Below are positions 1 through 49,728 of a stretch of 49,728 nt of DNA, in pieces. The notes beneath the pieces are model-generated. The model worked only from the letters and a program-made list of their open reading frames with translations, did no database searches and was not told the DNA's origin. Within the stretch, counting starts at the first letter, position 1; every line of letters begins with the position of its first letter. The position numbers and the translations under genes are program-made. Origin of the DNA: Candidatus Iainarchaeum sp. (GTDB taxonomy: Archaea > Iainarchaeota > Iainarchaeia > JAFGOX01); contig JAFGOX010000032.1 in NCBI GenBank assembly GCA_016926295.1, positions 1 to 49,728 of the forward strand. Reading direction: 5' to 3'.

Positions 1-438
1 ATTACAAATGCAAAGCCGGAAATAGCCGAATATCCGTTCACAACAAAGAAAATATCAATAGGTCATATTGGTAAGGGGGAAGATATGATTCAGGTCGTTG
101 ACACACCCGGTTTGTTTGAACGCCCTCTTGAAAAAAGAAATGATATTGAAAAAGAAGCGATTCTCGCATTAAAGTATCTGGCAGATGGGATAATTTTCAT
201 ATTCGACATATCAGAAAGATGCGGGTATTCAATAGAAGACCAGGAAAAACTGTACAAAGACCTCAAAAAAGAATTAAAGGTCCCTTTCTTACTCATTGTG
301 AACAAAAAGGACATAACCGAACCGAAAAAACTGGGGCGAATCAAGGGTGCAATAATCATCCAGGCCTCGGACGAAAAAGACCAGGAAATGGTACTAGCGG
401 AAGTACGAAAGATGCCTTTAAATAAGGTTTCGGCTTAA
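1..438 (+). CDS. NOG1-family GTP-binding protein, C-terminal part (5' end lies outside the window)
   Basis: Frame 1 is open from base 1 (ITNAKPEIAEYPFTTKK...). It has YPFTT (G2), DTPG (G3) and NKKD (G4) motifs. The ORF-track piece is 85..438. Confidence 0.8.
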   Translation: MTNAKPEIAEYPFTTKKISIGHIGKGEDMIQVVDTPGLFERPLEKRNDIEKEAILALKYLADGIIFIFDISERCGYSIEDQEKLYKDLKKELKVPFLLIVNKKDITEPKKLGRIKGAIIIQASDEKDQEMVLAEVRKMPLNKVSA

Positions 439-498
439 TTTAATTGCAATACTTATTTGGTTGCCACCGTGAAGAAAAGATTGGCGGGAGGTCCTACC

Positions 499-759
499 AT
501 GGTTGATGAACAAGCATTACAAGAAGTAATTGAATATATGGATTCGCTTTCTAAGGATACTGCGTTTCCGAGAAACGTACGCGAAGCGATTTCGAAGGCA
601 AAAGACGAGTTAATAAAGAAGGACGAACCCTTTGATGTCAGACTTAGCTCAGCAGTATATATCATTGACGATGTAAGCAATGATATAAACGTTCCAATGC
701 ACGCTCGCTCTGAATTGTGGAACCTAGTTAGTATGCTGGAAGGTCTCAAAGGGGAGTAG
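499..759 (+). CDS. UPF0147-family small conserved archaeal protein
   Basis: The sequence MVDEQALQEVIEYMDSL...VPMHARSELWNLVSMLE matches my recollection of UPF0147. I chose ATG 499 because GGAGGT lies 7 nt upstream. The track ORF starts at TTG 457. Confidence 0.65.
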   Translation: MVDEQALQEVIEYMDSLSKDTAFPRNVREAISKAKDELIKKDEPFDVRLSSAVYIIDDVSNDINVPMHARSELWNLVSMLEGLKGE

Positions 760-762
760 TTA

Positions 763-2286
763 ATGGAAATTGAGGAAATAATTGCCTACGCGCTTACAAA
801 AAAGATTTTGATTGACAAAGATGCGGCAGGAATCCTTTCAAAGCGTGAAGATGGGTATAATATAATTGATGCGCTCGAGAAGCGTTCAGTGTTTTTTATT
901 AATCGGGATAAGGTAAACGAATTTCTGGCGGAAACCGAGACAAAAACACACCCTGAAGAAAAAGAGCAGGAAGAACTGAAAGTTGAAATTGTAGAATCGC
1001 GTTTCAAGCCATTTGCAAGAGACATCGAATCAAGAATAAAGATTGATGAGAGAACAGATATTACTGGAAAATCCCAGTCTCATGGCACAATGGACGATTT
1101 CCTTACATACTTCAAGGACAAATTCGAAAAGCAGAAAAAAATAATTCTGGAAAATAGAACTCCTAACCTGATTGAGCTTGCCAAAATTCCGCGTGTTAGC
1201 AGAAACAAAATAATCGATGTCATTGGAATGGTCTATGAAAAAAATGAGACGAAAAACGGACACATAATTCTGGAAATTGACGACCCGACAGGAAAGGCAA
1301 AAGTGCTCATTCTGAAAGACCGCACTAATCTGATAAATATTTCAAAATACATAATGGAAGATGATGTCCTTCAGTTCAATGCAACTGTTGGAAAAGATTT
1401 GCTTGTCGCAAACGAAATAAAATTCCCTGATATGCCGATAAGGGCGCCAAGAACAATAAGCGAGGATATAAAATTCGTGGCAACTTCGGATCTTCACCTA
1501 GGGCATAAAAAATTCCTTGACAGCGGATTTGACAAATTTCTTGAATGGTTGAATGGAAAAACAGGAAGTGAAAGGCAGAAAGAACTTGCAGGAAAAGTGA
1601 AATACCTGCTAATCGGCGGTGATTGCGTTGACGGGATTGGAGTTTATCCAGGTCAGGAAGAAGAGCTTGTTTTGAAAGACATTTACAAGCAGTACGAGTT
1701 ATTTGAGGACCTGGTAATGAAAATACCCGAGTATATCCAGATATTAATAGGCCCGGGAAACCACGATGCAGTAAGGATTGAAGACCCACAACCAAGAATA
1801 AATGAAAAATATCTTTCAAGGCTCGCCCAACTAAACAATGTTCATCTTATCAGTTCGCCATCAAATTTCAGCATTCATGGAATAAATGTTACTTTTTATC
1901 ATGGATATTCAATGGACCCGATGATTTCCTCACTTCCGCATCTAAGCTATTCAAAACCAGAGGATGTAATGGTCGAATATCTGAGAAGAAGACATGTTGT
2001 TCCAAGATACGGTTCAACAGAAAGGGCAAGGGCGCTCATGTTCCCTGAAAGAGAGGACATACTTTCAATACAGACGCCGCCTGATATACTTGTTGCCGGG
2101 CACCTTCACAAAAATGGATACACAAGTTATCGTTCAACATTAGTTGTAAATCCTGGCTGCTGGCAAAAGCGAACAGAATTTCAGATTAAAATGGGGCATA
2201 TGCCAACCCCCGGAATAGTTCCGGTCATAGGACTGAATGATTTGGGAATAAAGGAAATGAAATTCATGACAGGTGAGTCAATATGA
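763..2286 (+). CDS. polB: DNA polymerase II (PolD) small subunit DP1
   Basis: The 507-aa product has calcineurin-like phosphoesterase motifs (SDLHLG, GDCVDG, GNHD, GHLH). It overlaps the DP2 gene by 4 nt. Confidence 0.9.
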   Translation: MEIEEIIAYALTKKILIDKDAAGILSKREDGYNIIDALEKRSVFFINRDKVNEFLAETETKTHPEEKEQEELKVEIVESRFKPFARDIESRIKIDERTDITGKSQSHGTMDDFLTYFKDKFEKQKKIILENRTPNLIELAKIPRVSRNKIIDVIGMVYEKNETKNGHIILEIDDPTGKAKVLILKDRTNLINISKYIMEDDVLQFNATVGKDLLVANEIKFPDMPIRAPRTISEDIKFVATSDLHLGHKKFLDSGFDKFLEWLNGKTGSERQKELAGKVKYLLIGGDCVDGIGVYPGQEEELVLKDIYKQYELFEDLVMKIPEYIQILIGPGNHDAVRIEDPQPRINEKYLSRLAQLNNVHLISSPSNFSIHGINVTFYHGYSMDPMISSLPHLSYSKPEDVMVEYLRRRHVVPRYGSTERARALMFPEREDILSIQTPPDILVAGHLHKNGYTSYRSTLVVNPGCWQKRTEFQIKMGHMPTPGIVPVIGLNDLGIKEMKFMTGESI

Positions 2287-5200
2287 AAATAGACTTTGAT
2301 TTTGAAAACCTGCCGGGAAGCGAAAATGTAAGAAAATACCAGAAAAACATTCTTGCCGAAGTCGAAAAAATTTATACGGTTGCTGAAAATGCAAGAAAGC
2401 AGGGCTTTGATGTTTCTGATAGCGTTGAATCTCCTCCTGCCACAAACACCGCAGAGCGTGCAGAAGGTATGGTTGGCCCGAAAGGTCTGGCAAAAAGATT
2501 CCCTGAAATAATGAAAGAGAACAATGAAGACATTTTCTTATCGGAATTGCAGACAATAAGGGAGATTATAGATGGAAAAATAGGGGGAATTACTGACAAG
2601 GAAAAAGCCTTGGAGCAGGCGCTTAGAACTGTCCTTGCGATTGAAACGCAGGGAACGGTTGTTTCACCCATTGAAGGTCTGACTGAAGTTCACATAAAGA
2701 AAAATCATGACTCCACCAACTATGTAGAGTTGTGGTATGCAGGTCCTATTCGTTCTGCTGGGGGAACTGCCGCAGCGCTTACAATGCTGTGGGCGGACTA
2801 TGCAAGACAATACATGGGATTGGATAAGTTCAAGCCGACACAGGACGAAATAGGAAGATATCTTGAAGAGATGGAAATCTTCTTCGATGTTCAGTCGCGT
2901 CAGGCAAAATTCACAATGGAGCAGATTAAGTGGGTTGTGGAGCACCTTCCGGTTGCAATCACAGGCAGCGCAGGAGGAATAGAGGTCGAGGTAACAAAGC
3001 ACAGGGACTTGGAAAGAGTGCAGGGAAACTTTGTAAGAGAGGGTATGCTGTTAGCCTTGCTTGAGGGAATCCTTCTGAAAGCCCCGAAAGTATTTAATTT
3101 CTCAAAGAAGGCAAAGCTTGACTGGTCATGGCTTGAAAAGATTTTAAAGGTCAAGAAAAGCGAGGGTGGAGAAAAAATAGAATTGAAGCCCGTCACAAAT
3201 TATTTGGTTAAGGGTCTTGCAGCAGGCAGGCCAATATTCGGGCACCCTATGCGACAGGGCGGTTTCAGATTCAGATTCGGAAGAGGAAGAAACGGGGGAT
3301 TAATGTCAAAAAGCTGTCATCCGGCAACAATGCGCATTCTCCAGGATTTCCTTGCAGTTGGAACACAATTGATGATTGAAAGACCGGGAAAAGCAACTTG
3401 CCTTACGCCTAATGATACTATTGACGGACCGATTATCAAACTGAGAAATGGTGACGTAATAAGGGTAAATTCAGAAAAGCAGGCAATTGAAGTAAGGGAC
3501 AATATAAAGAAAATATTGTACCTTGGCGATTTGCTTGTCGCATTCGGAGACTTCAGAAAATCAGGAGATAATCTTGTTCCGGTAGGATATGTTCCGGAAT
3601 GGTGGGTTCTGGAAGTAAAAAAGGCGTTAAATGAAAAGAAAGGTGTTCACGGGGTTGACATTGAAAAAATATTAAAGGACCCTTACAATGTGGCGCCTGA
3701 AGACGCGTTAAACATTTCTCTTCAATTGAAAGTCCCGTTACACCCGGAATACATACACTATTACAAAGTTCTTAACAGAGAAAAAATAATTGAAATACTT
3801 AAAGCACTTGAAAACTCTGAAATGGAATTCAGTAAAGACAATAAAATAGAAAGACTGATTATTCGAGACGATAAAATAAAACCCTACCTTGAGGAAATAG
3901 GACTGGAGCACCAATACAGAGTAGGAAGCATAATAATCGGGAAAAAATATGCTTATGCGTTGATGAAAACTTTCGGTTTGGTTCTGGCGGGAAACCCGCT
4001 GGAAAAATTAGAAGAAATAAAAACCGAAAACCCTCTGGAAATCCTGAGCGAATTATCAGGGATAACAATAAGGGACAAAGGAGGAACATTTACCGGCTCA
4101 AGAATGGGAAGGCCGGAAGTCGCGTCAGCAAGGGAAATGAAAGGCAACCCCCATGTTCTTTTCCCGATAGGAAACGCAGGGGGAAACACAAGGGACATTT
4201 GCAAAGCCGCAGACAACGTTGGGAATTTGGATGTTGATATTTCACTATATAAATGTCCTGACTGCGGAGATGAGCTGCCGACGCATTTCTGCAACAAGTG
4301 TCACAAGCGCGCAACAAAACTCAGGATTTGCCCAAAATGCGATAAAAAAGATGAAAGTAGTACTTGCCCGGTTTGTAATAGCCCAATGAGAGAATACTCA
4401 AAAAGAAAAATAGATTTGAATGAAATCCTGACTGATGCTCTAAGAAGACTTGGTGAGAGAAAACCAAAAATAATCAAAGGCGTCAAAGGAATAATGAGTG
4501 ATGAAAAAGTTCCTGAGCCAATAGAAAAAGGAATTCTAAGGGCTAAGCATGGAATACATATTTTCAAGGACGGGACAGCAAGATATGAAATGTTAAACTT
4601 AATGGTTACGCATTTGAAACCAAAAGAGCTTGGCCACAGCATAGAAAAAATGAAAGAGCTTGGATACACCCGTGATTACTTGGGGAATGAATTAACAAAT
4701 GAAGAGCAAATAGTTGAAATTTATCCGCAGGAAATATTATTGTCAGAAGATTCAGTTGAGCATTTCATAAACCTGGCAAATTACCTGGATGAATTACTGG
4801 TAAAGTTCTACGGCTTGAAACCCTATTACAATGTTAAAACAAAGGAAGATATGATTGGCCAGCTTGTAATGAGCATTGCACCGCACACGGCTAACGCAGT
4901 TGTAGGAAGGGTTTTAGGGTTCACGCGCTCAAGAAGCAATTTCGCACACCCTTATTACCAAGTTCAAAAAAGGCGTAACTGCGATGGAGAACAGGACTCA
5001 ACAACTTTGCTTTTGGATTTACTGCTTAATTTCTCCAAGCACTACCTGCCTTCACACAGGGGCGGAATGCAGGATGCGCCATTAGTTACCACAGCAATCA
5101 TTGACGCAAGAGACATTGATGATGAAGTTTATGAAATGGAAGTCTGCACAGAATATCCTCTGGAACTTTATGAAAAGGCGCAGGAACTGTCAATGCCTTA

Positions 5201-5735
5201 TGCAATTAACATTCCAATTGTCAAATCAAAAATAGGAAACGAGGATCAGTTTGATGGTTTACTGTTTACACACAATACAACAACATTCAACGCCGGCCCA
5301 ACAAGAAGCGCATATACTTCACTGAAAACAATGCAGGAAAAAGTAGAAGCGCAAATCGATTTGCAGAATAAAATAATGGCAGTCGATGAAATAGACGCGG
5401 CAGAAAGAGTTCTTACTTCTCACTTTATCAGAGACATAATGGGGAACATGCGCGCATTCGCAAGACAGAATTTCAGATGTCCGAAATGCAATACAATCTT
5501 CAGAAGACCGCCATTAACAGGTAAATGCGATTGCGGCGGGGACATTATACTTACTATCTCAAGAGGCACTGTTGAAAAATATCTCAAAATAAGCCAGGAC
5601 TTGGTTGACAAATATAAGGTAACAGATTATCTCAAGCAGAGAATACAGATTCTAAATGACGAGATAAAAGAATGCTTCAAAGAAATAACAGTAGGAGCAG
5701 ACCGAAACCAGACTTCTCTATCTGATTTTATCTAA
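2283..5735 (+). CDS. polC: DNA polymerase II (PolD) large subunit DP2
   Basis: The product is 1150 aa. It has the cysteine clusters CPDCG...CNKCH...CPKC...CPVC and, near the C-terminus, CPKCN...CDCGG. Its length is typical of an intein-free DP2. Confidence 0.92.
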   Translation: MKIDFDFENLPGSENVRKYQKNILAEVEKIYTVAENARKQGFDVSDSVESPPATNTAERAEGMVGPKGLAKRFPEIMKENNEDIFLSELQTIREIIDGKIGGITDKEKALEQALRTVLAIETQGTVVSPIEGLTEVHIKKNHDSTNYVELWYAGPIRSAGGTAAALTMLWADYARQYMGLDKFKPTQDEIGRYLEEMEIFFDVQSRQAKFTMEQIKWVVEHLPVAITGSAGGIEVEVTKHRDLERVQGNFVREGMLLALLEGILLKAPKVFNFSKKAKLDWSWLEKILKVKKSEGGEKIELKPVTNYLVKGLAAGRPIFGHPMRQGGFRFRFGRGRNGGLMSKSCHPATMRILQDFLAVGTQLMIERPGKATCLTPNDTIDGPIIKLRNGDVIRVNSEKQAIEVRDNIKKILYLGDLLVAFGDFRKSGDNLVPVGYVPEWWVLEVKKALNEKKGVHGVDIEKILKDPYNVAPEDALNISLQLKVPLHPEYIHYYKVLNREKIIEILKALENSEMEFSKDNKIERLIIRDDKIKPYLEEIGLEHQYRVGSIIIGKKYAYALMKTFGLVLAGNPLEKLEEIKTENPLEILSELSGITIRDKGGTFTGSRMGRPEVASAREMKGNPHVLFPIGNAGGNTRDICKAADNVGNLDVDISLYKCPDCGDELPTHFCNKCHKRATKLRICPKCDKKDESSTCPVCNSPMREYSKRKIDLNEILTDALRRLGERKPKIIKGVKGIMSDEKVPEPIEKGILRAKHGIHIFKDGTARYEMLNLMVTHLKPKELGHSIEKMKELGYTRDYLGNELTNEEQIVEIYPQEILLSEDSVEHFINLANYLDELLVKFYGLKPYYNVKTKEDMIGQLVMSIAPHTANAVVGRVLGFTRSRSNFAHPYYQVQKRRNCDGEQDSTTLLLDLLLNFSKHYLPSHRGGMQDAPLVTTAIIDARDIDDEVYEMEVCTEYPLELYEKAQELSMPYAINIPIVKSKIGNEDQFDGLLFTHNTTTFNAGPTRSAYTSLKTMQEKVEAQIDLQNKIMAVDEIDAAERVLTSHFIRDIMGNMRAFARQNFRCPKCNTIFRRPPLTGKCDCGGDIILTISRGTVEKYLKISQDLVDKYKVTDYLKQRIQILNDEIKECFKEITVGADRNQTSLSDFI

Positions 5736-6565
5736 GGTATAATTGTCTCTCCACCTGGTATTGATGGAGATGCTGGCGCGCCAAGCCCTTGGAAGAGCAT
5801 CCAAAGCACAAGCAAAACAATTACAAGAATCAGGAAATACCATAGCCACTTTCTTGAGCTGAGTGGCCCGCTGCCGCCTCCGCTGCCTTTTGGAATTGGT
5901 ATCTTTCTCGCTTTTTCTGCAATAAATTCAGCAGAGGTCTTCGCATATTTTGGCCAGTTTCTGGGAAGTTTCAATTCATCTAGTGTTTCCAGAGTTATTT
6001 CTGCAATACCGCGCTCCCTTTCTGGCACAGCTTCTTCATTCATTACTGTACCTAATACTGCATCAACATCTATTCTGTAGGTTCCCCTTCCCAAAGTGGC
6101 CCATATTCTCCAAACAGGTAAATAAAGCATAGTTATTCCCGAAACAATCACTGAACCGACAGGTACCTGAAACTGGGCGGCTATTCTTGCGGGAATTACT
6201 TCCTTGACTTCTTTCTCAGTAACACTGGGGGATACTACTTCCACTGGATATGAGTGGCTTGTCTCTCGCTCAGTTTTTGCCGGCTGTTCCTGCAAAATAT
6301 ATGGAACTATGTCCTGGAACTGTGCATCAACAGAACTTATTGCCTTTCTGCCCGTCTGTTCAGCTGTCACTACTTTCTCATCGCCCTGGCCGGAAGACGA
6401 CTGTGAAAAAACAGTGTAATTAAAAACATAGAAAGGAAGGTACACAAGTTTTATTGTACCTGCTTTGAAATCAGACCAATGCAGTCGCTTAAGCCTAGAC
6501 TTAAGAATAGAAAGCGATTGGTCCATGTCGAGGACCAAAGAAAAAGCGGGGGCGTCTAACCTCAC
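5732..6565 (-). CDS. Hypothetical protein with a C-terminal transmembrane anchor, co-operonic with sepF
   Basis: The 277-aa ORF starts at GTG 6565, 8 nt downstream of a GGAGG that directly follows the sepF stop. It contains two similar hairpin-like motifs (LVYLPFYVFNY and MLYLPVWRIW). A GSGGGSG linker precedes one hydrophobic helix (WLWYFLILVIVLLVLWMLF). Confidence 0.6.
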   Translation of the reverse strand: MRLDAPAFSLVLDMDQSLSILKSRLKRLHWSDFKAGTIKLVYLPFYVFNYTVFSQSSSGQGDEKVVTAEQTGRKAISSVDAQFQDIVPYILQEQPAKTERETSHSYPVEVVSPSVTEKEVKEVIPARIAAQFQVPVGSVIVSGITMLYLPVWRIWATLGRGTYRIDVDAVLGTVMNEEAVPERERGIAEITLETLDELKLPRNWPKYAKTSAEFIAEKARKIPIPKGSGGGSGPLSSRKWLWYFLILVIVLLVLWMLFQGLGAPASPSIPGGETIIP

Positions 6566-6573
6566 TGGTTAAG

Positions 6574-6578
6574 CCTCC
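6574..6578 (-). promoter_or_regulatory. Shine-Dalgarno-like GGAGG coupling sepF to the downstream ORF
   Basis: The minus strand reads TAA GGAGG cttaacca GTG. The TAA is the sepF stop and the GTG is the start of ORF 5732..6565. Confidence 0.5.
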
Positions 6579-6959
6579 TTACTTCGTTGCCTTTACAATC
6601 TTGACTTTTGATGGCGTAACAAGTACTAGGTCCTGAGTTAATCTTACCATGTCTCCATCGATGTCTTGTATGTATACTTTTACTTTTCCGATTGCACCTT
6701 TAAGTCGGATTTGGTTTCTATCGGCTGCATCCTTAATGTTAAGCACAAGTATGTTACCTTTTGTTACTTGGTCAATAACTTCCTTGACTGCGTCTTCGTC
6801 ACCGTTAAATACGATTCTTAACACTAATGCATCTGCATCTTCATATGGAGTTTCTTCTGTTGTGTTCATGATGTTAAGTAACTCATCCAATTCTATTTCC
6901 TTGTCTGCTCTTGAAGCACCAACAAGTTTGCCTAAAGTTCTTTTAACCACACGTATCAC
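6579..6959 (-). CDS. sepF: SepF-like cell division protein (DUF552)
   Basis: The 126-aa product has a C-terminal core (KGNILVLNIKDAADRNQIRLKGAIGKVKVYIQDIDGDMVRLTQDLVLVTPSKVKIV) that fits the SepF pattern. Its N-terminus is basic and amphipathic (VVKRTLGKLVG). Confidence 0.7.
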   Translation of the reverse strand: MIRVVKRTLGKLVGASRADKEIELDELLNIMNTTEETPYEDADALVLRIVFNGDEDAVKEVIDQVTKGNILVLNIKDAADRNQIRLKGAIGKVKVYIQDIDGDMVRLTQDLVLVTPSKVKIVKATK

Positions 6960-7040
6960 CCCTTGATTTAAAATATGATTTGTTCTAATAGATTATACAG
7001 AGAAAACAATATAAACTAAGACGGTTCGGGTTGGGGAATT

Positions 7041-8255
7041 ATGGATGTGGAAGCCTTATTAAAAGCGGAACTCAGTAAAGACAGCGTTTTTGTAAATAGG
7101 GACTATTTGTCACCCCACTACATACCGGAAATGTTACCTTTCAGGGAAAAACAGGTCGAAAGCGTAACTAAAATACTGGCTCCTTTTCTTAAGGGAAAGA
7201 GGCCCAATAACATGTTTATTTACGGGAAAGTTGGCACAGGGAAAACATGTGTCGCCAGAAAGGTGCTCGACACTACCCTCAACTTTGGCGAAAAACAGGG
7301 GATTCCTGTAAACGGGACATATATCAACTGTAGAATCACAAGCACAAAGTACGGGGTTTTGGTTAAAATAGCAAGCAAGCTGGTTCCTGAAGAAAGTCTT
7401 TTGGGTTTTTCCCTGTCTTACATGTTTGAAAAGATAAAGAACACCCTGTCGCAAAACAAAATGCACTTTGCAGTAATTCTAGACGAAGTGGACAAGGTAA
7501 AGGACGTAGACGATTTGATTTACACGCTTACAAGAATGAATGATGAACTTGATTTTGGCGGACTGTCAATAATAGGGATATCAAATGTGATAAGTTTCAA
7601 AGAAAATCTGGACACACGGACAAAAAGCACCTTGTGTGAAGAGGAATATGTATTTCCCCCTTACAATGCAGACGAACTAAGGGAAATACTGACTGAAAGG
7701 GCTTCTGTCGGATTCAAACCGGGCGCTGTTGAAACATCCGCGCTAAATCTTGCAGCGGCAGTTGCATCACAAGAGTCAGGGGATGCAAGACGTGCATTGA
7801 TGCTTCTTCTAAGGGCCGGAGACGTTGCTGACGAAACAGGAAAAAAGAAAGTGACCGAAACAGAGATACACACTGCAAAAACAAAGGTCGAAGAGGATTT
7901 GATAATAGACCTGATTTCAACCCTTCCGGCACAGCACCAGATTGTGCTTTACGCAATCACCAGACTGACAGAAGCAAACAAAGGATACACAAAACTTGAC
8001 GGTGAGAAAAAACTTGGGATGATTTTCTCGGGTGAAATCTATGATAATTACACAATGCTTTCAAAGAAACTCGGAAAGAGCCCGAAGACCGCAAGATGGT
8101 ACAGGGAAATGATAAGGGAACTGGAAACTTACGGATTGATTACTGTGCAGCAGTCAGGAAAGGGAATTAGGGGCCACACTCATTTAATCAAAATGAATTT
8201 CGACGCACACAAAACCCGCGGCGTACTAGAGAAACAATTAGGGCTTGAGGATTAA
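7041..8255 (+). CDS. cdc6: Orc1/Cdc6 replication initiator
   Basis: The product has the AAA+ Walker A GKVGTGKT and Walker B ILDEVD. A C-terminal winged-helix-like region is present. Length is 404 aa. Confidence 0.9.
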   Translation: MDVEALLKAELSKDSVFVNRDYLSPHYIPEMLPFREKQVESVTKILAPFLKGKRPNNMFIYGKVGTGKTCVARKVLDTTLNFGEKQGIPVNGTYINCRITSTKYGVLVKIASKLVPEESLLGFSLSYMFEKIKNTLSQNKMHFAVILDEVDKVKDVDDLIYTLTRMNDELDFGGLSIIGISNVISFKENLDTRTKSTLCEEEYVFPPYNADELREILTERASVGFKPGAVETSALNLAAAVASQESGDARRALMLLLRAGDVADETGKKKVTETEIHTAKTKVEEDLIIDLISTLPAQHQIVLYAITRLTEANKGYTKLDGEKKLGMIFSGEIYDNYTMLSKKLGKSPKTARWYREMIRELETYGLITVQQSGKGIRGHTHLIKMNFDAHKTRGVLEKQLGLED

Positions 8256-9338
8256 TTACTTCTTTTTCTTTGATTTTTTCTTAGTGTGGTTTGACCGCAT
8301 AGTTTGTTCTGAAATTAATACTTGTTTTGGGTAAGGTATTTCTACGCCCGCCTTTTCCAGAGCAGATTTTATATTCTTCAGCATCCGGGTCTTTGTCTCA
8401 AGAACTAAATCTGACCTAACCCATACCCTTACCTGAAGGTCAACGGAGGATGGGGCGAAATTGGTTACAAGAACTTCGATGTCTTTTCCCTTTATTACGT
8501 CAGAGTCGTTCGTAAGGACTTTCTTTATCGCAACAGTAGCCTCATCTATATCTGATTCATATGCCACACCAATTGGAAGCAAAAGTTTTCTCTGTTTGTT
8601 TCTTGTGTAATTTATTATTGCCGAGTTTGCGACAATTGAATTAGGAATATTGATTACTGTATTGTCAGTTGCAACTATTTCCGTGGACCTCAAAGCAACC
8701 TCTGAAACCGTTCCGGACAAATTCTGGCCTTTCAGCTCAATCCAGTCGCCGATTTTGAAGGGATTGTCAAAAATCAGGGTTATGCCCGCAAATAGATTTC
8801 CTAAAACATCCTTTGCTGCAAAACCTACTACAATACCTAAGAATCCGGCACCAACAAGAATTCCTTCAATGGCAGTTGTTAGCCCAAATTCGCTAAGCGT
8901 CCACATCAATGCGATAATGTAGATTCCATAAGATAAGAATTTCTTTATCAGAACGTGAGTGTGCTTGCTGAAGTCAATTGCTTCTATAACATCATCAACC
9001 TTTTCAAACACATCAGAAAAATTCTTGATTATGAACTGCGCGCCAATCCAGATAAACACCACATTAACCCAGCTGATGAAAGCGGGGTGGAAATCTTTTA
9101 CCCAGAAATAAAGCAGATATGCTTCGCTGAATATTACTGCCACAAGGAATGCAATAAGATAATAAAGGAAAATCACTGCGCGATTGGCAAGCTGAGTTGC
9201 GCTTTTCTCAGCAACGGGCTTGGAAGGAACCCTCTCTATGAGCTTTTTTCTTAAAACCTGCCCTCCATACCAGCCTAGTACTAGAACAAGCAGGGATATC
9301 CCAATTCTCAAAATAGTCTCAATAACATCAGCGGCCAT
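8256..9338 (-). CDS. Small-conductance mechanosensitive channel (MscS family)
   Basis: N-terminal TM helices are followed by the conserved LFAGITLIFDNPFKIGDWIEL segment. The C-terminal tail is lysine-rich. Confidence 0.85.
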   Translation of the reverse strand: MAADVIETILRIGISLLVLVLGWYGGQVLRKKLIERVPSKPVAEKSATQLANRAVIFLYYLIAFLVAVIFSEAYLLYFWVKDFHPAFISWVNVVFIWIGAQFIIKNFSDVFEKVDDVIEAIDFSKHTHVLIKKFLSYGIYIIALMWTLSEFGLTTAIEGILVGAGFLGIVVGFAAKDVLGNLFAGITLIFDNPFKIGDWIELKGQNLSGTVSEVALRSTEIVATDNTVINIPNSIVANSAIINYTRNKQRKLLLPIGVAYESDIDEATVAIKKVLTNDSDVIKGKDIEVLVTNFAPSSVDLQVRVWVRSDLVLETKTRMLKNIKSALEKAGVEIPYPKQVLISEQTMRSNHTKKKSKKKK

Positions 9339-9387
9339 GTGTTCATAAGATATAAATGTTTATAACCCTTTTTTGCCTTATTGTTCT

Positions 9388-10038
9388 ATGAGCATAAAAA
9401 CAGTCACGGATATTTCAGCTTTTGAGAAACTGTTTCCCGAACTCTCAAAGGAAGACAGACGGGGCTCAAAAGGTTGGGCCATTAGGAAATATCTTGAAAA
9501 TAGGGGGATTGTGAAAATAGACTGCACTGTTTCCGGAGATCCGGTTAAACTAATTTATCCTGACAAATTGAAACTGATGAATCTGATAGAAACATCAAGG
9601 AACAAAAGAGAAATGATACGTGGGGATTTGAAGAAATGGAAAAACAGGCACAGCAAGGCGAAAAACGAGAAAATAACTCTGCAGGCAAAGAAACTGACAA
9701 TGTCCGACTACTGGAAACACAAGGCCAAGTATACTACTGACAAGGCTTACCGCGATTCATGGAACCGTGTTGATATGGACACGGAAATAGCGGCGCATGA
9801 CAAATACGGAGCAATGTTCAGGATGTTCGTGAACAATGACGAGTATAGGAGCAAACTGGTTGACACTGTCGAAAACTCTGTTGTATACTCAAAGGATAAA
9901 AAGCTGGCAAAGAATGTTCAAGTATTAAGGGAATTCAAGATGAATATGTCAAACACCAAAATAGAAAGCTACAACAAGAAAATAACTGAATTGAATGAAT
10001 ACATCAAAGCAATGCAAACACTTTCCAACTGGCGATAG
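9388..10038 (+). CDS. Hypothetical basic protein, probably coiled-coil
   Basis: A clean ORF with no motif I recognise. I preferred ATG 9388 over the track TTG 9373. Confidence 0.45.
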   Translation: MSIKTVTDISAFEKLFPELSKEDRRGSKGWAIRKYLENRGIVKIDCTVSGDPVKLIYPDKLKLMNLIETSRNKREMIRGDLKKWKNRHSKAKNEKITLQAKKLTMSDYWKHKAKYTTDKAYRDSWNRVDMDTEIAAHDKYGAMFRMFVNNDEYRSKLVDTVENSVVYSKDKKLAKNVQVLREFKMNMSNTKIESYNKKITELNEYIKAMQTLSNWR

Positions 10039-10040
10039 CA

Positions 10041-10649
10041 ATGGATACAAAACCAATAGTATTTATTATAGTAATAGCAGCATTAGTTAGTGTTTTTGCG
10101 TTCCATTTGATGGGTTCGCAGCCAGAAGATAAGAAAGAAACAAATATAATAATAAATTACGCAGAGGATTCGGAGGTTAAAGATATGGACGGCAATGTAA
10201 AAGTAAGACTAACAACAACTCAGGGAAGTGTAGTAATCGAACTTTATCCTGACATGCCAATTACAGCAGGAAATTTCCAAAGACTTGTCGAAGAAGGATT
10301 TTACGATGGGGTTATATTCCATAGGATTATTGACGGATTTATGATTCAGGGCGGAGACCCGACAGGCACAGGGATGGGTGGCCCGGGATACACAATCCCC
10401 GATGAATTCGGAGACGAAAACAAAAATGACCGTGGGACAATTGCAATGGCGAACGCAGGACCTAATACGGGCGGCAGCCAGTTTTTCATCAATCTTGTGA
10501 ACAATAATTTCCTGGACGAAAAGCACCCTGTTTTTGGAAAGGTAATCGAAGGAATGGATGTCATTGACAAAATAGCCAAATTACCTACGGATGAAAATGA
10601 TAAGCCATTGGAAGACGTGAAAATAATAAAGGCAGAGATAGTCCAGTAG
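10041..10649 (+). CDS. Cyclophilin-type peptidyl-prolyl cis-trans isomerase with an N-terminal membrane anchor
   Basis: The cyclophilin core FHRIIDGFMIQGGDPTGTGMGGPGY...GGSQFFI is present. The N-terminus has a hydrophobic helix (IVFIIVIAALVSVFAF). Confidence 0.88.
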   Translation: MDTKPIVFIIVIAALVSVFAFHLMGSQPEDKKETNIIINYAEDSEVKDMDGNVKVRLTTTQGSVVIELYPDMPITAGNFQRLVEEGFYDGVIFHRIIDGFMIQGGDPTGTGMGGPGYTIPDEFGDENKNDRGTIAMANAGPNTGGSQFFINLVNNNFLDEKHPVFGKVIEGMDVIDKIAKLPTDENDKPLEDVKIIKAEIVQ

Positions 10650-10693
10650 GTGCTATCTCCTTATTTTAATTAGGTTTTGACCTATTTCTTAAT

Positions 10694-12814
10694 ATGGACA
10701 AAGAGAAAATAGCAGACATTGTCTTATCTGCGCATAAATTCGAGGGGTTCAATCCAGTACAGCTGCAGGCAATAAAGAAAGGTTTGTTTGAAGGAAAGAA
10801 TTTGGTAGTGTCTGCTCCAACAGCAAGCGGAAAAACATTATTGTGCGAACTTGCTGCAATAAACACTTTGCTTAACACAGACAAAAAAGTAGTTTACACC
10901 GGCCCATTGAAAGCACTGGCCAGCGAGCATTACGAAACATTCAAAGATTTGTATTCAAGAAAAAACATCAAAGTGAATCTGAGCATTGGAGATAAAGACA
11001 GTGCAGAACCCTGGCTTGAAAGGGCTGACTGGATTGTCTCAACCTATGAGAAGCTTGATTCATTAATCAGGCACCGTGCGACTTGGCTTCACAATGTCGG
11101 ACTGCTGGTTGTTGACGAAATACATACTCTTGACACTGACAGGGGGCCAACAGTAGAGATACTTATTACAAAACTAAGAAAGATGAATCCAAAAATGCAG
11201 ATACTTGCTTTATCTGCAACAATTCCCAACAGCGAGGAGATTGCGAAATGGCTTGAGGCAGAGCATGTGCATTCAACATGGCGGCCGGTAAAATTATCAA
11301 AAGGAATTCTGATGGACGCAGTAATAAAGTTCGACAACAAAGAGGAAGTTTATGTTTCAGGACTAAAACCGGAAGACGAGAGCAGAAGCTTGATTGAAGA
11401 CACGTTAAGAAAAAGCAAGCAGGCGGTAATTTTCAGAAACAGCAGGAGAAACGCGCAGTCGTCTGCAAAGAAAACGGCATTACTGACAGGAAGAAGAATA
11501 ACGCCTGAAGAAAAAGCAAAGCTGGATGAAATGGCAGACAAGGCATTGAATGCACTAGACAACCCTACATCACAGTGCAAGATGCTTGCAGACTGTATCA
11601 GAAATGGAAGCGCATTCCACACTGCCGGGCTTGTTGACAAGCAGAGAAAAATTGTTGAAGAGGGATTCAAGAAAGGACTGATAAAAATTATTTCCGCAAC
11701 ACCGACACTTGCCGCAGGAGTAAATCTTCCAAGTGCAAGAATAATAATTCCTGAATTGAGAAGATATACAAAAGAGGGCATGGTCTGGATTCCTGTCGGA
11801 GAATATCTGCAGATGTGTGGAAGGGCAGGAAGGCCGCAATACGACAAGGACGGCGAGGCAATCTGCATAACATCAAGCACAGAGCAGTTTGACCATATAT
11901 GGAAAGCGTATGTAGAAGGGGAACCAGAAGAAGTATTTTCAAAACTTGGAATGGAACCTGTATTGAGAACACATATACTTGCCGCAATAGCAACCGGCTT
12001 TGCAATGGATATAGATGGATTAAAATCTTTCTTAGGTTCAACATTCTACGCCAAACAGTTCCATTCAATGAATGAAATATATTACATAATGGAAAGGATA
12101 CTAAGGGACTTGGAGTCATGGGGATTTATTGAGCAGAACAAAGAAGCGCTAAAGCCGACAAGACTGGGAATGAGGGTTTCAGAGCTATATCTTGACCCGT
12201 CATCGGCCTATGATTTGATAAATGATTTGAAGAAAACAGAAAAAGAGCCGAGAAAAGAGCTTGGGGATTTATTCATCTACACTTCATTAAATGAAAATGC
12301 GCCATGGTTAAGAGTTTCAAGCAAAGACGAGTCAAGAATCTGGGAGGGCGCATATGAAACAGGAAAAGAGCTTTACATCGATCCGGTAACTGCTGGTTTT
12401 GGTGATTATAAGTTCCTGGACAAGTTCAAACTGTCATTAATGCTAAGAGACTGGATACATGAAAAGAGCGAAGAATACATTCTGGAAAACTATAATGTCG
12501 CTCCGGGAATTCTAAGGGCGCATCTATTGAATATAGACTGGCTTATTTATGCCGGCGAAGAACTTTCTAAACTGATTGAACTGAAAGAATCGGGAACAAG
12601 AGCAAAAGAATTGAGAATAAGAGTCAAATACGGAATTAACAAAGAGCTGATGCCATTAATCATAATCAAAGGAATTGGAAGAGTAAGGGCAAGAAAGCTT
12701 TATGACAATGGAGTCAGAACGCCGGTAGGAATCAGAAATATGGCAACAGAAGACCTGGCAAAATTACTTGGAAAGAAAACAGCTGAAAAAATAAAACAGG
12801 AAGTAGATGTCTAG
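10694..12814 (+). CDS. hel308: Hel308/Ski2-like DNA helicase
   Basis: Walker A is APTASGKT and the DEIH box is VVDEIHTL. The SAT-like motif is LSATIPN. Length is 706 aa, with a C-terminal HhH-like GIGRVRARKL. Confidence 0.88.
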   Translation: MDKEKIADIVLSAHKFEGFNPVQLQAIKKGLFEGKNLVVSAPTASGKTLLCELAAINTLLNTDKKVVYTGPLKALASEHYETFKDLYSRKNIKVNLSIGDKDSAEPWLERADWIVSTYEKLDSLIRHRATWLHNVGLLVVDEIHTLDTDRGPTVEILITKLRKMNPKMQILALSATIPNSEEIAKWLEAEHVHSTWRPVKLSKGILMDAVIKFDNKEEVYVSGLKPEDESRSLIEDTLRKSKQAVIFRNSRRNAQSSAKKTALLTGRRITPEEKAKLDEMADKALNALDNPTSQCKMLADCIRNGSAFHTAGLVDKQRKIVEEGFKKGLIKIISATPTLAAGVNLPSARIIIPELRRYTKEGMVWIPVGEYLQMCGRAGRPQYDKDGEAICITSSTEQFDHIWKAYVEGEPEEVFSKLGMEPVLRTHILAAIATGFAMDIDGLKSFLGSTFYAKQFHSMNEIYYIMERILRDLESWGFIEQNKEALKPTRLGMRVSELYLDPSSAYDLINDLKKTEKEPRKELGDLFIYTSLNENAPWLRVSSKDESRIWEGAYETGKELYIDPVTAGFGDYKFLDKFKLSLMLRDWIHEKSEEYILENYNVAPGILRAHLLNIDWLIYAGEELSKLIELKESGTRAKELRIRVKYGINKELMPLIIIKGIGRVRARKLYDNGVRTPVGIRNMATEDLAKLLGKKTAEKIKQEVDV

Positions 12815-13200
12815 TCGCCAAATAAAATATCATGAGAAATTGCTTTTTCAAAAGCATTCTTCTGATTTATTGTGTAGAATTTTTCTGTCTTGTTGAAATC
12901 TCTGATATTCAAAAATTGCCAGCCCTTGCCGGTTATCTTCCATGCAATTATCAATGGCGACTGTGCCCTTGAAGCAAATTCAACCAAATCATCAATTTGT
13001 GATTTTTTTATTGAAAGATTCTGGGCGCCCCATGCTTTGCACTCAATAACTATTTTCTTGTCACCTTTGATTGCCATAACATCAGGGCAAGGGACAGTAA
13101 TTCCTCCGGAACCTGCGGCCCGCACTACTGCAAATCCGTTTTTCCAAAGTAAATGCAACAACTCCCGCTCTGCATTGGCCCCTTTATTATATCTTGCCAT
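12811..13200 (-). CDS. hjc: Holliday junction resolvase Hjc
   Basis: The 129-aa product has GANAERELLHLLWKNGFAVVRAAGSG and PDVMAIKG...VIECKA, a PD-(D/E)xK-type core. Its stop overlaps the hel308 stop (CTAG). Confidence 0.85.
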   Translation of the reverse strand: MARYNKGANAERELLHLLWKNGFAVVRAAGSGGITVPCPDVMAIKGDKKIVIECKAWGAQNLSIKKSQIDDLVEFASRAQSPLIIAWKITGKGWQFLNIRDFNKTEKFYTINQKNAFEKAISHDILFGD

Positions 13201-13208
13201 AAGTTAAG

Positions 13209-13634
13209 TCACAAGGGGACACTGCAATCTTGTTGCAGTGAGGAATTGCGACAGCACCTCCGTTCTTGTTTTTGGATATACTTCTGAATCGTCAGTTCTG
13301 TGACCGTTCCCGCCGTTCCGACATAATAACTCGGAGACCAGAACCTCTTCGCAAAACGATATTCCTTGACTGCTCTGACGGCAGTTGTTCCTTTCAGAAT
13401 CTTTACAATGAACATCGGAGAAAATATCGGAGGGATAGATACGAAAACGTGTATGTGGTCTGGTTGAACGGATAGATTTATCAGTTCCCAACCCCTCTCC
13501 AAGCAAACCTCTTTTATAGTTCGTTCCACCAACTCCTTTAATTCTCCAGTCAATATTGATTTCCGATACTTCGGGCACCAAACAATATGATAGTTTATAT
13601 TGTAAACAGCATGTCTTGTTTTCTTGTCTTTCAT
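13209..13634 (-). CDS. tnpA: IS200/IS605 Y1 (HUH) transposase TnpA
   Basis: The product begins MKDKKTRHAVYNINYHIVWCPKYR. The HUH motif is DHIHVFVSIP and the catalytic Tyr region is SPSYYVGTAG. ATG 13634 is preferred over the longer track ORF. Confidence 0.9.
   Translation of the reverse strand: MKDKKTRHAVYNINYHIVWCPKYRKSILTGELKELVERTIKEVCLERGWELINLSVQPDHIHVFVSIPPIFSPMFIVKILKGTTAVRAVKEYRFAKRFWSPSYYVGTAGTVTELTIQKYIQKQERRCCRNSSLQQDCSVPL
13220..13240 (+). repeat. Left-end subterminal hairpin of the IS
   Basis: CACTGCAA-tcttg-TTGCAGTG forms a perfect 8-bp stem with a 5-nt loop. It lies 20 nt from the hjc start codon. Confidence 0.7.
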
Positions 13635-13686
13635 AAGAATACAAAACAACAACATATTTAACTAAGTTACGATATAATGGATTAGT

Positions 13687-14832
13687 ATGCAGATTGCAAT
13701 ACGGGCTGAAGTCATTGGAGACGATGACCTGAAAAGAACAATCATGTTGAGCAACCTGGCGTGCCAAGAGTGTATCGACATCGGAATGAAAAATAAGACT
13801 TACAACAAGACAAGACTGCATCACTTGACCTATCATGTTGTCAGGGCATCTCATCCTGAACTTAACAGTAGCCTCGTCACCGCTATGCGAGACCAAGCAA
13901 GCGATATGCTTAAGCAACTCAAACTCAAAAAAAAACCAACCAAAAAACAATATTCTTCGATTAGGCTCAACCACAACACATTCAGATTTCTCCCTGCTTC
14001 CAATATGGTCAGTATAAGCACAATAACTGGGAGAAAGAAGTATGTTCTGAACATCCCCCCTTATTTCAATAAATACTTTTTCCACGAATCCAATTCGGCA
14101 AGAATTAGATTGGTCGATGGAAGAATATTCATCGACATCATTGTAGATGTTGATGCTTCCAAAAAAATCAAGGTTAAAAAAATCATTGGTGTGGACAGGG
14201 GCGTTTATCATCCTGCCGTCACATCCGATAACACATTTTTTAACAGTAAACATCTTCGTGAAGTAAAAGGGCGATATAGATATTTGAAGAGATGCCTTCA
14301 GCGAGCAGGCACTCGCTCCGCTAAAAGACATTTGCAGAAAATTAGCGGGCGAGAGAGACGGTTCGTCACTGATGTAAACCACTGCATCTCGAAAACAATC
14401 GTCAACAAAGATTGCGATGCTATCGCTCTGGAGAAATTAAGAACAGGGCGTATGAAAAGAAAAGGTAAAACTGGAAAGAAGACCAGGCGGCTCATTGGGA
14501 GCTGGAGTGCAAAGCAACTTCTCAGCTTCATCGAATACAAGGCTGAGATGCTTGGCAAACCCGTAATCCTCGTGAACAGCCACTACACAAGCCAAGCCTG
14601 TAACAGATGCGGTGATATACGTCGAATCAACCGAAAAGGAAGTCACTTCAACTGCTGTGTCTGCGGGTATTCTCTTCATGCTGACCTCAATGCTTCACGC
14701 AACATCGCTTGTCTCGCCAAAGGCAAGACGAGCAGGCTGTCTGTCAACCAGCCAATCGTAGCATGTGATGATATCAAAGCCTCACTACGTGAGGAACTGC
14801 GAGCGAGCATAGTTACAAGCTCCGCATTTTAA
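13687..14832 (+). CDS. tnpB: TnpB (OrfB_IS605) RuvC-like RNA-guided endonuclease candidate
   Basis: The product is 381 aa. RuvC I is GVDRG, RuvC II is IALEKL and RuvC III is HADLNASRNI. The zinc ribbon is CNRCG...CCVCG. Confidence 0.9.
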   Translation: MQIAIRAEVIGDDDLKRTIMLSNLACQECIDIGMKNKTYNKTRLHHLTYHVVRASHPELNSSLVTAMRDQASDMLKQLKLKKKPTKKQYSSIRLNHNTFRFLPASNMVSISTITGRKKYVLNIPPYFNKYFFHESNSARIRLVDGRIFIDIIVDVDASKKIKVKKIIGVDRGVYHPAVTSDNTFFNSKHLREVKGRYRYLKRCLQRAGTRSAKRHLQKISGRERRFVTDVNHCISKTIVNKDCDAIALEKLRTGRMKRKGKTGKKTRRLIGSWSAKQLLSFIEYKAEMLGKPVILVNSHYTSQACNRCGDIRRINRKGSHFNCCVCGYSLHADLNASRNIACLAKGKTSRLSVNQPIVACDDIKASLREELRASIVTSSAF

Positions 14833-14837
14833 TGCGG
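14822..14837 (+). repeat. Right-end subterminal hairpin of the IS, overlapping the tnpB stop codon
   Basis: CCGCAT-ttta-ATGCGG forms a perfect 6-bp stem. The flanking CT/GG extends it with a G-U pair and a G-C pair. Confidence 0.65.
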
Positions 14838-14907
14838 GGTAGTTGACATCCTCATAGTTTAAAAGAAGAAAGGCATTAAAAAGGAAAAACAGGAAAAAGG
14901 TGATAAA

Positions 14908-15474
14908 ATGCCAGAGATTGATTTGGGAGTAAAAGTTGGAGATATAATGCATGCGGGTGTAATTACCGTTGAAAAAGATGACAATATAGCAGAGGCAGCA
15001 AGAAAAATGCTGAAATATGATATAGATAGCTTGCTAATAATTGAGGACGGTGTGCCGGCCGGAATAATAACAAAAAGTGACATTTTGGCAAACATTGTGG
15101 AAAATGGGAACATGAACGCAAAAGTAGAAACTGTCATGAATAGCCCGGTAAACACGATTTCTGCTGATGATAATGTCATAGAAGCCCTTAAAATGATGGG
15201 TAAAAGAGGAATCACAAAGATTCCTGTGATGTATAAAGGAAAGATAAGAGGTATTATCACTCAAGAAGACCTATTAAGGTCTATTCCTGGGCTTTTCGAC
15301 CTTATGTACGCTGCAGGAGAACAAGGAAGACAAATAAGCACTGCTGAGCAGTATGAAATCGAAAAAGAGGCACATGTTGGCTACTGTGACCAATGCAAAG
15401 CCTACTCTGAAGACCTAACTGAATACGAAAATGAATTGCTTTGCGGGAAGTGCAGGGCAGACAAGTCAGAGTAA
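14908..15474 (+). CDS. Tandem CBS-domain protein with a C-terminal zinc ribbon
   Basis: Two CBS-like repeats are present (VGDIMHAGVITVEKDD... and VETVMNSPVNTISADD...). The C-terminus reads CDQCKAYSE...CGKC. Confidence 0.8.
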   Translation: MPEIDLGVKVGDIMHAGVITVEKDDNIAEAARKMLKYDIDSLLIIEDGVPAGIITKSDILANIVENGNMNAKVETVMNSPVNTISADDNVIEALKMMGKRGITKIPVMYKGKIRGIITQEDLLRSIPGLFDLMYAAGEQGRQISTAEQYEIEKEAHVGYCDQCKAYSEDLTEYENELLCGKCRADKSE

Positions 15475-15498
15475 AAGCCTTCATTTAAGCAGGATTCA

Positions 15499-15519
15499 GG
15501 GTTTCCGGCAAACCTTTTT
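15499..15519 (+). terminator. Possible terminator hairpin plus T-run after the CBS gene
   Basis: GGTTT-ccggc-AAACC is followed directly by TTTTT, 25 nt after the stop codon. Confidence 0.35.
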
Positions 15520-15595
15520 AAACAGGAAAACCCCTTATTATGTATAAGTTAATAGCCGCAAATGCGGTCGTTAGCGATCATAAATTAATAAAATC

Positions 15596-15892
15596 TTGCA
15601 AAAGAATTGTGAGGTTATTTGGATAAATCAATCGTTTAAGCTTACGTTGGAAGTAATTCCGGGTTCAAAGAAATTCTCCGTTGTGGGAGTTAATGAATGG
15701 ACCGGTAATCTTAAGATAAGAGTTGAGAATTTGCCTGTGAAAGGCAAAGCAAATAATGAAATTGAAAAAAAGCTCACTGAGTTTTTTGAAGCAAAAGTAA
15801 AAATTTTGAAAGGCGAAAAAACTGGTAAAAAATTAATTGAAATTGATTTACCGGAAGAAAAAGTCTTTGAAAAAATATCCAAGTCTCACTAA
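15596..15892 (+). CDS. DUF167 (YggU-like) protein
   Basis: The segment LTLEVIPGSKKFSVVG...IRVENLPVKGKANNEIEKKLTEFF...KILKGEKTGKK fits the DUF167 pattern. The start codon is uncertain because the track ORF begins at TTG. Confidence 0.65.
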   Translation: MQKNCEVIWINQSFKLTLEVIPGSKKFSVVGVNEWTGNLKIRVENLPVKGKANNEIEKKLTEFFEAKVKILKGEKTGKKLIEIDLPEEKVFEKISKSH

Positions 15893-15927
15893 TTCTTTGC
15901 AACAAATAACAAAAAAGGAGGGGTCTT

Positions 15928-17193
15928 ATGGGAAAGACCTACATTGACGCAGTAAAATATGTAATTACTGCAAGCTTCACAATTGACGGCATTGTTGAAA
16001 AGCCAGACATTATTGGAGCAATATTCGGACAGACAGAAGGTTTAGTCGGTGAAGACTTAGAACTTCGTGAATTGCAAAAAAACGGAAAAATAGGAAGAAT
16101 CGAAGTTATATCAAAAACACAGGATGGGAAAACAACAGGAGACATAATAATTCCATCAAGCCTTGATAAAGTTGAAACTGTGATTTTAGCAGCTGCTGTA
16201 GAGGCAGTTGACAAAGTCGGGCCTTGCAAAGCAGAAATACACTGCAAAAAAATAGAAGACATAAGAACACAGAAAAGACAACAGATTGTCGACAGAGCAA
16301 AAGATATTCTTAAGAAATTCGTTGAAGAGGAAATGCCTGAAAGCAATGAATTAAGTGACGCAGTTAGCGCAAATGCTAAAAAGGCAGATATCATAGCATA
16401 CGGCAAGGATAGCTTGCCAGCCGGACCCGACATTGAAAAAAGCCAGGAAGTAATTCTTGTAGAGGGACGTGCAGATGTTTTGACTCTTCTGAAGAATGAT
16501 ATAAAGAATGCAATTGCAATCGGCGGAGCAAATGTTCCAGAAACAGTCAAGCAGCTTTGCAAAATAAAGGAAATAACTGCTTTTGTTGACGGAGACCGCG
16601 GGGGGGACTTGATTATCAAGAGTCTAAAGGATCTTGCAAGACTAGATTATGTTGCAAAGGCTCCGGACGGAAAAGAAGTCGAAGAGCTTACACGCAAAGA
16701 AATAATCCAGGCCTTGAGAAGAAAAATGCCTGCAGACCAGTTCAAGATAACAAGAACCGAAAGAAGTCTTGAAAGGGAACGAAGACAGGAAAGACCTTTT
16801 GACCGCAGACCGCAAAGACAGGAAAGGCCATACGAAAGAAGGCCACCGCGAGAGCAGGAAAGGCCACCTTTGCCACCAAAGCCTGAGAAAAAGACTTTGG
16901 AGCCGAAAAACGACGAAGAAAAAAAGCTTATTGAAATGCTGGAAAAAGTAAATGGCAGTCTGAAAGGACAAATAGTGGACGAAAAACTGAAAGTCATTGA
17001 AGACGTTCCAGTAAGAAAGCTTTTGACAAGTCTTGAAAGCACAAAAAAAGTGTATGCAATTGTCTTTGACGGAATCATAACAAACAGGCTTGTAGAACTT
17101 GCAAGTAAAAAAGGCGCAAAATATGTTCTTGGAATCAAAGAAGGTATGCTGAAAGAAAAACCGAAAGACCTGACAATAATGAGCCAAAATTAG
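15928..17193 (+). CDS. dnaG: Archaeal DnaG-type primase (TOPRIM)
   Basis: The TOPRIM glutamate is in ILVEGRADV and the DxD is in FVDGDRGGDL. GGAGGGG lies upstream of the ATG. An R/E/P-rich repeat linker is present. Confidence 0.85.
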   Translation: MGKTYIDAVKYVITASFTIDGIVEKPDIIGAIFGQTEGLVGEDLELRELQKNGKIGRIEVISKTQDGKTTGDIIIPSSLDKVETVILAAAVEAVDKVGPCKAEIHCKKIEDIRTQKRQQIVDRAKDILKKFVEEEMPESNELSDAVSANAKKADIIAYGKDSLPAGPDIEKSQEVILVEGRADVLTLLKNDIKNAIAIGGANVPETVKQLCKIKEITAFVDGDRGGDLIIKSLKDLARLDYVAKAPDGKEVEELTRKEIIQALRRKMPADQFKITRTERSLERERRQERPFDRRPQRQERPYERRPPREQERPPLPPKPEKKTLEPKNDEEKKLIEMLEKVNGSLKGQIVDEKLKVIEDVPVRKLLTSLESTKKVYAIVFDGIITNRLVELASKKGAKYVLGIKEGMLKEKPKDLTIMSQN

Positions 17194-17211
17194 GCTCATT
17201 CTCTCTATTTA

Positions 17212-18603
17212 TTATTCAACGCGATATGTTTCATTCAAGTTACTTGTCTGTATTTTTGAAAAATATCTTGAACTCATTTTTTCCTCTTTAAATAGTTGGG
17301 AATACAAACCATATAGCTCGAATTGCGAAAGGTAAACATAGTCAACATTGTTTCTTGACAAAATATATGCCGCTTCCTCTGGATTCTCTGATTCAAAGAA
17401 ATCCCTTGTATCGGAAATTCTCTGGTTTGCATTTGGCAGCCCTTCCATATAAGCTCCAACAACTACTGAATTCAGTGAATACCATGGAATGTAATATCCT
17501 GAAACAAAACCTGACATTATTCTTGCAGGTTCAATTGAACGATGATAAACTGCGGCAGCAATATCCGCATCACTTGCCGGCGGGGCGTAATTTACACCAA
17601 GAGAAACTGCATTGAAAATAACAATTAACAGGAAAACAATAATAAGCGGCCTGAAGAAATAACTCTTTGAAATTTTCTTGAGTACTATGGCAGCCAAAAC
17701 TGCGGCAGGGAAAATTGCAAATGTAAATTCCCTATAAGCAAACATTGTGTTTCCGAAAACCAATGACATGAATAATATTGCAAAATAAAAAACAAACCAG
17801 ATTGTTATTGGTCTAATTTTTTTGTCTTTGTAAACAAACGGCACTGCAACGAGCGATAAAAGCAATGAATACCCTACAACATTGAATGGCTGGAATCCCA
17901 GAACAAAAGGATTTTCAACAAAAGATAATCTCTGCAAGAATAATAATTTCGGCAGCCAGAAAACAACTGCGGCAAAAACAGGGAAGGAAAGGAATTTCAA
18001 AACTTTCTTGTAGTCAAAACTATTCTTGTACGAATATGCAAAGACAATGAAAATTAGCAAGATAGGAATAAAATTAATTGATGAGCGCGTATGCATCAAA
18101 ACAAGAGCGGCAGCAGAAACACTTGCCAGTTTGTATCTGTCCTCTAAAAGCAAAAGTAAGGTTAATAAAATCAAAAATAACCCAAAGGTTTCAGGAATCG
18201 GGATTGCAATTAGCCTAAAAAGGCGCGGGGCAAAAACAGTAAACATGCCGGCAAGAGCGGCATACTTCCAGTCAGGGACAAACTTCTTCGCAAGAGAGTA
18301 AGCGACCATGAAAAAGCCAACTGAAAGGAACATTGAAAATCCCTGCCAGATAGTCAAGGCTTCAAGTCCGGTTACCTGCATCAGGCTTGCGGAGAAAACA
18401 TCAAAAAGCAAAGGATATGTGTATGGAACGGTGCCACCTAAAGCCTGGTTATGCGTAGGCAAACGAGACATTTCACTAATATAATAAGATACTCGCGCAC
18501 GCTCAAACAAATCAGAACTCATAAACGTATTAAATTGCAGAACAACAACAGAAATTGCAGCAAGCACCACCATTAAAAAAAATAATAAGTTTATTTTGGG
18601 CAT
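17212..18603 (-). CDS. Large polytopic membrane protein, possibly a GT-C-fold glycosyltransferase
   Basis: More than 10 predicted TM helices precede a C-terminal soluble tail (..NNVDYVYLSQFE..). ATG 18603 (MPKINLLFF) is preferred over the longer track ORF. I recognised no diagnostic catalytic motif. Confidence 0.5.
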   Translation of the reverse strand: MPKINLLFFLMVVLAAISVVVLQFNTFMSSDLFERARVSYYISEMSRLPTHNQALGGTVPYTYPLLFDVFSASLMQVTGLEALTIWQGFSMFLSVGFFMVAYSLAKKFVPDWKYAALAGMFTVFAPRLFRLIAIPIPETFGLFLILLTLLLLLEDRYKLASVSAAALVLMHTRSSINFIPILLIFIVFAYSYKNSFDYKKVLKFLSFPVFAAVVFWLPKLLFLQRLSFVENPFVLGFQPFNVVGYSLLLSLVAVPFVYKDKKIRPITIWFVFYFAILFMSLVFGNTMFAYREFTFAIFPAAVLAAIVLKKISKSYFFRPLIIVFLLIVIFNAVSLGVNYAPPASDADIAAAVYHRSIEPARIMSGFVSGYYIPWYSLNSVVVGAYMEGLPNANQRISDTRDFFESENPEEAAYILSRNNVDYVYLSQFELYGLYSQLFKEEKMSSRYFSKIQTSNLNETYRVE

Positions 18604-18652
18604 AAGGCAAATACTTCTAAAGGTATAAAAAGGGTTTTCCAGAGTCTTAAGT

Positions 18653-20092
18653 ATGACACTAAGCCCCAAATACATCGTTGTTTTTTGGCTTTTTCTAGCT
18701 TTGCTGCTTTTTGTTTTTCCGGATTTTTATTTGCAGGCTCACGGAATCGCCAAGTTATTATTTGAAGGATATTCATACGGAAAACTTATGGCTTTCCTGT
18801 TATGGGAGATTTTCTTCTTTGCGATTATAGCTTTTGCGCCAAAACTAAAGTTCAAGCACAAGTTTGATCCTCTGCAAGCTTTAGGACTGGCAATTTTTGT
18901 AGGATTTATTTTTGGGGTAGTGCTTCAGCTGGGCGTAAACTCAATGATGGATGTTTCGCAGCATGGATACTTGGGAATATTAACTTCCTTCAACGGAACT
19001 GAAACATGGGAGGCCTCCCATTTAGGCCATATCCATTTGGGAAAGGTTGCAATCGCACCATTTGCTGAACTTGGGTTGCTAAATGGGGCAGTGGATAATG
19101 GAATTCCTGTTTTCCAAATGCTGCCCTTTGCATCACTGTTTTCTGTTGTTTTTATTCTCATTGCATTAGCAATAGCCGCATTTGCATTCCTAGAAATCCA
19201 GGAGAAAAAAATATCAACGCATGGAAAAATAATTCTAAGTGTTGCGGTCTTTGCATCAATTGTCACAATAATTGATGGCGGGGTTTTCACGCAGGTTGGA
19301 AAAATAGCAACCGGCCTAATTGTACTTTACTGGGCAACTGAATACATGAAAGGAAAGACAAAATTTGTCGCACAGCTTATTTTTCCCCTTGGTGCAGTAT
19401 TATTCATCCAGACAATCTTTGAGCTGTTTGCAAATTACCAGACTTTGTGGAGCACAGAGCCATTTGTTGTATTAATACTAAGTTTCTTTGTTATTGCCTA
19501 TGAATCCATAAAAGAACTTTTGAAGAAAAGAGACAATATTGAATGGGGGAAACTAATCGTATCATTGATTTTCATTTACTTCCTGTGGCAGCATCTCGAT
19601 TCATATCTAATAGACTATTCAGTAGGCAGTTACCCATCAATGGGGGATGAAATGAGTCTTTTCATTTACGGAATACCCCAAACCGCGACAGATTCTGATG
19701 TGATTTCAGGTTTATCGAAATACGGGGCAGTAAGCAAATTCGAAAGGTGGTCCTGGACAGCAAGGGCGGATTTGACCGTCACAAATCCTACAGCAACAAA
19801 TGTAATGGCAGAAGAAATGAAGGAAAAATTAAAACCAGATTCATACTTTTACATATTAAGGCTTTGGGAAGCGCAGACAATCTGGGTGATAGACCCGACA
19901 GGAAACGACGCTTTGGAGAAGCTGGATTCTGAATTTGTAAAAGTGACAAAAATAAAGGACATTGGAGGAAAAAGAAAAATAGGAGTGAGAACAAAAATGG
20001 ACCCGATATGGACCTCATTGTATCTGCTTGATTATCTAAAGATGATTGGCAGGGATGAGCCATTAGTTTTGGTTACGGACTGGTTTGAATGA
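18653..20092 (+). CDS. Polytopic membrane protein with a C-terminal soluble domain of about 150 aa; function unknown
   Basis: The product is 479 aa and transcribed divergently from 17212..18603. It overlaps the next gene by ATGA. Confidence 0.55.
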   Translation: MTLSPKYIVVFWLFLALLLFVFPDFYLQAHGIAKLLFEGYSYGKLMAFLLWEIFFFAIIAFAPKLKFKHKFDPLQALGLAIFVGFIFGVVLQLGVNSMMDVSQHGYLGILTSFNGTETWEASHLGHIHLGKVAIAPFAELGLLNGAVDNGIPVFQMLPFASLFSVVFILIALAIAAFAFLEIQEKKISTHGKIILSVAVFASIVTIIDGGVFTQVGKIATGLIVLYWATEYMKGKTKFVAQLIFPLGAVLFIQTIFELFANYQTLWSTEPFVVLILSFFVIAYESIKELLKKRDNIEWGKLIVSLIFIYFLWQHLDSYLIDYSVGSYPSMGDEMSLFIYGIPQTATDSDVISGLSKYGAVSKFERWSWTARADLTVTNPTATNVMAEEMKEKLKPDSYFYILRLWEAQTIWVIDPTGNDALEKLDSEFVKVTKIKDIGGKRKIGVRTKMDPIWTSLYLLDYLKMIGRDEPLVLVTDWFE

Positions 20093-22194
20093 TAACAGGA
20101 AAATCCGATTCAGTGTTTGTTGCAATATCACTTGCAGTGATATTCTGCTTGCTCTTGGTTCCAATCTGGGGAATTTTAAGCCCAAAAATATCATTCATAA
20201 GCATGGAGCTGCTCAACCACGACAAAGTAATCTACGGGGACAGCATATCAATGGTTTCATTCCAGATGACCCCCTACAACACAAGCAGCGACCTAATAAG
20301 GGATGTAAAAATCTACACCAATGACAATCTTGTGTTCAAAAAAGAAGCAACAATCACACCAGACGAGCCAACAAGAATGGGGCTGATGCTAAATGGAAGT
20401 GAAATGCAGCTCGGCGACAATCTCATAACAATCACAGCAGGAGAAAAATCATTATTTTACCACATAGAAAAACGGGAGGGCACAGGTATTTCTGAAAAAG
20501 TAGTTTTGCCGGATAAACTTCCTGAAACAGAATCACAGGACCCGTTATCACCAATAAAGCTGCCTTTGTTCTTTGCTTTATTCTTTATTCCGGGATGTTT
20601 CCTTTTCAGACACAAAGTAACGCTTGAAAGGCTTGCACTAACTTTTGCATTAGGTTGTACTTTATTCATAATTACTCCCTGGGTTCTGAACTATGGGGGG
20701 TTACTGAACAGTTTGAATCTTATTCTGGCACTTGGATTCATTTCCTTACTGGCCATAGTAATGAACTACAAAAAGAAAGCTCCAAAAGAAAAGAACGTGG
20801 AGATAAACCGGATAATGCTGCTTGTTTGCGCAGGAATAATACTGGCGGGAATACTGATGCTGTTCCTTCCTTCCCACTACAATCTCTGGAATGTGTTCTA
20901 TGAAAGATACTCAGAGCAAATGATTGGAAGCGGGACAATACCAATGGAAGACCCTTTCAGTTATCTTGGGAGGGGTTACACTTTTGTTGAGGGATATTTC
21001 CTGTTCAGTGCAGCAAGCGCATGGATTACAGGATACTCCGGAACAATGGTTTTTGGATTGGTTCAGGCAATGCTTAATGGATTCTTTATAATCTCTGTGC
21101 TGAATTTCGGCCGCTCACTTGGATTCAAGCTAAAAGAACAGCTTCTCGTTTTGCTTTTCCTACTTGCATCAGTCTTCATATTTGTAACCTTTGCAATGTC
21201 GCCAAAGCACATACTCGCACTGGCATTATTGTTAACCGCAACAGCATACATGATTGAACGGGATAAATTTGTAATATCCGGCGGATTGGCTGCAATGGCA
21301 GCATACTCACAAGCGCTAATGGGCGTGATGTATCCTATTCTTTATTTGCTTTTTGTAAAAAAGACAGACTGGCCGAAGTTCCTGAAAAGTATTGCAATAA
21401 TGCTGCTTGTGTTTGCTATAATTTACCTTCCGATATATGCGCACTCTGGCCTTCCGTATGAAGTAAATGAGTCAACATGGGGCTATCTGATAAAGGCGGA
21501 CGTCAGTCAGGCAATTACAGACCTTGGCGGATTAGTCGCAGTTCTTCTGATTATAGGGGCTGCAGCAACCATAGGAAAATGGAAGAAAATAAAATTCAGG
21601 CAGAAGAAAATAATCCTGTTCACTTTGCTTTTTGTCTTTGCAGAAATATTCATCACATACAGGGCAAACATTTTCCTTTCACTGACTCTTGCAGTAGGAT
21701 TCATCTACGCATTCAAAGACAATTTCAAGGACAAGTGGCTTTACATTGTAATTTTGCTGATTGCTTTATTCTCAATATACCTGAACTTCCAGGTACTGCA
21801 GTGGTCGACTCTGGATGAAGCATTAATCAGTTCCGGAACCTTCATTAATCTGAACAGCAATGAAAACGCAAGAATATTAAGTGACCCGCTGTATGGCCAT
21901 GCAGTAACCTATTTCGCACAAAGGCCGGCATTATCAGACTTATATGTGGAATACGCAAGTGAAGAAAAGCTCAATGATACATACGATTTCATAATAAATG
22001 AAAACCTGGCTGTGCTTCAAAAATACAAAATAGATTATGTAATGATAAACAGGAATTCAATAATAAATGAGGCAAGGAATGTAATTAATTATCCAAAACC
22101 AAAGGAATTCACAACCTTGGATAAGATAATTAGCGCAAAGGAAATAGATGTATACGCAACGCAGGTTGGTAATTATGGTCAAACCGCAAACTAA
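20089..22194 (+). CDS. Large polytopic membrane protein with an N-terminal extracytoplasmic beta-rich domain, possibly GT-C-like
   Basis: The product is 701 aa. One TM helix is followed by a soluble segment of about 140 aa and then many TM helices. The C-terminal tail (..KYKIDYVMINRNS..) resembles that of 17212..18603. Confidence 0.55.
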   Translation: MITGKSDSVFVAISLAVIFCLLLVPIWGILSPKISFISMELLNHDKVIYGDSISMVSFQMTPYNTSSDLIRDVKIYTNDNLVFKKEATITPDEPTRMGLMLNGSEMQLGDNLITITAGEKSLFYHIEKREGTGISEKVVLPDKLPETESQDPLSPIKLPLFFALFFIPGCFLFRHKVTLERLALTFALGCTLFIITPWVLNYGGLLNSLNLILALGFISLLAIVMNYKKKAPKEKNVEINRIMLLVCAGIILAGILMLFLPSHYNLWNVFYERYSEQMIGSGTIPMEDPFSYLGRGYTFVEGYFLFSAASAWITGYSGTMVFGLVQAMLNGFFIISVLNFGRSLGFKLKEQLLVLLFLLASVFIFVTFAMSPKHILALALLLTATAYMIERDKFVISGGLAAMAAYSQALMGVMYPILYLLFVKKTDWPKFLKSIAIMLLVFAIIYLPIYAHSGLPYEVNESTWGYLIKADVSQAITDLGGLVAVLLIIGAAATIGKWKKIKFRQKKIILFTLLFVFAEIFITYRANIFLSLTLAVGFIYAFKDNFKDKWLYIVILLIALFSIYLNFQVLQWSTLDEALISSGTFINLNSNENARILSDPLYGHAVTYFAQRPALSDLYVEYASEEKLNDTYDFIINENLAVLQKYKIDYVMINRNSIINEARNVINYPKPKEFTTLDKIISAKEIDVYATQVGNYGQTAN

Positions 22195-22483
22195 AAACAA
22201 AATGCAAGATGTGGCAAAAGAAAGAATTGCTAAACTCTTTGAATTAGCCAGAAAAGAATTTGACAAATATCCTGAACGCTCAAACAAATATGTCAAACAG
22301 GCAAGAGACATAGCAACAAGATACAATGTTCGCTTTCCAAAATCATTAAAGATTCAGTTTTGTAAAAAATGCGGAGTATTCTGGGTGCAAGGAAAAAACG
22401 TAACAGTAAGAACTAATAAGAAAACTAAATCTGTAGAATACGAATGCAAAGAATGCAAGGCAAAGAAACGGTTTGGCTACTAA
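22175..22483 (+). CDS. rnp4: RNase P protein component 4 (Rpr2/RNP4)
   Basis: The product has ERIAKLFELARKEF...YVKQARDIATRYNVRFP...FCKKCG...CKECK, a zinc ribbon typical of Rpr2. The start could be 22148, 22175 or 22202. Confidence 0.75.
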   Translation: MVKPQTKNKMQDVAKERIAKLFELARKEFDKYPERSNKYVKQARDIATRYNVRFPKSLKIQFCKKCGVFWVQGKNVTVRTNKKTKSVEYECKECKAKKRFGY

Positions 22484-22965
22484 TTCTTTTTCTCTAAATA
22501 ATTCTTAATTGCTGCGCGTAGAGCCTGGTCGCCCAAAACAGAACAATGGAATTTTCTTGGTGGTAAATCGCCTAGTCTTTTAACTATGTCCTGCGCGGTT
22601 AGTTTCAACGCGTCTTCTATTTTCATTCCGCCATTCTCAGTTACCATAACAGAAAGAATGGATGTACTGGCAATTGCTGATGCACAACCAAAAGTCTGCC
22701 ATTTGCATTCTACAATCTTCCCATCTTTAACTTTAATCCACATCTTCATTACGTCCCCACAGGCAGGAGAACCGACCATTGCTTCGCCATCAGCTTTGTA
22801 ATTTTCAGCTTCTTCTTTTGTCTTGAAAATATTTCTAGGATTAAAGAAATGATCGCGAACATTCTCATTGTAAAACCATTCTCTAAGTGTTTCAATGTCT
22901 TCCTTTTCCTTTACATCACATTGTTCAGCAACAGGGCAGGTTTCACATTTGTTCTTTTCACTCAT
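22480..22965 (-). CDS. IscU/NifU-like Fe-S scaffold with a Cys-rich N-terminal extension
   Basis: The three scaffold cysteines lie in the contexts SPACGD, FGCASA and FHCSV. The N-terminus carries CETCPVAEQC. It overlaps nifS by 8 nt. Confidence 0.85.
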   Translation of the reverse strand: MSEKNKCETCPVAEQCDVKEKEDIETLREWFYNENVRDHFFNPRNIFKTKEEAENYKADGEAMVGSPACGDVMKMWIKVKDGKIVECKWQTFGCASAIASTSILSVMVTENGGMKIEDALKLTAQDIVKRLGDLPPRKFHCSVLGDQALRAAIKNYLEKKN

Positions 22966-24157
22966 TTTTATTCCACTCCTCTAAAATCTTTTCCAAATCA
23001 ACTTCTACAGGAGACATATTTCTAAGTTCTTCAATTATTTTTGGAAGAACGTCTAAAACATAATCAATATCTTCTTCAGTTGTTCTATGCCCCAAAGAAA
23101 ATCTTACGCTTCCATGTGCAATTTCATCTGGCATTCCTGTTGCAGTAACAACATAAGATGCCTCTAATGTTTTTGATGTGCAGGCAGAGCCAGTTGATAC
23201 ATAGATTCCTAGTGCATCCAATCTCAAAATAATGGATTCCCCTTCAACATCTGCAAATGCAATATTCAAATTGTTTGGAAGTCTTTCTGTTGGATGTCCG
23301 TTCAATAAGGTTTTTGGAATTTCTAAAAGTCCTTTCTTTAATTTATCTCTTAACAAAATTAATCTTTTTGATTCTTCATCTTTAGAAGTTTGCGCTAATT
23401 CCAAAGCTTTTGCAAAACCAACTATTGATGGAATGTTTTCAGTTCCGCTTCTCAAACCTTTTTCTTGTCCTCCGCCATGAATAATTGGCTCTATTTTAAC
23501 TCCATCTCTTACATATAACAATCCAATTCCTTTTGGACCATAAAGTTTACTTCCATTCAAAGTCATTAAGTCAACACCAAGCTCCTTGACATCAATTGAT
23601 AGTTGTCCACCCGCCTGGCAAGCATCAGTATGGAAAAGAATTCCTTTTTCCTTGGCAATTTTAGAAATTTCTTTGATTGGTTCGATTGTTCCAATTTCAT
23701 TATTGGCATACATTATTGTAATCAGGATTGTATCATTTCTGATTGCCTTCTTCAAATCATTCAACCTAATCTGGCCATACTTGTCAACATCCAAATAAGT
23801 GACTTCATAACCGTCTTTCTCCAAGGCCTTGCAGGAGTCCAAAACCGCATGGTGCTCAATTTTACAAGTGATTATATGACGTCCTTTTTCCTTATTAGCC
23901 CTTGCTACGCCTTTAATCGCCAAATTATCGCTTTCTGTTCCACTTCCGACAAAATAAACTTCTAAAGGAAGGGCATTTATTAGCTCTGCTACGGTTTTAC
24001 GGGCATTTCTAAGTGCCCCTTTAGCCTTAAGTCCCTTGCTGTTAAACGCACTTGGATTACCAAAACGCTCACAAAAATAAGGGTCCATAGCCGATTTTAC
24101 CTCTGGCAAAACGTAAGTCGTAGCTGCGTGGTCAAGATATATATCCCTAGTCTCCAT
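22958..24157 (-). CDS. Cysteine desulfurase (NifS/IscS class)
   Basis: The product is 399 aa. The PLP-lysine region is NGSKLYGPKGIG and the active-site loop is STGSACTS. Confidence 0.9.
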   Translation of the reverse strand: METRDIYLDHAATTYVLPEVKSAMDPYFCERFGNPSAFNSKGLKAKGALRNARKTVAELINALPLEVYFVGSGTESDNLAIKGVARANKEKGRHIITCKIEHHAVLDSCKALEKDGYEVTYLDVDKYGQIRLNDLKKAIRNDTILITIMYANNEIGTIEPIKEISKIAKEKGILFHTDACQAGGQLSIDVKELGVDLMTLNGSKLYGPKGIGLLYVRDGVKIEPIIHGGGQEKGLRSGTENIPSIVGFAKALELAQTSKDEESKRLILLRDKLKKGLLEIPKTLLNGHPTERLPNNLNIAFADVEGESIILRLDALGIYVSTGSACTSKTLEASYVVTATGMPDEIAHGSVRFSLGHRTTEEDIDYVLDVLPKIIEELRNMSPVEVDLEKILEEWNKNE

Positions 24158-24332
24158 AAAATCACATACAAACAGTAACTAATATTTGCCAGGATTATTA
24201 TAAAAAGTTAACGATTGTTAATTATAGCTAAAACCGGTATAATATTAAGTATTTAAAGGCTTCGTGGCCGATTATATATTATAAGAACCAAAAAACAAAA
24301 ACGGTTTTTATAAGCCAACTGGAGGTTTTTGC

Positions 24333-24785
24333 ATGGCTACAGCATACGATGTACCTGCAGCTACCTTAATTAACCGCGTGGCTGCGGATTTCAAAGGAAG
24401 ATCCGAATTTAAAGCCCCGGAATGGTCGCTGTATGTTAAAACTGGCCCTCATGTACAAAGGGCACCAGATAATCCTGACTGGTGGTATGTCAGAACTGCC
24501 ACTGTGTTGAGGAGAATCTATATGGACGGTCCTGTCGGAACACAAAGACTTAGGACCTACTTCGGTGGAAGAAAAAACAGGGGAATAAGACCGCACACAC
24601 AACAAAGATCCGGAGGAAAAATAATTAGAGTTGCTTTGCAGCAACTAGAGAAAGCAGGTTACATAAAATCCTTCGAAAAGAAAGGAAGAGTTATAACGCC
24701 TGCAGGGAAAAAATATTTAGATAAACTCGCCATTGAGCTAAAAAAGGAATTAGAAAAAACACGCCCCGAATTAGCAAAATACTAG
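24333..24785 (+). CDS. rps19e: Ribosomal protein eS19 (S19e)
   Basis: The product is 150 aa and contains DVPAATLINRVA...PDWWYVRTATVLRRIY...GGRKNRG. It also sits in the expected position of the conserved archaeal gene order. Confidence 0.9.
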   Translation: MATAYDVPAATLINRVAADFKGRSEFKAPEWSLYVKTGPHVQRAPDNPDWWYVRTATVLRRIYMDGPVGTQRLRTYFGGRKNRGIRPHTQQRSGGKIIRVALQQLEKAGYIKSFEKKGRVITPAGKKYLDKLAIELKKELEKTRPELAKY

Positions 24786-24794
24786 GTGGCTCAA

Positions 24795-25118
24795 ATGGTT
24801 ACTGAAGCAGAACTCAACGAGTTAAGGCAAAGAAAATTGGCAGAGATTCAGCAACAGGCAATGCAACAAGAGCAACAAGTTGCAGCAATAGAATCACAAA
24901 TCAATATTCTCTTGTCCAGACTATTATCTCCGGAAGCAAAGGCAAGACTGACAAACATAAAACTCGTGAATCCGGAAAAATACGCGCAGGTTGTCCAGCT
25001 TCTGGCATATCTTGCACAGAGCGGACAATTAAAAGACAAAGTTTCTGATGAAGAACTGAAAGCGCTGCTTCAGAAAATGAGTGGAGAAAAAAGAGAAACT
25101 AAAATAAAAAGAATTTAG
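24795..25118 (+). CDS. PDCD5/TFAR19-family dsDNA-binding protein
   Basis: The segment LLSRLLSPEAKARLTNIKLVNPEKYAQVVQLLAYLAQSGQL is typical of the family. AGGTGG lies 7 nt upstream of ATG 24795. Confidence 0.8.
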   Translation: MVTEAELNELRQRKLAEIQQQAMQQEQQVAAIESQINILLSRLLSPEAKARLTNIKLVNPEKYAQVVQLLAYLAQSGQLKDKVSDEELKALLQKMSGEKRETKIKRI

Positions 25119-25127
25119 GTGAAAACT

Positions 25128-25298
25128 ATGACAAAAAAAAGTTCACACTTGAAGGAATATCTTAACGCAGTAAGAAAAATAAGATCCAGAGCACCTATTT
25201 GGACCTGGGCAAAATCAGGTTCAAGAATCCAAACAAGAAAAAAGAACTGGAGAGAAGCAACTGTAGGAAAAGATTACAGAAATGAATTTGGAAGATAG
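25128..25298 (+). CDS. rpl39e: Ribosomal protein eL39 (L39e), a small ORF absent from the supplied track
   Basis: My hand translation gives MTKKSSHLKEYLNAVRKIRSRAPIWTWAKSGSRIQTRKKNWREATVGKDYRNEFGR (56 aa). It is basic, contains the P-x-W motif, and lies between the PDCD5-like gene and L31e as in other archaea. Confidence 0.65.
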   Translation: MTKKSSHLKEYLNAVRKIRSRAPIWTWAKSGSRIQTRKKNWREATVGKDYRNEFGR

Positions 25299-25306
25299 GC
25301 GATAAT

Positions 25307-25783
25307 ATGGTAGAAGAAATAAGAAAATATACTGTACCACTTAGGGAATCTTACAAAAGGACTCGTGTACACCGCGCGCAAAGAGCCATAAAGGACGTAC
25401 GTGCTTTTGTCTCAAAACACATGAAAACAAGTGAAGACAATGTGATACTTGAGGAAAGCATCAACCACACAGTATGGTCAAGAAGCGGTAAGAAAGTTGT
25501 GCCGAAAATAACAATAGAAACTGAAAGGACAAAAGAAGGAAAAGTAAGGGCATGGGTTGCAGGAAAGAGAAAAGTAGTTGAAAAACCAAAGGAAGAAAAG
25601 AAACCTGCAAAGAAAGAAGAAAAGCCTGATGAAAAAGAGGCAGAGAAGAAAGAGGAAACCAAAGGGGAAAAGGAAGAAAAAGCAGCAAAGGAAGCACCCA
25701 AGAAAGCCGGACAAAAAGCTGTGAAGGAAAAAACAACTCCTACAAAACAACCACGACAGGCCTTGCAATCAAAAGGCAGGTAA
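25307..25783 (+). CDS. rpl31e: Ribosomal protein eL31 (L31e) with a long K/E-rich C-terminal tail
   Basis: About the first 85 aa (YTVPLRESYKRTRVHRAQRAIKDVRAFVSKHMK...) are L31e-like. The remaining roughly 70 aa are K/E/P-rich. Confidence 0.85.
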   Translation: MVEEIRKYTVPLRESYKRTRVHRAQRAIKDVRAFVSKHMKTSEDNVILEESINHTVWSRSGKKVVPKITIETERTKEGKVRAWVAGKRKVVEKPKEEKKPAKKEEKPDEKEAEKKEETKGEKEEKAAKEAPKKAGQKAVKEKTTPTKQPRQALQSKGR

Positions 25784-25786
25784 CAA

Positions 25787-26446
25787 ATGAACATAAACAA
25801 ACTGAGTCTGCAGAATAATCCCTATATTGGATTGTTCTGTAGTACTAATGACAAGATAACCTTAGTTCCCAGTCTCTCAACAGCGAAAGAGATTAACATA
25901 ATCAGGGATATGCTGGGAACAGAAGTCATAAAGACGCGGGTTTGCGGAACCTACTTAATCGGGGTTTTTGTCAGGGGAAACAGCAAGAACTTTGTTATTG
26001 GAGACGCATTGTCTGAAGATGAAAAGCAAAAGCTGAAAGACCTTGGTCTGAAACTGGTTGAAATACCCTCTAATTTGAACGCATTCGGAAATCTTATTGC
26101 ATGCAATGACAAAGCAGCAATAATCGCACCTGAACTAAAAGACAAAAAGAAGCAGATAGAGAAGGCGCTTGATGTAAAGGCAAAGGAAATGATAATTGCC
26201 GGGCTGAACATTGTAGGCTCATGCTTAACTGTGACAAATAAAGGTTTTGTTGTAAATCCAAACATAAGCGAGAAGGATTTCAAAGGTCTTGAGAAATTGT
26301 TCGGAGTAAAAGGAATAGTATCAACTGCAAACTATGGAGACAGGTTTGTATCACATTCAGTATTGGCAAACTCAAACGGGGCAGTAGTCGGAACACTAAC
26401 TACAAGTCCGGAAATAATTCACATAACTGAAGGTTTAAATTTATAG
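25787..26446 (+). CDS. eif6: Translation initiation factor 6 (aIF6)
   Basis: The product is 219 aa with pentein-like internal repeats. NPYIGLF is present, and the position in the cluster fits. Confidence 0.85.
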   Translation: MNINKLSLQNNPYIGLFCSTNDKITLVPSLSTAKEINIIRDMLGTEVIKTRVCGTYLIGVFVRGNSKNFVIGDALSEDEKQKLKDLGLKLVEIPSNLNAFGNLIACNDKAAIIAPELKDKKKQIEKALDVKAKEMIIAGLNIVGSCLTVTNKGFVVNPNISEKDFKGLEKLFGVKGIVSTANYGDRFVSHSVLANSNGAVVGTLTTSPEIIHITEGLNL

Positions 26447-26456
26447 GAGGAATAAT

Positions 26457-26909
26457 ATGGCAGCAAAAAAGGAAAAGAGTGAAGGCAGCGGACTCCAAGG
26501 ACTAAAAGAAAATCCGCAAATTATGATGGCCGTTATCAACTCAGGAAGAGAAAGACTGGCAATGATGCAGCAGGAAATGGCACAATTAAACTCAAGAATG
26601 GCAGAAATAGACATTGCAATTAAAACTTTGCAGTACATGGAAAAGAATCAGGACGAAAGACTAATGCTTCCAATTGGCGCAGGCGTATACATACAAGCAG
26701 GAATCCCAAAAGACTCACAAATCTACAGTGAAATTGGCTCCGGAGCAATACTAAAGAAAGACAGAAAAGAAGCCTTGGAAATACTTGAAGATGCAAAGGG
26801 CAAGGCCGAGCAGTTGCAAAGACAGATACTTATCGAGCAATCACAGATTACAGCAAAGATAAATGAAACAAGCATGAAGCTGCAAGAAATGATGGGCCAG
26901 AAGAAGTAA
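26457..26909 (+). CDS. pfdA: Prefoldin alpha subunit
   Basis: Coiled-coil regions flank a central beta-hairpin region (MLPIGAGVYIQAGIPKDSQIYSEIGSGAILKKD). A GGAGG lies upstream. Confidence 0.8.
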   Translation: MAAKKEKSEGSGLQGLKENPQIMMAVINSGRERLAMMQQEMAQLNSRMAEIDIAIKTLQYMEKNQDERLMLPIGAGVYIQAGIPKDSQIYSEIGSGAILKKDRKEALEILEDAKGKAEQLQRQILIEQSQITAKINETSMKLQEMMGQKK

Positions 26910-26917
26910 GGTGAAAA

Positions 26918-28045
26918 ATGTTCGACTTCCTGAAAAAGAAGTTAGGTAATGCTATCAACAGCTTTTCAAAAAAGGTAGAGGAATCTTCAACTGAAAAGGA
27001 AGAGAAAAGGATAGAAGAGCCCATCAAAGAAGAAACGCCTGTTGAAGAGGTCGTGGAAGAAGAACTGGCAGAGGAAACACCAACAGAGCCCTTGCCGGAA
27101 ATCAAAACTATTGAAAAGACGATTGAAATTTCCAAAATAAAAAAGACCGAAGAGGAAAGCAAAAAATTCAAGGCAAAGCTCAAAACAAAACTGAAACACG
27201 GATTAATCGGAAAAATAAAGCTAAGCGAAAAGGAAATCAGCGAATTCTGCTGGGATTTTGAAATGCTTCTGATGGAAAGCGATGTTGAAATAGAAGCAGC
27301 CCAGAAATTAAGCTCAGAACTAAAAGAAATACTTTTGGGCAGCGAATTAACTCGCGGGGACATTACCTCGCAGATAAAAAATCTGATTAGGCAGGTACTT
27401 GAAAAGAACATGGCAGAGGAAAACTTCGACCTTGTTGAAAAGTCAAAGGAAAATCAGCCCTTTATCATAATGTTTATAGGCCCGAATGGCGCAGGAAAGA
27501 CTACTACCATTGCAAAAATAGCAAACATGTTCCTGGAAAACAAAAAGACTGTCGTATTGGCGGCCGCAGATACATTCAGGGCAGGAAGCATACAGCAGAT
27601 AGAAGAACATGCAAAGAAACTGAATGTAAAGGTTGTGAAGCATGATTATGGGGCAGACCCTGCAGCCGTGGCTTATGACGCGGTGGCAAGCGCAAAGGCA
27701 AACAAGACAGATGTCGTCCTGATAGACACGGCAGGAAGGCAACAGACAAATGTGAACCTAATGGATGAATTGGGAAAGGTAAACCGCGTTGCCAAACCAA
27801 ACCTGAAGATTTTTGTCGGAGAGGCGCTTGCAGGACAGGCATTGATAGACCAGGTTGAAACATTCAAGGAAAAAATCGGTCTTGACGGGGTAATACTCAC
27901 AAAGATAGACACTGATGTGAAAGGTGGGGGCGCAATATCAATACTGACAAAACTAAACCTGCCAATACTTTATGTCGGAACCGGACAGAAATACTCAGAT
28001 ATAATAAGATTTACCCCTGAGTTAATACTGGACAGGATACTGTGA
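26918..28045 (+). CDS. ftsY: SRP receptor FtsY
   Basis: An acidic N-terminal region is followed by an NG domain with GPNGAGKTTT, DTAGR and TKID. Confidence 0.92.
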   Translation: MFDFLKKKLGNAINSFSKKVEESSTEKEEKRIEEPIKEETPVEEVVEEELAEETPTEPLPEIKTIEKTIEISKIKKTEEESKKFKAKLKTKLKHGLIGKIKLSEKEISEFCWDFEMLLMESDVEIEAAQKLSSELKEILLGSELTRGDITSQIKNLIRQVLEKNMAEENFDLVEKSKENQPFIIMFIGPNGAGKTTTIAKIANMFLENKKTVVLAAADTFRAGSIQQIEEHAKKLNVKVVKHDYGADPAAVAYDAVASAKANKTDVVLIDTAGRQQTNVNLMDELGKVNRVAKPNLKIFVGEALAGQALIDQVETFKEKIGLDGVILTKIDTDVKGGGAISILTKLNLPILYVGTGQKYSDIIRFTPELILDRIL

Positions 28046-28049
28046 TAAA

Positions 28050-29396
28050 ATGGAAAGCAAGCTAGGTTCGAGCCTAAGACGTGCTTTTGATAAGCTTACA
28101 AAATCCTCTGCAATAAGCGAAAATGAAATCAACGAATTCAAAAAAGACATTCAGCGGGCATTGATTTCATCTGATGTTAATATTCAGGATGTAATGAAAA
28201 TCTCAAAGGAGATTGAAAACAAGGCAAAGGAAAAAATGGCCTCTGGTTTTACAAAAAAGGAGCACCTGACAAAGGCAACCTATGACATTCTTGTTCAGTT
28301 CATGGGTGGAGACAAGTCAAAAGAAAGTCTGCCGCAGGGAAAAATATTATTCTTAGGTTTATTTGGCGCAGGAAAGACAACTACTGTCGGAAAACTTGCA
28401 AAGATGTATTCAAAAAGAAATATCAAAGTGGGCGTAATCGGCGCAGACGTCTGGAGGCCTGCAGCTTATGAGCAGCTTAGGCAAAACGTTCACGACTTAC
28501 CGATAAAATTCTACGGAGACCCTAAAGAAAAAGACCCGGTAAAAATAATTGAAAAAGGAATGAAAGAAATCGGCCCAGTTGATGTTCTGTTTGTGGACTC
28601 TGCAGGAAGATCTGGTTTGGATGATGAGCTGGTTGATGAGATAAAAGCAATAGACAAAGCCCTGAAGCCACAGGAAACATGGCTTGTAATGTCTGCGGAC
28701 ATGGGGCAAAGCGCAGGAAAGCAGGCAGAAGCATTCCATAACGCTGTCGGAGTCACAGGGGTAATTTTAACAAAAACAGAAGGTTCAGCAAAAGGTGGTG
28801 GAGCCCTTTCTGCATGTGCAAAAACAGGGGCCCCAGTATTGTTCATAGGAACGGGTGAGAAAAGAGAGGACATTGAGTTCTTCGACCCAATGAGATACCT
28901 GTCAAGAATAATGGGTTACGGAGACTTGGAAGGACTTTTGGAAAAAGCAAGGGAAGTTGCAGAAGAAGAAGCACTTTCGCCGCAGGAAATGCTGGAAAAG
29001 GAATTTGACTTGGAAATGTTCTACAAGCAATTGAAAGCAACCAGAAAAATGGGCCCGCTGAACAAAGTGTTTGGAATGATGGGTGTCGGCTCTGAGGTTC
29101 CGAAAGAACTTCTTGAGGGCGGAGAAGAAATGCTGGAAAAATTCGGCCACATAATGGATTCAATGACAAAATATGAGAGAAAAAATCCTGATGTCCTGAC
29201 AAAATCCAGAATACTGAGGGTAGCAAAGGGTTCGGGAACAAAAGAAGAGGATGTTCGCGCACTATTAAAGAATTTCAAGAAAACAAAACAGCTGTTCAAA
29301 GGATTCAAAAGCGGAAAAATAAAACGACAACTTAAGCAGATGAAAAAGATGGGAATGCAGGTTCCGAATCTTGACAAATTAGAAGAATTGGGATGA
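28050..29396 (+). CDS. srp54: Signal recognition particle protein SRP54
   Basis: The NG domain has GLFGAGKTTT and DSAGR. The M domain is methionine-rich (MGMMGVG, KQMKKMGMQ). Confidence 0.92.
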   Translation: MESKLGSSLRRAFDKLTKSSAISENEINEFKKDIQRALISSDVNIQDVMKISKEIENKAKEKMASGFTKKEHLTKATYDILVQFMGGDKSKESLPQGKILFLGLFGAGKTTTVGKLAKMYSKRNIKVGVIGADVWRPAAYEQLRQNVHDLPIKFYGDPKEKDPVKIIEKGMKEIGPVDVLFVDSAGRSGLDDELVDEIKAIDKALKPQETWLVMSADMGQSAGKQAEAFHNAVGVTGVILTKTEGSAKGGGALSACAKTGAPVLFIGTGEKREDIEFFDPMRYLSRIMGYGDLEGLLEKAREVAEEEALSPQEMLEKEFDLEMFYKQLKATRKMGPLNKVFGMMGVGSEVPKELLEGGEEMLEKFGHIMDSMTKYERKNPDVLTKSRILRVAKGSGTKEEDVRALLKNFKKTKQLFKGFKSGKIKRQLKQMKKMGMQVPNLDKLEELG

Positions 29397-29400
29397 TAAA

Positions 29401-29928
29401 ATGAGGTATGCGGTTATTGGAGATACACATATCCCTGAAAGAGCGGAAAAAATCCCGCAGCGATTTATAGACATGATAAAGGAAAGGGCTCCGGACAAAA
29501 TAATTGCTACTGGAGATTTCACTGAACCTGACACATTGAATAAAATAACTGAACTTGGCGAAACAATTGCAGTAAGGGGAAACATGGATGAATTTGAATT
29601 GCCGGCCTACAAATTCTTTTCTGATGAGACTGCTTTTGTTTTAGTAACTCACGGAACAGGAATCATGCCAAGGGGCGATACTGATACGCTTGTTAAAATA
29701 GCAAAGGACGCAGGCGCAAACATCATTGTTACAGGACACACCCACATACTGGAAGTAAAGTTCGTTGACGGGGTCCTGATTGTTAATCCCGGCTCAGCAA
29801 CCGGTGCATGGGGCGGTGGAGGCGGAAGCGAAAAAGAATCAATGCTGTTCATGCACATAGAAAAAAACAAAGTCTCGCTTTTTATGTTCGAGGGCGACAA
29901 AAGCTCAAAAGCGGTGTACAAACTATGA
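29401..29928 (+). CDS. MJ0936/YfcE-family metallophosphoesterase
   Basis: The motifs GDTHIP, GDF, GNMD and GHTH are present. Length is 175 aa. Confidence 0.85.
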   Translation: MRYAVIGDTHIPERAEKIPQRFIDMIKERAPDKIIATGDFTEPDTLNKITELGETIAVRGNMDEFELPAYKFFSDETAFVLVTHGTGIMPRGDTDTLVKIAKDAGANIIVTGHTHILEVKFVDGVLIVNPGSATGAWGGGGGSEKESMLFMHIEKNKVSLFMFEGDKSSKAVYKL

Positions 29929-30485
29929 GAACTTTTGTAATGGTCACCAACTTGGCTCAGACAGACGGAGATTTTTCATTGAATGGTTTGCCTAATGCAG
30001 GAAGGATGGATGTAATCTGCAGGTGCGTTAACTCTGCATTCTGGCTTTCTGACAATCTAAGAAATGATACTGTTTTTTACATTGTGATGCGAGGGGCGCC
30101 GAATCCTCCAATTACCCTGAAATTTGTTGGAGAAGAGCTGAAAAGAATGAGCCCTGATGAAAGAAACATTGCAAGCCACATAAAGAACCTGCTTTCAACA
30201 AAACCAGGAAAAATCTGGCAGACAGACGGAATGGGTTTGTATGCAAAAAAGATAGACCTTGATGGCCTGCTGGGGGAAATCAAAGGGGAAATAATATATC
30301 TTGACAAAAATGGGAAAATTGAAGAACTAAAGGAAGATTTTGTTTATGTAATGGGCGACAATAAGGGCTATTCGGAAAAAGATATTGAACTGCTTTCCAA
30401 AAAAGGGAAAAAAGTCAGTCTGGGAAAAACAGAATACCTGAGCAGTCAGTGCATTACAATAATAAATTACAAACTGGACGGATGA
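29925..30485 (+). CDS. trmY: tRNA (pseudouridine54-N1)-methyltransferase TrmY (SPOUT, DUF358)
   Basis: The product begins MRTFVMVTNLAQTDGDFSLNGLPNAGRMDVICRCVNSAFWLS. Its start overlaps the upstream stop as ATGA. The longer track ORF (29808) is an upstream read-through. Confidence 0.8.
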   Translation: MRTFVMVTNLAQTDGDFSLNGLPNAGRMDVICRCVNSAFWLSDNLRNDTVFYIVMRGAPNPPITLKFVGEELKRMSPDERNIASHIKNLLSTKPGKIWQTDGMGLYAKKIDLDGLLGEIKGEIIYLDKNGKIEELKEDFVYVMGDNKGYSEKDIELLSKKGKKVSLGKTEYLSSQCITIINYKLDG

Positions 30486-30487
30486 AC

Positions 30488-31612
30488 ATGGAGAAAATAA
30501 GACTCTGCGAACGCTGCACAAAAAGATACTCGCGCATTCCAAAAGAAGAAATTGCGACAACAAACGAAAAGGAGTGCCCGGCCTGCAGAAACATATTTTC
30601 AAAGAAAAAGGAAATGATGCAGCTCGTTGAGAAAACCGTAAAGGAATACGAATTTGATAATTTTCTTCTTGGCTGCATACTTCCTGACAAAATAATTGAT
30701 TTTGAAACCGAAATGATAGAGAAATATGAGCATGAAGACCAGAGAAGCATAAAGCAGGACATCAATCAGGAAATAGGAAGCGAATTTGAAAAGCGCTGGA
30801 AAAAAGAAGTCAATTTCACAAATCCGGAAATAATGATTATTCTAGATTACATAGGAAACAAAGTAAAACTGCAGATAAAACCCGTTTACATCTACGGAAG
30901 ATACAACAAATACGAAAGAGGATTGCCGCAGACAAAGTGGCCATGCAGGAAATGCCGCGGAAGAGGATGCAAGCAATGCAACAACACAGGAAAGCAGTAC
31001 GGGGAAACACTCGAAGAATTAGTTGCAGTCCCTTTTGTCGAAGCATCACAGGCAAAGAATGAAAGCTTCCATGGCGGAGGAAGAGAAGACATTGATGCAG
31101 TAATGCTTGGAACCGGAAGACCCTTTGTCTTGGAACTTATTGACCCTAAAATAAGAAAGATTGATTTGAAGAAACTTGAGAAAGTAGTTAATGAAAAAAA
31201 CAAGGACCGGGTTGCGATTCATGATTTGGAATTCACAGAAAAGAAAAAGGTCGTTGACATAAAAGCGGCAAAACATGACAAAACATATATTGCATTAACT
31301 AGATGCAGCGAATCCATTACAAATTCAGACATAGCAAAAATAAACAAAATAAAAGACATGAAACTTGAGCAATACACCCCAAAGAGAGTTGAGAACAGAA
31401 GGGCAAAACTGACAAGGGAAAGAACTGTTTATTATGTAAAAGCAGAGCGTGTTGAAAGGGATCTGCTTAAACTTGAAATAAAAGCTGAAACAGGCACATA
31501 CATAAAAGAGTTTATATCTAGTGATAACGGGCGCACAAAACCAAGCATAACCGAAATAATAGGGAAACCCTGCATTTGCGAGGCGCTGGATGTTATTAAT
31601 ATCGAGGGATAG
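30488..31612 (+). CDS. pus10: tRNA pseudouridine synthase Pus10
   Basis: Zinc motifs are CERC...CPAC and CRKCRGRGCKQC. The catalytic region is GGGREDIDAVMLGTGRPF. The start could instead be 30482 (ATGA overlap with trmY). Confidence 0.85.
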   Translation: MEKIRLCERCTKRYSRIPKEEIATTNEKECPACRNIFSKKKEMMQLVEKTVKEYEFDNFLLGCILPDKIIDFETEMIEKYEHEDQRSIKQDINQEIGSEFEKRWKKEVNFTNPEIMIILDYIGNKVKLQIKPVYIYGRYNKYERGLPQTKWPCRKCRGRGCKQCNNTGKQYGETLEELVAVPFVEASQAKNESFHGGGREDIDAVMLGTGRPFVLELIDPKIRKIDLKKLEKVVNEKNKDRVAIHDLEFTEKKKVVDIKAAKHDKTYIALTRCSESITNSDIAKINKIKDMKLEQYTPKRVENRRAKLTRERTVYYVKAERVERDLLKLEIKAETGTYIKEFISSDNGRTKPSITEIIGKPCICEALDVINIEG

Positions 31613-31614
31613 AT

Positions 31615-32442
31615 ATGGAATTACTGCTCATTAAACAGGCTGTGGCACTCATAGGAACAGCAATAAGCGCGATAACTGACTGGAAAACAGGCTACATCTA
31701 CGATAAAATCACTTACCCTATCATTGCCATTGGTTTATTGCTCACATTGTTAAGCCTAAACCCAGCTTTCATAGTAAATACCCTAATTATGGCCGGACTG
31801 GTGTTCGGAATAGGCTATGCCCTTTATTATACCGGGCAGGTTGGCGGCGGGGATGTCAAGCTGTTTGTTGGTCTTACCCTGCTTCTTCCAATGACTGTCG
31901 AACCTGGACTTCCTGCTGTTTTCATGATACTGGTAGTTGCCACACTGATAAACGTGCTGACCACCATAACTTATTACGGAACAAAGTATGTCCTTTATGA
32001 AAAAAAGAAGGAGCTGAAACTTAACAAAATAATAATAGGGGCGGCGCTGGTAGTCCTGTCAGCAATGTATGTCAATATTCTGTTTAACCTGGAAATGCTT
32101 ACTGGCTTTGGAATGGCGCTGATTGTAGTCCCCTTAATTGCGGCTATTTTCTACACGGTATTTGGGGATGATATGACTGACAAGGCGTTCTCAAAGAAAA
32201 TCCTAATTTCAAAGATACAGGACGGGGATGTTCTTGCCCCGAACAAAATAGACAAGAAAATAAGGGCAATACTGGGCTCAAAAAAGGTGCTTGACGAGGC
32301 TGCAATAAAGAAACTTAAAAAATACAAAATAAAGGAAGTCTGGATATATGCAAATGCTCCGACTTTCGGACCCGCTATTTTTATCGCGACATTAATAATC
32401 GTATTTTGGCCGGACTGGTTCCTTCTAGCACTGCTTATTTAA
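31615..32442 (+). CDS. A24-family prepilin/preflagellin peptidase with an extra C-proximal soluble segment
   Basis: The catalytic Asp contexts are ITDWKTGYI and GGGDVKLF. The protein is polytopic. A charged insert of about 60 aa (DKAFSKKILISKIQDGDVL...KKYKIKEV) precedes the last TM helix. Confidence 0.8.
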   Translation: MELLLIKQAVALIGTAISAITDWKTGYIYDKITYPIIAIGLLLTLLSLNPAFIVNTLIMAGLVFGIGYALYYTGQVGGGDVKLFVGLTLLLPMTVEPGLPAVFMILVVATLINVLTTITYYGTKYVLYEKKKELKLNKIIIGAALVVLSAMYVNILFNLEMLTGFGMALIVVPLIAAIFYTVFGDDMTDKAFSKKILISKIQDGDVLAPNKIDKKIRAILGSKKVLDEAAIKKLKKYKIKEVWIYANAPTFGPAIFIATLIIVFWPDWFLLALLI

Positions 32443-32580
32443 AACCCAACACCGTGGGCCCCCTAAGAGACCCATCGGTAATGGGGGGAGAAATTGTATT
32501 TAATTAGTACCTGTTACTACGCAGTTATGGTATAAAAACCTTTCCTTTTTAAAGGGTGAAAAAGGCTTATAATACGTTTT

Positions 32581-32925
32581 ATGCACAACATTCTTATGGT
32601 GGGTAAATTGAATGTTCCTGATTATTTGAATGCCCCTTGGCTAACTAGGGACTATATTGAGAACTGGGGTTGGGTGCCAACAAGCGGTGATGTTGACCTG
32701 AAACCAGTTACAGAAACTCCTTTTGGTGAATTGCCACTGAAAAGCCGGGATGAATTCAAAGCAGGAGACATAATTATCTTTTATGATGCTGAAGAACGCG
32801 AAGTAGATGGAAAAATAGAAACAGATAGATTCATTACAGTTGAACAATGTGAAATAGATCTTTACAAACAAGGAAAAGCAGACTTACTTCCACACGGGGT
32901 AGTAGTCCATCCTCCAAAATTATAA
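32581..32925 (+). CDS. Hypothetical protein
   Basis: A 114-aa ORF with no recognisable motif. It is preceded by a 138-bp non-coding gap. Confidence 0.4.
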   Translation: MHNILMVGKLNVPDYLNAPWLTRDYIENWGWVPTSGDVDLKPVTETPFGELPLKSRDEFKAGDIIIFYDAEEREVDGKIETDRFITVEQCEIDLYKQGKADLLPHGVVVHPPKL

Positions 32926-33981
32926 AAACTTATTCTCCACTCCTGCACCTTCAACAGATATAACGGCCGGCTTGTCTTGTTCCCCATCAACTTTGAACTT
33001 GACTGGGAGCAATTGCTCTGCAACCCAAATATTTGTCATAGTATGCATGGAAAGAAAGGTAGTGTAAATTTCTGATTTTCCTTTTGCCAGGGCCATATAT
33101 GGAATTAATTGGTCTGCCAGGTAAGGGCCGACAGGCGCTTTGATTTTAAGATATTCAAGCAGCTCGTACGCCGCTTTTGTTCCGATGTCTGTAGCCTCCT
33201 GGCCTTTTTCAAGCAAGGCACTTGCGCCAATTACGCCACCAGTAGTAGTATACGCCCATAGGCTTATTCCTGCCCCGCGGGTTTGCGCAACGCCCTTTTG
33301 CTCATTTTCATTTAAAATAACGTCCTCGATTCCTGCTTCAGTAAACACATGCAATGCCGCAAGCTTAATCTCCCGTAAAATATCTGATGGCAATCCTGCT
33401 GAATGAACTGTGCCTTCAATGTAGTCAATGTTTCCAAAATCAGTTATTTTTATTTTTCTAAGATACTGCGAAGGATTCGAATGAAAAACTATTCGCCCGT
33501 TTCCCTTTGGATAATATCCCCGGTTCACAAGCTTTGCGGTTCCGCGGTATTTCATTTTTGACAAAGTCGGAAGCAGAACATTAATCAAAAAATCAGACGG
33601 TGGCGACCACGCAACATCGGTTCCGCCAAGAATCTTCAAATCAAGCGCAGTTGGAAGAAACACTGTCGCTGGCATCAGCGCCTGCAAAACAAGGCTTATT
33701 GAACCCGCAGTGCCAACATTCATTGAAAAATTCCCGCCCGATAATTCCTTTGGGGAAAAGGTTATCTTCTGCGAGCCCAAATCAACGCCCTTGTCTTCTG
33801 ACTTGGCAATCAGTCTGTATGCTTTTATTGCAGAAATATGCTGGGCTTTCAGTCCTGGCTTTGGTCTCCCTTCCCTGATTTTGTCAACACTTATCTCCTG
33901 TCCGGTTATTGATGCAAGTGCAAGGGCTGTACGAAGTATCTGTCCTCCACCCTCCAATTGTGATCCATCCAATTCTATCAT
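32920..33981 (-). CDS. rtcA: RNA 3'-terminal phosphate cyclase
   Basis: The N-terminus reads DGSQLEGGGQILRTALALASITGQ. Length is 353 aa. Confidence 0.88.
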   Translation of the reverse strand: MIELDGSQLEGGGQILRTALALASITGQEISVDKIREGRPKPGLKAQHISAIKAYRLIAKSEDKGVDLGSQKITFSPKELSGGNFSMNVGTAGSISLVLQALMPATVFLPTALDLKILGGTDVAWSPPSDFLINVLLPTLSKMKYRGTAKLVNRGYYPKGNGRIVFHSNPSQYLRKIKITDFGNIDYIEGTVHSAGLPSDILREIKLAALHVFTEAGIEDVILNENEQKGVAQTRGAGISLWAYTTTGGVIGASALLEKGQEATDIGTKAAYELLEYLKIKAPVGPYLADQLIPYMALAKGKSEIYTTFLSMHTMTNIWVAEQLLPVKFKVDGEQDKPAVISVEGAGVENKFL

Positions 33982-33985
33982 TCAC

Positions 33986-35260
33986 TCACCAAATAAAAAA
34001 TACAAACGCAACTACAGTTATAAGTCCTGCAAATGCCGCATACAGGCCCAAAGACAACGCTTCTTTTTTGGCGCAGGGCCAGCATGCAATAAAGGTCTTT
34101 GAAATCATATCAAAAACAGAAACAATGATAGCAAGCAAAGCTGCGGTTATAAAATTCATTGTGCCATTTCCAGAAAAGAAAGCTATGCTTGAAATAACTG
34201 CGCTTGAGCTTACAAGACTGAACAAAAGGGAAGTTAAAATAAATGCATCAAAGCCCACATAAGTTCTAAACAAATCCTGTGCCAAAAACACCGCACCAAA
34301 AATAAGCCCCACTTTGAATGCATATTTAACTGAGAAAGGTGTCTGGAATTCAAGTTTCAGAGCTTTGCTAAGCTTGAAAGCCGACGGCTGGGCCTTATAG
34401 TAAAGGAAAACCAGCAAACCGGCCATGAAAACAAACATAATAATGAAAGGCGGAGCAGCCCAGTAAACCAAAGGAATAGAAAAGAAGGAAATAAGCGCTA
34501 TGTTTCTTATGAAACTACTTGTGAAAACACTTACAAGACCCAGTGGCAGCAGCTGTGATATCTGCGGCTTGTGTTGTGCCACTTCCCTGAATCTTATTGC
34601 AAACACAGAGGAACTTATTAATCCTGACGAAAAACCAACTGTTAAAAGGGTCTTATCGGATGTCAGCAAACGCGTTGCAAGGAAACCAAGGAATGAGACT
34701 ATTGAAACAAAGAAAATGAATGTGATAAATTTCTTCAATGGAAAGGATATTCCGTAAAGCGCGACAGATTCAACCGGAATAAAAGTGTAAAGTAAAAATG
34801 CAACAATTATGAACTCCAGCCCATCTGCAAGTTCGCTGTATGTTAACTGGCTTACAAAAGAGTGGAGCTTTGCCCTTTCAAAAAGAATTATTGTAATCAG
34901 GATTGCAATAAGCACGGCTTCAAAAATAAAAGAGTAGAAAACAAGTGCACCCGCAAGGAAAGTTATTACAAAGGCAAACAATGTCGTAAGCCCGAAATGT
35001 AGTTTTTTATCCATGCTAAAAATATATTGTGCGAACGCAAAAACAATAATAGAAATGTAGGATATAATCATAATGATTTGATTTTCCATAAGAAGCGAAA
35101 GGTACGCTGAAAGCGCTCCAAAAAGACTGACAAGGCTGAAAGTCCTTAGTCCTGCAATGCTTTGTTTCTTGGTGAATTCTCTTTCAATTCCAATAAGTGC
35201 GCCAACCGCCAGTGCTAAAATAAGATTCTGCACAAAAACGAAAGGGTCAAGCGCAATCAT
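33986..35260 (-). CDS. MgtC/DUF4010-family integral membrane protein
   Basis: The 424-aa product is highly hydrophobic. The N-terminus (ALAVGALIGIEREF) is typical of MgtC/SapB. Confidence 0.7.
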   Translation of the reverse strand: MIALDPFVFVQNLILALAVGALIGIEREFTKKQSIAGLRTFSLVSLFGALSAYLSLLMENQIIMIISYISIIVFAFAQYIFSMDKKLHFGLTTLFAFVITFLAGALVFYSFIFEAVLIAILITIILFERAKLHSFVSQLTYSELADGLEFIIVAFLLYTFIPVESVALYGISFPLKKFITFIFFVSIVSFLGFLATRLLTSDKTLLTVGFSSGLISSSVFAIRFREVAQHKPQISQLLPLGLVSVFTSSFIRNIALISFFSIPLVYWAAPPFIIMFVFMAGLLVFLYYKAQPSAFKLSKALKLEFQTPFSVKYAFKVGLIFGAVFLAQDLFRTYVGFDAFILTSLLFSLVSSSAVISSIAFFSGNGTMNFITAALLAIIVSVFDMISKTFIACWPCAKKEALSLGLYAAFAGLITVVAFVFFIW

Positions 35261-35264
35261 AGTA

Positions 35265-36203
35265 TCACTTAAGCTCAGGAGCCCATCTTGCGATGCTTTC
35301 CTGTATGGTGTATTTCGGGGCGAATCCCAGTTTCTCTATTTTCGATACATCCATCCGCCTGTCTTTAAGAAGTCTGTCAATTGATTGTTTCTGCATTGAA
35401 AGTTTTGGCTGCACGCCTTTTAATTTGCACTTAAGACTGTAAACAAAGGAAAGTATGTATATCAGCCAGACCGGAACTGTTTTCGTTATTTCGCCTTTGC
35501 CAATCTGCTTTCTTATTTCTCTGTAGATTTCGCCGTAAGTCATCTGGTTCTTTGCCGTGATATTGTAAATCTGGTTAAGCGCGTGCTTGTTATCCTTCAC
35601 GAAAAACAGGGCTTCTGAAAAATCATCAACATCAACCAGTGGCCAGTAATTCGCTCCGGTACCGATAAGGGGGTAATCCTCTTTTGCCGCCTTTATTATA
35701 TTTTTCCAATAAACATTAGGCCCTATAACAACCGGTGCCCTTACAACAGTATAAGGAATTCCCGAGTAGATAACTTCTTTCTCTGAAAGAACTTTTGTTT
35801 CTTCATACGGTGTCTGGGGATAGTATTCCTCAAGTTCAGTAGTGGGCTGGTGGGCGGTGCTTAGTATTCCGACAGTTCCGGGGAAAACAATCTGCTTTAT
35901 TGATTTTCCCTTTGCTGCTGCAACAACGTTCTTTGTTCCGTCAACATTCACACCATAAAGATTTTGGTTCTGCTCGTCAGTGATTCCTGCAAGATGATAA
36001 ACAATATCCGGTTTAAGTTTTTCAAAGGCCTGAAGGACGTCCCCAAGCTTTGTAACATCCCCTATGTAATATTTGGCTCCGGCCTTTTCAAGTTCGGAAT
36101 CCGCTTCCCTGTCAAAAATGTAAATTGTATCCTTTCCTTTCAGAAGAAGTTTTGAGAGGCGCTTACCGATAAAACCGTTTCCGCCAGTAACAAGGATTTT
36201 CAT
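35265..36203 (-). CDS. NAD-dependent epimerase/dehydratase (SDR family)
   Basis: The Rossmann motif is VTGGNGFIGKRL and the catalytic motif is YEETK (YxxxK). Confidence 0.85.
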   Translation of the reverse strand: MKILVTGGNGFIGKRLSKLLLKGKDTIYIFDREADSELEKAGAKYYIGDVTKLGDVLQAFEKLKPDIVYHLAGITDEQNQNLYGVNVDGTKNVVAAAKGKSIKQIVFPGTVGILSTAHQPTTELEEYYPQTPYEETKVLSEKEVIYSGIPYTVVRAPVVIGPNVYWKNIIKAAKEDYPLIGTGANYWPLVDVDDFSEALFFVKDNKHALNQIYNITAKNQMTYGEIYREIRKQIGKGEITKTVPVWLIYILSFVYSLKCKLKGVQPKLSMQKQSIDRLLKDRRMDVSKIEKLGFAPKYTIQESIARWAPELK

Positions 36204-36234
36204 AAATATAAAATCAAAGAGAAGATATATAAAG

Positions 36235-37017
36235 CTAAAGTTTCTCTTTTCCGGCTTTCTTGATGTTCACTGCAAGCTCTTCTATTTTCTTTTCTATTTT
36301 TTCCAGGCTGCCGTTGTTCTCGATTACAGTTCCGATTCTGATGTCATCTGCGCCGGCCTTAACTGCCTGGTATGCATCTTCTCCGGTTCTTACTCCGCCA
36401 CCGACTGAAAGCGGGATTGTGATTAGCTTCTTCGCAGCGGCAATTGCTTCAAATGGGGGAGCTAAATCCGCACCAGAGCCACCCTCAAGCAAAACAATCT
36501 GTGCTCCAAGATATTCTCCTGCCAAGGCAGAGTATGCTGTAAGGTATGGTATGTTTCTCGGAAGAAGGTTAACATCTCCGACCCAGCCTACTGCTGCGCC
36601 CGGCGACATTACAAGGTAAGTTGTTGGAATTACCTCTATGTTCACGTGCCTTACATGAGGGGCGACAGTTATCTGGGCCTGTGAAATCCAATAAGGGTTT
36701 CTTGAATTAAGCAAGCTCATAAAATAAATAGCATCTGCCTCTTTGGAAACAGTTCCTACGCCACCTGGGAAAAGAATTACCGGCAGCTCAGACTTCTCTT
36801 TAATCTCAAGAACGGTCTGGTCTAATAATTCACCCTGTGCACCTACAGAACCGCCCACAATACATAAGTCAGCGCCTTTCTTGGCACCTATCTTAGCAAT
36901 CTGTCCGGCACGCTCAGGTGACTGATCTGGAGGATCGAACAATAAAGAAAGAACTGCACCGTCCTCTTGTATACGCTTTTTTAGAAATTCAAATGTCTTT
37001 GTATCTTTCGTCCCCAT
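36235..37017 (-). CDS. Geranylgeranylglyceryl phosphate synthase (PcrB/GGGPS family)
   Basis: The product has LLFDPPDQSPE...IVGGSVG...LLEGGSG...SVGGGVRTGEDA, a TIM-barrel GGGPS signature. Confidence 0.85.
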   Translation of the reverse strand: MGTKDTKTFEFLKKRIQEDGAVLSLLFDPPDQSPERAGQIAKIGAKKGADLCIVGGSVGAQGELLDQTVLEIKEKSELPVILFPGGVGTVSKEADAIYFMSLLNSRNPYWISQAQITVAPHVRHVNIEVIPTTYLVMSPGAAVGWVGDVNLLPRNIPYLTAYSALAGEYLGAQIVLLEGGSGADLAPPFEAIAAAKKLITIPLSVGGGVRTGEDAYQAVKAGADDIRIGTVIENNGSLEKIEKKIEELAVNIKKAGKEKL

Positions 37018-37108
37018 TATATCGGGCTCCTTTAAACTGTAAATTAGGCTGTTCCCTTGAAATATAGTTAATACGTGGGCAAGAGTATATAAACATTGTT
37101 TTTAGGCT

Positions 37109-37531
37109 TTAAAACATCTCGATTACGCCGTCTTTGCATTCTACAAAGTCCCCTATACGTCGTTTATATTCCTTATAAAGGGCGTTTACGGCTGTTTCAT
37201 TGACCCTCATTTTCCCAAAGCATTTATGGGGCACCAGGGCTCCTGAAAAGGTCTTTGGCACATGGAGCAATTCATGCAAAATAGTCTTCTGTTTGTCCTC
37301 GAAAGAGAGCCTGTCAAAGCGTGTAGAAATGACCTCTATGACGTAATGTGCCTGAATTTTGAGGGCTTTCTGCCATATATCTGGCATTGACCATATCCTG
37401 GCTATTGCATTGTTCTTTGTACCCCTACTTCTCATGCAAACTATCCTTGTTGAATCGACATGCTTCAAATCGAGCTTGAAAACCAGGTCCTCCATGATTG
37501 CCTGTACATCAGGGGCCAATTCCACATCCAT
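37109..37531 (-). CDS. Predicted zinc metallopeptidase (HExxH, SprT/COG4900-like)
   Basis: The product is 140 aa and contains ILHELLHVPKTFSG. The family assignment is from memory only. Confidence 0.55.
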   Translation of the reverse strand: MDVELAPDVQAIMEDLVFKLDLKHVDSTRIVCMRSRGTKNNAIARIWSMPDIWQKALKIQAHYVIEVISTRFDRLSFEDKQKTILHELLHVPKTFSGALVPHKCFGKMRVNETAVNALYKEYKRRIGDFVECKDGVIEMF

Positions 37532-37602
37532 ATAGGATATTTCGGCGAAAGCAATATTAAAGCTTTCTAATATATATAGTAAGCTAATTTCTGAGGGGTA
37601 GA

Positions 37603-38925
37603 ATGACAGCTGATATTTTGAACAACCCAGACAAGATTATGTTCTCAATTATGGAACAAACAGGAAAAGCAGAATCTGAAATCCGCGGACTTATTAAGAA
37701 GAAAATTGACGCCTTTGGCGGAATGCTTACAGAAGCCGGGGCAGCATACTCGGTGGCAAACGATTTGGGAGTAAAGATGGGTACGAACGCCCCTAAAAGA
37801 AAAAGATTGAAACTATCTGATTTGGAAGAGGGAATGGAAAATGTGGATGTTGTAGTTTCAGTAAAGCAAGTTTTTGCTCCGCAGACATTTGAAAAGGAAA
37901 ACAAAAAAGGAAGAGTATGCAGTGTAATTGTTACCGATGGGGCAGAAGAAGCAAGATTAAGTTTATGGCATGATGATGTTGATTTGGTAGAGCAGGGAAA
38001 AATAGCAAGCGGAACAACCTTGCTTCTTGAAGGCGCTTATGTGAAACTCTACAATGAGCAGAAGCAGCTTTCTGTGACATCAAAGGGAAACATTGTGATA
38101 AATCCGGAAGGAGAAAACATTAAAGTTCCGAAAATAGAAGTCAGCATGAAAAAGATAAAGGAAATAAAAGTGGGAAATGCGGATGTAAACCTCATTGGGA
38201 AAATAACGTGGATGGGAACATTAAGGACTTTCCAAAGAGACGGACAGCCAGGAAAGGTTGCGAACATAGAACTTGTTGACGGAACAGGAAAAATAAGGGT
38301 TGCGTTATGGGGCGAACACACAAACCTGTTAACAAGGGCGAATGTGGGGGATGTTATTCAGATTAATGGCGGATACGCAAGGGAAGGATTAAACAATGCC
38401 GAAGTGAATGTCGGATGGAGGGGGACATTAATTGTAAATCCCCAGACAGACCTTGCGAAAGAACTTGAAAATGTGAGAGCAGAAGGGCTTGAGAAATTCA
38501 GAATTGACAAACTGGATGACGGCATATCCGGAGAGATAAACGGAATGGTGGTTCACATTTATGATAATAGGTCATTCAACTCCTGCCCGAAATGCAATGG
38601 AAAGACAGAAGGAACAGTCTGCCCGAAATGCGGAAATGTTGAACCCGTAAGCAAAATGATTCTTCCATTCGAGCTTGACGATGGATTCGGATGTATAAGG
38701 TGCGTTGCATTCGGTGTGCAGGCGCAGAAAATACTGGGAATTGAAAAGAATGATGTGAATGCGGATATAAAGCTAAAATCAACTGGAAAAAAGATTGCAA
38801 TAACAGGTACTGCAAGAAAGGATGAGTTCTCTGGCGGGTTAAGCTTCACCTGCAGGAACCTAGTGTCTGACAAAATAGACGCTTTGAAAGAAACAAATGA
38901 AGTCCTGGAAAGGATTTCAGAATGA
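37603..38925 (+). CDS. rpa: Replication protein A-like ssDNA-binding protein (multiple OB folds plus a zinc ribbon)
   Basis: The product is 440 aa with repeated OB-like segments ([11 protein letters not shown]..., [10 protein letters not shown]..., [10 protein letters not shown]...). The zinc ribbon is [17 protein letters not shown]. It lies immediately upstream of radA. Confidence 0.75.
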
Positions 38926-38938
38926 TGGAGGAATTAAA

Positions 38939-39889
38939 ATGTCAGCAAAGAAAATTGAAACTATAGAAGATTTACCTGGCGTAGGTGCCACAACAGCAGA
39001 AAAATTGAGAGCAGCAGGTTATACAAACCTTGAAGCAATAGCCGTAGCTTCACCAATGGAATTAAGTGAAATTGCAGCTTTGGGAGATGCAACAGCAGTA
39101 AAAGCAATAAATGCTGCCAGAGACGCACTTGAAATGGGATATGAAAGTGCAGACAAGATACTAGAGAAGCGAAATCAGATAAAGAAACTTACAGTACCGT
39201 CAGAAGCCTTTAATGTTTTATTGGGCGGAGGACTTGAAACTCAGTCAATAACCGAGGCATACGGACAATATGGCTCAGGAAAAAGCCAGCTTGCCCACCA
39301 GCTTGCAGTAAGCGTACAAGTGCCACTGGAAGAAGGCGGACTTGGTGGAAACTGCTTATTCATCGACACTGAAAACACTTTCCGCCCGGAAAGAATAAAG
39401 CAGATGGCAGAAGCGCGCGGCATGGACCCGGATGAGGTTCTGAAAAACATAATTGTAGGTCGCGCATACAACTCAGACCATCAAATGCTGCTTCTTGAAA
39501 AGGCAAAGGACCTGATTAAGGAGAAAAACATCAAACTAATTGTTGTCGACTCTTTGACCGCGCATTTCAGGGCAGAATACACTGGCCGTGGAAAGCTCGC
39601 AGAAAGACAGCAGAAACTGAACCGGCACATGCATACCCTGCAGAGAGTTGCAGATGTAAACGATTTGGTCATATTTGTAACAAACCAAGTAATGTCAAGG
39701 CCGGACGTTATGTTCGGGGACCCGACTGCGGCAATTGGTGGCCATGTTGTAGCACACACAGCAACCTACAGACTTTATCTCAGAAGAAGCAAAGCAGAGA
39801 AAAGAATAGCAAAACTTGTGGACAGCCCTAACCTTCCGGATGGGGAAGTAGTTTTCAGGGTAACAAGCAACGGAATTGAGGACGAATAG
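38939..39889 (+). CDS. radA: DNA repair and recombination protein RadA
   Basis: The HhH motif is [12 protein letters not shown]. Walker A is GQYGSGKSQ and Walker B is LIVVDS. ATG 38939 is preferred over the longer track ORF. Confidence 0.92.
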
Positions 39890-39901
39890 AACAACTGTGC
39901 C

Positions 39902-39909
39902 TTTAAATA
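39902..39909 (+). promoter_or_regulatory. Candidate archaeal TATA box for the tRNA cluster
   Basis: TTTAAATA ends 29 nt upstream of the tRNA-Ile 5' end. Confidence 0.4.
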
Positions 39910-39937
39910 TGTTTTTGTGCAGTAAATTATTGAAGAA

Positions 39938-40054
39938 GGGCCTATAGCTCAGCTTGGTTAGAGCGCACGACTGATAATCGTGAGGTCGCCGGTTCAAATC
40001 TGTTTTTCCTTAGTATGATTACGAGGAATTGCAGTGGAAATCCGGCTAGGCCCA
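39938..40054 (+). tRNA. tRNA-Ile (anticodon GAT) with a 42-nt intron in the T-loop
   Basis: Hand fold: GGGCCTA/TAGGCCC acceptor, GCTC/GAGC D-stem, CACGA-CTGATAA-TCGTG anticodon arm and GCCGG...CCGGC T-stem. The T-loop TTCAAA|T is split by 39999..40040. No CCA is encoded. Confidence 0.85.
39999..40040 (+). other. Non-canonical (T-loop, position 59/60 by my numbering) tRNA intron with a BHB motif
   Basis: The T-stem is 39988-92/40042-46. The central helix pairs TTCA 39993-96 with TGGA 40035-38. The inner helix pairs CTGT 40000-03 with GCAG 40031-34. Two 3-nt AAT bulges lie at 39997-99 and 40039-41. Confidence 0.8.
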
Positions 40055-40065
40055 CTCTTCATTTC

Positions 40066-40140
40066 AGGTCTGTAGCTCAGCCAGGCCAGAGCGCTCGGCT
40101 TTTAACCGAGATGTCGCGGGTTCGAATCCCGCCAGACCTA
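40066..40140 (+). tRNA. tRNA-Lys (anticodon TTT)
   Basis: The acceptor is AGGTCTG/CAGACCT. The anticodon arm is CTCGG-CTTTTAA-CCGAG and the T-arm is GCGGG-TTCGAAT-CCCGC. It starts 11 nt after tRNA-Ile. Confidence 0.9.
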
Positions 40141-40147
40141 TTTTTCT

Positions 40148-40273
40148 GCAGGGGTAGCGAAGTCTGGCCAAACGCGCGAGACTCAAGATTGTTGATCTTG
40201 AGACTTGAGCTTGAGCAATGATGATAAATCTCGTCACTTTGTGTGTTCGCCGGTTCGAATCCGGCCCCCTGCA
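40148..40273 (+). tRNA. tRNA-Leu (anticodon CAA) with a canonical 37/38 intron
   Basis: The acceptor is GCAGGGG/CCCCTGC. The anticodon stem CGAGA/TCTCG and loop CTCAAG|A are split by 40188..40227. It has a long variable arm and the T-arm GCCGG-TTCGAAT-CCGGC. Confidence 0.88.
40188..40227 (+). other. Canonical tRNA intron (40 nt) with a BHB motif
   Basis: The bulges are AGA (40186-88) and AAA (40226-28). The central helix pairs (C)TCA with TGA(T). The inner helix pairs TTGTTG 40189-94 with CAATGA 40216-21. Confidence 0.8.
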
Positions 40274-40316
40274 CGTTTAAAAATCTTTCAACAGGATATA
40301 CTAATATCCTAATTTT

Positions 40317-40391
40317 GCCCAGGTGGTGTAGTCCGGCCTAGCATGCAAGACTGTCACTCTTGCGACTCGGGTTCAAATCCCGGCCTGGGCG
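40317..40391 (+). tRNA. tRNA-Asp (anticodon GTC)
   Basis: The acceptor is GCCCAGG/CCTGGGC. The anticodon arm is CAAGA-CTGTCAC-TCTTG and the T-arm is TCGGG-TTCAAAT-CCCGG. Confidence 0.9.
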
Positions 40392-40392
40392 C

Positions 40393-40398
40393 TTTTTT
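40393..40398 (+). terminator. Oligo-T tract after tRNA-Asp
   Basis: TTTTTT begins 2 nt after the discriminator base. Oligo-T is the usual archaeal termination signal. Confidence 0.4.
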
Positions 40399-40434
40399 AT
40401 ACTTTATCTATTTTTATTGTTAATAATACGATTT

Positions 40435-40520
40435 GCAAGGGTAGCGAAGTCTGGCCAAACGCGCTGGATTTAGGGTCCAGTCCCTTTGTGGGTTCGCCGG
40501 TTCGAATCCGGTCCCTTGCA
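40435..40520 (+). tRNA. tRNA-Leu (anticodon TAG)
   Basis: The acceptor is GCAAGGG/CCCTTGC. The anticodon arm is CTGGA-TTTAGGG-TCCAG. It has a long variable arm, and its D-arm is identical to that of tRNA-Leu(CAA). Confidence 0.9.
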
Positions 40521-40599
40521 TTAACAATAGGAATTGCAGTCTATGGGGGCGGATAAGGGCTTTATAGACGGAAAGAAGGTTAATTGGATTCGTGAGAAT

Positions 40600-41085
40600 A
40601 TGGTAAAGATACTTTTGTTTACTGAAGGAACAATAATCATGCACAAGGGTGCTTCAGGTCATAAAAGAGAAGATATTGTAAAGCAGGTTAAAAACAAAGA
40701 AAAGACAGTACATGAGTACGAGTCTTATATCCCAATTGGAAATGCAGTTCAAAAATTGAAAAAATGGAAAGAATCAGGAGCTGAAATTTTCTATTTGACT
40801 TCCCGCAAAAAACCTGAAGAGGTTGCACAAATTCAAAGAGTACTTCAAGACTACGATTTTCCAGATGGCAAGTTGCTACACCGAGAAGAAAATGAAGAAT
40901 ATTGTAACGTTGCTGAAAAATGCAATCCAAATATCTTAATTGAGGATGACTGCGAGAGCATTGGTGGAACCGATGAAATGACTATAACTCCTATTAAACC
41001 TGAAATTAAGAGAACAATCAAATCAATACCAATTAAGGAATTTGGAGGGATTGATCATCTACCAGACCGCCCAGAGAATTTATAA
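40600..41085 (+). CDS. Hypothetical protein, possibly HAD-like with a degenerate motif I
   Basis: The product begins MVKILLFTEGTIIMH and contains FYLTSRK and ILIEDD. These resemble HAD motifs II and IV, but the nucleophile DxD is absent. The start is uncertain because the track ORF begins at 40534, right after the tRNA. Confidence 0.45.
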   Translation: MVKILLFTEGTIIMHKGASGHKREDIVKQVKNKEKTVHEYESYIPIGNAVQKLKKWKESGAEIFYLTSRKKPEEVAQIQRVLQDYDFPDGKLLHREENEEYCNVAEKCNPNILIEDDCESIGGTDEMTITPIKPEIKRTIKSIPIKEFGGIDHLPDRPENL

Positions 41086-41131
41086 ATTAAACAACATTAG
41101 TATATAGCGAGTTCGAATATCTTACACAGCA

Positions 41132-41470
41132 TTAAGCATAAGGTTTCATACAACTATAGAAACAATTTATTGCTATAAATATTGCTGCAAACCCCACAAG
41201 CCTGAAAATATCTGACAGCATATGATATATTAGGTAAGAATCAATATGAAATTGTAGATGAAAAAATGATGCTGATGCCAAAAAAAGTATTCCTATAAAT
41301 AAGACCTTCATGACAAACTTAATTTTCTTAATTTTCAGAAAAAGAAGGGCTTGCAACTTTCTCTCATCAAGCTTTGTTATTCTTTTTAAAGTCAAGATTC
41401 CTATAGTAAGCGACAAAATGCCAAAAGCCACTGACAGCATATTGGCAAAGAATGCAATTTCAAGAGTCAT
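41132..41470 (-). CDS. Small hypothetical membrane protein
   Basis: The product is 112 aa with 3-4 hydrophobic helices. Confidence 0.45.
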   Translation of the reverse strand: MTLEIAFFANMLSVAFGILSLTIGILTLKRITKLDERKLQALLFLKIKKIKFVMKVLFIGILFLASASFFHLQFHIDSYLIYHMLSDIFRLVGFAAIFIAINCFYSCMKPYA

Positions 41471-41554
41471 AATTAGACAATAAATTAGAGTTTAAATAAA
41501 CGGCGGTTTTGTAAAAAAGAGAATAGTTAAAAGCATATTTAATAAATGATACTC

Positions 41555-41779
41555 ATGACAAATAAAAGATTATACAGAAATCAGAATGACACAATACTTG
41601 GCGGTGTTGCAAGCGGAATGGCAGAATACTTTGATACTGACCCTACATTAATCAGAATACTCTGGGTTATATTTGGATTAGTCAGCTTGGGAACTGCAAT
41701 TATCCTGTATCTGGCAATGTGGATTATAGTTCCGGAAAAACCAATGGCAACGCCAAAAAAGAAAACTAAGAAGAAATAA
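41555..41779 (+). CDS. PspC-domain membrane protein
   Basis: The sequence LYRNQNDTILGGVASGMAEYFDTDPTLIRILWVIF is followed by a TM helix. ATG 41555 is preferred. Confidence 0.75.
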   Translation: MTNKRLYRNQNDTILGGVASGMAEYFDTDPTLIRILWVIFGLVSLGTAIILYLAMWIIVPEKPMATPKKKTKKK

Positions 41780-42284
41780 CCCGTTTCCCTTTTGCCTGGG
41801 GAATAATCTTTTTCTTGGATTTTTTAAATTCCTTAGTGAGTTCCTTGCCCTGGAAATATTCATGCAAAAAAACAGCCAATGCGCCCGCTTCTGAATGGGG
41901 CTGGTTTGTAACAGAAACATTCCAGTCGGCAACCTCGTACGCAGCTGGCGGAACTTTAGCAGAGCCAATCACCACAATCAGATTCTTTTCCTTTCTGATA
42001 TCCTTGATTACATCTTGCAATTGCGAACCATAAGCAGTTAGGTGCACAACTTTGCAGTTTTTCTTCTCCTTGTTTACAAAGGGCTTCCATTGCTTGACAT
42101 ATTTTGTTTCAAACGGGCCGCCAAACTGCTCTGTAACTTTGTCCAAACCGGAAAGAAGCTTTCTGTCTTCATCTCCTGAAAGAATGAATTCATCTGCACC
42201 AAACGCCCTTGAAATCAGACCGACATGCGTGGTAAGTCTTGCGTCCCTTGCGATTCTGTGATTTAGCCTTAATACCTTAATCAC
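41766..42284 (-). CDS. trm56: tRNA (cytidine56-2'-O)-methyltransferase Trm56 (SPOUT)
   Basis: The product has (V/M)IKVLRLNHRIARDARLTTHVGLISRAFGADEF. GTG 42284 is preceded by GGGAGGGA and overlaps the upstream permease stop (GTGATTAA). The track ORF extends further, to 42359. Confidence 0.8.
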   Translation of the reverse strand: MIKVLRLNHRIARDARLTTHVGLISRAFGADEFILSGDEDRKLLSGLDKVTEQFGGPFETKYVKQWKPFVNKEKKNCKVVHLTAYGSQLQDVIKDIRKEKNLIVVIGSAKVPPAAYEVADWNVSVTNQPHSEAGALAVFLHEYFQGKELTKEFKKSKKKIIPQAKGKRVISS

Positions 42285-43425
42285 CCTGTCCCTCCCTAAG
42301 AGCATCAATCGGCTCAAGCCTTGAGGCCCTGAACGCAGGATATGCTCCGGCGAAAACACTTACACTTATTGCAAATATGAACACCTCTGAAATAAGCATA
42401 GGTGTCATTAACGGATAAAGTCCTGATGCGATTCCTATTAATTCACCAACAAGAATACCAAAAACAATTCCTGCAATTCCCCCAAGCACGCCAAGGAACA
42501 TTGATTCAAGCAGAATCATCTGCATAACATTATTATTTGTCCATCCGACTGCTTTCAGGACTCCTATTTCAGAATATCTTTCCATAACAGACATAAGCAT
42601 TGTATTCATCACCCCTATTCCTGCAACAATTGATGAAATCAATGCGATAACCAAGGTCATAGCTCTAAGGCTGTCTAAAATATCTCCAGTAAGTGCGGCA
42701 GTCTCCTGTGCTGAATAGGCATCAAAATCATCAGGATACTTGAAATCAATTATCTTGTCTATCTTGTCAACGTTTGCGGGGTCTGCGGGCACTACAAAGA
42801 AACTATTGACCTTTCCTTCCTCAAAATCCAAAACTTTTCTTGCATCTTCGATTGGAAGTACGATTACGTTTGAATAAAAATCTGAAGTCACCTCAACAAT
42901 TCCAATAACCTTGAAGCTATAATCATTTATTTTGATTGTAGAATTAACATGCTTTTTTCTGTCATCGGATAATTTTGTAGAAATCAGAACTACGCCTTCA
43001 TCTCCCGACCTTAGCATTCTTCCTTCCTTAAGATTCTGCATTGCTGTTGCAAGAAGGCTGTTCGAAACCTGGCCTGGGTCGGTCCCTATAACAGAAACAG
43101 GTATTCCTCCACTCATGGAATTTCTTTTTCCATCAACAGTCTGCGGAACGCCAAGTATTGTGGGGGTAACGACTTTAACGCCCTGAATTGCTTCAAGCTT
43201 TGACTTATCCGAAAGATTTACAATTGAAAGAGAATCATCTGTAGCCCCATCTTGCATGACATAAACACCCTGCATTCCGCCAACGGCATCAAGGGCAAGC
43301 GCATTTATCCCTTCAACCAAACCAACTAGCACAAGCAAAGCTGCTACGCCTATCATTATTCCCAATAGTGCCAGAACAGTACGCGATTTCCTTCGCAGCA
43401 GGTTTAGAAAGGACATTTTAAACAT
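42277..43425 (-). CDS. MacB/FtsX-type ABC transporter permease (paralogue 2)
   Basis: The N-terminus is FLNLLRRKSRTVLALLGIMIGVAAL. A large extracytoplasmic domain is followed by a C-terminal FtsX 3-TM bundle ending YPAFRASRLEPIDALR. Confidence 0.85.
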   Translation of the reverse strand: MFKMSFLNLLRRKSRTVLALLGIMIGVAALLVLVGLVEGINALALDAVGGMQGVYVMQDGATDDSLSIVNLSDKSKLEAIQGVKVVTPTILGVPQTVDGKRNSMSGGIPVSVIGTDPGQVSNSLLATAMQNLKEGRMLRSGDEGVVLISTKLSDDRKKHVNSTIKINDYSFKVIGIVEVTSDFYSNVIVLPIEDARKVLDFEEGKVNSFFVVPADPANVDKIDKIIDFKYPDDFDAYSAQETAALTGDILDSLRAMTLVIALISSIVAGIGVMNTMLMSVMERYSEIGVLKAVGWTNNNVMQMILLESMFLGVLGGIAGIVFGILVGELIGIASGLYPLMTPMLISEVFIFAISVSVFAGAYPAFRASRLEPIDALREGQGD

Positions 43426-44208
43426 TTATTTTTTCCTCTTGCGTTTATTTAGTTCAACTGATTCGCTTTTGTATGCATGGCCGTTTTTTCCGCCAAGGTT
43501 TTCTTCTTCTATCAGCCCATCCCTAATTATAAAAACGCGGTCTGCAAATTCAACCAGACTTGCATCATGCGTGACTATAACAAAGGTTTTTCCTTCTTCT
43601 TCATTTAATTTTCGTATTATCTCCAGAACCTTTTCTCCCGTTTTGGAGTCCAGGTTTCCTGTGGGCTCGTCTGCAAAAATAATTTCAGGGTCATTGATTA
43701 ACGCCCTTGCAATTGAAACTCTTTGCCTTTCCCCGCCACTAAGCTGGTTCGGCTTGTGGTGCGCACGATCCTCTATTCCAACTTCCTTAAGCAGATGCAT
43801 TGCCCTGCGATGTGCGGCCACTTCAGAAACGTTTGTTGGAAGAAGAGGGATATGAACATTCTCAACTGCATCAAGAGTCGGAATAAGATTGAACGACTGG
43901 AAAATAAATCCCATCTTCTTTCTGCGGAGCATAGAAAGATTCCAGGAATCCATCTGCGTGATGTCCAATCCGTCAACAAGAACTTTTCCCTCTGTAGGAA
44001 TGTCCAGCGCACCCATTTGGTGCAAAAGTGTACTCTTCCCGCTTCCTGACGGACCAAGGATGATAATAAGCTCTCCGGGGTACACGTTAAGGCTCACGCC
44101 CCTGAGCGCGTGCACCTTTGTCTCACCCAGCAAATATGTTTTCTTTATTTTCCTGACTTCTATTATGGGTTTTCTCTCTTCTTTTTTAACCTTACCTTTT
44201 TTTACCAT
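43426..44208 (-). CDS. ABC transporter ATP-binding protein (MacB/LolD-like)
   Basis: Walker A is GPSGSGKST, the signature is LSGGERQR and Walker B is IIFADEPT. Confidence 0.92.
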   Translation of the reverse strand: MVKKGKVKKEERKPIIEVRKIKKTYLLGETKVHALRGVSLNVYPGELIIILGPSGSGKSTLLHQMGALDIPTEGKVLVDGLDITQMDSWNLSMLRRKKMGFIFQSFNLIPTLDAVENVHIPLLPTNVSEVAAHRRAMHLLKEVGIEDRAHHKPNQLSGGERQRVSIARALINDPEIIFADEPTGNLDSKTGEKVLEIIRKLNEEEGKTFVIVTHDASLVEFADRVFIIRDGLIEEENLGGKNGHAYKSESVELNKRKRKK

Positions 44209-44212
44209 TTTA

Positions 44213-45355
44213 TCACTCCGCTCTTAATGCATCAATTGGCTCCATTTTTGAAGCCAAAAATGCAGGATACAATCCAGATATCAAACTTATTGATATTGAG
44301 AATATCATCGCCTCCATAACTAACAGAGGGGTTATAATTGATGTTAATGCTAATGCGCTACTGAGAAATTCAGAGGCCAGGAAACCCAATAGCACACCGC
44401 CAAGGCCACCAAAAAATCCTAGCAACAGGGATTCTAAAAGTATCATTCTTATCACATTATCATTGGTCCAGCCGACTGCTTTCAATACTCCTATTTCCTT
44501 AAATCTTTCCAGAACCGACATCAGTAATGTGTTGAGAACGCCTATTGCAGAAACAACCGCAGCAATAAGGGAAACCAAGAATGCAAAGTTCCTTAGGTTC
44601 TCTATCAAACTGCCAACTTGCTCTATCGCATCCTGACTTGAACGTGCATCCAGGTCATCAGGATACTTGAAATTAATCAGCTTTGCTATTTTTGATGCCT
44701 GCGCCAAATCTGCAGGAATAACAAAAAAGGTTGAAGCCTTATTAGACGGAAAATTACCGATTTCTCTTGCATCATCCATATTCATAACAACCATATTTCC
44801 AAAAATGTTTGAAACCGGTTCAAAGATTCCAACTACTTTATACTTGTCGTTATTGAGTTCAATCTGACTGCCCACATTTTTCTTGAAATCATCGGCCATT
44901 GACTTGGAAATCATTACTACGCCTTCGTCTCCAGGTCTAAGCGTGCGCCCGGTTATAATCTTTTCCAATATTACCGATGCCGAACCCTCACCCAAATCTG
45001 CCAGATCCACGCCATAGCCAACCACTGCCCCGCCAGTAAGCAATTGCGTATTTCCTTCCACCTTTCCGATTGTAATTCGAATCTCGGGAATTGCTTTTCT
45101 GACGCCTGTTACGGACTCTATCTTTTCTTTAAAGGTAATTGGAATCTTGGAACTAAGCGGGCCCATGTAGGTCTGGCCTTTCTGAAATACCATTATGCCC
45201 TGCATATTGCTGAAGGCCGACATTGCTTCCTGATTAACTCCGTCAACAAGACTAACTAGTGCAATAAGTGCTGCGACACCAATAACTAGTCCCAAAAGCG
45301 CAAGGAAGGTACGGGTTTTCCGCCTCCAAAGATTAAGGAAGGCAACTTTTAGCAT
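44213..45355 (-). CDS. MacB/FtsX-type ABC transporter permease (paralogue 1)
   Basis: It has the same architecture as 42277..43425 and is clearly similar to it (FLNLWRRKTRTFLALLGLVIGVAAL...YPAFLASKMEPIDALR). Confidence 0.85.
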   Translation of the reverse strand: MLKVAFLNLWRRKTRTFLALLGLVIGVAALIALVSLVDGVNQEAMSAFSNMQGIMVFQKGQTYMGPLSSKIPITFKEKIESVTGVRKAIPEIRITIGKVEGNTQLLTGGAVVGYGVDLADLGEGSASVILEKIITGRTLRPGDEGVVMISKSMADDFKKNVGSQIELNNDKYKVVGIFEPVSNIFGNMVVMNMDDAREIGNFPSNKASTFFVIPADLAQASKIAKLINFKYPDDLDARSSQDAIEQVGSLIENLRNFAFLVSLIAAVVSAIGVLNTLLMSVLERFKEIGVLKAVGWTNDNVIRMILLESLLLGFFGGLGGVLLGFLASEFLSSALALTSIITPLLVMEAMIFSISISLISGLYPAFLASKMEPIDALRAE

Positions 45356-45364
45356 TTGCCCCCT

Positions 45365-46582
45365 CTAAAACTTCTTCAGCTCTTTCTGGCGCTTCCACCA
45401 TTTCCATCCAAAGAAACCAAGTGCAGCAATCACAATTATCGGAATTAGATAATCCCATATTGTCGGCTGGAGCATTGGTTCAATGTAAACTGAAAATGCT
45501 TTTGAGATAAACTTTGTATCATCATTGTCTCTGTAGGCAACTTTTATTGTAAATGTGTTTGTTCCGGCAGGTATTGTTGCATCTGTTTTGAAATCAATAA
45601 CTGCAGTTCCTGAATCGTCCTCATCAATTGTTCCGACATAAGTTGCAGAAGGGGCAGTCATTCCTTCTGGCGGAATTATTTCAACGTAAACTGCGTCTGC
45701 GGAAACAGAACCTATGTTCTCAAGCTCCAATGATGCTGAGAATGCGTCCCCTTGTCGTATTATTTCCTCATCGTAAGTAAAATTTGAAGGAACTAAATTG
45801 GGGTGACCAATTATCCTTACAGAAATATTTTCTACATCTAAGTTTTCTGATTCATCTTCCACTGTCAAAGTAAATGGAATTACTCCGGGCAATGCATCCC
45901 TGTCAACAATAAAAGAAAAGTCTATATTTCGCTCTTCATTAACCTCAAGGTTTCCCAAGTGCAATGAAAGTTGTGAGGCCGGCAGGATATAGGTTTCATA
46001 GTCGTCAGAGTAAGTTAGTTTTGCAGTAACCTTCTTTGCAACATCATCCCCTGTATTTTTAACTTTTGCACTTATTGTGAATGCTTTGTTCAATTCCACA
46101 TTCTGCGGCTCAATAGAAACAGAAACTATGTCTGGCTCTGAATAGGAAGTTACGTCAATAGTGGCTTTCAGAACGGGGGTTACTTTTGTTTCATTTGAAA
46201 TATACTCCATTTGCAAAGGGATTGCGTAGGTTCCCGGGCTAACATTATCATTTACCTTGAATCTAAATACTACTGTTCCATCCTGGCTAACCCTCAACTG
46301 CGTCAAAGTATCCTCTGTAATAATTCCTGTAAATTCAGAAGGAAGCAAAACTGTTGCAGTAATATCCTTGGTAATAAAACCGTAGCTTGGGTTACTCAAA
46401 ACAATGGATAATGTAACCTCATCACCCGGATGTATGGTACTCGGATAAACTGTTTGAGAGTCAACTAATATTGACTCTGAGTATGCGCTTCCGGATACTC
46501 CGGAAACTGATGGTTGTGCTGCGCAAACAAAATTTGCACAAAATACTACTACAAATATGCTGAGTATAAGTCTGTCATTCAT
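45365..46582 (-). CDS. Secreted, C-terminally anchored surface protein with repeated Ig-like domains (COG1361/CARDB-like)
   Basis: The N-terminal signal peptide is ILSIFVVVFCANFVCAA. Repeated beta-rich modules follow. The C-terminus has a TM helix plus a basic tail (WKWWKRQKELKKF). It is the first gene of the ABC operon. Confidence 0.7.
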   Translation of the reverse strand: MNDRLILSIFVVVFCANFVCAAQPSVSGVSGSAYSESILVDSQTVYPSTIHPGDEVTLSIVLSNPSYGFITKDITATVLLPSEFTGIITEDTLTQLRVSQDGTVVFRFKVNDNVSPGTYAIPLQMEYISNETKVTPVLKATIDVTSYSEPDIVSVSIEPQNVELNKAFTISAKVKNTGDDVAKKVTAKLTYSDDYETYILPASQLSLHLGNLEVNEERNIDFSFIVDRDALPGVIPFTLTVEDESENLDVENISVRIIGHPNLVPSNFTYDEEIIRQGDAFSASLELENIGSVSADAVYVEIIPPEGMTAPSATYVGTIDEDDSGTAVIDFKTDATIPAGTNTFTIKVAYRDNDDTKFISKAFSVYIEPMLQPTIWDYLIPIIVIAALGFFGWKWWKRQKELKKF

Positions 46583-46620
46583 ATAAATTCACCCCTAATA
46601 GTATAGACATATTTAAAAAT

Positions 46621-47136
46621 ATGAATACCCCTATAAAGCTTATGGATTGGCTAACGGCCTGGTTCTTGTGGTTTGTAGATTGCTATGGGTTACCTGCAAT
46701 ATTTGTAGCATCGGCATTAGCGAGCGCCACCATTGTGATTCCCACGCCGTTCAATGCGGTTGTTTTTCTTATTGCGCCATTCTACGACCCCTTTATCCTT
46801 ACTCTTGTAACTGCCCTCGGTACATCATTAGGGGAATTAAGCGCATACGCTCTAGGTCGCGGTGGTGAGGCGGCATTATCCCATTTCAAGAAAACTTCAC
46901 AAAAGGAAATTGAAAAAATAAAGAAAGTCTTTGAAAAATACGGATTCTGGGCAATAGTTGTATTTGCACTAACTCCTTTACCTTTGGATATAGTGGGCGT
47001 GCTTGCAGGAATGACACAGTACGACATAAAAAAATTCTTCGTCGGCACAGTAATTGGCAAGCTGGGGCAGTATTCAATAATTGTGTACGGAGGCTATTAC
47101 GGACTTCCGATTGTTATGCAGGCCTTTGGAATCTAG
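46621..47136 (+). CDS. DedA/VTT (SNARE-associated) family membrane protein
   Basis: The product is 171 aa and contains GELSAYALGRGG and LTPLPLDIVGVLAGMTQ. Confidence 0.7.
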   Translation: MNTPIKLMDWLTAWFLWFVDCYGLPAIFVASALASATIVIPTPFNAVVFLIAPFYDPFILTLVTALGTSLGELSAYALGRGGEAALSHFKKTSQKEIEKIKKVFEKYGFWAIVVFALTPLPLDIVGVLAGMTQYDIKKFFVGTVIGKLGQYSIIVYGGYYGLPIVMQAFGI

Positions 47137-47654
47137 CGCAAAAGTCGATTTATATTCAATATGGCCATTGCCGAAAACATTGAGCCCACAATGAAGAATA
47201 CAAATGCTGAAGACGGGGGGAATGCGGGTGTGGCCACAAGCGGCACAATACTAAGTATTGCCAAACCTATAAACAAAAATGTCGTTGCAATGTAAAGTCT
47301 GTGGCCTTCGGGGTCTGTACTAATTGTAAGGTGCGGAACCAAAAACACAATCTTAAGGAAACTCCTGAAATTTATTTCCTCAACGTTCTGGAATAATTTT
47401 ACTGCAAGGGCGATAGAAAAGACCGTTACAAAAGCATAGAACAAAGTCAGGGTTACGGGGGTGGAAATAACATAGGTTATCCCTTCTCCTGCCAGCCTGA
47501 CTACACCATCATATACTACATAGGTCAAAAGACCGTAAATTATTGCATTTGCAAAAAAAACGCCTGAAAGTAACAGGCTTGTTTTCTTCTCATTGCTTAG
47601 CAGAGATTCTGGTTTAACAGGATTCTTTTTCACAGTTTGTCTTTTCTTTGCCAT
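47133..47654 (-). CDS. Hypothetical 4-TM membrane protein
   Basis: The 173-aa product has a basic N-terminus followed by four hydrophobic helices. It lies downstream of the ATP-grasp gene on the same strand. Confidence 0.5.
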   Translation of the reverse strand: MAKKRQTVKKNPVKPESLLSNEKKTSLLLSGVFFANAIIYGLLTYVVYDGVVRLAGEGITYVISTPVTLTLFYAFVTVFSIALAVKLFQNVEEINFRSFLKIVFLVPHLTISTDPEGHRLYIATTFLFIGLAILSIVPLVATPAFPPSSAFVFFIVGSMFSAMAILNINRLLR

Positions 47655-47704
47655 GTGTCTATAATTCGATTATACTATAAAAATCTATCGCGAGAACAAA
47701 AACT

Positions 47705-48523
47705 CTAATTCAAATATCGTTCAATTGAGGCTGTGATAGCTTCCAAAAACTTATCCTTCAATTCTTCATTAATCTCAGTTAGCGAAAAATATGGCGAATC
47801 ATCCTCAATTTCCAACAATAACAAGGATCCGTCTAACAGCCTGACTGCATCTATTCTTTGTATTCCATTTTCCAATTTATTCCATGAAACAAATTTTTTG
47901 GCAAATGTTAAATCTTCTTTTGAAGGATTAAATAATTTTGGTTCTGGCCATAAGGGAAACTTTGAAGGCTCAAAAATCAGACAGTACATGAACTCCTTAT
48001 TGACATAGTAAAAAGATATTTCATATTTGAATTCAAGTTTTGGCTGAATCATTATGTTGCTACCCTTAAGTTTTTTTAGTTCAGGGCAGGTCAGAACCTT
48101 AACCCCTGCCGAACTAAATCCATGTTTTGGCTTGATTAAGTACTGCTCAGACTTTGGCAATTTATTGATGTCCTTCAGAGAATCAACAGTCGGGATGACC
48201 GGATAGCCTTTCTTAAAAAGTTCAACTAAATAATCTTTTCCATATCGGTCTGCGGACGCATTAAAATCATTATATAATTTCAAATTCTTGGCTTTTGCCC
48301 TTGACAGAAATTCATTCTTTATCTTTTCATAATGCTCGTGTTTCTGTTCATCAGACGGCCATGTATCACGAATCATTATTAAATCAAAATTATCTTCAAT
48401 GGGTTCAATCTTATCAAAATACGAGACCGTTACATCAAACTTCTTTTTTAAATGGTCAACAAGAAGCAAATCCTCTGTTTCTCCGTTTGTCAAATCTGTT
48501 AAAAACAAAATTGATTTGGGCAT
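47705..48523 (-). CDS. ATP-grasp fold protein (RimK/GshB-like ligase)
   Basis: It has KPKHGFSSAGVKVL, IMIQPKLEFKYEISFYYV and RIDAVRLLDGSLLLLEIEDDSPYF in the order expected for an ATP-grasp fold. Confidence 0.65.
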   Translation of the reverse strand: MPKSILFLTDLTNGETEDLLLVDHLKKKFDVTVSYFDKIEPIEDNFDLIMIRDTWPSDEQKHEHYEKIKNEFLSRAKAKNLKLYNDFNASADRYGKDYLVELFKKGYPVIPTVDSLKDINKLPKSEQYLIKPKHGFSSAGVKVLTCPELKKLKGSNIMIQPKLEFKYEISFYYVNKEFMYCLIFEPSKFPLWPEPKLFNPSKEDLTFAKKFVSWNKLENGIQRIDAVRLLDGSLLLLEIEDDSPYFSLTEINEELKDKFLEAITASIERYLN

Positions 48524-48633
48524 ATACTTTAACTCTGGCCGAATAAACTTATAAGCTTATTCAACCACCCGATTAACGGCATTTAAAAACGCAAGTTATA
48601 AAAAGAAAAGAGCGCTTTAGATATTGATAGCTT

Positions 48634-49149
48634 ATGAAAAAAGCAGCATCCCCTGTTGTTTCATCCACACTGATACTTCTTGTAAGTGTAATGCTAATTG
48701 CATTAGTGTACATATGGTCGCAAACAACAGTTACTGCATTCATGACATCATTAAATGCTGAGGCGCAAAGGCAGACTTTAATCCTGTCTTCAGAAATAAC
48801 AATATATCCCTGCCCTGAAACAAACCTTCAGACTGGCGTCGGGCCAACATATTACATATTCATAGACAACACAGGGTCGACCACTTTAACAAACGTGACA
48901 ACTTATTTCGACGGAGTCCAAGTTGTATGGAACTGTGCAACCACCCCGCACACAAACTGCGTATACGGGATGTTTAGGGATGATCCTACAACGGCCTTGT
49001 TCCCTGAAGAGCAGTCTACTGTCTTAGAGGAACTGGCGCCAGGGGACGTAGCATGGATTGCATTGGGTGAATTAACATCATCCGACCTGTCCGGCGTCAC
49101 TATTTATGTTACAAGCGAAGAAACTTCAGCAAGTTACACATTCCCTTAG
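48634..49149 (+). CDS. Archaeal type IV pilin-like protein (class III signal peptide)
   Basis: The N-terminus MKKAASPVVSSTLILLVSVMLIALVYIW matches the K-A/G | x-SPV-hydrophobic pilin or flagellin-N pattern. Confidence 0.7.
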   Translation: MKKAASPVVSSTLILLVSVMLIALVYIWSQTTVTAFMTSLNAEAQRQTLILSSEITIYPCPETNLQTGVGPTYYIFIDNTGSTTLTNVTTYFDGVQVVWNCATTPHTNCVYGMFRDDPTTALFPEEQSTVLEELAPGDVAWIALGELTSSDLSGVTIYVTSEETSASYTFP

Positions 49150-49158
49150 GGTGAAAAA

Positions 49159-49728
49159 ATGAAAAAAGCTGAGGCGCTGAAATTCAAGCGTCGCGTTATG
49201 CGGGTTATCAATGACTCAGACATCATACTAGAGGTAGTGGATGCGCGCTTTCCACAGGACACAAGAAACAAAGAACTGGAAAAAATAGTCAAAAACAAGG
49301 GCAAGACTTTGATGATTGTAATAAACAAGGCTGATTTGGTGCCTCTCAAAGAGGTAAGGAAAATACAGGAAGAGCTTGAATATCCGTCAGTCTACACATC
49401 ATGCAAAAGCTATCAAGGGATAAGCAACCTAAAAGTACAGCTTCAGATAATGGCAAAAGGAAAGGAAATGCTAAAAGTAGGAATAATTGGCATGCCCAAC
49501 ACAGGAAAGTCAAGTATCACAAACAGGTTAAGGCACAAAAAGGTCGCAAGAGTCAGTCCGCTTGCGGGTTTCACAAAGGGCGAGCAGTGGATTAAGATAC
49601 TGCCAAATGTCATGCTGCTTGATAGTCCCGGAGTATTGGATAGGGAAATACCCTATAAACTGGCTGCGCTTGTAGGCTCAAGAAACCCAGAGGAATTCAA
49701 ATCCGCTGAACCTTTGGCAATTGAAATA
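49159..49728 (+). CDS. Circularly permuted GTPase (YlqF/YawG-like), N-terminal part (3' end lies outside the window)
   Basis: My hand translation gives MKKAEALKFKRRVMRVINDSDIILEVVDARFP...VINKADL...GIIGMPNTGKSS...LLDSPG. G4 precedes G1 and G3. The frame stays open to the window end, and the ORF is missing from the track. Confidence 0.8.
   Translation, partial: MKKAEALKFKRRVMRVINDSDIILEVVDARFPQDTRNKELEKIVKNKGKTLMIVINKADLVPLKEVRKIQEELEYPSVYTSCKSYQGISNLKVQLQIMAKGKEMLKVGIIGMPNTGKSSITNRLRHKKVARVSPLAGFTKGEQWIKILPNVMLLDSPGVLDREIPYKLAALVGSRNPEEFKSAEPLAIEI

Follow-up and report, generated by a model that had tools for sequence, protein, structure and literature searches.

Does a tRNA gene whose T-loop is broken by a 42-nt insert still give rise to a working tRNA, or has it been inactivated? 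This question is raised by a tRNA-Ile(GAU) gene (39938-40054, + strand) on a contig of a metagenome-assembled genome (MAG) that carries the NCBI label "Candidatus Diapherotrites archaeon". The window analyzed here is this entire contig, with a length of 49,728 bp. Based on the arrangement of the exons and the insert, we consider it very probable that the insert is a spliced bulge-helix-bulge (BHB) intron at tRNA position 59/60, the removal of which would yield a functional tRNA-Ile(GAU) of a DPANN archaeon. Below, we describe the gene and the predicted motif, weigh the possibilities of a pseudogene, an artefact, and an insertion of DNA, and compare the intron with known systems.

Exons and cloverleaf of the interrupted tRNA-Ile(GAU)

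The original prediction had described a tRNA-Ile(GAU) that is split in its T-loop by a 42-nt insert, and every coordinate proved to be right on direct reading. Exon 1 (39938-39998, + strand) comprises tRNA positions 1-59, i.e., the 5' strand of the acceptor stem, the D-arm, the anticodon arm, the variable loop, the 5' strand of the T-stem, and the T-loop bases UUCAAA (54-59). The insert occupies 39999-40040 (+ strand), and exon 2 (40041-40054, + strand) supplies U60, the 3' strand of the T-stem (CCGGC), the 3' strand of the acceptor stem (TAGGCCC), and the discriminator A73, while CCA is not encoded in the gene. Within the resulting cloverleaf, the acceptor stem is formed by GGGCCTA (39938-44) pairing with TAGGCCC (40047-53), with the discriminator A at 40054; the D-stem by GCTC/GAGC; the anticodon arm by CACGA-CTGATAA-TCGTG, with the anticodon GAT; and the T-stem by GCCGG (39988-92) pairing with CCGGC (40042-46), all pairs having been checked by script. 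Deletion of 39999-40040 leaves a 75-nt sequence with the T-loop TTCAAAT, so that the anticipated exact restoration of this loop by intron removal was borne out, and ARAGORN calls the spliced form tRNA-Ile(gat). The spliced exon junction predicted from the sequence consists of GGUUCAAA followed directly by UCCGGC.

For the unspliced sequence, ARAGORN returned no gene. The Rfam tRNA model matched the locus at 39938-40012 only, with a score of 42.1 bits; in this match, pairs of the acceptor stem and T-stem are disrupted and the 3' half is false. Apart from this mis-ended match, the locus yielded no Rfam hit at or above the gathering score. Standard tRNA finders therefore either miss the gene (ARAGORN) or give it a wrong 3' end (Rfam tRNA model). 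This missing call is one of the points in favor of a pseudogene, i.e., of a tRNA-Ile that was inactivated by a 42-bp insertion while its function is served by an intact copy at another genomic site. A scan with the Rfam tRNA model revealed no second tRNA-Ile within the 49.7-kb window; the visible genome is limited to these 49.7 kb, which leaves room for a second copy. However, the exons themselves are flawless, with all 12 pairs of the acceptor stem and T-stem intact and all conserved T-loop bases kept, which argues against an inactivated gene.

A five-tRNA cluster downstream of radA

The genomic context bears on the same question. The interrupted gene is the first of a five-tRNA cluster, encoded on the + strand directly downstream of radA (38897-39889). 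It is followed after 11 nt by tRNA-Lys(UUU) (40066-40140) and further downstream by tRNA-Leu(CAA) (40148-40273), tRNA-Asp(GUC) (40317-40392), and tRNA-Leu(UAG) (40434-40521). tRNA-Ile and tRNA-Lys are probably encoded on one transcript. A TATA-box-like element (TTTAAATA, 39902-39909, + strand) lies 29-36 nt upstream of tRNA position 1, and this position suggests that it serves as the promoter of the tRNA cluster; the pattern TTTAWATA is not enriched in the window, with 10 occurrences compared to 8.2 expected. The place of the interrupted gene at the head of this tight cluster, with a TATA-like box upstream, is a second point against a pseudogene.

The continuity of this region is equally relevant to the question of whether the 42-bp insert might have arisen during assembly or binning of the MAG contig. 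It is true that the contig derives from a metagenome-assembled genome and that the locus is known in one copy. However, the flanks run continuously from radA into four further tRNAs, and a chimeric join would not be expected to yield an internal hairpin, a strict BHB motif, and a perfectly restored tRNA at once. We therefore regard such an artefact as extremely improbable.

The predicted BHB motif of the precursor

In the precursor, the outer helix h corresponds to the T-stem, whose five G-C pairs (39988-39992 with 40042-40046) have a pair probability of >0.99. The central helix H, on which the T-stem stacks, is formed by U54, U55, C56, and A57 (39993-39996), which pair with UGGA at 40035-40038 (U-A, U.G, C-G, and A-U), and the inner helix h' by CUGU (40000-40003), which pairs with GCAG at 40031-40034 (C-G, U-A, G-C, and U.G), is part of the MFE structure and likewise has a pair probability of >0.99. 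Between these helices lie the 5' bulge, A58 A59 / U (39997-39999), and the 3' bulge, A A / U60 (40039-40041), while the interior of the intron contains a hairpin (UUCCUU.GUA....UACGAGGAA; 40006-40028); all of these elements are given on the + strand. The motif is therefore a strict 3-4-3 hBHBh', with two 3-nt AAU bulges on opposite strands and 4/4 standard pairs in H; its weak spots are the U.G pair inside H and the U.G pair that ends h'. A script confirmed all pairs of the fold that had originally been proposed (5-bp T-stem, 4-bp central helix, 4-bp inner helix, and AAT bulges) and found no error in its hand numbering.

The archaeal EndA endonuclease cleaves between the second and third bulge nucleotide. 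Applied to the two bulges and the BHB register, this rule predicts cuts after A59 (between 39998 and 39999) and before U60 (between 40040 and 40041). With AAAU present at each of the two junctions, the mature tRNA would be identical for every in-register pair of cuts made inside this repeat, and it is the BHB register that assigns the insertion to the site class 59/60 of the T-loop. We take position 59/60 in the T-arm to be the exact structural counterpart of position 37/38 in the anticodon arm, on account of the 5-bp stem, the pairing of intron positions -6 to -3 with four bases of the loop, and the bulges located 3' of H on each strand. Judged by its sequence, the insert is a genuine BHB intron of the already known 59/60 class, a kind of intron known since 2003.

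The same operon offers a direct point of reference, as tRNA-Leu(CAA) contains a 40-nt intron at the canonical position 37/38 (40188-40227). Its BHB motif is imperfect, with 3/4 pairs in H (C32.U mismatch), an h' of 6 bp, and the bulges AGA and AAA. Since this intron belongs to the same operon, BHB introns must be spliced in the organism, which implies the corresponding machinery.

Two other kinds of insert were considered and rejected. The catalytic core of group I and group II introns comprises hundreds of nucleotides, and with a length of only 42 nt and no match to an Rfam intron family, the insert does not represent a self-splicing intron of either group. Euryarchaeal tRNA-Trp introns encode C/D box sRNAs, with the C box RUGAUGA and the D box CUGA. 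A C/D box sRNA in the tRNA-Ile intron was rejected, as AUGAUUA has one mismatch to the C box, CUGA is absent, and no snoRNA family of Rfam matched. Close to the 3' end of the tRNA-Leu(CAA) intron lies a perfect C-box-like sequence, AUGAUGA, and this intron also contains three tandem copies of CUUGAG, each of which is complementary to the anticodon loop CUCAAG.

Chance expectation and thermodynamics of the motif

In a chance test, the intron was shuffled 200000 times with the register kept fixed. An H of 4/4 pairs combined with an h' of at least 4 bp arose in 0.08% of the shuffles (p about 8e-4), while an h' of at least 3 bp or at least 2 bp accompanied a complete H in 0.20% and 0.45%, respectively. 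The rarity with which shuffled introns match a strict BHB in the exact register that restores the tRNA adds to the evidence from the exons and the cluster, and we thus consider a pseudogene to be improbable. Furthermore, the fold of the pre-tRNA beats 200/200 dinucleotide shuffles (z = -4.3).

Thermodynamic folding recovered the motif in part. The expectation that RNAfold would recover the BHB was confirmed for h and h', which are exactly contained in the MFE structure, but not for H, which is left open there as a symmetric 7x7 loop; the pair probability of H is ~0.10, and the complete BHB fold lies 0.8 kcal/mol above the MFE. For calibration, the 37/38 intron of tRNA-Leu(CAA) was folded as well, and its BHB fold lies 5.6 kcal/mol above the alternative MFE structure. 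Since this undisputed intron fares worse, the absence of H from the MFE structure is not evidence against the BHB. By the computed energy gap to the MFE, the motif of tRNA-Ile is the better of the two.

Host contig and its gene content

The window has a G+C content of 40.4%, and the RadA it encodes is identical to NCBI MBN1160073.1. Besides RadA, its archaeal replication and repair genes include both subunits of PolD, Cdc6/Orc1, Hel308, Hjc, and RPA, and further archaeal genes code for SRP54/FtsY, S19e, L31e, aIF6, Pus10, and aTrm56. To our knowledge, PolD is absent from Crenarchaeota, and its presence in the window therefore argues against a crenarchaeal host. Gene content and the NCBI label place the host among the DPANN archaea; PolD, RadA, RPA, Hel308, Hjc, and aTrm56 were all found, and the label Candidatus Diapherotrites points in the same direction. 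The closest RadA proteins outside the window share 67-70% identity and originate from MAGs labelled Micrarchaeota, Iainarchaeum/Diapherotrites, or other DPANN; as the best identity elsewhere is this low, the contig represents a lineage without a close sampled relative.

Three enzymes that modify the T-loop of tRNAs are encoded within 12 kb of the T-loop-interrupted tRNA: a TrmY-like methyltransferase identified by its Pfam domain PF04013 (29808-30485, + strand), Pus10 (30449-31612, + strand), and aTrm56 (41766-42359, - strand). The RNA 3'-phosphate cyclase RtcA (32920-33981, - strand) is encoded within this distance, too. The proximity of these genes to the interrupted tRNA is probably a coincidence in a small genome and is regarded here as background rather than as support for splicing.

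The contig also encodes a TnpB / IS605 OrfB-like protein (13687-14832, + strand) with a Cas12f1-like TNB domain and an OrfB_IS605 domain, the ORF of which overlaps a reverse-strand ORF of 392 aa that has no Pfam match. Three large adjoining ORFs, 17212-18675 (- strand), 18653-20092 (+ strand), and 20089-22194 (+ strand), code for proteins of 487, 479, and 701 aa, respectively, none of which matched a Pfam family at E <= 1e-4. A 140-aa protein (37109-37531, - strand), encoded closely upstream of the genes for RPA and RadA, matches PF18894, 'Putative phage metallopeptidase'.

Search for related loci

No orthologous intron was found in 80 genome loci around radA homologues (<= 69% identity), none of which contains a tRNA-Ile, and tRNAs are entirely absent from a further seven loci that surround the most similar RadA proteins (68-70% identity). 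That the insert is not shared by any relative examined is a further point in favor of a pseudogene and is included in our assessment of it given above. In two of the loci, L001 and L003, radA is followed by tRNA-Leu(UAG) only, located behind a small reverse-strand ORF. In both of these loci (L001 2928-3064 and L003 5342-5465), the first 12 nt of tRNA-Leu(UAG) (GCGGGGGTGCCC) occur a second time about 125-135 nt upstream, and the upstream copy of GCGGGGGTGCCC is followed by G+C-rich, structured-looking sequence. Integration may have left this duplicated sequence behind as a fragment of the tRNA; alternatively, it could represent an unrecognised RNA.

A pattern scan of metagenomes for tRNA-Ile retrieved 27 loci. 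In 26 of these, the tRNA-Ile is intron-less, mostly bacterial, and was retrieved through a chance match downstream; L086 alone is interrupted. This locus (JGI contig Ga0180302_10021777, 76-171, + strand) is a T-loop-interrupted tRNA-Ile(GAU). A loose scan for a T-stem and acceptor stem split by 8-120 nt, which covered ~0.7 Mb of fetched DNA, yielded only two tRNA-like cases, the window locus and L086. Another locus from the pattern scan, L089 (1690-1800, + strand), contains an intact, bacterial-looking tRNA-Ile(GAU). A second copy of the last 12 nt before its discriminator (CCACTCAGGCCC) is located 27 nt downstream, an arrangement similar to the attachment-site duplication of an integrated element.

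Origin of the insert

The pentanucleotide AAATC brackets the insert as a direct repeat (39996-40000 and 40038-40042), which had been pointed out previously and is read directly in the sequence. The BHB does not force this repeat, as the only position it constrains is i-3, the base opposite U54, which has to be A or G. The repeat could therefore be a target-site duplication left when the insert arrived as DNA, either as a small mobile element or through a microhomology-mediated event, and was tolerated because it could be spliced. Such an origin is compatible with the splicing of the insert proposed here, since it concerns only where the insert came from. A second observation that could be taken in its favor is that a 12-nt stretch of the intron (AGGAATTGCAGT, 40024-40035) recurs at 40529-40540, 8 nt downstream of tRNA-Leu(UAG), where it overlaps the start of an ORF (40534-41085). 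However, with an E of 0.08 this match does not exceed what chance would give in the window. Moreover, the ends of the insert lack terminal inverted repeats, and a search of the window and of 114 fetched loci revealed no further copy of the intron; due to these two absences, an insertion sequence or a MITE bounded by a target-site duplication was rejected. In addition, a length of 37-42 nt is far below known MITE sizes, and A-rich bulges are found in the intron of tRNA-Leu(CAA) as well (AGA and AAA), so that the repeat may reflect bulge composition. Altogether, we attach little likelihood to an arrival of the insert as DNA. By a narrow reading of the same two observations, the AAATC repeat and the 12-nt identity would be the footprint of a microhomology-guided insertion of local DNA, and not of reverse splicing, which we judge to be doubtful in a similar, marginally lesser degree. 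While a DNA-level insertion footprint at this locus is thus unlikely, it would, if true, provide a concrete handle on the unsolved gain and movement of archaeal tRNA introns.

Proposed splicing pathway

With a spliced 59/60 intron as the preferred interpretation, a pathway can be outlined according to established knowledge of archaeal tRNA splicing. Transcription would start from the TATA-like box at 39902-39909 and would probably include tRNA-Lys and tRNA-Leu(CAA), from which tRNA-Ile and tRNA-Lys, respectively, are separated by spacers of 11 and 7 nt. EndA would then recognise the pseudo-symmetric motif and cut at the two predicted sites (39998/39999 and 40040/40041), which would leave ends with a 2',3'-cyclic phosphate and a 5'-OH. 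An RtcB-type ligase would join A59 to U60, and circularisation of the intron would be possible. The T-loop would form only after splicing, followed by pairing with the D-loop, T-loop modifications, and CCA addition. Since U54, U55, and C56 are sequestered by the intron, formation of the elbow and the T-loop modifications must wait for splicing. A Pfam scan of the ~50 ORFs in the 49.7-kb window did not find EndA or RtcB domains.

The original prediction had further stated that such an intron requires an endonuclease of relaxed positional specificity. This does not follow, as the strict 3-4-3 motif does not demand a broad enzyme per se (PMC3239211 and PMC7714728). Strict motifs are needed by alpha4 and alpha'2 EndA, whereas (alpha-beta)2 and epsilon2 EndA are needed for relaxed ones (PMC3239211). 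Furthermore, the BHB motifs cleaved by archaeal EndA include some in precursors of rRNA (PMC7714728), and cleavage thus does not depend on a position within a tRNA. The locus provides a clean test substrate for the roles of motif and position in EndA specificity.

Comparison with known systems

The 59/60 intron of tRNA-Ile(GAU) leaves the current picture of archaeal tRNA splicing unchanged. It adds a clean example with a strict motif in tRNA-Ile(GAU), and its host belongs to a DPANN lineage with the label Diapherotrites that has been sampled sparsely and for which we found no report of tRNA introns in the searchable literature. It also illustrates an annotation trap, since automatic annotation would list tRNA-Ile as missing or defective, a problem that has been flagged for DPANN and Asgard genomes, in which incomplete tRNA sets point to undetected disrupted genes (Kaneta et al., PMC5829648).

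The closest comparison is found within the operon itself. The 37/38 intron of tRNA-Leu(CAA), 130 nt downstream, has an identical architecture of stem, H, 3-nt bulges, and inner helix, whereas the motif of tRNA-Ile is cleaner (4/4 compared to 3/4 pairs in H) and its intron sits in the T-arm, where it sequesters U54, U55, and C56. The metagenomic locus L086 is similar to the window gene in that a tRNA-Ile(GAU) carries a T-loop insert between perfect halves of the T-stem and acceptor stem. However, its insert is only 22 nt long and unrelated in sequence, and the tRNA is G+C-rich. Furthermore, by hand analysis, the register that fits it best is 58/59, where the motif is relaxed: H is GUUC/GAAC and uses G53, h' is CGGCC/GGCCG, and extra bases on the 3' side are unpaired. 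The insert of L086 is therefore an independent event and not an orthologue.

Non-canonical tRNA introns were reportedly described for Crenarchaeota and Thermoproteales by Marck and Grosjean in 2003 and by Sugahara et al. in 2008. Like the intron in the window, the introns of these hosts depend on a BHB and lie outside position 37/38, and 59/60 is among the listed non-canonical archaeal intron sites (PMC4090602). The crenarchaeal BHB motif is also transplantable, as EndA reads the BHB and not the body of the tRNA. In contrast, crenarchaeal and Thermoproteales hosts possess (alpha-beta)2 EndA and lack PolD, whereas the host of the window is a DPANN archaeon with PolD and 40% G+C, and many of the non-canonical crenarchaeal introns have relaxed motifs, while the motif described here is strict.

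Within DPANN, ARMAN-2 (Candidatus Micrarchaeum acidiphilum) offers the nearest parallels. Its tRNA-Cys(GCA) contains a 13-nt intron at 59/60 with a relaxed hBH motif that is cleaved in vitro by epsilon2 EndA (Fujishima et al. 2011, PMC3239211), and its tRNA-Pro(GGG) contains introns at 53/54 and 59/60 with a strict hBHBh' (PMC3239211). A DPANN host and the 59/60 site in the T-loop are shared with the intron in the window, as is, for tRNA-Pro(GGG), the strict hBHBh'. However, different tRNAs are affected, the sequences show no relationship, and the hosts belong to Micrarchaeota in one case and carry the Diapherotrites label in the other; furthermore, the tRNA-Cys intron differs in its length (13 nt compared to 42 nt) and in its relaxed motif. 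The L3-loop EndAs of many DPANN lineages have been linked to an increased disruption of tRNA genes (Kaneta et al., PMC5829648). The intron of tRNA-Ile(GAU) fits this picture of DPANN tRNA gene disruption and extends it to a different tRNA and a different lineage, with an intron that is much longer than the 13-nt intron of ARMAN-2.
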